This document shows, piece by piece, positions 1 to 54,919 of a stretch of DNA of 54,919 nt. The DNA is taken from contig CACJXH010000002.1 of the NCBI GenBank assembly GCA_902597375.1, positions 1 to 54,919 of the forward strand, in the 5' to 3' direction. Position 1 is the first letter of the stretch. Each line of letters starts with the position of its first letter. Source of the stretch: an uncultured Candidatus Actinomarina sp. (GTDB taxonomy: Bacteria; Actinomycetota; Acidimicrobiia; Actinomarinales; Actinomarinaceae). The notes beneath the pieces were generated by a model. That model was not told where the DNA came from. It did not search any database and was given only the letters and a program-made list of their open reading frames with translations. The position numbers and the translations under genes are program-made.

Positions 1-1016
1 CAAGATATCCTGACAATAATAAATTTCCTTTCATCGATATCGATGATTCAGCAATTAATGGTGGTTTCTCAACAATCCTCGCAATGCCAAATTCTGAAAT
101 ACCTATTGACTCAATCAAAAACCTAAGAATTGCAGAGGAAATAGACAAAAAATTAAAAACAAAGGTACACCGTGTTGGCTCATTGACCATAAATTTAGAA
201 GGAAAAGAACTTGTTAATTATAAAGAATTCGTTGAAAACGGTATCACAATTTTTTCAGATGATGGAAAATCTTTAATTGATGATCATTTAGCTGATGAGG
301 CATTTAAACAAATTAGTAAACTTGGTGGTGCAGTCTTTCAACATTGTGAAAAAAGTTGTCACTCCAAGCCTGGTGATATTGCTCCGCCAAATAATGATAG
401 TGACTTGATTCCAATAAATAATGATGAGGAGTTGGAAGTTCTTGAAAGAGACTTAAGTTTATCTGAAAAATACGGGACAAGATACCATGCTCAGCACCTT
501 TCAACTTTTGAAAGTGTTCAGCTGATAAAAAAAGCAAAACAAGAGGGTCTTCCTGTCACTGCGGAAGTAACACCACATCATATACTTCTAAATAATGAAA
601 ATTTAGACACAAATAATGGACTATTTAAGATGTACCCACCCCTCAGAACTGAAAAGGACAGAGAGGGATTGGTTGATGGCTTACAGTCTGAAATTATAGA
701 TGTCATTGCTACAGATCACGCACCTCATAAAGCAGAAACTAAAAATGTCCCTTTTAAGGATGCTAATCGTGGCGTTGTTGGTCTTGAATCAGCTTTTCCC
801 TTGATATATAGTTCAAATATTTTTGATATAGATCAAATGTTGAAATTTTTAGTCGTAAATCCTACAAAAATACTCAATGAACTTGGTTACGAAATTCCCA
901 AGACGGTAAATAAATGGAAGAAATCAAAGTCAGTTTTTATTACAAAATCAAAATTCAAAAATTCATTATTTGAAAATGAAAATATAGAAATTGAAAGGGT
1001 TCTTTCAGATGTATAA
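1..1016 (+). CDS. pyrC: dihydroorotase, 5'-truncated by the window edge (frame opens at nt 3)
   Basis: The frame is open from nt 3 (RYPDNNKFPFIDIDDSAINGGFSTILAMPNS). This matches the DHOase AA.GGFTT..AMPNT block. Later motifs HAQHLST, TAEVTPHHILL and ATDHAPH (catalytic Asp) are present. It lies directly upstream of carA. Confidence 0.85.
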   Translation, partial: RYPDNNKFPFIDIDDSAINGGFSTILAMPNSEIPIDSIKNLRIAEEIDKKLKTKVHRVGSLTINLEGKELVNYKEFVENGITIFSDDGKSLIDDHLADEAFKQISKLGGAVFQHCEKSCHSKPGDIAPPNNDSDLIPINNDEELEVLERDLSLSEKYGTRYHAQHLSTFESVQLIKKAKQEGLPVTAEVTPHHILLNNENLDTNNGLFKMYPPLRTEKDREGLVDGLQSEIIDVIATDHAPHKAETKNVPFKDANRGVVGLESAFPLIYSSNIFDIDQMLKFLVVNPTKILNELGYEIPKTVNKWKKSKSVFITKSKFKNSLFENENIEIERVLSDV

Positions 1017-2109
1017 AAAAGCAATTCTTCTCAATCAAAATGGTGATGAATTTCAAGGTTGGACAACTGAAATATTTGAGCCAACAACTGGAGAACTTAT
1101 TTTCAATACAGCGATGACTGGGTTTGTCGAAATATTAAGTGATCCATCATATATAAATCAGATTGTAACTTTTACTTCCTCACATATAGGAAATTACGGT
1201 ATGTCAAAAAATGATTTTGAATCCAATAAACCAAAAATTGAAGCAGCAATTGGAAATTCTTTTACAAACACTCCATCTTCATGGAGATCTGAGAAATCAA
1301 TAACGTCATGGTTGAAAGAATATGAGATTCCATACAGTGGTGGATTTGATGTAAGAAATATAACAAAATATCTAAGAGACAACGGTTCGAGTATGTTTGC
1401 ACTTGGTATAGATGTCGATACAAGAGATTTAAAGGAAATTTTATCAAAAGCAAAAAATATTCTTGGTGACAGTTCAGCAATGACTGCAGGAAACCAGAAT
1501 AATGAAAACACTCCAACTGAAGGAAAGATTGGAATTATAGATCTTGGAGCTAAAAGAAGCATTATAAAAGTGCTTGAAGACCATGATTACAAAGTTGTAA
1601 TGATCTCCCCCTCTACGACATCAAATGAGATTTTAAAAATGAATTTAAAAGGTCTTTTAATTTCGAACGGACCAGGTGACCCAAGATCATTGCTTACAGT
1701 AATAGATACCGTTCAAAACCTTATAGGAAAACTTCCAATATTTGGAATTTGTCTTGGTCATCAAATACTTGCTTTGGCTTGTGGTCTTAAAGTTAAAAAA
1801 ATGCAATTTGGTCATCATGGTTCAAATCACCCAGTTGAAATAGAAGGAATAAAAAAAGCACTAATAACCGCACAGAACCATGGTTTTTCTATTGAGGAGT
1901 TTGAAGATGGGTTTGAGCATGAAAATTTTGGAAACATTAGTGTCTTTGCAAGGAATTTAAATGATGGAACAAATGAAGGAATTAGTCTTTGGGATTCCAT
2001 GGCATACTCAGTTCAATTTCATCCAGAATCAGGACCTGGTACAACTGATGGATTACAAATTTTTAATCCTTTTTTTGAAATGATTGAGAATAACTATGCC
2101 AAAAAATAA
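1009..2109 (+). CDS. carA: carbamoyl-phosphate synthase small (glutaminase) subunit
   Basis: Class I GATase motifs [15 protein letters not shown] and VQFHPES. I chose ATG 1009 (MYKKAILL) with AAAGGG upstream, overlapping the pyrC stop by 8 nt. The ORF-track start at 991 is a TTG. Confidence 0.9.
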
Positions 2110-5100
2110 AGAAATTAAGAGTATTTTGATAATTGGTTCGGGACCAATTGTTATAGGTCAAGCTTGCGAGTTTGATTATTCAGGATCTCAAGCAGCTAAA
2201 GCACTTAAAAAAGAAGGATTTCGTGTAATTCTAGTTAATTCAAATCCAGCAACTATTATGACAGATCCAGAAATGGCACATGCCACATACATCGAGCCTT
2301 TAACTCACGACTACCTAAAAAAAATAATCGAAATAGAAAAGCCTGATGCTGTTTTACCAACATTAGGAGGACAAACTGCACTTAATTTATCGATTGAATT
2401 AGAAAAAAGTGGTGTTTTAAAAGAAAATAATGTGGAACTTCTTGGAGCCTCGGCCAATGCTATTGAGATTGCAGAAAACAGATGGAAATTTAAAGAAGCT
2501 ATGGATGGAGTTGGTATTAAAACACTTAAGGCAACTTATGCTAAGTCTTTTGATGAGGGAATAAGCGCTAGTAAAGAAATTGGTTTTCCATTGATGCTAA
2601 GACCATCATTTATTCTTGGTGGTGGTGGAACAAGTGTAGTGAATAATGAAGAAGACTTTAAATCAAAATTATCTGACGCGTTTAATGCTTCTCCTACTCA
2701 GGAAGTCTTAATTGAAGAATCAATATATGGATGGAAAGAATTCGAACTTGAAGTAATGAGAGATAGTGATGGTAATGGTGTAATTGTTTGCGGAATAGAA
2801 AATTTTGATCCCATGGGTGTCCATACTGGAGACTCAATAACAGTTGCTCCTATTCAAACATTATCTGATAAAGAATATCAAACTATGAGGGATGAGGCAC
2901 TACTTTGTTTGGACACTATTGGAATAGCAACTGGTGGTAGCAATGTTCAATTTGCTATAAACCCTGAAAATGGTGATAGAAGAATAATTGAGATGAATCC
3001 TAGGGTCTCAAGGTCGTCTGCTCTAGCTTCAAAAGCAACTGGATTTCCTATTGCCAAGTTTGCTGCCCTGTTGGCAGTAGGTTACAACTTAACTGAACTT
3101 GAAAATGACATAACTGGAACAACACCGGCTAGTTTTGAACCCGTCCAAGATTATGTTGTGGTTAAAATTCCTAGATTTGATTTTCCAAAATTTCCATCAA
3201 CAGATGACATATTAGGCACATCAATGCAAAGTGTGGGTGAAGTTATGTCAATAGCTTCTACTTTTACAGAAAGCTTAACTAAAGCCATTAGGTCACTCGA
3301 AATTGGTAAATCAGGAATAAGAAATATAGACAATAGGTTTATAGGAATGCCAAAAGAAATTCTACAAGATGAAATCAGAACACCTAGACCTAGAAGAATA
3401 TTTGCGATCCTTGAGGCGATTAGAAGAAACTGGCCACTTGAAGACATAGCAAAAATATCCTCTGTAGATATATGGTTTTTACAAGAAATTGAAAAAAGTT
3501 TTAATGTTAACCCTGAAAATACTCCATCCTCTGTTCTGAAAATGCTTGGATGGACGGAAGAAGATCTTGATAATAAAGAGTCTAAAAATGAATTAGAAAA
3601 TAATAGAGTTTATAAGTTAGTTGATACATGTTCTGCAGAGTTCGAGTCCAAAACACCTTACTTATATTCAACAAATGGTGTAAGTAACGACGATACAACA
3701 ACTGACAAGAAGAAGGTTGTAGTTATTGGATCGGGTCCAAATAGAATTGGCCAAGGAATTGAGTTTGATTATTGCTGTGTTCATGGAATCAGTTCATTAA
3801 AAGAAAATGGATTTGAAGCAATAATGATAAACTCAAATCCGGAAACGGTTTCAACAGATTACGATACTGCAGATAAACTATATTTTGAGCCTCTTACATG
3901 GAGAGAAGTAAAATCTGTACTAAATAGAGAAAAGCCTGATTCGGTAATAATTCAACTTGGAGGTCAAACTCCATTAAAACTTGCAAAAAATATATCCAAA
4001 GAAGGTTTTAATATTGCTGGATCATCATTAGATGTAATTGACAAAACAGAAGATAGAGATCTATTTCAAAAACTATGTTTAGATCAGAATATTCGACAAC
4101 CAGAGTCTAAAATCGCAAAAAATGAGAATGAGTTAGTTGAAGCTGTAAAAGAAATAGGTTTTCCAGTCTTGTTACGGCCAAGTTATGTATTAGGTGGAAG
4201 AGCCATGAGAGTTGTTCAAAGTGATGAAGAACTTGAAAATTATTTGGATATATTAGCGAGTGAAGATGAAGATGGTAATCCATTTAAATCTGGTCCCCTT
4301 TTGGTTGATCAGTTTTTAACGGAAACTATTGAAATTGATGTTGACTTAATTTCTGATGGAAAAGAGGTTTATATAGCTGGAATTTTAGAACATCTTGAGC
4401 CTGCTGGAGTACATAGTGGTGATTCTACAGCTGTGATTCCTCCTTATAGTGTTGGTGAGGAAATGTTGAAAGAAATAGAGGAAAAAAGTAAAAAGCTTGC
4501 TTTAGGTCTAAATGTAAAGGGACTTCTAAATATACAATTTGCCATTAAAGATGAAGAATTATTCATATTAGAAGCGAACCCTAGAGCATCAAGAACAATG
4601 CCATTCGTTGCAAAAGTAACCGGCAATCAAATTATTAAAGCTGGAACATTATTAATGCTTGGTTATTCAATTGACGAAGTTAGAAATAAGACTAAATACT
4701 TGAGTAGCTCATCAAATAAAGTTGCAATTAAAAAGGCTATATTTCCATGGTCTAGATTTCCAGCTGAAGACACTATGTTAGGACCGGAAATGAAAGCAAC
4801 TGGTGAAGTATTAGGAGTTGGAAAAGAGTTTGGTACTGCATTAAATAAAGCATATGCAGCTGCAGGTGTAGAAATTAATAATAAAGAGAAAGGAATATTT
4901 GTAACTTTAAGTGACAGCGAAAAGCCAAATTTTATTCAAACAGTAAATAAATATCTTGAACTTGGCTTTACACTTTACTCAACTGAAGGAACAGGAAAAT
5001 TTCTTAAAAATAATGGTATTGATTCAGTAACAGTAGGTAAAGCTGATGACTTAGGACAAACTTCGTTAACAATAATTGAAGATAAATTAGTTTCTTTAGT

Positions 5101-5278
5101 AATCAATACACCAACATATGCAAATGAATTGTCAGATGGTTGGAAAATTAGACGTTTATCACATGAAACTGGAGTGGCGGTTGTTTCATCTGTAAGAGAA
5201 GCTGATGCATTTATTGAAGCATTTTTAAATCAGAACTTAGTGTTAGATGATCTGGAGGTTATACAAGATGTCAGTTAA
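2096..5278 (+). CDS. carB: carbamoyl-phosphate synthase large subunit
   Basis: About 1060 aa. Duplicated ATP-grasp halves ([19 protein letters not shown] and [18 protein letters not shown]; [11 protein letters not shown] and EANPRASRT). MGS-like C-terminus. ATG 2096 overlaps the carA end. Confidence 0.95.
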
Positions 5279-5906
5279 ACCAATTTTCTTTGCACTCGAT
5301 GGTAAGTCCCTAAAAGAATTTCAAGAACAATTAGATGTCTTAAAGGATCATATTTATGGGGTAAAAGTTGGATTAGAACTTTTTACTTCCGAAGGCCCAT
5401 CATGTGTTGAACAACTTAAGAATGATGGGTGGGTTGTTTTCTTAGATTTAAAACTACATGACATCCCAAACACTGTAGGTGAAGCTGCCGCTTCAGTTTC
5501 AAATATTGGGGCAGACTATTTAACTTTACATATATCATCTGGGAAAGAAGCATTATCAGAAGCTGTGGATAAAAAAAGTAAAGATTTAAATCTTCTTGGA
5601 GTCAGTAGTGCTTTAACAAGTAAATCAGTTGATTCAAATACAAGCAAGATTGTTAAAGATGAGTTTCAAATAGCTAAAGACTCAAATTTAGAAGGTGTTA
5701 TTTGCCCAGCATCTGAAATTGCTAATACAACAAATTTATTTGATCTAATTGTTACACCAGGCATTAGATTAGAAAATGATTTACATGGAGATCAAAAAAA
5801 CATAACTACTCCTAAAAAGGCTATCGAGCTTGGAGCAAAATATATTGTTATGGGACGATCAATTAAAAATAATCCTTCAATGGTAATAAATGAATTAGAA
5901 GTATGA
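5268..5906 (+). CDS. pyrF: orotidine-5'-phosphate decarboxylase
   Basis: FFALDGKS and [13 protein letters not shown] (D-x-K-x-x-D) motifs. GGAGG lies 9 nt upstream of ATG 5268. Overlaps the carB stop by 11 nt. Confidence 0.9.
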
Positions 5907-6580
5907 ATAAATTTATTGCAGCACCCTTTGGAAACTACATAAAGACTAAAAACACTATTTCAGTATCTGGTAGTTGGACCGTTGAAAAAAGAACAGGTCG
6001 AATTGTTCAAATAGTTAAAACTTTACGATATACAAAGCGTGGATGGGTTAACAAAATTGGTTTAAGAAATCCTGGTTTAACAATTGGGCTTCCTAAACAT
6101 AAGACTGATGAAGTCTTTTCAATTGCAGGAATAGAAAAAAATGACTGGAGATTATTTGCGGAAAAAATACCAAATGATTTCAATATTGAAGTCAATATGT
6201 CATGTCCAAATATAGAGGCACATTACATTGACGGAATTGAAGATTTTGAGCCAGATACAAGAAACTGGTACATAGGGAAAATTTCACCAATTACTACTTT
6301 TCAGGAATTAGATGAGTACATCAACAAATTTAGATTTAAACAGATTCATGCATGCAATACATTGCCAATAGATAAAGGAGGACTAAGTGGTAAAGAGTTG
6401 ATTCCATATACTTCAAAGTTTGTTAAACACATTAAAGATTCTTATCCTGATATTGAAGTTATTGCAGGTGGAGGTATTGATTCTCTAAAAGACATAGAAT
6501 ACTATAAAAATATTGGTGCCGATCATATTAGTTTGGGTACTGTTTGTTTCAATCCACTAAAATTAAGAAAGTTAATATGA
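5903..6580 (+). CDS. miniature class-1-like dihydroorotate dehydrogenase-family flavoprotein (225 aa)
   Basis: DHOD-like blocks NKIGLRNPG, VFSIAG, EVNMSCPN (class 1 catalytic Cys context), GGLSG, VIAGGGI and ISLGTV. ATGA overlap with pyrF. It is about 80-90 aa shorter than typical DHODs. Confidence 0.6.
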   Translation: MNKFIAAPFGNYIKTKNTISVSGSWTVEKRTGRIVQIVKTLRYTKRGWVNKIGLRNPGLTIGLPKHKTDEVFSIAGIEKNDWRLFAEKIPNDFNIEVNMSCPNIEAHYIDGIEDFEPDTRNWYIGKISPITTFQELDEYINKFRFKQIHACNTLPIDKGGLSGKELIPYTSKFVKHIKDSYPDIEVIAGGGIDSLKDIEYYKNIGADHISLGTVCFNPLKLRKLI

Positions 6581-6933
6581 ATTTATTTATTAGAGAAGAT
6601 TTCATCTCCCATGCTGGCTTACCACTCACATGGAAAGTGGAATGTGATGCACTAGATGAAAATGACTACGAGGCATTGGCAAAAATAGTAAGTGAGAAAA
6701 TGACTTTTAGAGATGTCAAAGGTATTCCACGTGGTGGCATACCGTTTGAAAAAGCGTTAAAACCTTACTGTTCAAATAATGATAAAGATCCATTACTAAT
6801 TTGTGATGACGTTTATACAACTGGTACTTCTATGAGAGAAGTCTATGAAGATGGAGCATTAGGAATTGTTGTATTTGCTAGAAATGAAATTCAAGATGAC
6901 TGGGTAAAAGCTATTTGGCAGTTATCAATATAA
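6577..6933 (+). CDS. minimal type I phosphoribosyltransferase-fold protein (118 aa), OPRT-like
   Basis: PRPP-binding motif PLLICDDVYTTGTSM. GIPRGGIPFEKAL resembles the OPRT GIP block. There is no equivalent of the OPRT flexible catalytic loop. ATGA overlap with the preceding gene. Confidence 0.6.
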   Translation: MNLFIREDFISHAGLPLTWKVECDALDENDYEALAKIVSEKMTFRDVKGIPRGGIPFEKALKPYCSNNDKDPLLICDDVYTTGTSMREVYEDGALGIVVFARNEIQDDWVKAIWQLSI

Positions 6934-6935
6934 AG

Positions 6936-7796
6936 ATGATAGAAAATAAGTATGCCTCAGCTTTAGATGGTCTTGAAATAGAAGATCCAGTAAAAAGCTT
7001 TTTTGATTTCTGTAAAGAACGAGAAAATATAAGAATTTCAAGAGAAAATGGTGAAGATTTTCCATGGAGTGCAGATGAAATTTTCAAAAATGGAAGGTTC
7101 CTGAATGTCTTTAGAGAAGATGATCGAGTTAGTAAATCAATTATTAAATTTGCGAGTAATTTAAATGAAGAGCCATCAAAACTAATTAACGCTGTATTTT
7201 TTGCAAGGTGGTGCAATAGGCAAGAAGTTTTAGATACTTTAACGCCCGATGATTTAAATAATCCTGAAAACTTAAAAAATAAATTAGAAAGTATTGACCC
7301 ATGGTGTAATGAAACTGCATATCCAGTTGAACCAGTTACATGGAGAGGTAAACAATACTCAAGAATTGATGCTGCAACTAAATTATTTTATGAGGTGCAA
7401 GATTCTTTATTAAATATTCTTGAAGCATCAAACAAGAGTGTGATTACCGCAACCAACAACATAAATAAAAAATTTCAAATGCAAAATGATTTTCCAATTT
7501 TCATGGCAGTTATTGATATTGCTTGGTTTAGACCCGATATTATTCCAATTGAAAGTGAGGTTCCTACAGGAATAGGTGCTGTTGCTTATCTGGATAGATT
7601 ACAAAATCATCTTGGTTTAAGTTCCCACCAAGAAGTTGGTGAAAAAATGATTGAACTACAAAAAACATACTGGCCTGAAGCAAAACGTGGTTTTAATCCA
7701 ATAGATATAGAATATTTAGCTTGTGAATGTAGAAAATACTATAGCTATATAAATGGGACGAAGGTTTTTGAAGGTAAAAACAAATTTATACCTTAA
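6936..7796 (+). CDS. uncharacterised protein resembling the aGPT-Pplase (alpha-glutamyl/putrescinyl thymine pyrophosphorylase, DNA base hypermodification) family
   Basis: N-terminal block RENIRISRENGEDFPWSADEIFKNGRFLNVFREDDRVSK, then FPIFMAVIDIAWF, PTGIGAVAYL and IEYLACECRKYY. These match my recollection of the family hallmarks. ATG 6936 lies 2 nt after the previous stop (the track start 6915 is TTG). Not verified by any search. Confidence 0.45.
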   Translation: MIENKYASALDGLEIEDPVKSFFDFCKERENIRISRENGEDFPWSADEIFKNGRFLNVFREDDRVSKSIIKFASNLNEEPSKLINAVFFARWCNRQEVLDTLTPDDLNNPENLKNKLESIDPWCNETAYPVEPVTWRGKQYSRIDAATKLFYEVQDSLLNILEASNKSVITATNNINKKFQMQNDFPIFMAVIDIAWFRPDIIPIESEVPTGIGAVAYLDRLQNHLGLSSHQEVGEKMIELQKTYWPEAKRGFNPIDIEYLACECRKYYSYINGTKVFEGKNKFIP

Positions 7797-8228
7797 TTAG
7801 CTAAGTTTATTAATTCTATTTATGTATCTTTCCTCACTTAAAAAAGAGGAATTTAAAAATGACTCAGTTATTTCTTTTGCGGCCTCAATATCTAGATTTT
7901 CCGAGCCGAGACATAGAACATTTACATCATTATGTTCAACAGATTGAATAGCGGTTTTTACATTAGTGACATTAGAAGCTCTTATACCTTTTACTTTATT
8001 TGCTGCAATAGACATCCCAACACCTGTCCCACAGATTAAAACTCCCTTTGTATCCTCATTATCCAAAACAAAATCAGTTACTTTCGTTGCATAATCTGGA
8101 AAATCACAAGGTTCAAAACTATCAGTTCCTAAGTCCTCAATTTCAAGATCAGAAGATAAAGATTCTATTAATAATTGTTTTAATTCAAAACCTGCATGAT
8201 CAGAGGCAATAGCGATTTTATTTACCAC
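7797..8228 (-). CDS. rpiB: ribose-5-phosphate isomerase B
   Basis: KIAIASDHAGFELK and LICGTGVGMSIAANK (RpiB/LacAB family). GTG start overlaps the fumC stop by 1 nt. Confidence 0.85.
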   Translation of the reverse strand: MVNKIAIASDHAGFELKQLLIESLSSDLEIEDLGTDSFEPCDFPDYATKVTDFVLDNEDTKGVLICGTGVGMSIAANKVKGIRASNVTNVKTAIQSVEHNDVNVLCLGSENLDIEAAKEITESFLNSSFLSEERYINRINKLS

Positions 8229-9598
8229 TAGATAAGCTTCTCTATATCCAAAAGATCATCAATATCACCCTCTGACATTAATTCCTTACCAAGCAATACA
8301 TCTTTTATTGTTAATCCATTTTCCATAGCTTCTTTAGCTACTTCAGCAGCAACGTCATACCCAAGCTTTGGCACAAGTGCTGTAACTAGGATTGAGTTTT
8401 TTTGAGTATCTTCATTTAGCTTTTGAGTATTTGCTTCTAAGTCTTTAATTAGTTTTTCCCCAAACACACTCACTCCAGTAGTGAGTAAAGCAATGCTTTC
8501 AAGTAGATTGTGAGCCATTACAGGAAGCATTGTGTTGAGCTCAAAATTTCCATTCGCTGATGAAAATGTAATAGTTGTATCGTTTCCAATAACTTGAGCT
8601 GATACCTGCATCATCATTTCAGGTATTACAGGATTTACTTTTCCTGGCATTATTGATGATCCTGGTTGCAAAGCAGGGATCTTCAAATCTCCTAATCCAG
8701 ACACTGGTCCACTACCCATCCATCTAATATCATTTGCAATTTTAAAGAGCGATACTGCAAGTGCCTTCAAAGCACTTGATAAATGAACCACTTCTTCTCT
8801 TGATCCTTGTCTTGTGAAATGATTTTCAACTTCTTTAAAAGGTATACCAATTGATGACTGAAGTTCGCTTGCAACATCAGCCCCAAAATTATTAGGAGCA
8901 TTTATTCCAGTACCAACAGCGGTCCCCCCAATTGCTAATTTCTGAACATTATCTAAAGAGGCTTTAATGTCCCCCATTCTCTCATTTACTAAATCAGCAT
9001 ATCCAGAAAATTCTTGGCCTAAACTAACAGGTGTAGCATCCATTAGATGAGTTCTTCCATTTTTATAGACTTTCTCCCACTGTTTTGCCTTTTCATTAAG
9101 TAATGAAATAAGATTATCTAATTCAGGGATGAGCCCTTCAGTAACATCTATTACAGCAGCAACATTTGTAGCTGTTGGAATAACATCATTTGATGATTGA
9201 CTCATATTTACATGGTCGTTTGGATGTATTGATTCACCAGTTTTATCAGATGCTATTTTTGCAATGATTTCATTTGCATTCATATTTGTAGAAGTGCCTG
9301 ATCCTGTTTGGAAAATATCAACTGCAAAATCTTTGTCATGATTACCTGAAATTACTTCTTCAGCACCATCAATAATTGCAGTTGATATTTTTTTATCTAA
9401 TAATTTATTATTTTGATTTACTACAGCACAAGCTTTTTTAATTTCACCAAGTGCTCTTATAAATGATCGAGAGAACTTAAGTTCTGAAATTGGAAAATTC
9501 TCAATTGCTCTGGCAGTTGAAGCACCATACATAGCATCAATAGGTACTTCAAATTCACCCATTGAGTCTTTTTCTATTCTTGTTTGTTTTTTATTCAA
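8228..9598 (-). CDS. fumC: class II fumarate hydratase
   Basis: EKDSMGEFEVP, FQTGSGTSTNMNANE, SQSSNDVIPTA and GSSIMPGKVNP. The QTGSGT and SQSSND variants fit FumC rather than AspA. Confidence 0.8.
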   Translation of the reverse strand: MNKKQTRIEKDSMGEFEVPIDAMYGASTARAIENFPISELKFSRSFIRALGEIKKACAVVNQNNKLLDKKISTAIIDGAEEVISGNHDKDFAVDIFQTGSGTSTNMNANEIIAKIASDKTGESIHPNDHVNMSQSSNDVIPTATNVAAVIDVTEGLIPELDNLISLLNEKAKQWEKVYKNGRTHLMDATPVSLGQEFSGYADLVNERMGDIKASLDNVQKLAIGGTAVGTGINAPNNFGADVASELQSSIGIPFKEVENHFTRQGSREEVVHLSSALKALAVSLFKIANDIRWMGSGPVSGLGDLKIPALQPGSSIMPGKVNPVIPEMMMQVSAQVIGNDTTITFSSANGNFELNTMLPVMAHNLLESIALLTTGVSVFGEKLIKDLEANTQKLNEDTQKNSILVTALVPKLGYDVAAEVAKEAMENGLTIKDVLLGKELMSEGDIDDLLDIEKLI

Positions 9599-10296
9599 TT
9601 TTCTTCCTGATATTGAGTGTATCCACCAGAATCGACTTCTTCAATCAATTCATTTGAACCTGATTTAACGATTTTACCGTTAACAACAATGTGGACTTTA
9701 TCAACATCAAGATATTTCAGTATTCTGCTGTAGTGAGTAACTAATATATAAGATGTTTTTTCATCTCTATTTTCGTTAATCAAAGATGCAACAGATTTAA
9801 TTGCATCAATATCTAAACCTGAGTCTATTTCATCAAGAAGGGCTAAAGATGGCTTCATCAATGATAATTGAAATAATTCTGATCTTTTTTTCTCCCCACC
9901 AGATAGATCAACGTTTACATCCCGATCTAAGAATTCTTCTAAGTTAAATCTTTTAGATGTTTCAATTAACTCATCTTCATTTACATTTTCTAGGAACGAT
10001 TCTGTAAATTCTTTTAACGTAACACCTGGTAAACCTACGGGATATTGAAATGATTGAAAAATTCCTTTTTCTGCTCTTTCAAACTGTGGAATTGATAATA
10101 CGTCATCTCCATTAAGTGTCACCTCACCTTCTTTTTCATAATCGGTATTACCCATAAGCACATGACAAAGAGTTGACTTTCCTGAGCCATTTGGCCCCAT
10201 GACTGCATGGAGTTCTCCACTGCTTATCTCTAAATCAATCCCCTTTAGAATTTCAACATCACCAATTGAGGCTTTTAGGTTTTCTATTTTAAGCAT
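9595..10296 (-). CDS. sufC: Fe-S cluster assembly ATPase SufC
   Basis: GPNGSGKSTL, LSGGEKKRSE, LLDEIDSGLD and VTHY. Lies within the suf operon. Confidence 0.9.
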   Translation of the reverse strand: MLKIENLKASIGDVEILKGIDLEISSGELHAVMGPNGSGKSTLCHVLMGNTDYEKEGEVTLNGDDVLSIPQFERAEKGIFQSFQYPVGLPGVTLKEFTESFLENVNEDELIETSKRFNLEEFLDRDVNVDLSGGEKKRSELFQLSLMKPSLALLDEIDSGLDIDAIKSVASLINENRDEKTSYILVTHYSRILKYLDVDKVHIVVNGKIVKSGSNELIEEVDSGGYTQYQEEN

Positions 10297-10603
10297 TGTC
10301 TTCCATTTCTAAATAAATAACTTCATCTTCGACAGTAATTTCATAAGTAGCAACTGGTTTAGTTGCAGGTAAAGTTACAGCCTCTCCTGTTTTTAAATCA
10401 AATTCTGCACCATGCAATGGACATTCAATTTTACAATCAAATACTTCTCCTTCAGCAAGTGATGCTTCTGCATGAGAACACATATCGTCTATGGCAAAGT
10501 ATTCACCTTCAACATTAAAAATTGCTATGTCTTTATCATCAATATTTACAACTTTTACAGAATTTTCATTTACCTCTGATGTGTTTATGGTCTTAACTTT
10601 CAT
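10289..10603 (-). CDS. Rieske [2Fe-2S] ferredoxin-like protein embedded in the suf operon
   Basis: CSH...CPLH ligand pattern (MCSHAEASL ... CPLHGAEFD). 104 aa. Confidence 0.8.
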   Translation of the reverse strand: MKVKTINTSEVNENSVKVVNIDDKDIAIFNVEGEYFAIDDMCSHAEASLAEGEVFDCKIECPLHGAEFDLKTGEAVTLPATKPVATYEITVEDEVIYLEMEDNA

Positions 10604-11762
10604 CTGATTTTCTTCCTAAGATATTTTCGTACTTTTTAGCTAAAGTATCTGCAACTTCATCATGAATAATTTCCCAAGCATCCTCATTGATCACTTCATT
10701 AAAGAAGCCTTTAATTAATAATTTTTCGGCATCTTCTTTGTTTACTCCTCTAGACATTACATAGTGATATAGAGTTTCATCAATTGGCCCAACTGATGAA
10801 CCATGTCCACAAATAACGTCATCACAAAGAATCTCCAAGTTCGGAACAGATTGCGCTGATGCTTTTTCAGTTAGAATTATGTTTCTATTTTCTTGCTGAG
10901 ATTCTGTTTTAACAGCTCCCTCAGCAATATGTATAGTTCCTGTAAATATAGAAGAACTTTCATCACCTAATACACCTTTGGTAATCATATTTGATGTTGT
11001 GCTTTTGCCTAGGTGATTAACAAATACTCTTGTGTCATGTATCTGAGCATTCTCTCCAAAATATACACCATCAATTTCAAATCCAGAACCATTGCCATAT
11101 AAATCAATATCTAATCTTGATCTAGAAAACAAACCACCAGTACTGACCATATGAACAGATAGATTTGCATCATTTAGTAGTTTGGCATAAAGATTATTGA
11201 CAATACTTATTTCATTTTTTGATGTTACATTGATAATCAATTCTAGAGTTGCATTCTGTTCTAGAAATAATTCTATTGCAGGAAATATATTGCCATTTAC
11301 CAAATCACCAAAATTTAATAGGAGCTTACCTGATTTATTTTTTGCTACATTTACACCAAGATATGGGACTGCTGTTTCCTCATTTTGAAAATTAACTGAA
11401 TAGTACTGACTAAAGTCATCTTGAACATTAAGTTGAAATCCACCAGTTAATTTCTCGAATTGTTCAACCAAAAATTTATCTAATGGTCTTTTAATTGATT
11501 CGTCGATGATTGGTTTCTTTATATTCGCAATGTCTGTGACTTCTATTTTTTCTTCTTCAACGTTAACAACAAATTCGTGACAATTTGAATCAATGTTAAA
11601 TGTTTCATCTTTTTCAATATTTACAGGTTTACCAATTTCAAATTCTTTGACTGAATACACATTTTTTCCTGTGTATTTCCAGTCTTCATTTTTTACAGAT
11701 ATATCAGGAAAATCTTTAGATGTTATTTTTCCAAGATTTTTTTCAACTAATTTTGTGTTCAA
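10593..11762 (-). CDS. sufD: Fe-S cluster assembly protein SufD
   Basis: SufB/SufD-family C-terminal beta-helix region (PNLEILCDDVICGHGSSVGPID). TTG start with AGGAAG 7 nt upstream. No in-frame ATG until far downstream. Confidence 0.8.
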   Translation of the reverse strand: MNTKLVEKNLGKITSKDFPDISVKNEDWKYTGKNVYSVKEFEIGKPVNIEKDETFNIDSNCHEFVVNVEEEKIEVTDIANIKKPIIDESIKRPLDKFLVEQFEKLTGGFQLNVQDDFSQYYSVNFQNEETAVPYLGVNVAKNKSGKLLLNFGDLVNGNIFPAIELFLEQNATLELIINVTSKNEISIVNNLYAKLLNDANLSVHMVSTGGLFSRSRLDIDLYGNGSGFEIDGVYFGENAQIHDTRVFVNHLGKSTTSNMITKGVLGDESSSIFTGTIHIAEGAVKTESQQENRNIILTEKASAQSVPNLEILCDDVICGHGSSVGPIDETLYHYVMSRGVNKEDAEKLLIKGFFNEVINEDAWEIIHDEVADTLAKKYENILGRKSDES

Positions 11763-11778
11763 ATTACTTCCTATGCAA

Positions 11779-13188
11779 TTAACCTACGGCACCGGCCTCA
11801 ATCATATTGAGTTCGATTAATTTGTTAAATTCCATTGCATATTCCATTGGAAGTGTTTTAGTAAATTCTTCGACAAAGCCAGCAACGATCATTGAAGTTG
11901 CCTCTTCTTCGGAAAGCCCGCGACTCATCAAGTAAAAAAGCTGGTCTTCTCCAACTTTTGAAACTGTTGCTTCATGGCCAATTTCTGCTGAAGATTCTTC
12001 AATCTCCATATAAGGATACGTATCTGATCTAGATTCATCATCTAAAATCAGTGCATCACATCTTACAAAACTTTTTGCTGTTTCAGAACCATCCTCTACT
12101 CTAACTAAACCTCTATAGGCTCCTCTTCCACCACCTTTTGAAATAGATTTTGAAGTAATCAAGGAAGTAGTATCAGGAGCAAGATGTACCATCTTTGCAC
12201 CTGTGTCCTGATGTTGACCGCTATTTGCAAATGCGACTGACAAAACCTCACCATGAGCTCCTGGCTCCATCAAGTAAACAGATGGATATTTTACTGTTAA
12301 TCCTGAACCAAGGTTTGCATCGATCCATTCCATTGTTGCATTGCCATATGCTTGTGCTCTTTTTGTCACTAAGTTATAAACATCATTTGACCAGTTTTGG
12401 ATTGTTGTATATCTGCAAGTACCAGATGCCTTTACTACAATTTCGACCACTGCTGAGTGCAATGAATCAGTTGTGTAAACAGGTGCTGAACATCCCTCTA
12501 TATAATGAACTGATGCTCCCTCATCAACAAGAATTAAGGTTCTTTCAAATTGGCCCATATTCTCAGCATTGATTCTGAAATATGCCTGTAGAGGATCTTC
12601 AACATGAACTCCTTTTGGTACATAAATAAAAGATCCACCAGACCATACTGCAGAATTTAATGCTGCAAATTTATTGTCTCCAGGAGGAATAACTGTTCCA
12701 AAATATTCTTTAACAAGTTCGGGATATTCTCTGACAGCAGTGTCCATGTCACAAAATAGAACACCTAATTTCTCAAGATCTTCACGATTTTTGTGGTAAA
12801 CAACTTCACTTTCGTATTGTGCTGTAACTCCTGCAAGATAGCTTCTTTCTGCTTCAGGAATACCTAATTTTTCATAGGTTTGTTTGATCTCTTCAGGTAC
12901 TTCATCCCATGAATCTGCCTGATTTTCAGTTGGTTTGATGTAGTAATAGATATCATCGAAATCTAATTTATTTAGTTTATCTTTAGCTACCCATTCAGGC
13001 ATAGGTTTATCTAGAAATCTTTTATATGCTTTTAATCTAAAATCGAGCATCCATTCTGGCTCTTCTTTAATCTCAGACATTTTTCTAATAATGTCCTCAT
13101 TCAATCCTTTTTCAGGTTTAAAAACATTCTTTTCAGGGTCAGACCACCCCAAAGAGTATTTACCAATATCTATATCTACGTCAGTCAT
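11779..13188 (-). CDS. sufB: Fe-S cluster assembly protein SufB
   Basis: 469 aa. Typical SufB blocks ([54 protein letters not shown]). Confidence 0.9.
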
Positions 13189-13215
13189 AATTTAATTCTA
13201 GTTAAGTCTCGTTTC

Positions 13216-13253
13216 AATAATAAGAGCAATGAATATAGATTTCTCTTATTATT
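13216..13253. promoter_or_regulatory. 11-bp perfect inverted repeat AATAATAAGAG-N16-CTCTTATTATT in the sufB divergent promoter region
   Basis: Read directly. Arms are 13216-13226 and 13243-13253, which is 28-65 nt upstream of the sufB start. Function is unknown (operator or leader hairpin). The AT-rich context lowers its significance. Confidence 0.3.
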
Positions 13254-13269
13254 AATTAAACTTTAATTG

Positions 13270-13704
13270 ATGCCTGTTATATGTGTAAATCCATCAAATA
13301 GTTCTGAAAAAGAAATTGTTGAAAAACTATCCTTGCAAAATGGTGATTTGAGGGTGTTTTTATCTGATCAATTAGAAGAAACATTTAATAAATCTATTCC
13401 TGGAAAAAAAGCAATAGGTGATATTTTAGATGATACTCACATCTCAACAGCTTCACACGGTGCATTTTGTGGCGTATTTTTTGAAGATATCAAATCGGAT
13501 CTTAGAAATGTTTTTCTAAGTGCTATTAAAGAAAGTACCCTAAAAAGAATTTTATGGGTTTCAGAAAGTGCACCTGCTGATGAAATTTTAAAAATAAGTA
13601 ACTTGGCTTATTTGCAACATAAAAATTATGAAAATTTAACAGAAGAAATCTTGGAGTTAGAAAGTAAAGAAGAAATAGAATTTGGTTTAAAGAAAATAAG
13701 GTAA
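13270..13704 (+). CDS. hypothetical protein (144 aa); possible minimal PD-(D/E)xK fold
   Basis: ATG 13270. No family recognised. AIGDILDD...GAFCGVFFEDIKS could form a D...(D/E)-x-K hairpin. The stop lies 6 nt before the methyltransferase start. Confidence 0.5.
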   Translation: MPVICVNPSNSSEKEIVEKLSLQNGDLRVFLSDQLEETFNKSIPGKKAIGDILDDTHISTASHGAFCGVFFEDIKSDLRNVFLSAIKESTLKRILWVSESAPADEILKISNLAYLQHKNYENLTEEILELESKEEIEFGLKKIR

Positions 13705-13710
13705 TAGATC

Positions 13711-14541
13711 ATGTCAAAAGAATCAGTTTATAAAGATGGATCAGGTTCAAGAAAAGGATTTGTTTCAAAATTTCAAACTGAGACTAACTTTGAAACACAA
13801 TCAGATAACAATGTATCAAAGTTAAAAAATAAAATATTTAATAAAAGTGCCGAACATATGAGTGAGTTAATTGATAATTGTGTCTCTTTAACGGTTACTT
13901 CTCCTCCATATAACATTGGCAAATTGAGTGATCTTGATCTTGATGACAAAAAATATTGGAAGTTAATGGAATCATGTTTTAAAGAAGTTTACAGAGTTAC
14001 AGAATCAGGAGGTCGTCTAGTTGTTAATGTAGCAAATTTAGGAAGGAAGCCTTATATACCTTTCTCAAATAAATTTACGGACTTGTTAACTAAATTAGGA
14101 TTCATTATGAGGGGTGAAATAATATGGCAAAAATCTAAAGGTGCTAACGCAAACTTTGCGTGGGGCAGTTGGTTATCTGCTTCAAATCCAGTGATTAGAG
14201 ATCTACATGAATACTGTTTGGTATTTTCAAAAGAATCATTTAATAGAAACAAGGAAGGTGTATCTACAATTGATAAAGAAGAATTTATGGATTCAACACT
14301 TTCAATATGGAATATTCTTCCAGCTAAGGCAAAAAAAATTGGACATCCAGCACCTTTTCCTGAAGAACTAGTTGATAGATTTATAAATTTATATTCTTAT
14401 AAGAATGAATTAATACTTGATCCATTTATGGGAAGTGGAACAACAGCTTTGGCTGCTTTAAATTCAAATAGAAAGTATGTCGGTTACGAAATAAATAAAG
14501 AGTATTGTGATTTGGCTAACAAAAGAATTAAAGATCGTTAA
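13711..14541 (+). CDS. beta-class DNA methyltransferase (N4-cytosine/N6-adenine; SPPY favours m4C)
   Basis: Motif IV TVTSPPYNIG precedes motif I LDPFMGSGTTALAA (beta permutation, PF01555-like). Confidence 0.8.
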   Translation: MSKESVYKDGSGSRKGFVSKFQTETNFETQSDNNVSKLKNKIFNKSAEHMSELIDNCVSLTVTSPPYNIGKLSDLDLDDKKYWKLMESCFKEVYRVTESGGRLVVNVANLGRKPYIPFSNKFTDLLTKLGFIMRGEIIWQKSKGANANFAWGSWLSASNPVIRDLHEYCLVFSKESFNRNKEGVSTIDKEEFMDSTLSIWNILPAKAKKIGHPAPFPEELVDRFINLYSYKNELILDPFMGSGTTALAALNSNRKYVGYEINKEYCDLANKRIKDR

Positions 14542-16228
14542 CTAAATTCCAAGCAGAAAAAAGATCTTTGTAGGTCTGATTATTTTTTAACAAATTGTTA
14601 TGGCTGTCAAAACCAATTAAATTACCATTTTCCATCACCATTATTTTTTCAGCATTTAAAACTGTTTCAAGCCTGTGAGCAATAACTATCGAAGTTTGAA
14701 AAGCCAAAAGCTTTTCGGTTGCATCTAAAATTGACGACTCAGATTCAATGTCTAAGTTGGCTGTTGCCTCGTCAAAAACAATAATTTTTCGTTTTGCCAA
14801 TACAGCTCTTAAAAGAGCTACAAATTGTCTTTCCCCTGCTGAAATATTTCCACCTCTTTCTCCAACCTCTTGATCAAGTGTGTTTTCATATCTATCAAAC
14901 CAGTCAAGAACACCTATAGAAGATAATTCCTCTTCCAAAGATTCAAAATTAGGTTTTGAATACATGAGATTTTCTCGAATTGTTCCCCTGAACAAGAAGC
15001 TTTCTTGTGGAACAAATGCAACATTTTCTCTAACCCAATCTTCATCAACATCGTTAGAATCGACACCAAAATATTTCATACTGCCATTTGTAGGAAGATA
15101 AAATCTTAGAATTAATTTTGCAATAGTACTTTTACCCGCTCCTGTTTCTCCGACAATAGCAATCTTGTCTCCTTTATTTATTGAAAATGAAACTCCATGC
15201 AAGACATTTTCTCTTCCATATGAAAACGATACATTATCAAATTCAACTGTCTGCTCTAGATCATTATCAGGAAACTCTTCACCTTTTTTGCTCAAATTAG
15301 GCTTTTCATCAAGAATTGAGAAAACTTTTTTCATTGAGGAACCCGCTGATCTCAATGTATCGTAATTAAATGACAATTGGATGAGAGGGTCAAAAAAATA
15401 GTTTAAATAAAATAGAAGTGCAACCAATTCTCCAACGGAAAGAGTTCCTTCAGATATTCTCTGAGAGCCAAACCATAAGACTGTTGCTATCGATGACACT
15501 CTTGTAAATTCCAAAAATGGAAAATAAACTGCAATGTTTCTTGCTGATCTCATGTTTGCTTTGAAATGTTCTTTATTGACTTTTTTAAATCTTTTTATTT
15601 GAGTATCTTCATCGGTATATGCTTGAATCACTCTGACACCAGAAATGCCTTCCTGAAGAGAGGATAGCACTTGTCCTATCCACTCTCTTACCTCCCAATA
15701 AGTTGTGTCAGCATAGTTTCTGAAAACTTTAGTTGCTATTGCCAATATCGGCATGATTACAAAAGCAAGTATGGATAACTGAACATCTACCAAAAAGACA
15801 GCAACAACAGCACCAAATATTGTTAACAACGCTGTTATCACACTACTTGCGCCCTCTCTCGCAAATTCATTTAAACTCTGCATATCTGAAGTTAGTCGAG
15901 CAACCAATACACCTGTTTTATTTTTTTCAAAATAGTTAATATCAAGTGAAGACATATGTCTAAATAATTTTTCTCTCACTCTACGGACATAGGTCTCTCC
16001 TACCATACCTATTGAAAGCAACGCCTGACTAGTGACAAAATACAGAAGAATTAATGTAATAAAATAAAATAAAGATTGTTGAAGAACATAGTTGTAGTCA
16101 GATTTTAATACGCCGTCATCTATTCCATTTGATATTAGATTTGGTCCCACCATTCTTAATCCTGTTGCTAATAGAGCAATGAATGAGCTAATAAAAAATT
16201 TGTTGATTACCTCTGGAACCAATTTCAT
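14528..16228 (-). CDS. ABC exporter subunit (TMD-NBD half transporter) with a degenerate signature motif
   Basis: Six-TM exporter domain plus NBD. Walker A GETGAGKST, Walker B IIVFDEATANLD, signature ISAGERQ (non-canonical). I chose ATG 16228 (MKLVPEV), 28 nt after the upstream stop. The track start at 16327 would overlap the neighbour by 71 nt. Confidence 0.8.
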   Translation of the reverse strand: MKLVPEVINKFFISSFIALLATGLRMVGPNLISNGIDDGVLKSDYNYVLQQSLFYFITLILLYFVTSQALLSIGMVGETYVRRVREKLFRHMSSLDINYFEKNKTGVLVARLTSDMQSLNEFAREGASSVITALLTIFGAVVAVFLVDVQLSILAFVIMPILAIATKVFRNYADTTYWEVREWIGQVLSSLQEGISGVRVIQAYTDEDTQIKRFKKVNKEHFKANMRSARNIAVYFPFLEFTRVSSIATVLWFGSQRISEGTLSVGELVALLFYLNYFFDPLIQLSFNYDTLRSAGSSMKKVFSILDEKPNLSKKGEEFPDNDLEQTVEFDNVSFSYGRENVLHGVSFSINKGDKIAIVGETGAGKSTIAKLILRFYLPTNGSMKYFGVDSNDVDEDWVRENVAFVPQESFLFRGTIRENLMYSKPNFESLEEELSSIGVLDWFDRYENTLDQEVGERGGNISAGERQFVALLRAVLAKRKIIVFDEATANLDIESESSILDATEKLLAFQTSIVIAHRLETVLNAEKIMVMENGNLIGFDSHNNLLKNNQTYKDLFSAWNLVNDL

Positions 16229-16256
16229 AGATCTTGAAAAAGTTTTATCTTTCAAC

Positions 16257-18032
16257 TTAATTTTGCACTTTCTGTTCTTCCAAGAATAAATTTCTATACG
16301 AAGATACATCCTCAAGAATGTCGTCATGTTTTCCTTGAGCTTTAATCTTTCCGTCCTCTATAAATAAAACCTCATCGCATAATTCAATAGTTGGAACCCT
16401 ATTAGTAATAATTAAAGTTGTCATTTTGTTCATAACATTCTTTAATTCATTCCTGATCTCTTCTTCGGTTGAGGCATCAACCGCAGAAAGAGCATCATCG
16501 AGTATTAATATTTTTGGATTTCTTACGATTGCACGTGCAAGTGCAATTCTTTGACGCTGTCCACCAGATAATCCATAGCCACGTTCACCGACTTTAGTTT
16601 CATATGTCTCTGGTAATTGTGATATAAACTCGTGTGCTTTTGCAATTATTGCAGCTTCTTCAACTTTCTCTTGAGAGGCCTCAATTGAACCAATTGCAAT
16701 ATTATCTTTGGCTGAATTTGAAAATAAGAAACTTTCCTCAAAAGCTAAACTGACATTACTCCTTAGCTCTTCTAGTTTAATATTTGCAATATCTACTCCA
16801 TCGATTTTTATATTTCCTGAATCGATGTCATATAGTCTTGGAAGTAAATATGCTAGTGTTGACTTTCCTGATCCAGTTGCACCAACAATAGCAATTGTTT
16901 TTTGACCACCAACTTTAAAAGTAAGATCTCTAAAAATATTTTCGTTACCATAACTAAAATTTACATTTTCAAATTCAATACTTCCATTTCCATTTTCGGG
17001 AAAAGACTCTAGCATTTCATTATCAAAAATTGAAGGTTGTTCGTCCAATAACTGTAAGATTCTATTTCCTGCTGAAACACTTGAAGGAATTTCAGACAAG
17101 AACCACGCTGTTATTCTGAGTGGCCAAATTAATAATATGACGTATTGAGTGAAAGCTATAAAGTCGCCTAACGTGATTAAATCATTTAATGCTAGGTAAC
17201 CTCCTAGCAAAAGGACAACTAAAGTGATAATCATTGGTATCAGTTCAAACATAGGAACAAATCTTGTTCTTAGATGTAAAAAATCTATAGAGGTATTATA
17301 AATTTTACCTATTGAGCTTTCTACTTTTTCTGATGCTTCATTTTCATTTCCAAAAGCTTTTACAACTCTAATACCACCTAATTGTTCCTCAACTTCAGTG
17401 GTCATCTCTGCTTCGGCCTCTTTTACCCTTAACGAGATTTCCATTGCCTTTGATGCAAAAATACCAGCTAGCCAAAGAACTAGCGGAATCGATAATAGAA
17501 CTATAATTCCCAGGGTAAAACTTATCGACACAAGCGTAATGCTAAGAATTAGAAGAAGAAATACATTAGCGGTTGCTAAAGGTGCAATTGCAAAAGCGAG
17601 CCTTACTTGTGATGCATCACTTGATGCCCTCGCCATTAATTCACCTGTTGGCACTTTATCATGATATTTAAATGCAAGTTTTTGCATATGACCAAAGATG
17701 CTATTTCGAATCTCTGCTTCAACATTGAATGAAACAGACATACTAAAGTATCTTCTTATGCCTATTGAAGCCGCTCTTATGTATCCAATAACTATTAAAA
17801 AAGAAATGAAGACAACAATTATTTGGCGATTATTAGCAACAATACCATCATCGACAATTCTTTTTATGAGATATGGATGTAACACAACAAGGAAACACCA
17901 AATCACCGCAGACGACATTGAAATTAAAAAGTGTTTACGATTATTTTTTACTTCCTGCACATAAAACGTAAGAGCTCTTTTAAATTCAGCGGTTTTGAAG
18001 ACATCAAACATACTTTTTAATAATAAATGCAT
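16257..18032 (-). CDS. ABC exporter subunit (TMD-NBD half transporter) with Walker B D-D
   Basis: Walker A GATGSGKST, canonical signature LSGGQRQRIALARAI, and Walker B ILILDDALSAVD (catalytic Glu replaced by Asp). Confidence 0.85.
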   Translation of the reverse strand: MHLLLKSMFDVFKTAEFKRALTFYVQEVKNNRKHFLISMSSAVIWCFLVVLHPYLIKRIVDDGIVANNRQIIVVFISFLIVIGYIRAASIGIRRYFSMSVSFNVEAEIRNSIFGHMQKLAFKYHDKVPTGELMARASSDASQVRLAFAIAPLATANVFLLLILSITLVSISFTLGIIVLLSIPLVLWLAGIFASKAMEISLRVKEAEAEMTTEVEEQLGGIRVVKAFGNENEASEKVESSIGKIYNTSIDFLHLRTRFVPMFELIPMIITLVVLLLGGYLALNDLITLGDFIAFTQYVILLIWPLRITAWFLSEIPSSVSAGNRILQLLDEQPSIFDNEMLESFPENGNGSIEFENVNFSYGNENIFRDLTFKVGGQKTIAIVGATGSGKSTLAYLLPRLYDIDSGNIKIDGVDIANIKLEELRSNVSLAFEESFLFSNSAKDNIAIGSIEASQEKVEEAAIIAKAHEFISQLPETYETKVGERGYGLSGGQRQRIALARAIVRNPKILILDDALSAVDASTEEEIRNELKNVMNKMTTLIITNRVPTIELCDEVLFIEDGKIKAQGKHDDILEDVSSYRNLFLEEQKVQN

Positions 18033-18091
18033 AAGAAATAAACAGTAAGGACTTTGTGCATTATTTCACAAGCATATTAGAGTTCAATTTA

Positions 18092-19609
18092 ATGAACGAT
18101 GTATTAGATAAAAAAATTGAGGATGTTTTAGATTCTGCTGACAGAATGTTTATAGCTACAAGTGTCGGTGGAAACTCATCTGGTGCTTCAGTTTTCTATG
18201 CTCGTGATGGAGAAGATCTTGTATTCTTCACGTTTAATCCAACTAGAAAAGCTGAACAAATCCGTCTAAATCCAAGAGTTCATGTTGTCATATGGCCAAA
18301 AGGACAAGAAGGGATTAGAGGTTTACAGATAGATGGAGAATGTTACAAAATCAAAGATGAGGATGAAAAAGAAAAAGCTTATGAAATGGTTCTCTCAACT
18401 ACTGAAGCTTTTAAAGAATATATGGAAGATGAATTTTTAAAGAAAAATGATGTTGTTGGTTATTACCGAATCAAACCAACAACTGTAAAATACGTTGACT
18501 TTTATCAGGAAGAGCAATTTGAGTGGAAAACATATCCAGCTAATAGAACTTCGGCTGTGAAGTTCGCTTTTAAACTAGCGTTAAAAAGAGTTGGTCTGTG
18601 GCTACGTACTGTTAGAGCCCCCTTTCTAACAGCTACTATTGCGCCAATACTAATCGGTGCATCAGTGGCATGGAGTGATCTAAAATCAGAAAATTTAAAC
18701 AGTACGTGGTCATGGAACATGTTTTGGCTTGTATTAGGTGGTGCTTGTCTAGCACAGATAGCTACTAATGCATCAAATGATTATTTTGATCATACTTCAA
18801 ATGCTGATGAGATAAACAAAGTCGCAAGTCCTTTTAATGGAGGAAGTAGGGTGATTCAGGTTGGTTTAATGACACCTGGACAAGTACTTCTAACTGCATT
18901 GGTGAGTATTATTGGAACCGTTGGTATTGGTTTATATATAAACCAACAAATTAGTGGTTTTGTTTTTGGAAACACACCAATTCTTTGGACTGGAATAATA
19001 GGAACCTTTTTAGCACTTGGCTACACGGGTGACCCCATAAGACTTGGGTATAAGGGTTTTGGAGAAATCGCAATAGCTTTAGGTTTTGGGCCTGTAATGG
19101 TAATGGGTGCACATTATGTTCTTACTGCACCAATACATAATAATGATTTGACCCTTTGGAACTGGGCTGAAGCCCTAATTGCATCTATACCAATTGCGTT
19201 ATTAGTAATGCTTATCGTTTGGATAAATCAATTTCAAGACGCCCCTTCTGATGCAGCTGTTGGTAAGAACACTTGGGTTGTTCGTACAGCTGTTAATGAT
19301 GGCTGGATGAGGTTAGAAAAACCATTGTCTCTTTACAAACAATTTATGATTGAGGCTTTTGCATCTGTAGCTTTGATTGGAATATTAAGTTTCTTCACAG
19401 ATTTTGGAACAGTTTATGCATTCATAGCATTGCTTCCTTTAGGATTAGTTTGGAAAGCATTCAAAATGGCCGATGATTGGATGGTTAAATGGAACGATCC
19501 TCAAGCAGATCGTCAAAAAGTACCTTATGAACTCCTCCTTGTTAATGTATCAACTATTGGAATTCATTTTTTAACAGGGATACTCCTAGCTGTTGCTTAT
19601 TTCATCTAA
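18092..19609 (+). CDS. menA: fusion protein: N-terminal PNPOx-like FMN-binding split-barrel domain plus C-terminal MenA-type (UbiA family) polyprenyltransferase
   Basis: N-terminal about 150 aa: MFIATSVGGNSSGASVFYARDGEDLVFFTFNPTRKAEQIRLNPRVHVVIW (PNPOx family look). C-terminal part: multi-TM with NASNDYFDHTSNAD and QDAPSDAAVGKNTWVV (MenA N-x-x-x-D-x-x-x-D and D-x-x-x-D...GK-T motifs). ATG at 18092. Confidence 0.7.
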   Translation: MNDVLDKKIEDVLDSADRMFIATSVGGNSSGASVFYARDGEDLVFFTFNPTRKAEQIRLNPRVHVVIWPKGQEGIRGLQIDGECYKIKDEDEKEKAYEMVLSTTEAFKEYMEDEFLKKNDVVGYYRIKPTTVKYVDFYQEEQFEWKTYPANRTSAVKFAFKLALKRVGLWLRTVRAPFLTATIAPILIGASVAWSDLKSENLNSTWSWNMFWLVLGGACLAQIATNASNDYFDHTSNADEINKVASPFNGGSRVIQVGLMTPGQVLLTALVSIIGTVGIGLYINQQISGFVFGNTPILWTGIIGTFLALGYTGDPIRLGYKGFGEIAIALGFGPVMVMGAHYVLTAPIHNNDLTLWNWAEALIASIPIALLVMLIVWINQFQDAPSDAAVGKNTWVVRTAVNDGWMRLEKPLSLYKQFMIEAFASVALIGILSFFTDFGTVYAFIALLPLGLVWKAFKMADDWMVKWNDPQADRQKVPYELLLVNVSTIGIHFLTGILLAVAYFI

Positions 19610-20233
19610 TTGAACGAATCAGCAAATTTCTCTAACATTCATAAATTTTACGATTTTATAAATTCACTAACTACTTTAGGTTTTGATAAATCATGGAGAA
19701 AGCAAGCTGCTGACAAATTAAACCCTGGAAATGTTCTTGATCTTGGAAGTGGAACTGGTGCTTCATATTCCGACCTTAAAAATTTTGATGTAACAGCTCT
19801 TGATCCAGATGAGCAAATGCTTTCATTAAACAAATTTGAAAAAAAAGTTGTTGGTAAAGGTGAAGAGCTGCCTTTTAACGAAAATTCATTTGATAATGTT
19901 TTATGTTGTTTCGTATGGAGAAATGTTGACGATACACAGAAAACACTTAGTGAAGTCTATCGAGTACTTAAGCCTGGAGGTAAGTTCATATTGCTTGATA
20001 TGACAAGACCAAAAAATTCGTTTTTGAAACAAATTCACAAAATTGGGACATTTATTTTGTTGCATTTTGTTGGCCTCATAACATTGAATCTTAAAGAATA
20101 TAGGTTCTTATATAAATCTCTTGATTTTTATCCTCAACCTGAAGTTCATTTGACTAAAAACAATTACACAAATCTTGTCATTGAAAGGGTTGGGATATTT
20201 GATTTTGTTTATTTGGGAGTGTTTACTAAATAG
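19610..20233 (+). CDS. menG: UbiE/MenG-type demethylmenaquinone methyltransferase
   Basis: YDFINSLTTLGFDKSWRK (UbiE YD.MN...S.G.H..WR block) and SAM motif VLDLGSGTG. TTG start immediately after the menA-fusion stop. No ATG available near the N-terminus. Confidence 0.65.
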   Translation: MNESANFSNIHKFYDFINSLTTLGFDKSWRKQAADKLNPGNVLDLGSGTGASYSDLKNFDVTALDPDEQMLSLNKFEKKVVGKGEELPFNENSFDNVLCCFVWRNVDDTQKTLSEVYRVLKPGGKFILLDMTRPKNSFLKQIHKIGTFILLHFVGLITLNLKEYRFLYKSLDFYPQPEVHLTKNNYTNLVIERVGIFDFVYLGVFTK

Positions 20234-20237
20234 AAGT

Positions 20238-20840
20238 CTACTGATTAGCTAGTTGAATTAGTAAAGCTCCAACCATGTCTGCAGGAAGATTTCCTGTTCT
20301 TCTTGCAACTACATTTAAATCTTTATCTAAAAACACCCAATAAGGAAAAGCACTAAGGCCGTAAGCATTGCCAATTTCACGATCTAAATCATAGAGTTGT
20401 GTTTCGCTCCATCCCTCGTCAGCTAGCCATTTTTGAGGTGGGTAGTTTTCTCTACCACGATCAATTGATGTTGCTATAGCAATAACATCTACACCAGGAG
20501 GGACACCTGCTGAATCAATAAATCCTTGAACTACAGGAACTTCTTTTTGACAATATCCACACCAGTGAGCAAGGAATAATAAAGCTTTTGCATTACCATT
20601 TTTTTCTAGACTAACTATTTCGGAGTTTTCATTTGGAGCTGAAAATATAGGAGCAGCAAGGCCCAGAGCTATATTGTCATCATTTTCTCCTGCAAATTCT
20701 GGAAGTAAATCTCCAGTAACAGTAGTTTCACCCTCTGGAAGTCCAGCAGCAACAGGTTCAGAACTTAATGTTACACCTATTGCAATTGCAAGCCCTAACA
20801 CTAAAATAACGGCACCAGCGATGATAAAGTTTTTATTCAA
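20238..20840 (-). CDS. membrane-anchored thioredoxin-fold thiol:disulfide oxidoreductase (TlpA/ResA/DsbA-like)
   Basis: N-terminal TM helix and FLAHWCGYCQKE (CxxC). TTG start overlaps the dsbB stop by 8 nt. Confidence 0.75.
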   Translation of the reverse strand: MNKNFIIAGAVILVLGLAIAIGVTLSSEPVAAGLPEGETTVTGDLLPEFAGENDDNIALGLAAPIFSAPNENSEIVSLEKNGNAKALLFLAHWCGYCQKEVPVVQGFIDSAGVPPGVDVIAIATSIDRGRENYPPQKWLADEGWSETQLYDLDREIGNAYGLSAFPYWVFLDKDLNVVARRTGNLPADMVGALLIQLANQ

Positions 20841-21351
20841 CTAATTCCTTCCTTGCAAAATCATAATACAACAAAGCCACAAATATCGTTAAAAATCCAG
20901 TCCCTGCCATCACTGGAATACTTATAAAACCAAAAATATCAACGTACTTCATATCACATGGAACATCAACTGCACAGGTTCCTCCTCCGCCTCCTCCGTT
21001 TTGCAGAAAAATATGATACGCACTTACAGCTACACCAATAATGCTGATATAGCCAACTTTAAAAAAAGGTTTCTTAAATAATGAAATTATTAATGCGATT
21101 GCTATTGGATACATTAAGTACCTTTGATACCAACAAAATCTACATGGTATGAAACCAACAACTTCTGAATATACAATACTTCCAATCGAACTAAAGACTG
21201 CAACTGAAATAGCAAAGTTTAAGAATTGATCAGTTATTAATTTACTAAAAGTTTTTTTTGAAAAATAAAGATAAAGCATTACTGCTGTAGATGCCCAGGC
21301 AATAAAAGTAAGGAATCCAAAAAAAGTATTAAATAAAATTATGAGATCCAT
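20833..21351 (-). CDS. dsbB: DsbB/BdbC-family disulfide bond formation protein
   Basis: Four TM helices. First pair CRFCWYQR, second pair C-AVDVP-C preceded by a hexa-Gly tract. Confidence 0.7.
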   Translation of the reverse strand: MDLIILFNTFFGFLTFIAWASTAVMLYLYFSKKTFSKLITDQFLNFAISVAVFSSIGSIVYSEVVGFIPCRFCWYQRYLMYPIAIALIISLFKKPFFKVGYISIIGVAVSAYHIFLQNGGGGGGTCAVDVPCDMKYVDIFGFISIPVMAGTGFLTIFVALLYYDFARKELVE

Positions 21352-21369
21352 ATTGAAATTTTAACCTAC

Positions 21370-21403
21370 AAAAAATGATAGGCGACATTTGTCGCCTATC
21401 ATT
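21370..21403 (-). terminator. rho-independent terminator downstream of the rhodopsin gene
   Basis: Perfect 13-bp stem AATGATAGGCGAC/GTCGCCTATCATT with a 4-nt loop (21374-21403). It is followed on the minus strand by TTTT(G). Located 20 nt after the rhodopsin stop. Confidence 0.8.
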
Positions 21404-21422
21404 AAAATTTTATTCGAAAAAG

Positions 21423-22085
21423 TTATGAAACTTTTTCTCCTGACTTAACTCGAGCCATTTGTAGAACTAATACACCAAGACCGACTTTGTTAATTATGTC
21501 AGCGATTGTGTATAGAACTTCTCTAATAGCATCGAAGTCTCCTGCAACAGGTGCAATGTATCCCAAAGGATAAATTATCCAACCTACAAGGATTAAGTTC
21601 TTAATGTTTTCAAAAGCTGCTGCTTCGTCACCTTTAAGACCTTCTCCTTCAGCTTGAAGATTTCTCATTAGCCAGATGTAAGTTGCCATAGCAATTACAA
21701 ATCCTGTCCAATATTCGTTGCTTCCTGCTACTGATGTTTCACCGTAGTATCCTGCACCAATCATTACTGTTGCTGCAACTCCCCAGTTACGAACTGCCTC
21801 ATTATATGCGGCACCTTTTCTTGTAACTGCAAGGACTTCCACGAACATCAAAGGAACGGTTAAGACCCAGTCAACGTATCTTAACCCTGTATCGTATGCT
21901 CCACTTTCCCAAGATGCACCCATCTTTTGATAGTGATACCATGCAATACCACAGACAAGTGCTGAAATATAAACACCACGTCTGTGTTCTGGTTTAACTT
22001 CTCTTGATGAAGCAAGTAGAAATACTGTTCCTGCAAGCATTCCCACAGTTGCCACCATGAAAAGTCGGTATGTTAGTTCTTCCAT
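21423..22085 (-). CDS. microbial (type 1) rhodopsin, proteorhodopsin/xanthorhodopsin-like DTE proton-pump type
   Basis: Seven predicted TM helices. Helix C is RYVDWVLTVPLMFVE (D72, T76, E83; Met80 at the PR-105 tuning position). Helix B His (AWYHY). Helix F WIIYPLGY. Helix G ADIINK (counter-ion D196, Schiff-base K200). AGGAG RBS. GC visibly above the local background. Confidence 0.9.
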   Translation of the reverse strand: MEELTYRLFMVATVGMLAGTVFLLASSREVKPEHRRGVYISALVCGIAWYHYQKMGASWESGAYDTGLRYVDWVLTVPLMFVEVLAVTRKGAAYNEAVRNWGVAATVMIGAGYYGETSVAGSNEYWTGFVIAMATYIWLMRNLQAEGEGLKGDEAAAFENIKNLILVGWIIYPLGYIAPVAGDFDAIREVLYTIADIINKVGLGVLVLQMARVKSGEKVS

Positions 22086-22111
22086 TTTAGAAGTACTCCT
22101 TTTTTTCTTTA

Positions 22112-22128
22112 ATGTGAAACGTTCACAT
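22112..22128. promoter_or_regulatory. inverted repeat ATGTGAA-ACG-TTCACAT in the rhodopsin leader/promoter
   Basis: Read directly. Two 7-nt perfect arms with a 3-nt spacer, at -27 to -43 from the rhodopsin ATG. Candidate operator or leader hairpin. Confidence 0.35.
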
Positions 22129-22214
22129 CACAAATGTACCATTCTTGTGAAATTATTAAAATAATTTGGAAATTTTTTAAAAATTTTTGTAACTTTATTT
22201 TTTAAAAATAGTAA

Positions 22215-23690
22215 TTAAACAGTGGATCCGACAGACCATTTTTCTAAATATGGTTTCAAATTAAACTTTGTCGCTGTAGATTTTGAGGTCATATACCTAA
22301 TTTTTCCATAAATTGGCCTCTCTGGACCCCATGCTCTGTCATATCTTCCTAATATCCAAAATACTCCTGAGTATGAGTTTGGATCTCTTCCATCTAATGC
22401 AAAACGATCATTTAAATCTATCAAATAGGAAAGTGCAATTTGTGGATTAGGCGTCCATTCAAGAATTTTCTTACCCCACAACATTCTTAAATAATTATGA
22501 ATTCTACCTTCAGTTTTTAACTGATTTTGAGCTGCGTTCCAAATTTCATCATGTGTATTAGCGTTTGTAAATTCTGATAAGTCATAGATATATTCTCTTT
22601 CATCATTAGCATGATCGTCTAATGTTTTAATTGCCCAGTCTGGTAGAGATTGATATTGGTCATAGTTTGCTCGTTTTACACAGGTATGATATCCAAGCTC
22701 TCTCCAAGTGATTAGCTCATCAAAAAAACTTTCAAGATTAGCAGATCCACCCCACCATCCTTCTCTACGACCTACAAAATTAGGATCAATATTCTCTACT
22801 GACCAGGACTCATTACTAATTATTTTTTCAAATACTTCATACGTTGAAATGTGTCCAAAATGAAAATATGGTGAAAGTTGGCTACTTGCATCTTCTGAAG
22901 GATGACTTCTTAGTTTTGAGTAATCATTAAATCCTTTTTCTGCAAAAAGATCCAATCTTGATTTGGCTGCATTATATCCACCAACAACATCACTAATCTC
23001 TACAGATTTATCAACATTTAAGTTATTTAAAAAGTCTTGAGTATTAACTTTATTAAAATCAACAAGTTCATATTTCTTAAAAATTGGTTCTAATAATTTT
23101 TCATCAAATTTCAAATTAAGATATTCAAGAGGATCTTTCTCAGGAACTTCAACTAAAAAGTCTTCAATATTTTTGTGCATAAATCTTCTAAAGTCATGAG
23201 CACGTACATATTCTTTTTCTGCAATTCTTATTGGAAGCAAGCCATTTGAATCAACCAATTCATATGTTGTTTGAATACTACCTTTTGCTTCTGCTGTCAT
23301 TTGAGGAACAAAATAAGTTGGATAATCATCTGTAATAACAACTGCAGCATTTTTTGCTAACTCAACCAATAATTTATCTGCTACACCTCTTTTTTCTTCA
23401 ACATATGGAAAATAAAAAGCTTTTGATTTCTCTGTTTGTTTTTGAATATCTTGCATGCCTTCAATAGCAAATTTGTGAAATCTAATACTTGCCATAGGAT
23501 AATCAATTGTCATTGGTTCAAAAATAAGTAATGGTTTCGAGAGTTTGTTTGCCCATTCAATTGCACGTTGAATCGAAAAATTATAATTTACTCTTCTAAA
23601 TGCGATCATCCAATACAGAACATAGGGAGCATCCATATTTGGCTGTTCATCATTAAGTGTTGTTATTCTATTTATTGGCACTTCAATCAT
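22215..23690 (-). CDS. phr: class II CPD deoxyribodipyrimidine photolyase
   Basis: YVLYWMIAFRRVNYNFSIQ (class II YWM.R.QR..DN block), HNYLRMLWGKKILEW (class II RMYWAKKILEW block) and FHFGHIS. Confidence 0.8.
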   Translation of the reverse strand: MIEVPINRITTLNDEQPNMDAPYVLYWMIAFRRVNYNFSIQRAIEWANKLSKPLLIFEPMTIDYPMASIRFHKFAIEGMQDIQKQTEKSKAFYFPYVEEKRGVADKLLVELAKNAAVVITDDYPTYFVPQMTAEAKGSIQTTYELVDSNGLLPIRIAEKEYVRAHDFRRFMHKNIEDFLVEVPEKDPLEYLNLKFDEKLLEPIFKKYELVDFNKVNTQDFLNNLNVDKSVEISDVVGGYNAAKSRLDLFAEKGFNDYSKLRSHPSEDASSQLSPYFHFGHISTYEVFEKIISNESWSVENIDPNFVGRREGWWGGSANLESFFDELITWRELGYHTCVKRANYDQYQSLPDWAIKTLDDHANDEREYIYDLSEFTNANTHDEIWNAAQNQLKTEGRIHNYLRMLWGKKILEWTPNPQIALSYLIDLNDRFALDGRDPNSYSGVFWILGRYDRAWGPERPIYGKIRYMTSKSTATKFNLKPYLEKWSVGSTV

Positions 23691-23753
23691 AAAAATATTA
23701 TAAGATTGAATTCATTTTTAAATTGAAAATTATATGGTTAAAATTACTTTTGT

Positions 23754-24929
23754 ATGGGAGCAATTGATATCAAATCTGCCGGGAAAATTTACCCGAATGG
23801 CACAAGAGCACTGGAAGATGTAAATATCACTATAAATGATGGAGAGTTTGTAGTTCTTGTTGGGCCTTCTGGTTGTGGTAAAACTACTCTACTTAGAATG
23901 GTTGCAGGTCTTGAGGATATAACTGAAGGTGAAATTTCAATAGGCGATAAAACTGTTAACGATGTAGCTCCAAAAGATCGTGATATAGCTATGGTTTTTC
24001 AAAATTATGCGCTGTATCCACACATGTCAGTTTTTGACAATATGGCTTTTTCTCTAAAACTAAGGAAATTACCAAAAGACGAAATAGATCAAAAAGTTAA
24101 AGATGCGGCTAAGACACTTGAGATAAGTGAGTTATTAGACAGAAAACCAAAAGCTTTATCAGGTGGACAAAGACAAAGGGTGGCAATGGGTAGAGCTATT
24201 GTTAGAAATCCTCAAGCGTTCCTCATGGATGAACCACTTTCAAACTTAGATGCAAAATTGAGAGTACAAATGAGAGCAGAATTGGGACAGCTTCACACAC
24301 AATTACAAACAACGACTTTATATGTTACTCATGACCAAGTTGAAGCAATGACTATGGGTGATAGGGTTGCAGTGATTAGAAAAGGTGAGTTACAACAAAT
24401 TGATACTCCTAGAGAGATTTATCTAAATCCTAGAAATATTTTTGTAGCAGGATTTATTGGCAGTCCTTCAATGAACTTTGTGTATGCAAATGTAGGTGTA
24501 AATAAGAGCTCTGTTAAATTAAATTTTGGAAATGATCAAATTGACTACAAAGGTGATAAGTTAGAAAAATTAAAAACTTTTGAGAACAAAGAAATAGTAA
24601 TGGGAATAAGACCAGAAGCTTTTGAAGATGGAAACTATGCAAATACAAGCGAGTATTCAGAGAGTATTAAGGTATCTGTTTCTCTTTTAGAACAACTTGG
24701 ATCTGATTCATATATTCATTTTTATAAAGATATAAAGCCTGTTCAAACTGAAGCAATTGAGGAAATTTTAGCTGATGAAGGTGAGGATATTTCTGTTTTA
24801 GGAGATAATACAAAATTTATTGCAAGAATAAATCCAAACTCAACCGTTGTTGAAGGAGAAGAAATTGAACTTAAAATTGATCCATCAAAACTTCACTTCT
24901 TTGACCCTGAAACCGGAAATGCTTTATAA
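23754..24929 (+). CDS. sugar ABC transporter ATP-binding protein (MalK/MsiK/UgpC type)
   Basis: GPSGCGKTT, LSGGQRQRVAMGRAIV, FLMDEPLSNLD and VTHDQ, plus a C-terminal TOBE-like regulatory domain. Confidence 0.9.
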   Translation: MGAIDIKSAGKIYPNGTRALEDVNITINDGEFVVLVGPSGCGKTTLLRMVAGLEDITEGEISIGDKTVNDVAPKDRDIAMVFQNYALYPHMSVFDNMAFSLKLRKLPKDEIDQKVKDAAKTLEISELLDRKPKALSGGQRQRVAMGRAIVRNPQAFLMDEPLSNLDAKLRVQMRAELGQLHTQLQTTTLYVTHDQVEAMTMGDRVAVIRKGELQQIDTPREIYLNPRNIFVAGFIGSPSMNFVYANVGVNKSSVKLNFGNDQIDYKGDKLEKLKTFENKEIVMGIRPEAFEDGNYANTSEYSESIKVSVSLLEQLGSDSYIHFYKDIKPVQTEAIEEILADEGEDISVLGDNTKFIARINPNSTVVEGEEIELKIDPSKLHFFDPETGNAL

Positions 24930-24933
24930 ATTA

Positions 24934-26202
24934 TTAGTATTTACTGTCTAATTCCTCAGTAATCTCATTAATAAATTCGCTTCCTAAGGAAATATACTTT
25001 TTTAATGCATATAGAAGATGATCTGCTCCAATTCTTCTTTCCATTAGTTCTGATGCGTCATATCTAAATAAATCTTCATTTAATGCATTCCTAACGAATA
25101 ATGTTTCTTTTAACAACATATTATTTTCTATCTGTTCAATATTTGAATTTTTATTTCCAGAGATAAAACTTGAATCAGATTTTGATATCCAGATTTGCCC
25201 AAAATTATCATCTACCAGAGCTCTAAAAACATCTAAGGATTTATTTGATGGGTTTAAGATAACTAGAGAATCTCCGATACCGACCATTGCCTCTTTATTA
25301 GATTCTGATGGAAATTTAAAAAAATCAAAATCATCCTCGTAACTTTTATCAGATGGAAAATACATGCTTGCAAAATGACCCGACCAGCTGAATACGCATG
25401 AATTATTTTCATCAAGTAAATTACGAGAGTTATTTCTAAACTCTTTACTTATAATTCTTTGGTTTCCCCCATAAACAGTGTTTTCATCAAAGATTAGTTT
25501 TCCAATATTTAAGATTGATAGTGTTATTTCATTATTTTGAGAAGTAATTATTTGTTTAAACCAGTCATCATAAATATCTGGTCCATACTCGTGCAAAATT
25601 AAGTCTTCTAACCAATTTGTCGCTATCCATCCTGTTGAGGCACCACTTTCAATGTCCAAACACCATAATGGATTATCAGAAGATGAATTTTTTTTAGAAA
25701 AAGAAACCATTTCTTCAAAGTTTTCAAAATTTGGAGATCCTAACCTCTCATATTTTTCTACGTCATACCAAATTAATGAATTTGGAATTAATCTAAATAA
25801 AACCCCATAATTAATTTGATCTATTTGAGAAGTTGTAATCTCTTGTAAGTGTTTTGAGTAATTATCGTTAATTATTTGCTCATTTAGGGCAATAGAAACT
25901 GAGTAAAGATGACCTCTTTCTCCAAGATTGACCACACCTTGTGGATTTGGAATTATTGCAAGATCAAACTCTTCAGTATTACTACCTTCAATTATCTCTG
26001 ACTCAATATCTGAAAAGGGAACATACTTAATCTTTACATTTAAGTCTTTAGAAATTAAATCTAATTCTTCTTCTAAGTAATCGATTTGTGGGAAATATGG
26101 ACCGGCTATAGAAATTTCTTCTGGACTATAAGCTAAATATGAAAAAACTGAAGTTAAAAAAATGAATATTGGAATAAATAACTTTTTATTCTTTAATTCC
26201 AT
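24934..26202 (-). CDS. membrane-anchored solute-binding-protein paralogue (family 1 SBP-like), very AT-rich
   Basis: N-terminal hydrophobic anchor without a lipobox Cys. Shares blocks with the SBP at 29885-31192 (WIATNWLEDLILHEYGP versus WLATDWMEDIMLRTGNG; DLAIIPNPQGV versus NIALWPQPGTV). Confidence 0.6.
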   Translation of the reverse strand: MELKNKKLFIPIFIFLTSVFSYLAYSPEEISIAGPYFPQIDYLEEELDLISKDLNVKIKYVPFSDIESEIIEGSNTEEFDLAIIPNPQGVVNLGERGHLYSVSIALNEQIINDNYSKHLQEITTSQIDQINYGVLFRLIPNSLIWYDVEKYERLGSPNFENFEEMVSFSKKNSSSDNPLWCLDIESGASTGWIATNWLEDLILHEYGPDIYDDWFKQIITSQNNEITLSILNIGKLIFDENTVYGGNQRIISKEFRNNSRNLLDENNSCVFSWSGHFASMYFPSDKSYEDDFDFFKFPSESNKEAMVGIGDSLVILNPSNKSLDVFRALVDDNFGQIWISKSDSSFISGNKNSNIEQIENNMLLKETLFVRNALNEDLFRYDASELMERRIGADHLLYALKKYISLGSEFINEITEELDSKY

Positions 26203-27086
26203 AAATGTGCTGCTCCTCTAACACCGCTAGATGATCCATGAGTTGCACTTACAATAGGTGTAAGGAAAAAATTGGATGCTATATAAGGTATTATTCTTTT
26301 TGGTACTTCATCATAAATACCGTCAATTTCAGACATTCCACCGCCGCAGACGATAATATCTGGATCTAGTATATTTACAAACGTACTAAACGATCTTGCA
26401 ATTCTTTCAAAATAAACATCCATTACTTCTACAGCAACTGGATCATTTTCTTGATAAAGAGAAACAATTTCCCTGGATGATATTTTTGATTTTGTTATAT
26501 GCTCATAATAATTTTCTAGACCAGGGCCAGATAAAAAGACTTCAACTGCTCCAATTCTTCCGCAATGTCTCTTAACACTTTTTTCGTATTCATCCATTGG
26601 TCCAGGTATAGGATTTTGACCCCACTCTCCAGTGAGCTTATTTGGACCAACTATTATTTTTTTATCATAGGAATAACCTGCACCTACCCCAGTACCAAGA
26701 ATTACTGCAAAAACACTTTTGTAATCTTTACCTGCTCCATCCACAGCCTCTGATAGTGCTAAACAATCAGCATCGTTAGCAATCTTAATTTCATATCCGA
26801 GTTTTGTTTCAATATCTGATTTTACTGATTTACCCTCAAGAGCTTTAGTATTTGAGACTTGAACAAGATTTGTTTCAGGGTGAATTGATCCAGGCATACC
26901 AATACCAACTGTAAAATTTGTAGAATCTTTTGAAAGTTCTTTAATTACTTCAACAACCTTGGAAACAATTTCTTCGTAATTCTCTTTAGGAGAATCAACT
27001 CTAATTCTATTTAATTCTGTACCATTCTTAGGGTCAATAGCGATACCTTCAATTTTTGTTCCGCCCCAATCAATTCCAATTTTCAT
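26193..27086 (-). CDS. ROK-family sugar kinase with a degenerate zinc motif
   Basis: GIDWGGTKIEG (DxGGT), IANDADCLALSEA and GTGVGAG. The usual GE.GH...C.CG..GC.E is replaced by GEWGQN...HCGRIGAVE. No N-terminal HTH. Confidence 0.75.
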   Translation of the reverse strand: MKIGIDWGGTKIEGIAIDPKNGTELNRIRVDSPKENYEEIVSKVVEVIKELSKDSTNFTVGIGMPGSIHPETNLVQVSNTKALEGKSVKSDIETKLGYEIKIANDADCLALSEAVDGAGKDYKSVFAVILGTGVGAGYSYDKKIIVGPNKLTGEWGQNPIPGPMDEYEKSVKRHCGRIGAVEVFLSGPGLENYYEHITKSKISSREIVSLYQENDPVAVEVMDVYFERIARSFSTFVNILDPDIIVCGGGMSEIDGIYDEVPKRIIPYIASNFFLTPIVSATHGSSSGVRGAAHLWN

Positions 27087-27677
27087 TTATTTGCTCAACT
27101 TAAAATTTAAACTATATTTTTTTATGTTAGTAGACCCAATTTTTTCAATTTCATTATTTTTATTTAACAGCCAATAATATGGAGCATCTGGATAAAGTTC
27201 TGCATAATCTGTTGCCACTCCGTATAGTATTTTCTTATCATTGGAGAGAACTGCTTCAAAATATCTTAAGTAATATATATAGTTATTACATCCATCTCGT
27301 AGTGATTCTTCTTGGAGTTTTCCATCAATTCTTGACTTAAAATTATTTTCTTTGGTTAATATTATTTTTAACTCACCAGGTTTATTCATCTCCCAAGTTG
27401 GACCAATACAAACTCCATCGAAATCACTCTCATAATCTTCTCTAAACTTCATATCAAAAGTTAAAACATAATAATTAATTTCATCAGAACTATTTGGAAA
27501 TATTTGAATATTTAAATTTATTGAATCATTGAAAAAAGAACTTTCAGTTGTATTTATTGATAATCTTCCATCATAAATATTAATCTCATCCTCAATATTG
27601 AATTCGTAATTATAGGTTTGAAGAATTGAGCAAAATGAAAATACAAAGATGAGTAGTATTATCGTTATGGGTTTCAA
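27087..27677 (-). CDS. hypothetical secreted protein or lipoprotein
   Basis: Signal-like N-terminus ILLIFVFSFCS (possible lipobox). No family recognised. TTG start in a TTGA overlap with the permease stop. No alternative ATG. Confidence 0.5.
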   Translation of the reverse strand: MKPITIILLIFVFSFCSILQTYNYEFNIEDEINIYDGRLSINTTESSFFNDSINLNIQIFPNSSDEINYYVLTFDMKFREDYESDFDGVCIGPTWEMNKPGELKIILTKENNFKSRIDGKLQEESLRDGCNNYIYYLRYFEAVLSNDKKILYGVATDYAELYPDAPYYWLLNKNNEIEKIGSTNIKKYSLNFKLSK

Positions 27678-28570
27678 CCCTTTACTGCTCCTCCAACAAG
27701 TCCTCTAATGAAAAACCTTTGAAGGCTAAAAAATACAATTAAAGGTACAATCATGGAGACTACTGCACCTGCAGTTCTTAAATGCCATTCTTCACCATAA
27801 TTACCTACTGTAAGTTGAGCTACATGAGATGTTATAACTTGATTTCTTGGATTTATACCAAGAAAGACATTTGCAACAAGAAAATCATTATAAACCCACA
27901 GAAATTGGAATGTTGCAAATGCAGCAACACCGGCAATTGATAATGGTAAAGCTAATCTATAAAAAGTGGTTAAGTGTGAAGCTCCATCAATTTTTGCTGA
28001 CTCGATAACGCTTCTTGGTAAACCCATCATAAAATCTCTAAGCAGAAATGTGGCAAGTGGCAATCCAAATCCTGTATGTGCAAACCACACAGAAACAAAT
28101 GTCCCTGTTATTTTTAGTTCTGGAATAATTGGTAATCCAAATAATATTGCTCCCTTATTCATTAAGCTTACTAATGGTATTAAGGACATTTGTAAAGGAA
28201 CAATCATCATTGCAATCACAAAAAGAAATAAAATATCTTTTCCTTTGAAATCAATGAATGCAAATGCGTAAGCTGCAAAAGCAGCAATAGTGATTGGAAT
28301 TATTGTAGATGGTATAACTACAGCAAATGAATTGAAAAAAGACCTAGATAAATTTTCAGCAAATAATATTTCGTTATAATTTTGAAAAGTAAATTCAGAA
28401 ATTATCTCACCTCCAGAAATTGAATTCCACCAGGCTGCTCGTTTTATTGCCTCTGGTTCTCTAAATGAACTTAATACAAAACCAATATAAGGAAACATCC
28501 ATGCAAGAGAAATTGTAATAAGTATCAGCTTACTTACTGGTTTGTCATACCATTTTTGAGAATAGTTCAT
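27674..28570 (-). CDS. sugar ABC transporter permease (MalG-like)
   Basis: Six TM helices. EAA loop ESAKIDGASHLTTFYRLALP. ATGA overlap with the upstream permease. Confidence 0.85.
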   Translation of the reverse strand: MNYSQKWYDKPVSKLILITISLAWMFPYIGFVLSSFREPEAIKRAAWWNSISGGEIISEFTFQNYNEILFAENLSRSFFNSFAVVIPSTIIPITIAAFAAYAFAFIDFKGKDILFLFVIAMMIVPLQMSLIPLVSLMNKGAILFGLPIIPELKITGTFVSVWFAHTGFGLPLATFLLRDFMMGLPRSVIESAKIDGASHLTTFYRLALPLSIAGVAAFATFQFLWVYNDFLVANVFLGINPRNQVITSHVAQLTVGNYGEEWHLRTAGAVVSMIVPLIVFFSLQRFFIRGLVGGAVKG

Positions 28571-29826
28571 AAAGAGTTTTCCTCTTTATTTCGAAATACA
28601 TTTAAAACAATAATTGGTACAACCGAAACAAAGATTAATATTGATACTGTTGAAGCCCTACCAAAATGCAGAAATTTTGAAAATTCATCCATCATTTTTA
28701 CTGCCAGAAGATTAGTTTCAAAATCTCCTCTTGTAGTAACGAAAACTATGTCATATGCTTTTAGAACAGAAACTGTCAAATAAGTAGCTACTACAACAAT
28801 TGTAGATTTTACGTATGGCATTACTACTGACAAAAATATCCTTGCCTCTGATGCACCATCAATTCTTCCAGCCTCAGTTATTTCAGCTGGTACAGATTTA
28901 ATTGCGGCAGAAAAAACAATCATTGCAAATCCAGTGAACATCCAAACCATTATTATCATTAGTAATACTGTATTTAACGGAAAGTTGGAAAACCAACTCA
29001 TCAAAGTATCATCTGGTCGTACATTCTCAAAAGTTGAAAATTTAGTTAGGTCCCGTTGTTGGAGCCATCCAATTGGCTGAGTACATCCGTCGTTGACATA
29101 ATCAATTTTTTTGCCATTTTCAAAAATATTATTTTTACAAGGATTACCAAGATTATCTGTTCCACCTGTGACTCTTAAACCATTTAAAAAACCTATTTGA
29201 GTAAGTGGCGGTGGTCTGTAAGCGTAAATAAACTTAAATATGGCGCTAGAGCCTACACCTGAAATTGCCATAGGAAGAAATATTATGGATTTAAAAATTG
29301 CTTCACCCTTTTTGAGTTTGTCTGAAACATAAGCAACAATAAGACCAATACTTATTACTAATGTAACTACACCAATTAGCCAGATAATTTGATTTCTGAT
29401 AGTAATCTGCATTATTTTATCTGAAAAAGCCCAGGTATAATTGTCAAAACCTACACTATTTTCTCCCCATTTATCTCTGAAACTCAAATAAATTGTGCGA
29501 ATAGCAGGATAGAATAAAAATAAACCTAGCAGAAATATAGCCGGTCCAACAAACATTGCTCCATACAATCCTTCTTGATAATTTTTAGGGGCATATGAAA
29601 TAATTCTATTCATTCCCGCATAAAGAAGAAAAATAAATGTTGATCCTACAACAATGGCTAGAAATATAAGTAAAGGTCGTGGAATCTTATTTGTAATTTC
29701 GCGAAACAGAATTGCCTGAGATAAAAACCACAGAAGTGGAAAAAAAGAAAATGCAACTACTCTTACCCCAAATACTAGTAATTTGTTACTATCACTTTTT
29801 ACAGACATTTTTAAATAGCTTACCAC
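28567..29826 (-). CDS. sugar ABC transporter permease (MalF-like) with an extended N-terminus and a Cys-containing extracytoplasmic insert
   Basis: EAA loop EAGRIDGASEARIFLSVVMP. Start uncertain: GTG 29826 or ATG 29808. Confidence 0.8.
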   Translation of the reverse strand: MVSYLKMSVKSDSNKLLVFGVRVVAFSFFPLLWFLSQAILFREITNKIPRPLLIFLAIVVGSTFIFLLYAGMNRIISYAPKNYQEGLYGAMFVGPAIFLLGLFLFYPAIRTIYLSFRDKWGENSVGFDNYTWAFSDKIMQITIRNQIIWLIGVVTLVISIGLIVAYVSDKLKKGEAIFKSIIFLPMAISGVGSSAIFKFIYAYRPPPLTQIGFLNGLRVTGGTDNLGNPCKNNIFENGKKIDYVNDGCTQPIGWLQQRDLTKFSTFENVRPDDTLMSWFSNFPLNTVLLMIIMVWMFTGFAMIVFSAAIKSVPAEITEAGRIDGASEARIFLSVVMPYVKSTIVVVATYLTVSVLKAYDIVFVTTRGDFETNLLAVKMMDEFSKFLHFGRASTVSILIFVSVVPIIVLNVFRNKEENSL

Positions 29827-29837
29827 TTTTCATATAA

Positions 29838-29867
29838 ACATAGCCACTCGTTTAAGAGTGGCTATGT
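29838..29867 (-). promoter_or_regulatory. intercistronic stem-loop between the SBP and permease genes
   Basis: 12-bp perfect stem ACATAGCCACTC/GAGTGGCTATGT with a 6-nt loop. Only a weak U-tract follows on the minus strand (TTATATG). Candidate partial terminator or mRNA stabiliser. Confidence 0.5.
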
Positions 29868-29884
29868 ATTAATCTTTTAGCTTT

Positions 29885-31192
29885 TTACGGCCAGGATTTT
29901 TCGATGTTATCGAGAGCGGTATCGATGTAGCTTGGACCTTGGACGGCCAATTCAGTCATCTCGCTCCAGAAAGATCCACTACCAACTTCTGGTGGCATAT
30001 TATCGGATCCATCAAATCTGAAAACGTTTGCTGCTAAAGCTGCTTTTAAGAAATCAGCTTGTTTTTGAGTTGTTGCACTCCAGTATTTTGAAGTATCAAA
30101 CCCAATATGTGCACTGATTCTTGTTGAACCTGTGCCAGCAACGTTTGTTGCAATTGCATCAAAGTAATTTTCAGACAACATGAAATCAACTACCTCTTGA
30201 GTAGCCTCATCATTTACAAGAACAGCCCACATATCACCTGCACCTAATACTGTGTCAGACGGGACTTCCATGTCTGGGAATGCAAAGAAAGTTGTTTCTG
30301 TTCCCAATCCTTCTTGTGCGTCTTCTGGCCAGAAACCAGGAATGAATGATGCTTGTCTATGCATAAAGCAACCTGGATTTCCGTTTGCATCTCTTTCAAA
30401 CATAGGATCTTGAGCATCTCCAAAGAATGTTGAAACTATTGCATCAGTTCCACCAACTACATAACCGTCAGTATGCATAATCTGACTTAAGTATGTTGCC
30501 GCATTCTTAACGATTGGATCGTTAAATGGAATCTCATGGTTGACCCATTGGTCATAAGATGTTGTTCCATTACCGGTACGAAGCATAATATCTTCCATCC
30601 AGTCAGTAGCTAACCAACCAGTTGCACCATTTGAGTACATCCCAAAACAGAATGGTGTCATTCCATCTGCAACAATTTGGTCAGCAAGAGCAATCATTTC
30701 ATCCCAAGTTTCAGGAATAGAATAACCTCTACTATCAAATTCAGCTGGTTGGTACCAAACGATACTCTTCAAGTTAACAGCATGTGCTCCACCATATGGA
30801 ACGCCATCAACTTCACCTAAACCAACTAAATATGGTGAGAAGTTAGCTCTATATTCATCAAGATCTACACCGAGATCTTCAAGTGGGATAAGATTTCCTG
30901 CTCTAGCTTGTGCTCTAACCGTTCCAGGTTGAGGCCACAAAGCAATATTCGGCGGATTACCAGCTTCGATTTGAGCCAACAATTCAGACTCAAAGTTTTC
31001 TGATCCAACGTAAGTAACAATTATTCCAGTTTCTTCAGTGAATTGTTCAAATGAAGACTGAATTGCTATTCCGTCTGGACTGTCAGTAGCTGGAGCTCCA
31101 AAATAAAGTACTTCTTCTCCTTCAAGGCTGTTTCCGCAAGCAACAGCAACCATTGAAAGGATAAGAAGCAGTCCGATTAAAGACTTTCTCAT
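29885..31192 (-). CDS. sugar ABC transporter substrate-binding lipoprotein (family 1 SBP)
   Basis: Lipobox LSMVAVAC-G. SBP family 1 look. AAGGGAG RBS. Clearly GC-richer than its neighbours. Confidence 0.85.
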   Translation of the reverse strand: MRKSLIGLLLILSMVAVACGNSLEGEEVLYFGAPATDSPDGIAIQSSFEQFTEETGIIVTYVGSENFESELLAQIEAGNPPNIALWPQPGTVRAQARAGNLIPLEDLGVDLDEYRANFSPYLVGLGEVDGVPYGGAHAVNLKSIVWYQPAEFDSRGYSIPETWDEMIALADQIVADGMTPFCFGMYSNGATGWLATDWMEDIMLRTGNGTTSYDQWVNHEIPFNDPIVKNAATYLSQIMHTDGYVVGGTDAIVSTFFGDAQDPMFERDANGNPGCFMHRQASFIPGFWPEDAQEGLGTETTFFAFPDMEVPSDTVLGAGDMWAVLVNDEATQEVVDFMLSENYFDAIATNVAGTGSTRISAHIGFDTSKYWSATTQKQADFLKAALAANVFRFDGSDNMPPEVGSGSFWSEMTELAVQGPSYIDTALDNIEKSWP

Positions 31193-31210
31193 TATTTATC
31201 TCCCTTATTT

Positions 31211-31245
31211 ATACGTACGTATGCTAAAAATAGGATATTTTTAGC
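31211..31245. promoter_or_regulatory. two adjacent palindromes in the SBP leader: ATACGTACGTAT and GCTAAAAATA-GGA-TATTTTTAGC
   Basis: Read directly. The 12-bp perfect palindrome is 31211-31222. The 10-bp-arm inverted repeat is 31223-31245. Both lie just upstream of the RBS of the SBP gene. Confidence 0.35.
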
Positions 31246-31343
31246 TAATAATCAGGGTATTAAAATTAAAGAATATTTCTATTATTTAATTAAAACTTTT
31301 TGTGTTTGAGTTGATTTTTTTATTCATATTATGTATAAAAAAG

Positions 31344-31427
31344 TGCCCGAGGGGGGACTCGAACCCCCACATCCTTTCGAATAACGGATTTTAAGTCCGT
31401 CGCGTCTACCAATTCCGCCACCCGGGC
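31344..31427 (-). tRNA. tRNA-Leu (anticodon UAA), class II with a long variable arm, no encoded CCA
   Basis: Minus-strand sequence GCCCGGGTGGCGGAATTGGTAGACGCGACGGACTTAAAATCCGT...GGGGGTTCGAGTCCCCCCTCGGGCA. A 7-bp acceptor stem (one G-U), anticodon loop CTTAAAA and a T-loop GGTTCGAGTCC. Confidence 0.9.
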
Positions 31428-31434
31428 AGCCAAA

Positions 31435-32331
31435 CTAAAAATATTTTAGAATAAGCCCTTCTAAAATATCACTTTTTGAAACTTTTAGTTGGGTAATTTT
31501 ATATTTTTTTAACAAGTTTTTTACTAGAAATAATCCAGAGGTAATAGTCACTGCTCTTTTTGGATCAAGACTAGGATATCTACTTATTATTTGTGGTACT
31601 GACAATGTTTTTAAATTTTCATAGATATTTTCAACAGAGTCATAAGAAATTATTACTTTGTCAATTTCATTTTCATCATATATTTTTTGATTTAAATATA
31701 TTGAGCCAAGAGATGTAAAAGTTCCAGAGACGCCAATTAATTGTCTATGTCCATAATCTTTATCGTGAAAAATATCATTAAAGAAATTTATTGCAGTTTC
31801 CTCTTTGTCAAAATTGATAGGATTCTCATTAAAATAATTTTCACTCATCGATACTACTCCGATATCTTTAGATTGAATATCTAACTTATGATCAATATCT
31901 GTAATAAATTCTGTACTTTGGCCTCCAATATCTACTATCAAATAATTTTCTAAATTTTCAAAAGATGACTGTACTCCTAAACTTGTAAGTAATCCTTCCT
32001 CTTCTCCAGAAATCATCTTGATTTCTAGATTAAATCTTTTTTTTACTTCATCTATAACTTCATCAGAATTCTTAGATTTTCTAAATACAGCAGTACCGAT
32101 ACAAAAAACTTCTTGTATTTTATATTCTTCAATTTTTCTCATATATTTTCTCAGTACTTTAAAAAATCTTTTTTTTGAATCGTTTGAAATCACACCTGTT
32201 TTATCAATGTTGTCACTCAATCTCGTAACTTGATGCTCTTTATGTAGATTTTCTAACTTTCCATTTTCAACTGTAGATATCAACAATCTTGTTGAATTTG
32301 AACCACAGTCAATTGCGCCAATTTCTACCAT
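31435..32331 (-). CDS. ppx: exopolyphosphatase / Ppx-GppA family phosphatase
   Basis: GAIDCGSNSTRLLI and VDIGGQSTEF (ASKHA fold). Conserved position after DUF501. Confidence 0.8.
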   Translation of the reverse strand: MVEIGAIDCGSNSTRLLISTVENGKLENLHKEHQVTRLSDNIDKTGVISNDSKKRFFKVLRKYMRKIEEYKIQEVFCIGTAVFRKSKNSDEVIDEVKKRFNLEIKMISGEEEGLLTSLGVQSSFENLENYLIVDIGGQSTEFITDIDHKLDIQSKDIGVVSMSENYFNENPINFDKEETAINFFNDIFHDKDYGHRQLIGVSGTFTSLGSIYLNQKIYDENEIDKVIISYDSVENIYENLKTLSVPQIISRYPSLDPKRAVTITSGLFLVKNLLKKYKITQLKVSKSDILEGLILKYF

Positions 32332-32870
32332 TCAGATCGCCAGTTTTCATTCTTAGTTCCCTCAACCACACAAGGTTCTTTACAATTACAACCTCCAACG
32401 TTCTCTAAAACAATTTGTCCAACAATATTTTTTCCAGTTACTAATTCGTCTGCTAAATGAGAATGTAAACATTTTATAGAATTTACAGCACCGCCAACCC
32501 CTCCGATTGGAGAAACTGTATTATTTACACTTTTATACTTTCTATTTCTTTCTTTTTCATAACTTTTTTGTCTCTTTGACCACAATTTTCTAAGCTTCTT
32601 ATTGCTATTAAGTTGATTATCTAGCTCCTTAACCATTCCATGAGACTCAAAAGTGCTAACTTTTTTTATATACATTGGGCATGTAAGCCAAAACATGGTT
32701 GGAAATGGTGTCCCATCATTAAGGTTTTTTGGAACATCAACTACGACTGGAAGGTCAAAATGACACTTAACAGCTACTTTTATTTCGCTTCTTAAATTTC
32801 TATTAAGTTGTATTTCAACAATTTGTTTTTCACTAGTCACTATTTGTTCCGACAATAAACTCCACAACAT
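32325..32870 (-). CDS. DUF501-family protein
   Basis: GTPFPTMFWLTCP block. Actinobacterial eno-ftsB-DUF501-ppx synteny. Start uncertain: ATG 32870 overlaps ftsB by 38 nt, while GTG 32840 overlaps by 8 nt. Confidence 0.65.
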   Translation of the reverse strand: MLWSLLSEQIVTSEKQIVEIQLNRNLRSEIKVAVKCHFDLPVVVDVPKNLNDGTPFPTMFWLTCPMYIKKVSTFESHGMVKELDNQLNSNKKLRKLWSKRQKSYEKERNRKYKSVNNTVSPIGGVGGAVNSIKCLHSHLADELVTGKNIVGQIVLENVGGCNCKEPCVVEGTKNENWRSEW

Positions 32871-33210
32871 ATTCTAAAAGGCCTTTACTTCTTTCGCTTT
32901 GAAGAGTTTCTTCGAGAGGTGTGACAGGTTCTGGAACTTTAAATCTATATATATTTTCTCCTGGTAGGCCATATCCATGTTGTCTCAAAATAATATCGAG
33001 CTTGTCAGGATCTTCAAGATCATCAATTTTTTGTTGAATAAAGTTAATTTCATTTCTTAAATCATTTGCATGTTCTTGCCGTGTTTCAAGCTGTGATTGT
33101 AGTGATTGATAATCTTTGAAACTTAATTCCCAAGTATCAAAAATAAAGAATACAAAAATAAAAGAAGTAATTAAAAACATTATTTTTGAAAATAAATTCT
33201 GTTTAATCAT
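32833..33210 (-). CDS. ftsB: septum formation initiator (FtsB/DivIC family)
   Basis: N-terminal TM helix followed by a coiled-coil (YQSLQSQLETRQEHANDLRNEINFIQQKIDDL). ATGA overlap with eno. Confidence 0.7.
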   Translation of the reverse strand: MIKQNLFSKIMFLITSFIFVFFIFDTWELSFKDYQSLQSQLETRQEHANDLRNEINFIQQKIDDLEDPDKLDIILRQHGYGLPGENIYRFKVPEPVTPLEETLQSERSKGLLEYVVEFIVGTNSD

Positions 33211-34481
33211 TTGCTATATCCCAATTCTTGAATATTGAATTGTTCAAAACCTATTTTTTCTCCAATTCGAAGTAACTCATTGTACTTTGCTGTTCTTTCT
33301 GATCTCGCAGGTGCACCTGTTTTTATTTGTCCACTTGAGGTGCCGACACATAAATGACTTATAAATGTATCTTCTGTCTCACCCGATCTGTGCGAAACAA
33401 TAGATGAATAGTTGCTATCTTTGGCCAGTGTCATCGTATTGATTGTTTCACTCACACTTCCAACTTGATTCACTTTAACTAAGATTGAGTTTGCACAACT
33501 ATCAGCGACTCCTTTTTCTAAGATTTTTTCTTGAGTAACAAATAAGTCATCTCCAACAAGTTGAATAGTATCTCCTATTTTTTCTGTTAGATATTTCCAT
33601 CCATCCCAGTCGTCCTCTGCTAATCCGTCCTCAATTGATATGATTGGATAGTTCGATGTAAGATTTATTAAATAATCTGACATTTCCTGGCTGTTAAGTT
33701 CGTTTCCCTCAATCCTATAAAAATCATCTGTAAAGAATTCCGAAGCTGCAACATCTAAAGCTAAAGAGACATTTCTACCTGGTTCGTAACCAGCTTCAGA
33801 AATGGATTGCATAATTTCGTCAAGGATCTCTGTTGAAGTATTAAAGTTTGGAGCAAATCCTCCTTCATCACCAACATTGGTTGAAAGCTTATTTGATTTA
33901 AGTCTTTTCTTAAGTACATGATAAATCTCAACACCTGCTCTTAAAGAGGTATCAAAAGTTTCAAAACCAAATGGTACAATCATAAATTCTTGAATATCAA
34001 CAGAGTTATCAGCGTGTGCACCTCCATTGAGAATATTCATAAAAGGAACAGGTAGAGAAGGTGGTCCGTAAATATTTGGGAAGAGTTCAAAAAGTTGTTT
34101 GTTTTGTTGATTTGCACTTGCTCTCATTGAGGCCATAGACACTGCTAAGATTGCATTTGCTCCAAGATTATTTTTATTATCAGTTCCATCTAATTCAATT
34201 AACTTATCGTCAATATTGCTCTGATCAGTTACATCCTCACCTATTAAAGTGTCTGAAATTATTGTTTTAACGTTTTCGATCGCTTTATTTACTCCCATCC
34301 CGTTATAGGATGGATCATTATCTCTAAGTTCATGAGCTTCAAGGGCTCCAGTTGAGGCTCCAGATGGTACTGCGGCACGACCTTTGATCTTATCACTCGT
34401 AGTAACTTCAACTTCAATTGTTGGATTTGCTCTTGAATCTAATATATGACGAGCATTAATGCTTTTAATTTTTTTATTCAT
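33207..34481 (-). CDS. eno: enolase
   Basis: ILDSRANPTIEVEV, SHRSGETED and KYNELLRI. Confidence 0.95.
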   Translation of the reverse strand: MNKKIKSINARHILDSRANPTIEVEVTTSDKIKGRAAVPSGASTGALEAHELRDNDPSYNGMGVNKAIENVKTIISDTLIGEDVTDQSNIDDKLIELDGTDNKNNLGANAILAVSMASMRASANQQNKQLFELFPNIYGPPSLPVPFMNILNGGAHADNSVDIQEFMIVPFGFETFDTSLRAGVEIYHVLKKRLKSNKLSTNVGDEGGFAPNFNTSTEILDEIMQSISEAGYEPGRNVSLALDVAASEFFTDDFYRIEGNELNSQEMSDYLINLTSNYPIISIEDGLAEDDWDGWKYLTEKIGDTIQLVGDDLFVTQEKILEKGVADSCANSILVKVNQVGSVSETINTMTLAKDSNYSSIVSHRSGETEDTFISHLCVGTSSGQIKTGAPARSERTAKYNELLRIGEKIGFEQFNIQELGYSK

Positions 34482-34518
34482 AACCCTGTTAATTAAAATC
34501 TAACAGAAAAAATAATCT

Positions 34519-35259
34519 TTACGAATCTATTTGATTTTTCTTAGCTTCCTGCCAAAGAACATTAATATCTGTTTCTTTATTTATATGTTTTTCAACGTAT
34601 TTTGCACGATTGATAAAGGTTTGAATAGATTTTTTTAACTCAATTTCAGGATCAGCCTCTAAGTATCTAGAAACATTAATTAGTGAAAAATATACATCTC
34701 CAAGTTCTGACTTTCTATCCTCTAAAGTGGTTGCTTCTTTAAGTTCATTTATTTCAGAAATTAAATCATCCAAAGCCTCATCATAATTTTTATAGCTTAA
34801 ATTAAGCGTCTTTGCTTTTCGTTGTACTTTGAATGCTGTATTTACTGGAGGAAGTTTCGTGTTAATGTCATCAAATATAGATTTATTGTCTTCTTTCTTT
34901 ATTTCTTCCCATTGTTTTTCGACTTCTTCAGATGAATTTAAGTTTTTTTTATCAAAAACATGTGGGTGGCGTTTTATTAATTTTTTTTGTAAAGAATTTA
35001 TCACTTCAATTATCGAAAAATAATTATTTTCAGAGGCAATTTCTGAATGTAATAGTATTTGGAGTAAAAGATCTCCTAACTCTTCTTTAAAGTCATTAAA
35101 GGATTCTGGTGAGTCATTTAAATTTGATAAAGTATCTAATAATTCGTATGATTCCTCAATCAGATGCTTTGCCAGGCTTTCGTGTGTTTGTTCTTTGTCC
35201 CACGGGCATTCTTTTCTTAATTGTGAAACTATATCAAGTAGATTATTGAAATCGTTCAT
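34519..35259 (-). CDS. mazG: MazG-family nucleoside triphosphate pyrophosphohydrolase
   Basis: CPWDKEQTHESL, EESYELLD, ELGDLLLQILLH and a second ELGDVYFSLIN repeat. Confidence 0.85.
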   Translation of the reverse strand: MNDFNNLLDIVSQLRKECPWDKEQTHESLAKHLIEESYELLDTLSNLNDSPESFNDFKEELGDLLLQILLHSEIASENNYFSIIEVINSLQKKLIKRHPHVFDKKNLNSSEEVEKQWEEIKKEDNKSIFDDINTKLPPVNTAFKVQRKAKTLNLSYKNYDEALDDLISEINELKEATTLEDRKSELGDVYFSLINVSRYLEADPEIELKKSIQTFINRAKYVEKHINKETDINVLWQEAKKNQIDS

Positions 35260-35260
35260 G

Positions 35261-36256
35261 TCAGTTGATATCTACTTTTGTTAATTTTTCACTGTTTAAC
35301 CAAGTTATGGTTTTAGATATAAAATCATCAACTGATGTGTAATTCAATCCAAGCTCTTTTTCTGCTTTCTGACCATCATATAAATGGCCATGAGTGAGGA
35401 CTCTTATTGTTTCTCCACATATAACTTCCCTTAATGAAGTAAATTTTCCAAAAATATCAAAGAGTGGACCTAAACCAACAAGAAGTTGTTTTGAGATATA
35501 TATTGGAGAACCATTCCAGTTTGTAATTGTCTTTAGATTCTCAATAAGTGTTTCGATATTCAATCTAAAACTGTTAAGAACATATCTTTCATTATTCTTC
35601 CCCTTAGTTAATCCAAGGTAATGGCCCTCTGTACAATCATCAATATCAACTGCTGATACAGAACTTTTAATTAATGGTGGAAATTTTTTATTTAGCGTTG
35701 ATATCAAAAGCTTTGCAGTTCCAGATATTCTTCCAGGTCCTTGAACAGATGAGGGATTAATCGATACAAATTCAAACTCTTTATTGAAAGAAAAAGCTTT
35801 TTCTTCTGCCAGATATTTTGACTCTTCATAATCAGAAAGAAATGTTCCTCTATGCATGGAGTCTTCGTTTCCGATACTACCCTTTTTTTCTCCAAGAGTT
35901 ACAGCAGAAGATGTATAAATAAATTTTTCGATATTTAATTTGTTCCCAAGTTCTAGCATCTTTTTAGTTCCTTCAATATTCGTTCTAAACATGCTTGATG
36001 GATCTTTCTGACATTTTTGGTTTGCCCCAGCTACATGAAATATTGCATTAATTGATTTTTTCTGAAGTTGTGAGTAAATATCATCATCGAATAAATCTCC
36101 TCGAATAATTTCAGTATTATTTGATATCAAAAATTTATCATTTATCTTATTTCTTGACAATGCATAAACATTGTGTCCTTCGTTTATGAGTTTTTTAAGT
36201 AAAGGCTTTCCCACAACACCAGTAGAGCCAGTCAAAAAAATATTTTTATATTTCAT
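35261..36256 (-). CDS. NAD-dependent epimerase/dehydratase (extended SDR)
   Basis: FLTGSTGVVG and YEESKYLAE (YxxxK). I chose ATG 36256 (MKYKNIF), overlapping the pgsA end by 11 nt. Confidence 0.75.
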   Translation of the reverse strand: MKYKNIFLTGSTGVVGKPLLKKLINEGHNVYALSRNKINDKFLISNNTEIIRGDLFDDDIYSQLQKKSINAIFHVAGANQKCQKDPSSMFRTNIEGTKKMLELGNKLNIEKFIYTSSAVTLGEKKGSIGNEDSMHRGTFLSDYEESKYLAEEKAFSFNKEFEFVSINPSSVQGPGRISGTAKLLISTLNKKFPPLIKSSVSAVDIDDCTEGHYLGLTKGKNNERYVLNSFRLNIETLIENLKTITNWNGSPIYISKQLLVGLGPLFDIFGKFTSLREVICGETIRVLTHGHLYDGQKAEKELGLNYTSVDDFISKTITWLNSEKLTKVDIN

Positions 36257-36794
36257 TCTTTGATTGAAAATAGGATACAACATATTGGTATCCAGAAATA
36301 TAGGAAAATATTAAAGCTAAGAAAACAACGACTGTATCTAAATTGACATTAATTATCTCTATTGGAAGGTCAATCATAACAAATCCTATTGCCCAAAATT
36401 GTAAGCTCGCTTTTAATTTACCGGTTTTACTTGGAGGGATAATCTTTCCTTCATTGCCTGCTAGTCCTCTGAGGCCCATGATCATAAATTCTCGCGTTAT
36501 CAAAAGAGCTGTGATCCAAATACTCACTCTTCCTATCATTGAAAATCCAACAAAAATAAAAGTAATAAAAATTTTGTCTGCAATAGTATCTAGAAATGCT
36601 CCAAGCTTTGTACTTATATCCCATTTTCTAGCCAAAAATCCATCAAAATAATCGGTCCATGCAGCAATAAATGCAAGAATTGCTGGGAATAACATTAAGC
36701 CTTGCTCTGAACCATCTTGAAGAATCAGGAATAATAAAACGGGAGAAGATAGAAGTCTAAACCATGCGAGTAAGTCGGGTAATTTATTTTTCAT
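36246..36794 (-). CDS. pgsA: CDP-alcohol phosphatidyltransferase (PgsA-like)
   Basis: DYFDGFLARKWDISTKLGAFLDTIADK, which matches D-x2-DG-x2-AR-x8-G-x3-D-x3-D. Confidence 0.8.
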   Translation of the reverse strand: MKNKLPDLLAWFRLLSSPVLLFLILQDGSEQGLMLFPAILAFIAAWTDYFDGFLARKWDISTKLGAFLDTIADKIFITFIFVGFSMIGRVSIWITALLITREFMIMGLRGLAGNEGKIIPPSKTGKLKASLQFWAIGFVMIDLPIEIINVNLDTVVVFLALIFSYISGYQYVVSYFQSKNEI

Positions 36795-37390
36795 TAGACC
36801 ACATCAATTATTCTTCTCTCCGAGGCCGTTTTTATTGCTGATTCAACATCTTTTAGAAATAAATCAATGATTTCCATACTGTCTTCAATTATAAACTCGA
36901 CTTCCTCGGTCTCGTCACTATTAAATTTTGAAAGTACGTATTCTGCGGGATCCTTTGTTGATGGTGGCCTTCCAACACCAACTTTAAATCTCCAGTAATC
37001 GTTGTTACCAATAGCTAAATCTATAGATTTGATTCCGTTGTGCCCACCATCTGAACTACTTTTCTTAATTCTAAATCTACCAAATCCAAGGTCAATATCG
37101 TCGTGTACAACAAACAGTTCATAGTCTTTTAATTCATTTTCTAATAAAAATGTTTTTAAGCCTTGTCCAGAATTATTCATTGATGTCATAGGAATAACAA
37201 CCATTATTTGCTTTCCATCAAGGTCAAATTTGCATGATTGGTATTTTCCAGAATCATCCAAAGTTAAATTTTGATTATTTTTCTGACAATAAGAAAACAA
37301 TATGTCAGCACCAATGTTGTGACGAGTATTAATGTATTTTAGCTGTGGATTCCAAAGGCCAACTAAAATAGTTTTAGATTTATTCTCCAC
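36794..37390 (-). CDS. pth: peptidyl-tRNA hydrolase
   Basis: ILVGLWNPQLKYINTRHNIG, VVHDDIDL and GGHNGIKS. I prefer GTG 37390 (11-nt overlap with rplY). The track ATG 37474 would overlap rplY by 95 nt. Confidence 0.8.
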   Translation of the reverse strand: MENKSKTILVGLWNPQLKYINTRHNIGADILFSYCQKNNQNLTLDDSGKYQSCKFDLDGKQIMVVIPMTSMNNSGQGLKTFLLENELKDYELFVVHDDIDLGFGRFRIKKSSSDGGHNGIKSIDLAIGNNDYWRFKVGVGRPPSTKDPAEYVLSKFNSDETEEVEFIIEDSMEIIDLFLKDVESAIKTASERRIIDVV

Positions 37391-38072
37391 TTTCCTCTGC
37401 TGCTTCAGGTTCCTCAGAAGCACCCTCTCCAGAATCTTCTTCGCCTTCACCAGCCTCTTCATCACCCTCTTCACCTTCGAGTTCTTCGTCGGAGACTTCT
37501 TCTTCTTCTACTACAGCTCTTGGGATTGTAATTGTCACAAGAATAGATTCATCATCTTCTGATGCGAGGGTAACCCCCTCCGGTAAATCAATATCTGCAA
37601 CAGTAACATTATCTCCAACATTTAATTCAGATATGTCAACATCAATTGATGACGGAATATTTGTTGGAAGAGCTGAAATAGATATGGTGTTGTTGACTGT
37701 TTGAACAACACCTCCTTCTTCTTTTACTCCAAGTGGTGTACCCATTAAATTAACTTGAACATCTGCTTCCACAGTCTGTGAAAGGTCAATTCTAACTAAA
37801 TCAACATGAACAATTTCATCTTTATAAGCATGTCTTTGAATTTCTCTTGCAAGTGCAGGAACATTATCCTTACCAATATTTACATTTAAAATTACGTTTG
37901 ATCCCGCTTCAGTTTTTAAGGCAGTATTAAACTCTCTAGCGTTAATCAATAAAGACTGAGGTTCTGCGCCTAGTCCATACATAACAGCAGGTATCAATCC
38001 TGATGAACGAACTCTTCTGGATTCTGATGAACCTGTTTTTTCTCTACTAGTTGCTTCTAATGTAACTTCCAT
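37380..38072 (-). CDS. rplY: ribosomal protein L25 (Ctc form) with a long acidic C-terminal tail
   Basis: RRVRSSGLIPAVMYG and HVDLVRI. The C-terminal roughly 45 aa are rich in E, G and D. Confidence 0.85.
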   Translation of the reverse strand: MEVTLEATSREKTGSSESRRVRSSGLIPAVMYGLGAEPQSLLINAREFNTALKTEAGSNVILNVNIGKDNVPALAREIQRHAYKDEIVHVDLVRIDLSQTVEADVQVNLMGTPLGVKEEGGVVQTVNNTISISALPTNIPSSIDVDISELNVGDNVTVADIDLPEGVTLASEDDESILVTITIPRAVVEEEEVSDEELEGEEGDEEAGEGEEDSGEGASEEPEAAEESGE

Positions 38073-38128
38073 AATTTCCTTAAGAATTATATAGATTAAT
38101 TAATTTTATCTTGTAATTAAAACTTAAA

Positions 38129-38929
38129 TTAGGATTTTTCTGTGGCTGTTTTAGCTGAAATTACAGCAAAACTTAGTGTAATAAATGCGAACCCACCTGC
38201 AACTAAAAATCCTTTTAATATTAAGTCTGAAATCCAGCCCTCAATCATTATCGCTCTCATCCCCTCCAGTACATAAGTTGTTGGATTAAATGCTGCCGCA
38301 GTTTCTAACCATCCCTTTAAGGCATATCTTGGAGTAAAAGTAGGTGCTAAAAATAATGCAGGAAAAAATAAAAATGTAGCTGCTTGTGCGCCTTGAGAAG
38401 AACCTGATCTTACACCTGCTGCTACTGAATACCCAGCAAATCCCATTCCCCAGAAAAATGCCATTCCTAAGACTGCAAAATATCCGATAAATCCAGTTGC
38501 AGGATCAGCACCAATAATACTTCCCAAGGTCATGATTAAGGTTGCTTGAAGTAATACTCTTACAGCACCAACAACGATTGGAGCAAGAATAATTGCCCAT
38601 TTTGAGATTGGCATTCCTTGATATCTTTTAAATACTCCGGATTCTATATCTTCAACTAGATAAATTCCTGAGGCGCCACCGCTTACAGAAGCAGAGACAA
38701 TAGAAACTGGAAGTATAAAATTTAGGAAGTTTCCATTGGCAAAATCAAATGGTGTCCCGGCAGCATTACCTCCAAACACACCACCCAATGCCCCATCGTA
38801 AACTAGTAAAAAAAATGCAGAAATAAAAATATTTGGAAGTTCCGCAAGTGGTCTTCTAGCTAGTCTTAATAAAAGTCGTTTAGTTAAAATTCCAAGTTGT
38901 GTGAAAAAAGAAGATTTTGAATAGTTCAT
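38129..38929 (-). CDS. ABC-2 type exporter permease
   Basis: Six TM helices, ABC-2 (DrrB-like) architecture, directly downstream of the ATPase. Confidence 0.75.
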   Translation of the reverse strand: MNYSKSSFFTQLGILTKRLLLRLARRPLAELPNIFISAFFLLVYDGALGGVFGGNAAGTPFDFANGNFLNFILPVSIVSASVSGGASGIYLVEDIESGVFKRYQGMPISKWAIILAPIVVGAVRVLLQATLIMTLGSIIGADPATGFIGYFAVLGMAFFWGMGFAGYSVAAGVRSGSSQGAQAATFLFFPALFLAPTFTPRYALKGWLETAAAFNPTTYVLEGMRAIMIEGWISDLILKGFLVAGGFAFITLSFAVISAKTATEKS

Positions 38930-38930
38930 A

Positions 38931-39893
38931 TTATTTACTTTCTTCTATCAAAGTTTTGTTACCTTCTAATCTGTAACCTGTAACCTTTAAAAATACATCG
39001 TCTAGAGATGGTTTATTTGCTGAAACAGACTGTACATTTATATCTTTTGAAACAAGTTGATTAAGTAAATTTGGAATTTTTTCAGCGCCATTTTCTACAG
39101 TTACTCTAATTTGGTTATCTTCAATATCAGAATTTTCAATAATTGTTTGAGCTTTAATTGCATCATCATCTGTTCTAAAAGTTAATGTTATTACATCTCC
39201 ACCGATTGATGATTTTAATTCATCGGGAGTGCCCTCAGCAACAACAAGTCCGTCGTCAATTATTGATATTCTATTTGCTAATTCGTCAGCTTCTTCCAGA
39301 TACTGTGTAGTTAATATAATTGTTACGCCTTCATCTCTAAGTTTTTTTATTTCATCCCATAAAACACGTCTTGATCCGGGATCTAGTCCAGTAGTTGGTT
39401 CATCAAGAAATAAAACTTCCGGTTTATGAACAAGACTTAGCCCTAAATCTAATCTTCTTTTCATACCACCTGAATATGTTTTAACCCTCCTGTCTGCCGC
39501 CTCAGTCAGGCCAACTAAATTAAGCATTTCCTCAGTTCTATCTTTAGATTTAGATTTTGAAAGTCCCCAAAGCCTGGCAGTTGTATAAAAAAGTTCTCTT
39601 GCTGTTAAGAGATTATCAATACCAGTGTCTTGTAAGGCAATTCCAATTTTGTTTCTAACCTCTGAGTCATTTTTTACGACATCTAAGTCATTTATTTTTG
39701 CAGTACCTGAAGTAATTCTCAGCAATGTAGTAAGCATTAAAATTGTGGTACTTTTGCCGGCACCATTCGGACCTAATATTCCGAATACCTCACCTTTATT
39801 AACTTTGAAACTAACGTCTCGAACGGCTTCAACATTCCCCTGTTTTGTTTTGAAAGTTTTTTTTAAATTTTTTGCTTCAACAGCTAGCAACAT
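38931..39893 (-). CDS. ABC-2 type exporter ATP-binding protein (DrrA-like)
   Basis: GPNGAGKSTT, YSGGMKRRLDL and LFLDEPTTGLD. Confidence 0.85.
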   Translation of the reverse strand: MLLAVEAKNLKKTFKTKQGNVEAVRDVSFKVNKGEVFGILGPNGAGKSTTILMLTTLLRITSGTAKINDLDVVKNDSEVRNKIGIALQDTGIDNLLTARELFYTTARLWGLSKSKSKDRTEEMLNLVGLTEAADRRVKTYSGGMKRRLDLGLSLVHKPEVLFLDEPTTGLDPGSRRVLWDEIKKLRDEGVTIILTTQYLEEADELANRISIIDDGLVVAEGTPDELKSSIGGDVITLTFRTDDDAIKAQTIIENSDIEDNQIRVTVENGAEKIPNLLNQLVSKDINVQSVSANKPSLDDVFLKVTGYRLEGNKTLIEESK

Positions 39894-39945
39894 TATCCTT
39901 TCATAGAAAAGTATTTATGAAATAATAGTTTAATCTATTTTTTAT

Positions 39946-40018
39946 GGCCGCGTAGCTCAGGGGATAGAGCACAGGTTTCCTAAACCTGGTGTCGCAGGTT
40001 CGAATCCTGCCGTGGCCG
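39946..40018 (+). tRNA. tRNA-Arg (anticodon CCU), no encoded CCA
   Basis: GGCCGCGTAGCTCAGGGGATAGAGCACAGGTTTCCTAAACCTGGTGTCGCAGGTTCGAATCCTGCCGTGGCCG folds as a cloverleaf. Anticodon loop TTCCTAA. Confidence 0.9.
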
Positions 40019-40026
40019 CTAGAATG

Positions 40027-40224
40027 CTACTTTAAATTTTCTGCTGAAGTTTTACCGTTATTTTCTACAATTTCAAATTCAAGCTCTTGACCTTCTTCAA
40101 GATCTTCCATACCAGAATTTTTAACCGCAGAAATATGAACAAAGACGTCTTTATCGCCTTCTTCAGGTTCAATAAAACCATAACCTTTAGTTTTGTTGAA
40201 CCATTTAACTTTACCTTTTGGCAT
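40027..40224 (-). CDS. cspA: cold-shock protein (CspA family)
   Basis: [15 protein letters not shown] (RNP1) and VFVHISA (RNP2). 65 aa. Confidence 0.95.
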
Positions 40225-40291
40225 TTATTTCCTTTTGTAATATCTTTACGACAAAGTAACAGTAACGTGATTAATTTTTTAGTTTGCTATT

Positions 40292-42385
40292 TTAGAAAAT
40301 ACTTTTCTGGGATCCAGAATTTAAATAATTTTGAGCATATATACCAGCTAGTGACACAGATTTAATTTCTAACCATGTAAATGGATTTGGTATTTCATTT
40401 TTAACATAACTCAAAAAAGTTTCGATAGCTTGTTTGTGACCTTTACCGTCGGAAAACACCTTGCTCTTATCATCTGATCCGATTAAATATCTCATTAGCT
40501 GGAAATCTTCAACAATAAATGAGTTTTCACTTCCATGAATCTCTAGTCTTTCTTTAGATAATTTGTTATTTGTATCTGAAAAATATTGAATTGCAGCATG
40601 CGCACCGTTTGCATAATTTATATTTATAAAAACTTGATTGTCATAAACTTCATCAGATTCTTTATTTATTGGACTATGAGAAGATATGCTTTGTGGTAGT
40701 GAATCAAAGAAATAAGTACCTAAGTCTACTGCATGGATAGCTTCACCTACTATCCTTCCTCCACCTATTTCCTTAATATTGGTCCAGTGATCCTTTTCTA
40801 ATTTTGGAACACTAAACCTAAAATTTAAAGCATTGGCTGGTGAAGTGTTTAATTTTTCCTTTATAAACTTAGATGCTTCACTAAATCTTCTATTAAAACC
40901 AAGAAAAATTTTTGGATCTTCAGCGTTGTACATAGCCTCTTCAATTTTCGTTATTGAATCTACTTCAATTGCCAATGGTTTCTCTACATAAACAGCCTTA
41001 CCAGAGTTAATTCCTTTAATTACTAAATCAGCGTGATTGAAATGTTGAGTAAGGATAAATACAGCATCTATTTCATCTGATTCAAATATTTCGTCTTCTG
41101 TTGAGTATTTATTTTTAATTTTAAAATTTTTAGCAAGAGCCTCGGAACTTAATCCTCCTGATGACGAAACTCCTAATACCTGGCAAGATCTTCTAAGTTC
41201 CTTTAATATAGGAATAATTGTTGTTGAAGCAAAATTACCTGCTCCAATTACTCCAATTTTAATTTTTTGATTTTTTTCTGGAGTAATATCGTTTTTTTCA
41301 AATTGAATTTTAGGCTCGTTTTTTAAATCATATCTAAGCAAGACTGAAAGGGGTTTTTTATCGGAATTAAAGGAATTATATATTTGAGAAGATTCAGCAA
41401 AATCAATTTCCTCAGTAATTAAATCTTGAATGGTGATCTGGCCCTGAGATAAGAGTTTTAAAAAAGCTTCAAAATTTCTATTTTCGGTCCATCTAACGTA
41501 TTCAATTGGATAATCATTTCCTAGTACTTCATATTGCTTATCATATCTTCCAGGTCCATAAGATTTTGAGACAACTAACTCAAGTTCTTTATAGTAAAAC
41601 TCATTTCTTGAAATATTCAAAGGAATATCTCCAACAACAACAATTTTTGCTTTATTCCTTGCAATTTTTGTTGCAGCTTCAATTGGTTCATTGCTATCAG
41701 AAGCTGCTGTGATAATTATCGAATCTACTTCCTCTATAGGTAAATCATTAATTGAGGAAAAAAAGTTTTTACTATCTCCCCTTCTTGTTTCATCAGGATC
41801 AATACCAAAAACTTCTGAGCCTTGTGCCTCTCCTAACCTGCATACTAGTTGACCCACTATGCCCAAACCTACAACTACAATTCTTGAGCCCAGTGAAGTT
41901 TCTGATAAACGTAGACCATGTAAAGCTATACTTCCCAAGACTGTATAAGCTGCTTCTTTTTCATTTGTGTTTTCAGGGATTCTCGAACATAAGTTTTGAT
42001 TTACTACAACATATTCTGCGTGATTACCATTAGAGACAACCATGTCACCAACATGAAAGCTTTTTACGTTTTCACCAATTTCAATAACTTTTCCACATGA
42101 GCTATAACCAAGCTGTATAGGTAATATATTTTTTGGAAATACAGCATTCCAAACAGCCCTCACTCCTTCTTTTTCAAGAAGTTCAAGACCCTTTTCAATG
42201 TTTGATGAATTTTGTAATTTATCAGTTACAGATTTATTTGCAGATTCAATTGCTGCCGTTTCAGTTCCAGTTGATACAACTGAGTAATGATTTTTAATTA
42301 GTATCTCTCCTGGTCCTGGCTTTGGAATTGGGGTCTCCCATAAGATTGGTTCAGGATTATTTTTTTCAACAACTAATTGCTTCAT
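40292..42385 (-). CDS. bi-domain oxidoreductase: N-terminal MDR/zinc-ADH-like domain plus C-terminal Gfo/Idh/MocA domain
   Basis: N-terminal part has VVGLGIVGQ (MDR Rossmann fold). C-terminal part has IGVIGAGNFA and VYVEKPLA (Gfo/Idh/MocA EKP motif). Confidence 0.7.
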   Translation of the reverse strand: MKQLVVEKNNPEPILWETPIPKPGPGEILIKNHYSVVSTGTETAAIESANKSVTDKLQNSSNIEKGLELLEKEGVRAVWNAVFPKNILPIQLGYSSCGKVIEIGENVKSFHVGDMVVSNGNHAEYVVVNQNLCSRIPENTNEKEAAYTVLGSIALHGLRLSETSLGSRIVVVGLGIVGQLVCRLGEAQGSEVFGIDPDETRRGDSKNFFSSINDLPIEEVDSIIITAASDSNEPIEAATKIARNKAKIVVVGDIPLNISRNEFYYKELELVVSKSYGPGRYDKQYEVLGNDYPIEYVRWTENRNFEAFLKLLSQGQITIQDLITEEIDFAESSQIYNSFNSDKKPLSVLLRYDLKNEPKIQFEKNDITPEKNQKIKIGVIGAGNFASTTIIPILKELRRSCQVLGVSSSGGLSSEALAKNFKIKNKYSTEDEIFESDEIDAVFILTQHFNHADLVIKGINSGKAVYVEKPLAIEVDSITKIEEAMYNAEDPKIFLGFNRRFSEASKFIKEKLNTSPANALNFRFSVPKLEKDHWTNIKEIGGGRIVGEAIHAVDLGTYFFDSLPQSISSHSPINKESDEVYDNQVFININYANGAHAAIQYFSDTNNKLSKERLEIHGSENSFIVEDFQLMRYLIGSDDKSKVFSDGKGHKQAIETFLSYVKNEIPNPFTWLEIKSVSLAGIYAQNYLNSGSQKSIF

Positions 42386-42410
42386 TTAACCTCTCAAGAA
42401 TTAATGATAA

Positions 42411-43067
42411 CTATATTATTTCACTTATTAAGGGGGAGGTTAAATTTAATAGTTTACCTGATGGTGTTTCTATCATTAATGATCCATCATCATTTATGTC
42501 TTTAGCCCACCCTCTCCCTTCAGGATATTCAACGAGCTTCCCTAAGGTAGTGAGTTTCGACATATAGTTTTCCAGACTGAAATCTTCATTTTCGATATAG
42601 TTTAGAATTGTTCTTCCCCATTCCTCAGCATCTTGAAAAATTTTCCGATCATCTTGTTTTTCTTCATATATTGCCCCAGCTCCAGGTAAATTTGGATTTT
42701 TCCAAAAATAATTTATTCCTAAACCAATGCAAATAAGATCATTACTTTCTTCTACAAGGACTCCACCAACTTTGTCATCATTAAAAATTATGTCGTTAGG
42801 CCATTTTAATTTGAGTTTTTGATTTTTAATTAAAGAAACATATGAGTATCCAGCCAAAAGTGGAATAAGTGTTTTAGTAAAGTTAACAATTTTTTTATTA
42901 AACACTAATGAAGAAGCCAGACTTTGATCAGCATTTTGCCACTTATTTTGGTTAGTACCACGACCAAAAGTTTGTGCTTTACTCACTATCAAGAGTGGCT
43001 CTTCTTTAAATTCATTCATAGCAAAGTCTTGAGTGTTATCAACTTCATCAAAAAAAATAGATTTCAT
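42411..43067 (-). CDS. birA: biotin-[acetyl-CoA-carboxylase] ligase, group I (no HTH)
   Basis: QTFGRGTNQNKWQ (GRGRxGRxW-type block) and KWPNDI. Only 218 aa. Confidence 0.75.
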   Translation of the reverse strand: MKSIFFDEVDNTQDFAMNEFKEEPLLIVSKAQTFGRGTNQNKWQNADQSLASSLVFNKKIVNFTKTLIPLLAGYSYVSLIKNQKLKLKWPNDIIFNDDKVGGVLVEESNDLICIGLGINYFWKNPNLPGAGAIYEEKQDDRKIFQDAEEWGRTILNYIENEDFSLENYMSKLTTLGKLVEYPEGRGWAKDINDDGSLMIETPSGKLLNLTSPLISEII

Positions 43068-43131
43068 AGTGTTACTTCTTTACATATATATAGGTCAAAT
43101 ATATAGATTAATAATAATAAGAAAGTTGGGC

Positions 43132-44619
43132 ATGTCGGAAGAAAATTTAGCTGACGTACGTAATGAAAAAGCAAGAAAAATTCAGCATCCAAAAGGAAAA
43201 TTAACCGCATATGAAAGGATTCATTTACTTTTAGACGAAGGTTCGTTTTCTGAAATAGATGAAAATGTAGTTTCAGAAGAAAATCCTGAAGGTGAAGCAG
43301 TAGTTACAGGATCTGGCACAATTCATGGAAGGCCTGTTTTTGTTTTCTCCGAAGATTTTTCCGTCATGGGCGGGAGTCTTGGAGAAATAGTTGCAAAGAA
43401 AATTTTACGAATAATGGATCTCGCTTTGGAAGCAAAAGCTCCGGTAGTTGGTATTAAAGATTCGGGTGGGGCAAGAATTCAAGAAGGGATTTCTTCTTTA
43501 TATGGATATGCACAAATATTCAAAAAAAATGTCGAAGCATCAGGAAAAATTCCACAAATATCTATAATTGTAGGTCCATCAGCTGGTGGGGCAGTTTACA
43601 GTCCAGCATTAACTGATTTTATTTTTCAAGTAAAAGATATAGGACAACTTTATGTGACCGGCCCTAATGTAGTAAAAACAGTTACCGGTGAAGAAGTTAC
43701 TTATGAAGAACTAGGCGGTGTTGAGGCTCATGGAACTCAATCAGGAGTGAGTCATCAAGTTTGTGAAACTGAGGAACAAGCTTTTGAAGAGGTAAGATAC
43801 CTTCTTAGTTTTTTTCCTCAATCATCAGATCAGAAGCCTCCAAATTTTATCACTGAAGATGATCCTTCAAGAAATGTAGATTCCTTGGAATCCTTAATAC
43901 CAGAACATAGAAATCAACCATATGATATGAATGAAGTAATAAACAATATTGTCGATGATGGAGAGCAGTATCCAATTCATGCAAACTATGCTTTAAATAT
44001 CATTACTTCATTTGTAAGAATAAACGGAAATACAATTGGAGTAGTTGCAAATCAACCAATGGAACTTGCTGGAGTTTTAGATATAAATTCCTCAATTAAA
44101 GCATCAAGATTTGTAAGATTTTGTGATGCATTTAATATCCCTCTCCTAACTCTTGTTGATGTGCCTGGATTTTTGCCAGGTGTAGAGCAAGAACATGGAG
44201 GAATTATTAGGAGTGGGGCAAAACTTTTATATGCATACTCAGAAGCTACTGTTCCAAGAGTCTGTGTAGTAATACGTAAGGCATATGGTGGGGCTTATAT
44301 AGTTATGGATTCAATGGGTTTAGGAGCTGACAAACTTTTTGCATGGCCTTCTGCAGAAATTGCGGTAATGGGTGCAGAGGGTGCAGTAGATGTAATTAAT
44401 CGAAAAGAATTAAAAGATAGTGATAATCCTGAAGAACTAAAACAAAAATTTGTAGATGAATACAATGAAAAGTTCAGTAATCCTGACATTGCGGCAAAAC
44501 TTGGATTAGTAGATAAAATAATAAAACCAAGTGAAACTAGAAAAGTTGTTACTGAAGCATTTAAAGAGCTTGTAAATAAAACAAATGTAGGAGACAAACA
44601 TGGAAACATTCCCCTCTAA
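43132..44619 (+). CDS. acyl-CoA carboxylase carboxyltransferase (beta) subunit, AccD/PccB type
   Basis: KLTAYERIHLLLDEGSF, DSGGARIQEG and PGFLPGVEQEHGGIIRSGAKLLYA. ATG at 43132. The track N-terminal extension was rejected. Confidence 0.85.
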   Translation: MSEENLADVRNEKARKIQHPKGKLTAYERIHLLLDEGSFSEIDENVVSEENPEGEAVVTGSGTIHGRPVFVFSEDFSVMGGSLGEIVAKKILRIMDLALEAKAPVVGIKDSGGARIQEGISSLYGYAQIFKKNVEASGKIPQISIIVGPSAGGAVYSPALTDFIFQVKDIGQLYVTGPNVVKTVTGEEVTYEELGGVEAHGTQSGVSHQVCETEEQAFEEVRYLLSFFPQSSDQKPPNFITEDDPSRNVDSLESLIPEHRNQPYDMNEVINNIVDDGEQYPIHANYALNIITSFVRINGNTIGVVANQPMELAGVLDINSSIKASRFVRFCDAFNIPLLTLVDVPGFLPGVEQEHGGIIRSGAKLLYAYSEATVPRVCVVIRKAYGGAYIVMDSMGLGADKLFAWPSAEIAVMGAEGAVDVINRKELKDSDNPEELKQKFVDEYNEKFSNPDIAAKLGLVDKIIKPSETRKVVTEAFKELVNKTNVGDKHGNIPL

Positions 44620-45139
44620 AAATATATCAATAGCTTGGATTGAAAAAGGCTCATTGACAAGAAATTTATTTTTATCTTTTGGTTTTGCGATTTTAACTGC
44701 ACTTAGTGCACAGATAAGATTTGAACTACCATTTACTCCTGTACCTATAACAGCGCAGACTTTTGTCGTTATTTTATCAGGCTTACTTCTTGGAAGTAGG
44801 TTTGGTTCGTTCAGTATGATTTTATATTTATTTACAGGTCTAGCAGGTTTTCCTTTTTTCTCAGGAAGTGTTGCTGGCTTAGCTATATTAAGAAGTCCAA
44901 CAATTGGTTATATAATTGGTTTTTTTATTGCTGCACAAATAATAGGAAATATGTCACAAAAACCAACAGTGGGTATAGCTACTGGAACTCTAGCAATTTA
45001 TATATGTGGAGTTCTGGGTTTGATGATTACATTAAACATTTCCGTAGTTGAAGCTATCGGTATTGGTGTTGTTCCATTTATTTTTGGAGATTTAATTAAA
45101 GCAAGTTTAGCAATTGGAATTGCTCAAAAGTTAAAATAA
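44600..45139 (+). CDS. bioY: biotin transporter BioY (ECF S-component)
   Basis: FTPVPITAQTF and FIFGDLIKA. Six TM helices. Overlaps the carboxyltransferase 3' end by 20 nt. Confidence 0.85.
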   Translation: METFPSKNISIAWIEKGSLTRNLFLSFGFAILTALSAQIRFELPFTPVPITAQTFVVILSGLLLGSRFGSFSMILYLFTGLAGFPFFSGSVAGLAILRSPTIGYIIGFFIAAQIIGNMSQKPTVGIATGTLAIYICGVLGLMITLNISVVEAIGIGVVPFIFGDLIKASLAIGIAQKLK

Positions 45140-45145
45140 ATTTTT

Positions 45146-46834
45146 ATGACTAAAAAAAGAGTACTAATTGCAAATCGTGGTGAGATTGCATTAAGAATAA
45201 TCAGATCGGTTAAAGAAATGGACATGCACGCAATTGCTGTTTATTCAGATGTTGATGCTGATTCTTTGCATGTAAAACGTGCTGATGAATCATTTTACTT
45301 AGGAGGTTCACTTCCTGCTGATAGCTATAGAAACTTAAAAAATTTAATGAAAGCTGTAATTGAGACAAAAGCAGACATGGTTCATCCAGGGTATGGTTTT
45401 TTGGCCGAAAATGCTGATTTTGCAAAAGCAGTTCAAAAGAAAGATGTGATTTGGATTGGTCCAAATCCAGAAACAATCAAATCTATGGGAGACAAAATTG
45501 AATCAAGAAAATTAATTTCTAAAGCTGGCTTAATGCCTGTCCCTGGTCAATTGAAACCATCCAGAACAAAAAGAGAAGCAATGAAAGATGCCAATAACTT
45601 TGGCTACCCAGTTGCGCTAAAAGCAGCTCATGGAGGTGGAGGAAAAGGTTTAAGAATTGTAAATAATGATGAAGAATTAGATCAAAATTATGAGATTGTA
45701 AAACGTGAAAGCGAAGCATATTTTGGATCAGATCAAATTTATGTTGAAAAATTTATAAAACCGGCAAGACATGTGGAAACTCAAATATTAAGTGATAAAT
45801 ATGGAAATCATGTTTATCTCGGTGAAAGAGATTGTTCATTGCAAAGAAGGAACCAAAAACTAATAGAAGAAAGTCCTCCTGTATGGTTGTCTGAATTTGG
45901 AAAAGAAGAGTTAAAAAAAGCAACACTCATGATTGCTAAGTCTTCAAATTACGTTAATGCAGGTACAGTAGAATTTTTAGCTGATAATGACGAAAACTTT
46001 TATTTTTTAGAAATGAATACAAGATTGCAAGTTGAGCATACGGTAACAGAAATGAGATATGGAATTGACCTAGTTAAAGAACAAATAAAAATAGCGCTTG
46101 GTAATTCTTTAGAAGATTTTGAAACAGAAGCAAGAGGACACAGCATAGAGTTTAGAATAAACGCAGAAGACCCTGCCAATAACTTTTTACCTACACCTGG
46201 AACAATTACCGAATACAGAGAACCAATGGGGAATGGTGTAAGGGTTGATGGGTGGGTAAAAACCGGTACGTCAATATCACATTTTTATGACAATCTAATT
46301 TCTAAATTAGTTGTTTGGGGAGTGTCTAGAGAAGAAGCTATCTCTAAAGGAAAAAGATGCTTAGATGAATACATAATTGGTGGGATACCAACGACAATTT
46401 CTTTACTTTCACAAGTGATATCTACAAAAGAATTTAAAGAAAGTCAGATACATGTAAAATTCTTGGAAGAAAATTTTAAAATCAAAGATATTTCTGAAGA
46501 AGAAACAATTAGTGATAGACCAAGTAAGGTTAATATTTCTCTTGACGATAATGAAAGTCAATCACTGGCACCCCAGAGACCTAAAAAAATTGGTATGGAT
46601 CTAACCGGCAATATAAGAAATCCTGGGATTATCAAAGCAGATATGCAAGGAACAATTATGGATACGATGACAAAGAAAGGGAAAAAAGTAAAAAAAGGAG
46701 ATTCCTTGTTTGTTTTAGAAGCTATGAAAATGGAAAATGTTGTTACTGCACCAATTGGTGGAGTTATTAAAGAATTTAATATAAAAAAAGGACAGCCTGT
46801 AAATAAAGGCGATATATTGGTTGAAATAGGATAG
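45146..46834 (+). CDS. acyl-CoA carboxylase alpha subunit (biotin carboxylase plus BCCP domain)
   Basis: IANRGEIALRIIR, EMNTRLQVEHTVTE and the C-terminal biotinyl motif LEAMKMEN. Confidence 0.9.
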   Translation: MTKKRVLIANRGEIALRIIRSVKEMDMHAIAVYSDVDADSLHVKRADESFYLGGSLPADSYRNLKNLMKAVIETKADMVHPGYGFLAENADFAKAVQKKDVIWIGPNPETIKSMGDKIESRKLISKAGLMPVPGQLKPSRTKREAMKDANNFGYPVALKAAHGGGGKGLRIVNNDEELDQNYEIVKRESEAYFGSDQIYVEKFIKPARHVETQILSDKYGNHVYLGERDCSLQRRNQKLIEESPPVWLSEFGKEELKKATLMIAKSSNYVNAGTVEFLADNDENFYFLEMNTRLQVEHTVTEMRYGIDLVKEQIKIALGNSLEDFETEARGHSIEFRINAEDPANNFLPTPGTITEYREPMGNGVRVDGWVKTGTSISHFYDNLISKLVVWGVSREEAISKGKRCLDEYIIGGIPTTISLLSQVISTKEFKESQIHVKFLEENFKIKDISEEETISDRPSKVNISLDDNESQSLAPQRPKKIGMDLTGNIRNPGIIKADMQGTIMDTMTKKGKKVKKGDSLFVLEAMKMENVVTAPIGGVIKEFNIKKGQPVNKGDILVEIG

Positions 46835-46836
46835 GT

Positions 46837-47214
46837 ATGAGTATTTATGGCATTGGAGTAGACCAAGTTGATCTCAAAAGAGTAAAAAGATTATTGAATA
46901 AATCTGAAGATAAATTCTTGAAAAGATGTTTTACTGAACAAGAAATTAAATATGCAAAAAGATTTTCAGATCCATCAAAAAGACTAGGGGCAAGGTTTGC
47001 AGCAAAAGAAGCTGTTATGAAATCTTTAGGAAAAGGATGGAGAGAAATAAGTTGGAAAGAAATAGAAGTTACGGGTGGAGGTAAGCCAACAATTAACACC
47101 TTTGGTAGAGCATCAGCTACTGTAAAAGAAAAAAATATTACAAATATTCATATATCACTTTCACATGAGAATGAAAATGCAATAGCATTTGCTATCTCAG
47201 AAAAGGATAATTAG
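46837..47214 (+). CDS. acpS: holo-ACP synthase
   Basis: GIGVDQVDLKRV, FAAKEAVMKSLG and ISLSHE. Confidence 0.85.
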   Translation: MSIYGIGVDQVDLKRVKRLLNKSEDKFLKRCFTEQEIKYAKRFSDPSKRLGARFAAKEAVMKSLGKGWREISWKEIEVTGGGKPTINTFGRASATVKEKNITNIHISLSHENENAIAFAISEKDN

Positions 47215-47216
47215 TC

Positions 47217-48122
47217 ATGCAGTGGGTCGGAATGTTTCCAGGTCAAGGCTCTCAAGAAATAGGAATGGGTAGTGAGCTGCTTGAAACTTATGACGATCTA
47301 TTAATAAATACTTTCGAAGAAACTTTAGGATGGAGCCTAAAAGATATTATAAATTCAGAAGATCCTGAGATAATTAAAAAAACAAATATTGCTCAACCTT
47401 ATATATTCTCAGTCTCTTATTGTTACGGAATTGAAGTAATTAATAATTTAGGCAATCCTGCTGCGCTTATCGGGCATTCTTTAGGGGAATATACAGCTTT
47501 ATGTCTATCAGGATATTTAGATTATAAAGATGCATTAAAAGTAATAGCAGTAAGAGGCGAGGAGATGCATAAAGCTGTAGAAAATTCCAATACAACTATG
47601 GCAGCTGTTTTAACAGGTGATTTGGAAGCAACAATTGAAGAAATAGAAAAATTAAATAATCAAGGAATTCAAATATGGATATCAAACTTCAATGATCCTT
47701 CACAAATAGTTATTAGTTCATACATTGATGACATGAACTACTTAAAGTCTAACCCAAAAGCACTCGGCGCAAAAAGAGTAATTCCACTCGAAGTAGCAGG
47801 AGCATTTCATACTGAAATTGTAAGCTCTGCAAAAAAACCACTTGAGGATACATTAAATTCAATTGATATCTCTGAAGGAAAGATTCCTGTATATATGAAC
47901 GTTGATGCAAAAAAAGTTGAAGTATCAACTTTGAAAGAAAGTCTTGTGAATCAGATAGATAATTCGGTTTTGTTTAACCAACAAATTGAGTTTGTTAACA
48001 ATGATATAGATCCAGATTTATGGTGTCATATCGGCCCTGGTAATGTAACTGCTGGAATGGTCCGAAAGTCTATATCATATAAGGATTTAAAGGTAATAAA
48101 CTCTTTAGAATCATCAAAGTAA
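47217..48122 (+). CDS. fabD: malonyl-CoA:ACP transacylase
   Basis: FPGQGSQ, GHSLGEY and GAFHT. Confidence 0.9.
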   Translation: MQWVGMFPGQGSQEIGMGSELLETYDDLLINTFEETLGWSLKDIINSEDPEIIKKTNIAQPYIFSVSYCYGIEVINNLGNPAALIGHSLGEYTALCLSGYLDYKDALKVIAVRGEEMHKAVENSNTTMAAVLTGDLEATIEEIEKLNNQGIQIWISNFNDPSQIVISSYIDDMNYLKSNPKALGAKRVIPLEVAGAFHTEIVSSAKKPLEDTLNSIDISEGKIPVYMNVDAKKVEVSTLKESLVNQIDNSVLFNQQIEFVNNDIDPDLWCHIGPGNVTAGMVRKSISYKDLKVINSLESSK

Positions 48123-48131
48123 GGGGAAATT

Positions 48132-49226
48132 TTGAAATCAGCAATAACAGGTTGGGGTAAATGCACGCCCGATAACATTATGACTAACGATGATTTATCA
48201 AAATTTGTTGATACTTCTGATGAGTGGATTCAACAAAGAACAGGTGTAAAAGAACGAAGATTTAGCCATGTAAACACATCAGATATGGCTGAAATTGCTG
48301 GTAAACATGCAATAGCCTGTGCAGGTTTAAATCCAGAAGATATTGAGGTCGTAATCTTGGCTACATGTACTCCAGATAGCATTGTTCCCTCTGCAGCAGC
48401 TCATGTTCAAAAAAAACTTGGTGCTGTAAATGCTTCTGTTTATGACGTAAATGCTGCTTGTGCAGGTTTTCTATATGCACTTGAGCAAGGAAAAGCATTC
48501 GTTGAAAGTAGTCTTTATAAAAGAGCTTTGGTAATAGGGGCAGAGCATATTACTTGGTTGCTTGATTGGTCTGATAGAAATACCGCAGTGCTTTTTGGTG
48601 ATGGTGCAGGAGCAGTGGTTATTGAAGAAAGTAAAAATAAATCAGATGGTGAAATATATTCTTTCTCAAATGGCTTAAGTTCGGACAATTTAGAAATCTT
48701 AGAAATTCCTAATTTTGGTTCAGCAATGGATAGGTTTAATCCTGACGAAGCTGCCAGAGTGCGTTGGACTTTTGATGGACAGGAAATATTTAAATCTGGT
48801 GTTAGAGCAATGGCACAAGCATCAGCAGAAGCTATTGAAAAATCAGGATTGTCAAAAGAAGACGTAGACATTTTTATTCCACATCAAGCAAATATTAGGA
48901 TAGTTGAAGCACTTGAGAAAAAACTTGGACTTCCTAATGCGACTACTATCAAAAAAGTTCATCGATACGGAAATACCTCGGCAGCCTCTATACCAACAGC
49001 ATTTGTAGATGCTCTTGAAGAGGGTGAGATAAAAGGTGGAGAAATTGCAGTCTTTACGGCCGTCGGAGCTGGTCTTGCCTGGGGAGCTTGTGCGGTTCGA
49101 TTAGGAGATCGTGTAACTCCAATAAACAAATCAGATGCAAAACTTCCAGATTTTGATGGAACTGCAACCGACACAATTAAAAGAGCAATTGAGTATCAAG
49201 TTCCAGATAAATTAGACAAAATATGA
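48132..49226 (+). CDS. fabH: beta-ketoacyl-ACP synthase III
   Basis: NAACAGF (active-site Cys), PHQANIRI and GNTSAASIP. TTG start with AAGGGG upstream. C-terminal extension of about 35 aa. Confidence 0.85.
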   Translation: MKSAITGWGKCTPDNIMTNDDLSKFVDTSDEWIQQRTGVKERRFSHVNTSDMAEIAGKHAIACAGLNPEDIEVVILATCTPDSIVPSAAAHVQKKLGAVNASVYDVNAACAGFLYALEQGKAFVESSLYKRALVIGAEHITWLLDWSDRNTAVLFGDGAGAVVIEESKNKSDGEIYSFSNGLSSDNLEILEIPNFGSAMDRFNPDEAARVRWTFDGQEIFKSGVRAMAQASAEAIEKSGLSKEDVDIFIPHQANIRIVEALEKKLGLPNATTIKKVHRYGNTSAASIPTAFVDALEEGEIKGGEIAVFTAVGAGLAWGACAVRLGDRVTPINKSDAKLPDFDGTATDTIKRAIEYQVPDKLDKI

Positions 49227-49951
49227 AAACAGTTTTTGTAACAGGTGCTTCAAGAGGTATTGGAAAATCTATAGCTTTGGAGCTTGGAAAAGATTATCAA
49301 GTTATTGTAGGATTCGGAAATTCTAAAGATAAGGCTGAAGAAGTCGTAGAAGAAATAAAAAAATTAGGTGGTGAAAGTCTTGCTGTTCAATTAAATATTG
49401 CAGATAGAAATTCAGTTGATGAGGCGTTTAACTTAATAGAAGAAACATATAAAAATGTTGATATTTTGGTAAATAATGCAGGAATTACAAAAGACAATAT
49501 ATTACCAAGAATGAAGGATGATGAGTGGAATGATGTTATTCAAACAAACCTAACTGGCAATTTCTATACATCTCAAAGAGCCATAAAAAAAATGATTAAA
49601 AACAAATGGGGAAGGTTAATTTTTATATCTTCTGTTGTAGGGATATCTGGTAATCAAGGCCAAGCAAATTATGCTGCGTCAAAGGCAGGTTTGATTGGGT
49701 TATCAAAATCAATTAGTAAAGAAGTAGGTAGCAGAAATATTACGTCAAATGTTGTAGCCCCAGGATATATAGAAACAGACATGACATCATTTATTAATGA
49801 TGAAAATAAAGAAAATATTATAGAACAACTTTCAATAAAACGCATGGGTATGCCAGAAGATATTGCAAACATGGTATCTTTTTTATGCAAAGATGAGTCA
49901 GAATATATAACAGGGCAAGTAATACCTATAGATGGTGGACTTACAACTTAG
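49223..49951 (+). CDS. fabG: 3-oxoacyl-ACP reductase
   Basis: VTGASRGIG, NNAG and YAASKAG. Confidence 0.9.
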   Translation: MKTVFVTGASRGIGKSIALELGKDYQVIVGFGNSKDKAEEVVEEIKKLGGESLAVQLNIADRNSVDEAFNLIEETYKNVDILVNNAGITKDNILPRMKDDEWNDVIQTNLTGNFYTSQRAIKKMIKNKWGRLIFISSVVGISGNQGQANYAASKAGLIGLSKSISKEVGSRNITSNVVAPGYIETDMTSFINDENKENIIEQLSIKRMGMPEDIANMVSFLCKDESEYITGQVIPIDGGLTT

Positions 49952-49962
49952 TGGGAGTAAAT

Positions 49963-50202
49963 ATGGAAGTAAATGAAGTTTTTGAGAAGGTAAAAACCCT
50001 TTTTGAAGAAGAATTAGGTATCGATTCTGAAAAAATCAATATGGATGCAAAATTAGAAGAGGATCTAGAAATTGACTCACTAGGCATCGTTGAAGTTGTA
50101 ATGGCATTTGAAGATGAGTTTGAGATTGAAATTGACGACGAAGAGCTCACAGATGTTGGGACTGTTGGTCAAGCAGTAAACTTGTTGCACTCAAAACTTT
50201 AA
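49963..50202 (+). CDS. acpP: acyl carrier protein
   Basis: LEIDSLGIVEVV (DSL phosphopantetheine site). GGGAG lies 6 nt upstream of ATG 49963. The track start 49951 is GTG. Confidence 0.9.
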   Translation: MEVNEVFEKVKTLFEEELGIDSEKINMDAKLEEDLEIDSLGIVEVVMAFEDEFEIEIDDEELTDVGTVGQAVNLLHSKL

Positions 50203-50205
50203 ACC

Positions 50206-51444
50206 ATGACAAAACAACGAGTGGTTGTAACAGGTCTTGGAACAATTAATCCACTTGGAAACAATGTAATTGATACGTGGAATAACTTAACTAGTGGAGT
50301 TTCTGGAATAGATCACATTACTTTATTTGATGCTTCTGATTTACCTGTGACGTTTGCAGGAGAAGTTAAAAACTTTGATGCAAATGAATATATGGGAAAA
50401 CAAAATGCAAGAAAGCTGGATCGGTCTGGCCATTTATCTATTTTTGCTGCAGAAGAGGCAATTCAAGATGCTGGATTTGATTTAAGTAAACCGCTTGGTG
50501 AAGATTTTGGTATTGTATTTGGGACTGGCATTGGTGGAATAGGTGCAACGGAAGATGCCGTTAGAGTTTACGATGAAAGAGGATCAACAAGAATAAGTCC
50601 CCTAGCAATTACACAATTAATGCCCAATTCAAGTACAGGTCAAGTTGCAATTAAATACGGAATACAAGGTCCTTCGTTAACGATTACAACTGCTTGCGCA
50701 GCTTCTGCAAATGCAATTGGAGAAGCTAAGAGGATGATTGAACAAAATATTGTTGACAAAGTTCTTGTTGGAGGAACAGAATCTGGTACAACTTCAATGA
50801 CAATCGGAGCTTTTGCACAAATAAAAGCACTTTCCAAACAGAATGATGAGCCTCAAAAAGCATGTAAACCTTTTGATAAAAATAGAGATGGATTTGTTAT
50901 GGCAGAAGGATCTACAGTTTTAATACTCGAAAGTGAAAGTTCAGCAAAAGATAGGGATGCAAAAATTTACGGATATATCTCTGGATATGGATCCTCAACA
51001 GATGCGTACCATATAACTGCTCCGTCAGAGGGTGGAGTTGGTGCTTTAAGAGCAATGGAACAGGCAATCTCAAACGCTGATATTAGCAAGGAAAAGATTG
51101 ATTATATCAACGCACACGGAACATCAACGCCAGCTAATGATTTAAATGAAACACTTGCGATTAAATCACTTATGAACGACTACGCATATGAAGTTAATAT
51201 CTCTTCTACCAAATCAATGACAGGACACTTACTTGGAGGAGGCGGAGCTTTTGAGGCAATGGCATCATTATTATCAATGAAGAATAGTCTCATTCCTCCA
51301 ACAATAAATCTAAATGATTCAGATGAGGATTGTGATTTAAATTACACAGCTAATCATTCAATAGAAAAAAATATAGACCATGCAATGTCTAATTCATTTG
51401 GTTTTGGTGGTCATAATGCTGTTTTAATATTCAGTAAACAATAA
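50206..51444 (+). CDS. fabF: beta-ketoacyl-ACP synthase II
   Basis: TTACAASANAIG, NAHGTST, GHLLGGGG and NSFGFGGHN. Confidence 0.9.
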   Translation: MTKQRVVVTGLGTINPLGNNVIDTWNNLTSGVSGIDHITLFDASDLPVTFAGEVKNFDANEYMGKQNARKLDRSGHLSIFAAEEAIQDAGFDLSKPLGEDFGIVFGTGIGGIGATEDAVRVYDERGSTRISPLAITQLMPNSSTGQVAIKYGIQGPSLTITTACAASANAIGEAKRMIEQNIVDKVLVGGTESGTTSMTIGAFAQIKALSKQNDEPQKACKPFDKNRDGFVMAEGSTVLILESESSAKDRDAKIYGYISGYGSSTDAYHITAPSEGGVGALRAMEQAISNADISKEKIDYINAHGTSTPANDLNETLAIKSLMNDYAYEVNISSTKSMTGHLLGGGGAFEAMASLLSMKNSLIPPTINLNDSDEDCDLNYTANHSIEKNIDHAMSNSFGFGGHNAVLIFSKQ

Positions 51445-51447
51445 AAA

Positions 51448-52227
51448 TTAATCAGGCAACATAGAGCCACCAATAGCATGAGCTCCACCATCAACATGGA
51501 TTATCTCACCAGTAATGGCTTCGGAGTAATCTGATAATAAAAAATTGATGACTTTAGCTACTGGTTCAGCATTTTTTGTATCCCACCCTAGAGGTGCTCT
51601 TTCATTCCATTCATCATTCATTGCTGAAAATCCAGGAATATTTTTTGCTGCGGTTGTGGAAAGAGGACCAGAGGCAACTGCATTTACCCTAACCTTATTT
51701 TTACCAACATAAAATGCAAGATATCTAACAATCGATTGTAACGATGACTTTGCAACACCCTGCCAGTCATAACCCGGCCATGCCTGGGAGTTGTCAAAAT
51801 CGACTGCTACTATCGATGCCCCTTCTTTCAATATTGGTAAAAATTCATTGGTTAAAGTTTTTAGTGAAAAAGCTGAAACTTCAAATGATTTAATTGCATC
51901 TTGAACATTTGTATTTAAAAAATTCCCACCCATTGCCTCAGTTGGAGAAAATGCAATTGCATGAAGAGCACCATCTATGCTTTCATGTTTATCTTTAATT
52001 TGATTTACTACTTCTTGTACTTGAACAGTATTTTCAATATCCATCTCTAATACATCAATTTCAGCATCAAGTCTTTTTACAGCACGTTTTGTTATGCGAA
52101 GTCCATCTCCAAAACCTGTGGCAATAATTTTTGCACCATTATCAATTGCAATTTTTGCAGCAGCAAAAGCTATACTCTTATCAGTCAATATGCCAGTAAT
52201 TACAAAGGTTTTATCTTTTAAAATCAT
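51448..52227 (-). CDS. fabI: enoyl-ACP reductase, FabI/InhA type
   Basis: VITGILTDKSIAFAAA and GYDWQGVAKSSLQS (Y-x6-K, compare InhA YNWMTVAKSALES). Confidence 0.85.
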   Translation of the reverse strand: MILKDKTFVITGILTDKSIAFAAAKIAIDNGAKIIATGFGDGLRITKRAVKRLDAEIDVLEMDIENTVQVQEVVNQIKDKHESIDGALHAIAFSPTEAMGGNFLNTNVQDAIKSFEVSAFSLKTLTNEFLPILKEGASIVAVDFDNSQAWPGYDWQGVAKSSLQSIVRYLAFYVGKNKVRVNAVASGPLSTTAAKNIPGFSAMNDEWNERAPLGWDTKNAEPVAKVINFLLSDYSEAITGEIIHVDGGAHAIGGSMLPD

Positions 52228-52269
52228 AAGTTAATGTTAATGATTGCTAAATTACTTGAAATAACTTTT

Positions 52270-52665
52270 TTAATCTTCGACGTTTGGGGTGTAACTCTCA
52301 CTGCCAGACGATGGTCTTAATTGTCTTCCTGTGTACAGAGCGAGCGCAATTTCTGTAACACCAAAAATTAAAAATCCATTAAAGTTTGTAAACACAGCAA
52401 ATCCTATCAAAAGTAACCCTCCAACATAACGAACGCTATTAATTTGTTTTGCATTTTCCTCTTCCCCACCAAGCAAAAAAATTAAAAGCGCTGCAAATAT
52501 AACTCCAACACCATTGGCTCGGACAATAGTTGCCTCAGTAGATGATAAAACTGCATCAGGATTCAAAAGAAACAATTTATAAATTTGCTCCGGAATAACA
52601 AATCCAACAATAGATAGTATCAAATAAAGAGTTGGATCAACTCTATTTATAATTTTATAACTCAT
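52270..52665 (-). CDS. hypothetical small membrane protein (about 4 TM helices)
   Basis: Hydrophobic segments only. No family recognised. Confidence 0.5.
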   Translation of the reverse strand: MSYKIINRVDPTLYLILSIVGFVIPEQIYKLFLLNPDAVLSSTEATIVRANGVGVIFAALLIFLLGGEEENAKQINSVRYVGGLLLIGFAVFTNFNGFLIFGVTEIALALYTGRQLRPSSGSESYTPNVED

Positions 52666-52711
52666 AAATGCAATTATATCTAAAGATAATCATCTTTGTA
52701 ATCAATTAAGT

Positions 52712-54919
52712 TTAAGATATTTCTGCTTGTGCAGCAGCTAATCTTGCAGTTGGAATTCTAAAAGGTGAACAAGAAATATAATCAATATCCAATGTATTGA
52801 GAAATTTGATTGATTTTGGATCTCCCGCATGTTCACCACAAACACCTATTTTGATATCTTTATTTACTTTTTTTCCAGCTACTACAGATGAAGCGACTAA
52901 ATTTCCCACAGTATTTTCATCAATTGTAATAAAAGGATCAACGTCAAAAATATTTTTTTCTACATATTCGTTTAAAAATTTAGATGCGTCATCCCTTGAT
53001 AAACCGAGAGTTGTTTGAGTTAAATCATTTGTTCCATATGAAAAAAAATCTGCGTGTTCTCCAATTTCTGATGAATTCAGGGCAGCACTTGGTAACTCAA
53101 TCATAGTTCCTATGAAATATTCAAAATTGAAGTCTGATTCTTTCTTCAAGCTTTCAATTTTTTTGGTTATAATTTTTTTCATTTTTGTAAATTCACTTGC
53201 ATTCATTATTAAAGGAATCATTATTTCAGGTTTGATTGTGATCTTTTCTTTTTGGTGAATTTCATAACTAGCTTTAAAAATTGCCTCAACTTGCATCTTA
53301 TAGATTTCTGGATAGCTTAAACCTAAACGTACACCTCGATGACCCAACATTGGGTTACTTTCACTAATCCTCGATAAAACTTCTGAAACATATGCTGGTG
53401 AAACTCTCAAAGAATTAGCTAACTCAGAAATTTCAATATCACTTTTTGGTAAAAATTCATGCATTGGTGGATCAAGTAGCCGAACAGTTATAGGTTTATC
53501 TTTTAAAAGCTTAAATATTTCAACAAAATCATTTATTTGAAAATCAATAATTTTATTTAATGCTCTCTTTCTACCTTGCTTATTGTTTGCCATAATCATC
53601 TCTCTCATAGGAAGTATTCTTTCACCCTCAAAAAACATATGTTCTGTTCTGCATAAACCAATTCCATCAGCACCAAACTCTAAAGACTTGGTTGTGTCAT
53701 TTATTGTTTCTGCATTTGCTCTAATTGAAAGTTTTTTAAAATCATCACACCATGCCATCAAAATATTGAATTCGTCCGTTAATTTAGGAGACTCTAACTC
53801 AACTTCCCCAAGAAAAATCTCACCAGTAGATCCGTCTAATGAAATTAAATCACCTTCTTCGATAGTTATTTGATCATTTGATATTTTTCTTTCATCTTTG
53901 TCAATTTTCAGATTTTCTGCTCCAACTATGCATGGTTTGCCCATTCCTCTCGCAACAACGGCTGCATGGCTTGTCATACCACCTTTTGTTGTCAATATTC
54001 CTACTGATGCAAACATTCCACTTATATCCTCTGGACTTGTTTCATCTCTAACTAAAATGACTTTTTTCCCCCTTGCAGCTTCAATCTCCGCTTTTTCTGG
54101 ATCAAAAACTATTTCACCTACAGCAGCTCCGGGTGAGGCATTTAAACCTTTTTCAAACAATTTTTTACTAGCTGAGTCTACAAACTGGGGGTGGAGAACT
54201 GAGGTAATCTGATCTGCATCAATCATATTGATTGCTTCTTGTTTACTTAGTATTTTTTCATTATGCATATCAACTGCAATTTTTACACTTGCTTGGGCTG
54301 TTCTTTTTGCATTTCTAGTTTGAAGAATAAATAATTCTCCATCTTCAATTGTAAACTCAATATCTTGTGCATCTTTATAGTGAGTTTCTAATTTATCTCC
54401 AATAGATTTTATTTCATTAAATAGAGCTGGGTTTTCTTCTTCAAGGGAGGGTTGAGTGTTCTTTTCATGTTTTCCTATAGGATAAGGTGTTCTTATTCCT
54501 GCAACAACATCTTCTCCTTGAGCATTCATTAAATACTCCCCGTACAATTTGTTTTTTCCTGTAGACGGAAACCTCGTAAAAGCAACACCCGTTCCTGAGG
54601 ATTCATTTAAATTTCCAAAAACCATAGATTGAATAGTTGTCCCAGTACCCCAATTGTTGGGTATATTATTAATTTTTCGATAAGCAACAGCTCGTTTGTT
54701 TAGCCAGCTTTTAAATACCGCCTCAATTGCCCCTTTGAGTTGAATGACAGGGTCTTGTGGAAAAGGATTTCCAGCAAATCTTTCAACAGTGGTTTTAAAA
54801 GCATCAATAATCCAACTCAATTGTTCGGAATCAAAATCATTATCTTTTTCAACTCCATCGATCCTTTTTTTATTATCAATAATGGCTTCAAACCTATCCA
54901 TATCAATTTCTAGAACAAC
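52712..54919 (-). CDS. ppdK: pyruvate, phosphate dikinase, 5'-truncated by the window edge
   Basis: GGMTSHAAVVARGMGKPC (phospho-His), GLCRTEHMFF and CGEHAGDP. The frame stays open upstream of the track Met, through to nt 54919. Confidence 0.9.
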   Translation of the reverse strand, partial: VVLEIDMDRFEAIIDNKKRIDGVEKDNDFDSEQLSWIIDAFKTTVERFAGNPFPQDPVIQLKGAIEAVFKSWLNKRAVAYRKINNIPNNWGTGTTIQSMVFGNLNESSGTGVAFTRFPSTGKNKLYGEYLMNAQGEDVVAGIRTPYPIGKHEKNTQPSLEEENPALFNEIKSIGDKLETHYKDAQDIEFTIEDGELFILQTRNAKRTAQASVKIAVDMHNEKILSKQEAINMIDADQITSVLHPQFVDSASKKLFEKGLNASPGAAVGEIVFDPEKAEIEAARGKKVILVRDETSPEDISGMFASVGILTTKGGMTSHAAVVARGMGKPCIVGAENLKIDKDERKISNDQITIEEGDLISLDGSTGEIFLGEVELESPKLTDEFNILMAWCDDFKKLSIRANAETINDTTKSLEFGADGIGLCRTEHMFFEGERILPMREMIMANNKQGRKRALNKIIDFQINDFVEIFKLLKDKPITVRLLDPPMHEFLPKSDIEISELANSLRVSPAYVSEVLSRISESNPMLGHRGVRLGLSYPEIYKMQVEAIFKASYEIHQKEKITIKPEIMIPLIMNASEFTKMKKIITKKIESLKKESDFNFEYFIGTMIELPSAALNSSEIGEHADFFSYGTNDLTQTTLGLSRDDASKFLNEYVEKNIFDVDPFITIDENTVGNLVASSVVAGKKVNKDIKIGVCGEHAGDPKSIKFLNTLDIDYISCSPFRIPTARLAAAQAEIS

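Follow-up and report, generated by a model that had tools for sequence, protein, structure and literature searches.

Gene Content of the Locus

The window analyzed here is a stretch of 54,919 nucleotides (55 kb) from an uncultured Candidatus Actinomarina sp. Its plus strand carries, in this order, pyrC, carA, carB, pyrF, a dihydroorotate dehydrogenase (DHOD)-like gene of 225 aa, a phosphoribosyltransferase (PRTase)-like gene, and an open reading frame (ORF) designated here as gene X (Table 1). pyrC is truncated by the window edge, and in the related locus L014 the operon opens with pyrB followed by pyrC. All six steps of the pathway are already encoded by the pyr operon. The DHOD-like gene shows weak matches to the NCBIfam DHOD models and contains the motifs NMSCPN and GGLSG. 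The start of the PRTase-like gene is most likely the ATG at 6577, giving 118 aa, rather than the TTG start of a 129-aa ORF. Its AlphaFold2 (AF2) model has a pLDDT of 93.7, and its best PDB fold matches are orotate phosphoribosyltransferases, with e-values down to 4.5e-6.

The initial annotation described gene X as the last cistron of this run, with its ATG 2 nt after the preceding stop codon, and both observations were confirmed. The stop codon TAA of the PRTase-like gene lies at 6931–6933 and is followed by AG and then by the ATG of gene X at 6936. No promoter-like or terminator-like site was seen between the two genes; here and in 16 related loci, the genes pyrB-pyrC-carAB-pyrF-pyrD-pyrE and gene X probably form one transcript. 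Rfam and tRNA scans revealed no RNA element close to gene X.

The translation of 6936–7796 gives 286 aa and a stop codon, and it contains all the blocks quoted earlier: FCKERENIRISRENGEDFPWSADEIFKNGRFLNVFREDDRVSK (aa 25–67), FPIFMAVIDIAWF (186–198), PTGIGAVAYL (210–219), and IEYLACECRKYY (258–269). The product is acidic (pI 4.97). The ORF is not a chance ORF, because it has 1523 homologues, its dN/dS against orthologues is 0.13–0.37, and its AF2 model reaches a pLDDT of 95.6.

Table 1. Features of gene X and its immediate neighbors, in window coordinates.
Feature	Position	Strand	Description	Evidence
Likely pyrD	5903–6580	+	Short class-1 dihydroorotate dehydrogenase-like, 225 aa	PF01180, E = 9e-13
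Likely pyrE	6577–6933	+	Minimal orotate phosphoribosyltransferase-like, 118 aa	PRPP loop LLICDDVYTTGTSM; AF2; PDB folds
Gene X	6936–7796	+	Stand-alone PF18723 protein, 286 aa, all-helical	ORF/translation; Pfam; AF2
N-terminal clade 1 signature, aa 25–67	7008–7136	+	ERE.IR...E.G..PW..D.I.....F.NVFREDDR.SK	
Central helix, aa 186–198	7491–7529	+	FPIFMAVIDIAWF	F186 and D194 invariant
Helix-hairpin-helix-like hairpin, aa 210–219	7563–7592	+	PTGIGAVAYL	G212 and G214 in 90/90 cellular sequences
Putative catalytic motif	7710–7739	+	E259-Y-L-A-C263-E264-C-R-K267-Y268 (E-x3-C-E..KY)	Alignments
rpiB	7797–8228	−	Convergent; abuts the gene X stop codon	PF02502, E = 4e-48

Assignment to the PF18723 Family

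Gene X matched the Pfam family PF18723 (HMUDK_hel, formerly aGPT-Pplase clade 1) with an e-value of 6.4e-19 and 68.8 bits (gathering cut-off 25), residues 19–269 being aligned with positions 4–272 of the 281 profile positions. This was the sole match; at E ≤ 10, neither ADDT nor a glycosylase nor any other second Pfam family was found. PF18723 is also matched by gp55 of phage M6 (8e-56) and by PhiJL001 gp19, and PHROG 2396 matches the N-terminal part of gene X. NCBIfam, PADLOC and PDB sequence searches returned nothing for gene X, either with the single sequence or with a 30-sequence profile.

The initial annotation placed gene X in the aGPT-Pplase family, for which the decoration of 5-hydroxymethyldeoxyuridine (5-hmdU) in DNA was quoted as the demonstrated activity. 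For the former aGPT-Pplase superfamily as a whole the placement stands: gene X matches PF18723 over its full length and above the threshold, with the same model recognizing M6 gp55. It fails for the clade with proven decoration. This activity belongs to clade 2 (PF18724), for which gene X gives no match even at E ≤ 10, while the control, M6 gp51, matches at 1.4e-46. PF18723 is Pfam's family for the helical domain found in 5-hmdU DNA kinases, and GenBank and BFVD records use two names for its proteins, "aGPT-Pplase clade 1" and "5-hmdU DNA kinase helical domain". To our knowledge, the biochemical function is known for no member of clade 1, phage members included.

The structural comparison gave a consistent result. 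The best Foldseek match of the AF2 model in BFVD was the SP10 5-hmdU DNA kinase (TMq 0.72), followed by helical-domain proteins of phiRSL1 (0.71) and PhiW-14 (0.63), all with a probability of 1.00. An ADDT-domain protein was matched with a TMq of 0.62. Against PDB, the best matches were QNG1, Ogg and AGOG, none of which was significant (E 0.25–3, TM 0.25–0.41), and the clade 2 structures 8Z2M/8Z2N were absent from the best 50 matches. A relationship to helix-hairpin-helix (HhH) glycosylases is therefore a possibility suggested by weak matches and the literature, as no solved structure is significantly similar. No GPD-type catalytic Asp is evident in gene X.

Conserved Residues

Residue conservation was analyzed in an alignment of 90 cellular sequences and in a separate alignment of 30 cellular and phage members. 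Seven residues of the N-terminal block (R29, P43, W44, F55, N57, R60, and D63) are invariant in 90/90 cellular sequences, and position 47 is Asp in 88 of them and Asn in 2. The residues of this block are invariant or nearly so across the 30 cellular and phage members as well; the hallmark motif given in the initial annotation corresponds to the signature at the N terminus of clade 1 proteins. Of the 90 cellular sequences, 89 have E259, C263, E264, K267, and Y268, and the remaining one has an alignment gap there. The phage version of this Cys motif is EH.LCE..KY, and the equivalents of G212 and G214 are also conserved in phages. The whole signature set (PW..D, F.N.FRE.D+.T/S, G.GA, and E..LCE..KY) is complete in gene X, and its clade shows little or no variation at about 20 polar or aromatic positions. 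By family, fold and invariant motifs, gene X was shown to be a true cellular member of PF18723.

By inspection, the hairpin PTGIGAVAYL is similar to the one with the sequence LPGVG in HhH DNA glycosylases. By eye, the helix FPIFMAVIDIAWF resembles GPFMAYEVVTD of phage clade 1 members and, in clade 2, the helix GPWIGFKIADM.

The spacing from E259 to C263 equals that between the metal-binding Glu243 and the catalytic Cys247 of clade 2. There, a metal bound by Glu243 and Thr244 is in contact with O4 of the flipped base, and Cys247 clamps the base (PMC11472151, PMC13458397); the Cys and the Glu are both essential (PMC8989533, PMC11472151, PMC13458397). Gene X has Tyr260 at the position of Thr244. 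When the gene X family was aligned by hhalign with M6 gp51 or with a 20-sequence ADDT alignment of low diversity (at least 53% identity), only the Cys motif was aligned, over 19–26 columns with an e-value of 0.08.

Distribution and Ancestry

The gene X clade, present as a single copy in 182 species-level genomes, is cellular, and purifying selection acts on it in both Candidatus Actinomarina and Marinimicrobia. The tree splits into an Actinomarinales clade and a clade made up mainly of Marinimicrobia, and identity across phyla is 60–68%. Rampant recent horizontal transfer was rejected, since the tree gives mostly vertical inheritance with relocation within each clade. An old transfer between the phyla is likely.

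The nearest outgroups, at 30–32% identity, sit in phage replication or nucleotide-modification modules, and the clade was shown to be of phage ancestry. Ongoing phage-mediated transfer was also considered and rejected: 2.9 million IMG/VR contigs contain no relative above 51% identity, a value reached by the best short segment, and the full-length matches are 21–27% identical. Four homologues (P0121, P0124, P0129, and the Rhodothermales locus L080), at 50–59% identity, carry a C-terminal P-loop kinase domain. This architecture is the same as that of phage 5-hmdU DNA kinases. The kinase domain fused to these relatives is AAA_28 (NadR-like), while the phage kinase family is PF18748.

The initial annotation saw neither a kinase nor a hydroxymethylase in the window, and tblastn agreed: no homologue of the M6 gp54 5-hmdU kinase, the fused AAA_28 kinase, a thymidylate synthase/hydroxymethylase, or a clade 2 transferase was found in the 55 kb. 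The ±8 kb around each of 77 stand-alone loci likewise contained no homologue of the AAA_28 kinase seen in the fusions. When three fused kinase domains were used as tblastn queries against the window and 157 loci, the fusions alone were matched. Since the genome was covered over 55 kb, a partner could act in trans from elsewhere. PADLOC-DB 2.0 gave no match for gene X, its two upstream neighbors, or the kinase fusion P0121. No thiamin gene or TPP riboswitch was found near gene X.

Genomic Context in Relatives

Among 80 genome loci, 78 were classifiable by context: 16 are of the pyr type, 27 of the umuC type, and 14 of the lptG type, besides others. Metagenome loci were added separately, bringing the umuC type to 31 Actinomarina loci (with L001–L004) and the lptG type to 17 (with L005–L007). 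In Marinimicrobia, gene X is preceded by lptG, a glycerophosphotransferase gene or other unrelated genes.

The operon and gene X occur apart from each other. In L094–L096, carA-carB-pyrF-pyrD-like-pyrE-like runs straight into rpiB-fumC-suf with no gene X, and in L023 a gene X copy of 94% identity lies downstream of ABC-transporter genes with no pyr operon. The PRTase-like gene is kept in the operon with or without gene X behind it, and the rpiB-fumC-suf synteny is common to relatives with and without gene X. The earlier view that gene X is "hard-wired" to the pyr operon thus has to be abandoned, as the linkage is not conserved among related loci. The position of gene X after pyrE arose by accident in one sub-lineage and reflects no functional coupling, because the pyrE/rpiB junction of L094–L096 lacks gene X and 31 loci have it after umuC.

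Gene X tends to be the final, tightly packed cistron of unrelated operons. In the umuC-type loci it follows umuC (IMS+IMS_C+DUF4113) at a distance of 33–34 nt, and this interval has neither a promoter nor a terminator. The divergent genes umuD and umuC of these loci are separated by a region with a conserved palindrome, GAATAgTGTACAgTATTC; the window holds no more than a match with 3 mismatches, a level expected by chance. The association with umuC is weak evidence of function, because it represents a single evolutionary event within one order. For annotation in general, the last-cistron place in an operon of a streamlined genome is weak evidence of a common function.

Comparison with Characterized Systems

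M6 gp55 (YP_001294563) and its M6-like orthologues are, like gene X, stand-alone proteins of about 290–320 aa with a full-length PF18723 domain and the signatures. M6 gp55 and gene X align over about 290 residues with an e-value of 2.5e-9 and about 25% identity. M6 gp55 lies in a hypermodification cluster with the gp54 kinase, the gp51 transferase, PLP and radical SAM enzymes, and a dUMP hydroxymethylase homologue, whereas gene X is cellular and has no such neighbors. In reconstitution with lysates, gp54 and gp51 are sufficient for the first group-transfer step, for which gp55 is dispensable, and gp54 phosphorylates 5-hmdU DNA without gp55 (PMC8989533). The best structural match of gene X, gp186 of the Bacillus phage SP10 (637 aa), combines the helical domain with a P-loop kinase; the kinase activity of this fusion has been demonstrated (PMC8989533), and gene X lacks the kinase domain.

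Clade 2 (PF18724; ADDT, Pplase2, or PUGT) includes M6 gp51, ViI gp247 and PaMx11 gp46, which decorate 5-hmdU in DNA. According to the literature, clade 2, with PaMx11 gp46 (8Z2M/8Z2N) and YuA Pplase2, belongs to the same superfamily as gene X; the helical fold with an HhH-like hairpin and the E-x3-C spacing occur in both. Clade 2 differs in the family PF18724 and in Thr244, and its amine-binding pocket residues could not be placed on gene X. In addition, ADDT requires 5-phosphomethyl-dU made by the kinase. The HhH glycosylases (Ogg, AGOG) and QNG1/DUF2419, a queuosine-5'-monophosphate glycosylase, are likewise helical and two-lobed with an HhH hairpin, and they bind a flipped or free base. However, the conserved Cys-Glu motif of gene X is foreign to glycosylases, and the fold matches are non-significant.

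Possible Function and Alternatives

The best explanation at present, with a probability of roughly 0.55, is that gene X is a domesticated, kinase-less PF18723 member that came to lie behind pyrE by accident and may act by a DNA-base mechanism. Genomes of about 1 Mb, as in these streamlined bacteria, shed dispensable genes. The gene X protein must therefore be useful on its own, being encoded by a single-copy gene with invariant residues and with no kinase or hydroxymethylase nearby. It is possible, at somewhat less than even odds, that it acts on a flipped 5-substituted uracil in DNA via Glu259 and Cys263. In such a mechanism, duplex DNA would be bound through the HhH-like hairpin (G212, G214), and a thymine-derived base, for example 5-hydroxymethyluracil (5-hmU) or a related 5-substituted uracil, would be flipped out. 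The flipped base would be engaged by Glu259 and Cys263, spaced like the clade 2 Glu that binds the metal and the clade 2 Cys that attacks C6, and could then be processed or marked by the gene X protein alone. Damaged DNA of the host is one conceivable target, in keeping with the umuC-X arrangement of most Actinomarina; incoming phage DNA of the hmU type is another. Oxidative damage and phage DNA are the only evident sources of 5-hmU. The domain may also serve for recognition and not for catalysis, because M6 gp55 is dispensable for the first transfer step. Also speaking against the model are the acidic pI of the protein and the hhalign e-value of the Cys motif, which gives no statistical support for its homology to clade 2. 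The more specific proposal of a captured, kinase-independent phage hypermodification enzyme, in which Cys263 attacks C6 covalently and oxidized thymines of the 5-hmU type in the host's own DNA are thereby processed, is unlikely as it stands. If true, it would represent a new route of DNA repair or direct reversal, which in most Actinomarina would be part of a umuDC damage-response unit.

An equally unlikely arrangement is a split system, in which gene X is the DNA- or 5-hmU-recognition subunit of a base kinase or hypermodification system, the kinase is encoded elsewhere, and the host DNA carries a modified thymine. The definition of PF18723 as a kinase helical domain, the active SP10 gp186 fusion, the separation of the pair into gp54 and gp55 in M6, and the AAA_28 fusions at 50–59% identity all point in this direction. 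However, the kinase search around the 77 stand-alone loci was negative, the window encodes no kinase or hydroxymethylase, M6 gp54 works on 5-hmdU DNA without gp55, and streamlined genomes of about 1 Mb rarely retain scattered multi-gene modification pathways. The probability is lower again for an anti-phage factor that blocks hmU-type or hypermodified-thymine phage DNA, for example through a covalent Cys263-DNA adduct. Such a role would suit a phage-derived clade, and cellular 5-hmU kinase and thymidylate synthase domains have been validated in E. coli defense systems, with aGPT-Pplase domains predicted in others (PMC13092281). Against it, gene X has no PADLOC match, no defense island and no partner effector, and a stable single-copy gene in housekeeping operons, inherited vertically within each phylum, is unlike typical defense genes.

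The proposal of the initial annotation, that gene X makes or remodels a modified pyrimidine nucleotide (or sanitizes one) in coupling with de novo UMP synthesis, is the least probable, being largely refuted by synteny already. Probable co-transcription with the pyr genes and the presence of QNG1/DUF2419, a free-nucleotide enzyme, among the weak fold matches speak for it. But the linkage is missing in L094–L096, L023, most Actinomarina and all Marinimicrobia loci, so that the synteny of relatives offers no support for a functional tie to pyrimidine supply; the operon is complete for its six steps, the QNG1 matches have E ≥ 0.25, and all characterized relatives act on DNA polymers. Hardly more probable is a non-catalytic DNA-binding or structural phage relic, or a protein acting by TenA-like Cys-at-C6 chemistry on a 5-(X-methyl)pyrimidine outside nucleic acids, for example the thiamin precursor HMP/AmMP. 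In favor of this, clade 1 has no known function, thiamin salvage uses Cys-at-C6 chemistry on hydroxymethyl-pyrimidines, and many marine bacteria with streamlined genomes rely on salvage of pyrimidine precursors. ThiD is the closest chemical analogue of the kinase (Lee et al.). Nevertheless, the nearly invariant polar and aromatic residues together with the low dN/dS argue for a specific active site, thiamin genes and a TPP riboswitch are missing nearby, and the HhH-like hairpin is conserved.

Actinomarina and Marinimicrobia are two of the most abundant streamlined bacterial lineages of the ocean. Compared with the phage clusters, their gene X clade provides a cleaner system for learning the role of the PF18723 domain. 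Bacteria of the sunlit ocean would have an additional repair chemistry if the domesticated protein acts on oxidized thymine in DNA, and an additional principle of defense if it acts on phage DNA.

Position of Gene X and the Upstream pyr Operon

The 286-aa ORF of gene X, with all the sequence blocks quoted in the initial annotation, is present in the translation. Its ATG lies two bases after a TAA stop (6931–6933), at the end of the same-strand series pyrC-carA-carB-pyrF-DHOD-like-PRTase-like, so that the initial observation is confirmed. Neither a kinase gene nor a thymidylate-synthase-like gene nor a homologue of the clade-2 transferases was detectable in the window. Around gene X, no promoter-like or terminator-like site was found. 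The window has a GC content of about 33%; protein X is acidic (pI 4.97), as are the products of its neighbors. Two overlapping ORFs, a 293-aa TTG-extended version (6915–7796, +) and a 101-aa antisense ORF (6911–7216, −), are probably mechanical artefacts of ORF listing; the homologues all begin at the ATG corresponding to 6936.

Coordinates of gene X and its neighbors in the window
Feature	Coordinates	Strand	Remarks
pyrC		+	Upstream of gene X; cut by the window edge
carA, carB, pyrF		+	In this order after pyrC; upstream of gene X
DHOD-like (pyrD position)	5903–6580	+	225 aa; NMSCPN active-site loop, GGLSG motif
PRTase-like (pyrE position)	6577–6933	+	118 aa; ATG at 6577 is the most plausible start
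Gene X	6936–7796	+	ORF, 286 aa translation
rpiB			Convergent; abuts gene X

Several enzymes of the pyr operon are unusually small. The pyrE-position protein is shorter than known orotate phosphoribosyltransferases (about 170–215 aa), and only about 170 homologues were found; the best PDB neighbors of its model (pLDDT 93.7) are orotate phosphoribosyltransferases. In a locus 99% identical to the window (L014), the operon opens with pyrB followed by pyrC, so that each of the six steps of UMP synthesis has its gene. The pyr operon that precedes gene X is therefore complete. The class-1 DHOD looks truncated and scores far under every NCBIfam DHOD cut-off, and no PyrK-like partner is encoded in the pyr operon of the window. 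A 117-aa copy, 53% identical to the pyrE-position protein, was observed in a T4-like phage contig of ~189 kb (L097/L098, 5001–5354), adjoining clamp-loader, RegA, and dUTPase genes.

Family Assignment and Predicted Structure

The only Pfam match of protein X is PF18723 ("5-hmdU DNA kinase, helical domain"; full-length, E = 6.4e-19), with no second family even at E ≤ 10. The gp55 protein of Pseudomonas phage M6 matches the same family (8e-56), and its orthologues in M6-like phages are labeled in GenBank as "aGPT-Pplase clade 1", "aGPT-Pplase1 domain-containing", or "5-hmdU DNA kinase helical domain-containing". The family named in the initial annotation is thus PF18723 (clade 1) under a newer name, and the N-terminal pattern given there is the clade-1 signature. 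M6 gp51, described as Pfam aGPT-Pplase2 by Lee et al. 2021 (PMC8989533), now matches PF18724, "Amino acid:DNA transferase" (ADDT, clade 2).

Clade 2 is the clade for which experiments have proven that a group is transferred onto 5-phosphomethyl-dU in DNA; a Cys and a neighboring Glu are essential there (PMC8989533, PMC11472151, PMC13458397). In crystal structures of clade 2, a metal held by Glu243 and Thr244 contacts O4 of the flipped base, which is clamped by Cys247 (PMC11472151, PMC13458397). In M6 lysates, the 5-hmdU DNA kinase gp54 and gp51 were enough for the first group-transfer step, yielding a 315 u glycinyl product, and gp55 was dispensable for this step (PMC8989533). Clade 1 is thus left without an assigned activity. 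The activity originally credited to protein X belongs to clade 2, while the superfamily itself was correctly named. Clade-1 proteins are known fused to base kinases or adjoining them. Cellular homologues were already mentioned by Lee et al. 2018, citing Iyer et al. 2013; no discussion of the cellular clade of X was found in the literature searched.

The AlphaFold2 model of X, built from 34 sequences, is all-helical and of very high confidence (pLDDT 95.6, pTM 0.91). In BFVD, it matches the SP10 5-hmdU DNA kinase (TMq 0.72, probability 1.00) and the helical-domain proteins of phiRSL1 and PhiW-14 (probability 1.00); a match to an ADDT-domain protein is weaker (TMq 0.62, probability 1.00). No PDB match was significant; the best, QNG1/DUF2419, Ogg, and AGOG (E ≥ 0.25), fit only loosely with the divergent, HhH-containing fold that has been described for the superfamily (PMC13458397, PMC11472151). 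The PTGIGA hairpin of X resembles an HhH hairpin.

Among 30 cellular and phage members, R29, P43, W44, D47, F55, N57, R60, D63, R91, Y129, F186, D194, G212, G214, E259, C263, E264, K267, and Y268 are invariant or nearly so. These positions are essentially invariant in 90 cellular sequences, most in 90/90; D47 is Asp in 88, and the last five residues (E259 to Y268) are kept in 89, the remaining sequence being gapped there. The Glu-to-Cys spacing of E259-x3-C263-E264 equals that of clade 2, and this segment alone was aligned by hhalign between the X family and clade 2 (E about 0.08). Equivalence of the two Glu/Cys motifs is plausible, not proven.

Genomic Context among Relatives

A scan of 185,579 species genomes assigns the window to Candidatus Actinomarina (OCS155, Actinomarinales); 80 genome loci of relatives were fetched and 78 could be classified. 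Besides L014, L015–L025 are 93–97% identical to the window. The 1523 homologous proteins are nearly all stand-alone, with 286–295 aa. No isolate occurs twice among the loci, and gene X thus looks single-copy.

Upstream contexts of gene X in genome loci (in brackets, including nine earlier metagenome loci, L001–L009)
Context	Loci	Distribution
pyr operon upstream	16	Actinomarina only; three branches of the X tree
umuC-type Y-family polymerase gene (IMS+IMS_C+DUF4113), X 33–34 nt downstream	27 (31)	Actinomarina
X overlaps lptG end	14 (17)	Marinimicrobia
After glycerophosphotransferase gene	5 (7)	Outside Actinomarina clade of tree
After old-yellow-enzyme gene	3	Outside Actinomarina clade of tree
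After ABC permease genes	2	Actinomarina/Acidimicrobiaceae
Assorted other neighbors, or no upstream gene in contig	11	Mainly outside Actinomarina clade; also Rhodothermales (L080)

The proposal that gene X is hard-wired to the pyr operon is refuted by these relatives, decisively by two kinds of loci. L094–L096 carry carA-carB-pyrF-pyrD-like-pyrE-like (81% identical) followed directly by rpiB-fumC-sufC, the synteny of the window without X; pyrE and rpiB overlap by 4 nt (5387–5390), with no trace of X. In L023 (X 94% identical, ~4500–8000), an ABC-transporter operon of one ATPase and two permeases replaces the upstream pyr operon, and rpiB-fumC is kept downstream. Together with the varied upstream contexts, they indicate that the pyr linkage is a relocatable, lineage-specific position. 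Whichever operon it follows, gene X is usually the final cistron, and in many cases the stop and start codons overlap. No function links it to its neighbors, and the recurring pattern is positional.

The pyrE-rpiB junction has two states among Actinomarina species, with X present (window 6931–7799) or with the 4-nt overlap, and is a clean presence/absence polymorphism of the whole gene. In L033, labeled as a Pelagibacteraceae MAG, X groups with Marinimicrobia and has a DEAD-box helicase neighbor in common with the Marinimicrobia locus L056; the label may be a binning error.

Origin of Gene X

The tree of X splits into an Actinomarinales clade and a second clade made up mainly of Marinimicrobia, with a mutual identity of 60–65%. 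The nearest outgroups are phage genes (30–32% identity): P0176 adjoins DNA polymerase A, 5'-3' exonuclease, and primase-helicase genes, and P0168 a dUTPase-like gene, dCMP deaminase, a thymidylate-synthase homologue, and a Prim-Pol gene. No close viral relative was found in IMG/VR, where full-length matches are 21–27% identical and the highest identity in any short segment is 51%. The dN/dS of 0.13–0.37 against orthologues indicates purifying selection, with slightly less constraint than on neighboring genes. Taken together, these sequence comparisons point to a phage gene that was captured long ago and has become a stable gene of cells.

Possible Function

In the umuC-type loci, which also have a divergent umuD-like S24 peptidase gene, no promoter or terminator lies between umuC and X. 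The 24 nt 5' of the X start codon are conserved. Directly 5' of X lies a conserved spacer, AATCTGTTTAAATTAAAGTTATG (L036, 7961–7997, and the corresponding positions of 30 umuC-type loci). Between the divergent umuD and umuC genes (L036, 6642–6698), a perfect palindrome of 18 bp, GAATAgTGTACAgTATTC, is present in 30/30 umuC-type loci that include the region and nowhere else among 157 fetched loci; it is possibly an operator of the SOS type that differs from the classical actinobacterial LexA box. In these loci, X thus probably belongs to a regulated unit of damage tolerance. As evidence of function, the umuC association is weak because it reflects a single evolutionary event.

There is high confidence that X is a PF18723 member of phage derivation, cellular and stand-alone, whose position after the pyr operon is accidental. 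For its activity, the leading reading, at a probability of roughly 35–40%, is a DNA-acting enzyme that would flip a base out of DNA and use E259 and C263 to engage a 5-substituted uracil, with no dedicated kinase required. The most plausible base would be 5-hmU, either from thymine oxidation or brought by phage DNA.

Homologues 50–59% identical (P0121, P0124, P0129, L080) carry a C-terminal AAA_28 P-loop kinase, and phage 5-hmdU kinases have the same plan of helical domain plus kinase, but with PF18748 instead of AAA_28. X could be the recognition subunit of a kinase whose gene lies in trans; this reading would imply modification of self-DNA and is considered unlikely. The AAA_28 (NadR-type) fusions come from a Rhodothermales MAG (L080, 7956–9443) and unassigned metagenome contigs. 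A role as an anti-phage factor is less likely again; PADLOC gave no defence-protein match for X. It is improbable that X is a relic with no catalytic function, or that its substrates are small-molecule hydroxymethyl-pyrimidines, and action on the nucleotide pool, the initial proposal that came with the pyr linkage, is the least probable of all. X itself is a kinase-less cellular form of a known, functionally unassigned phage family.
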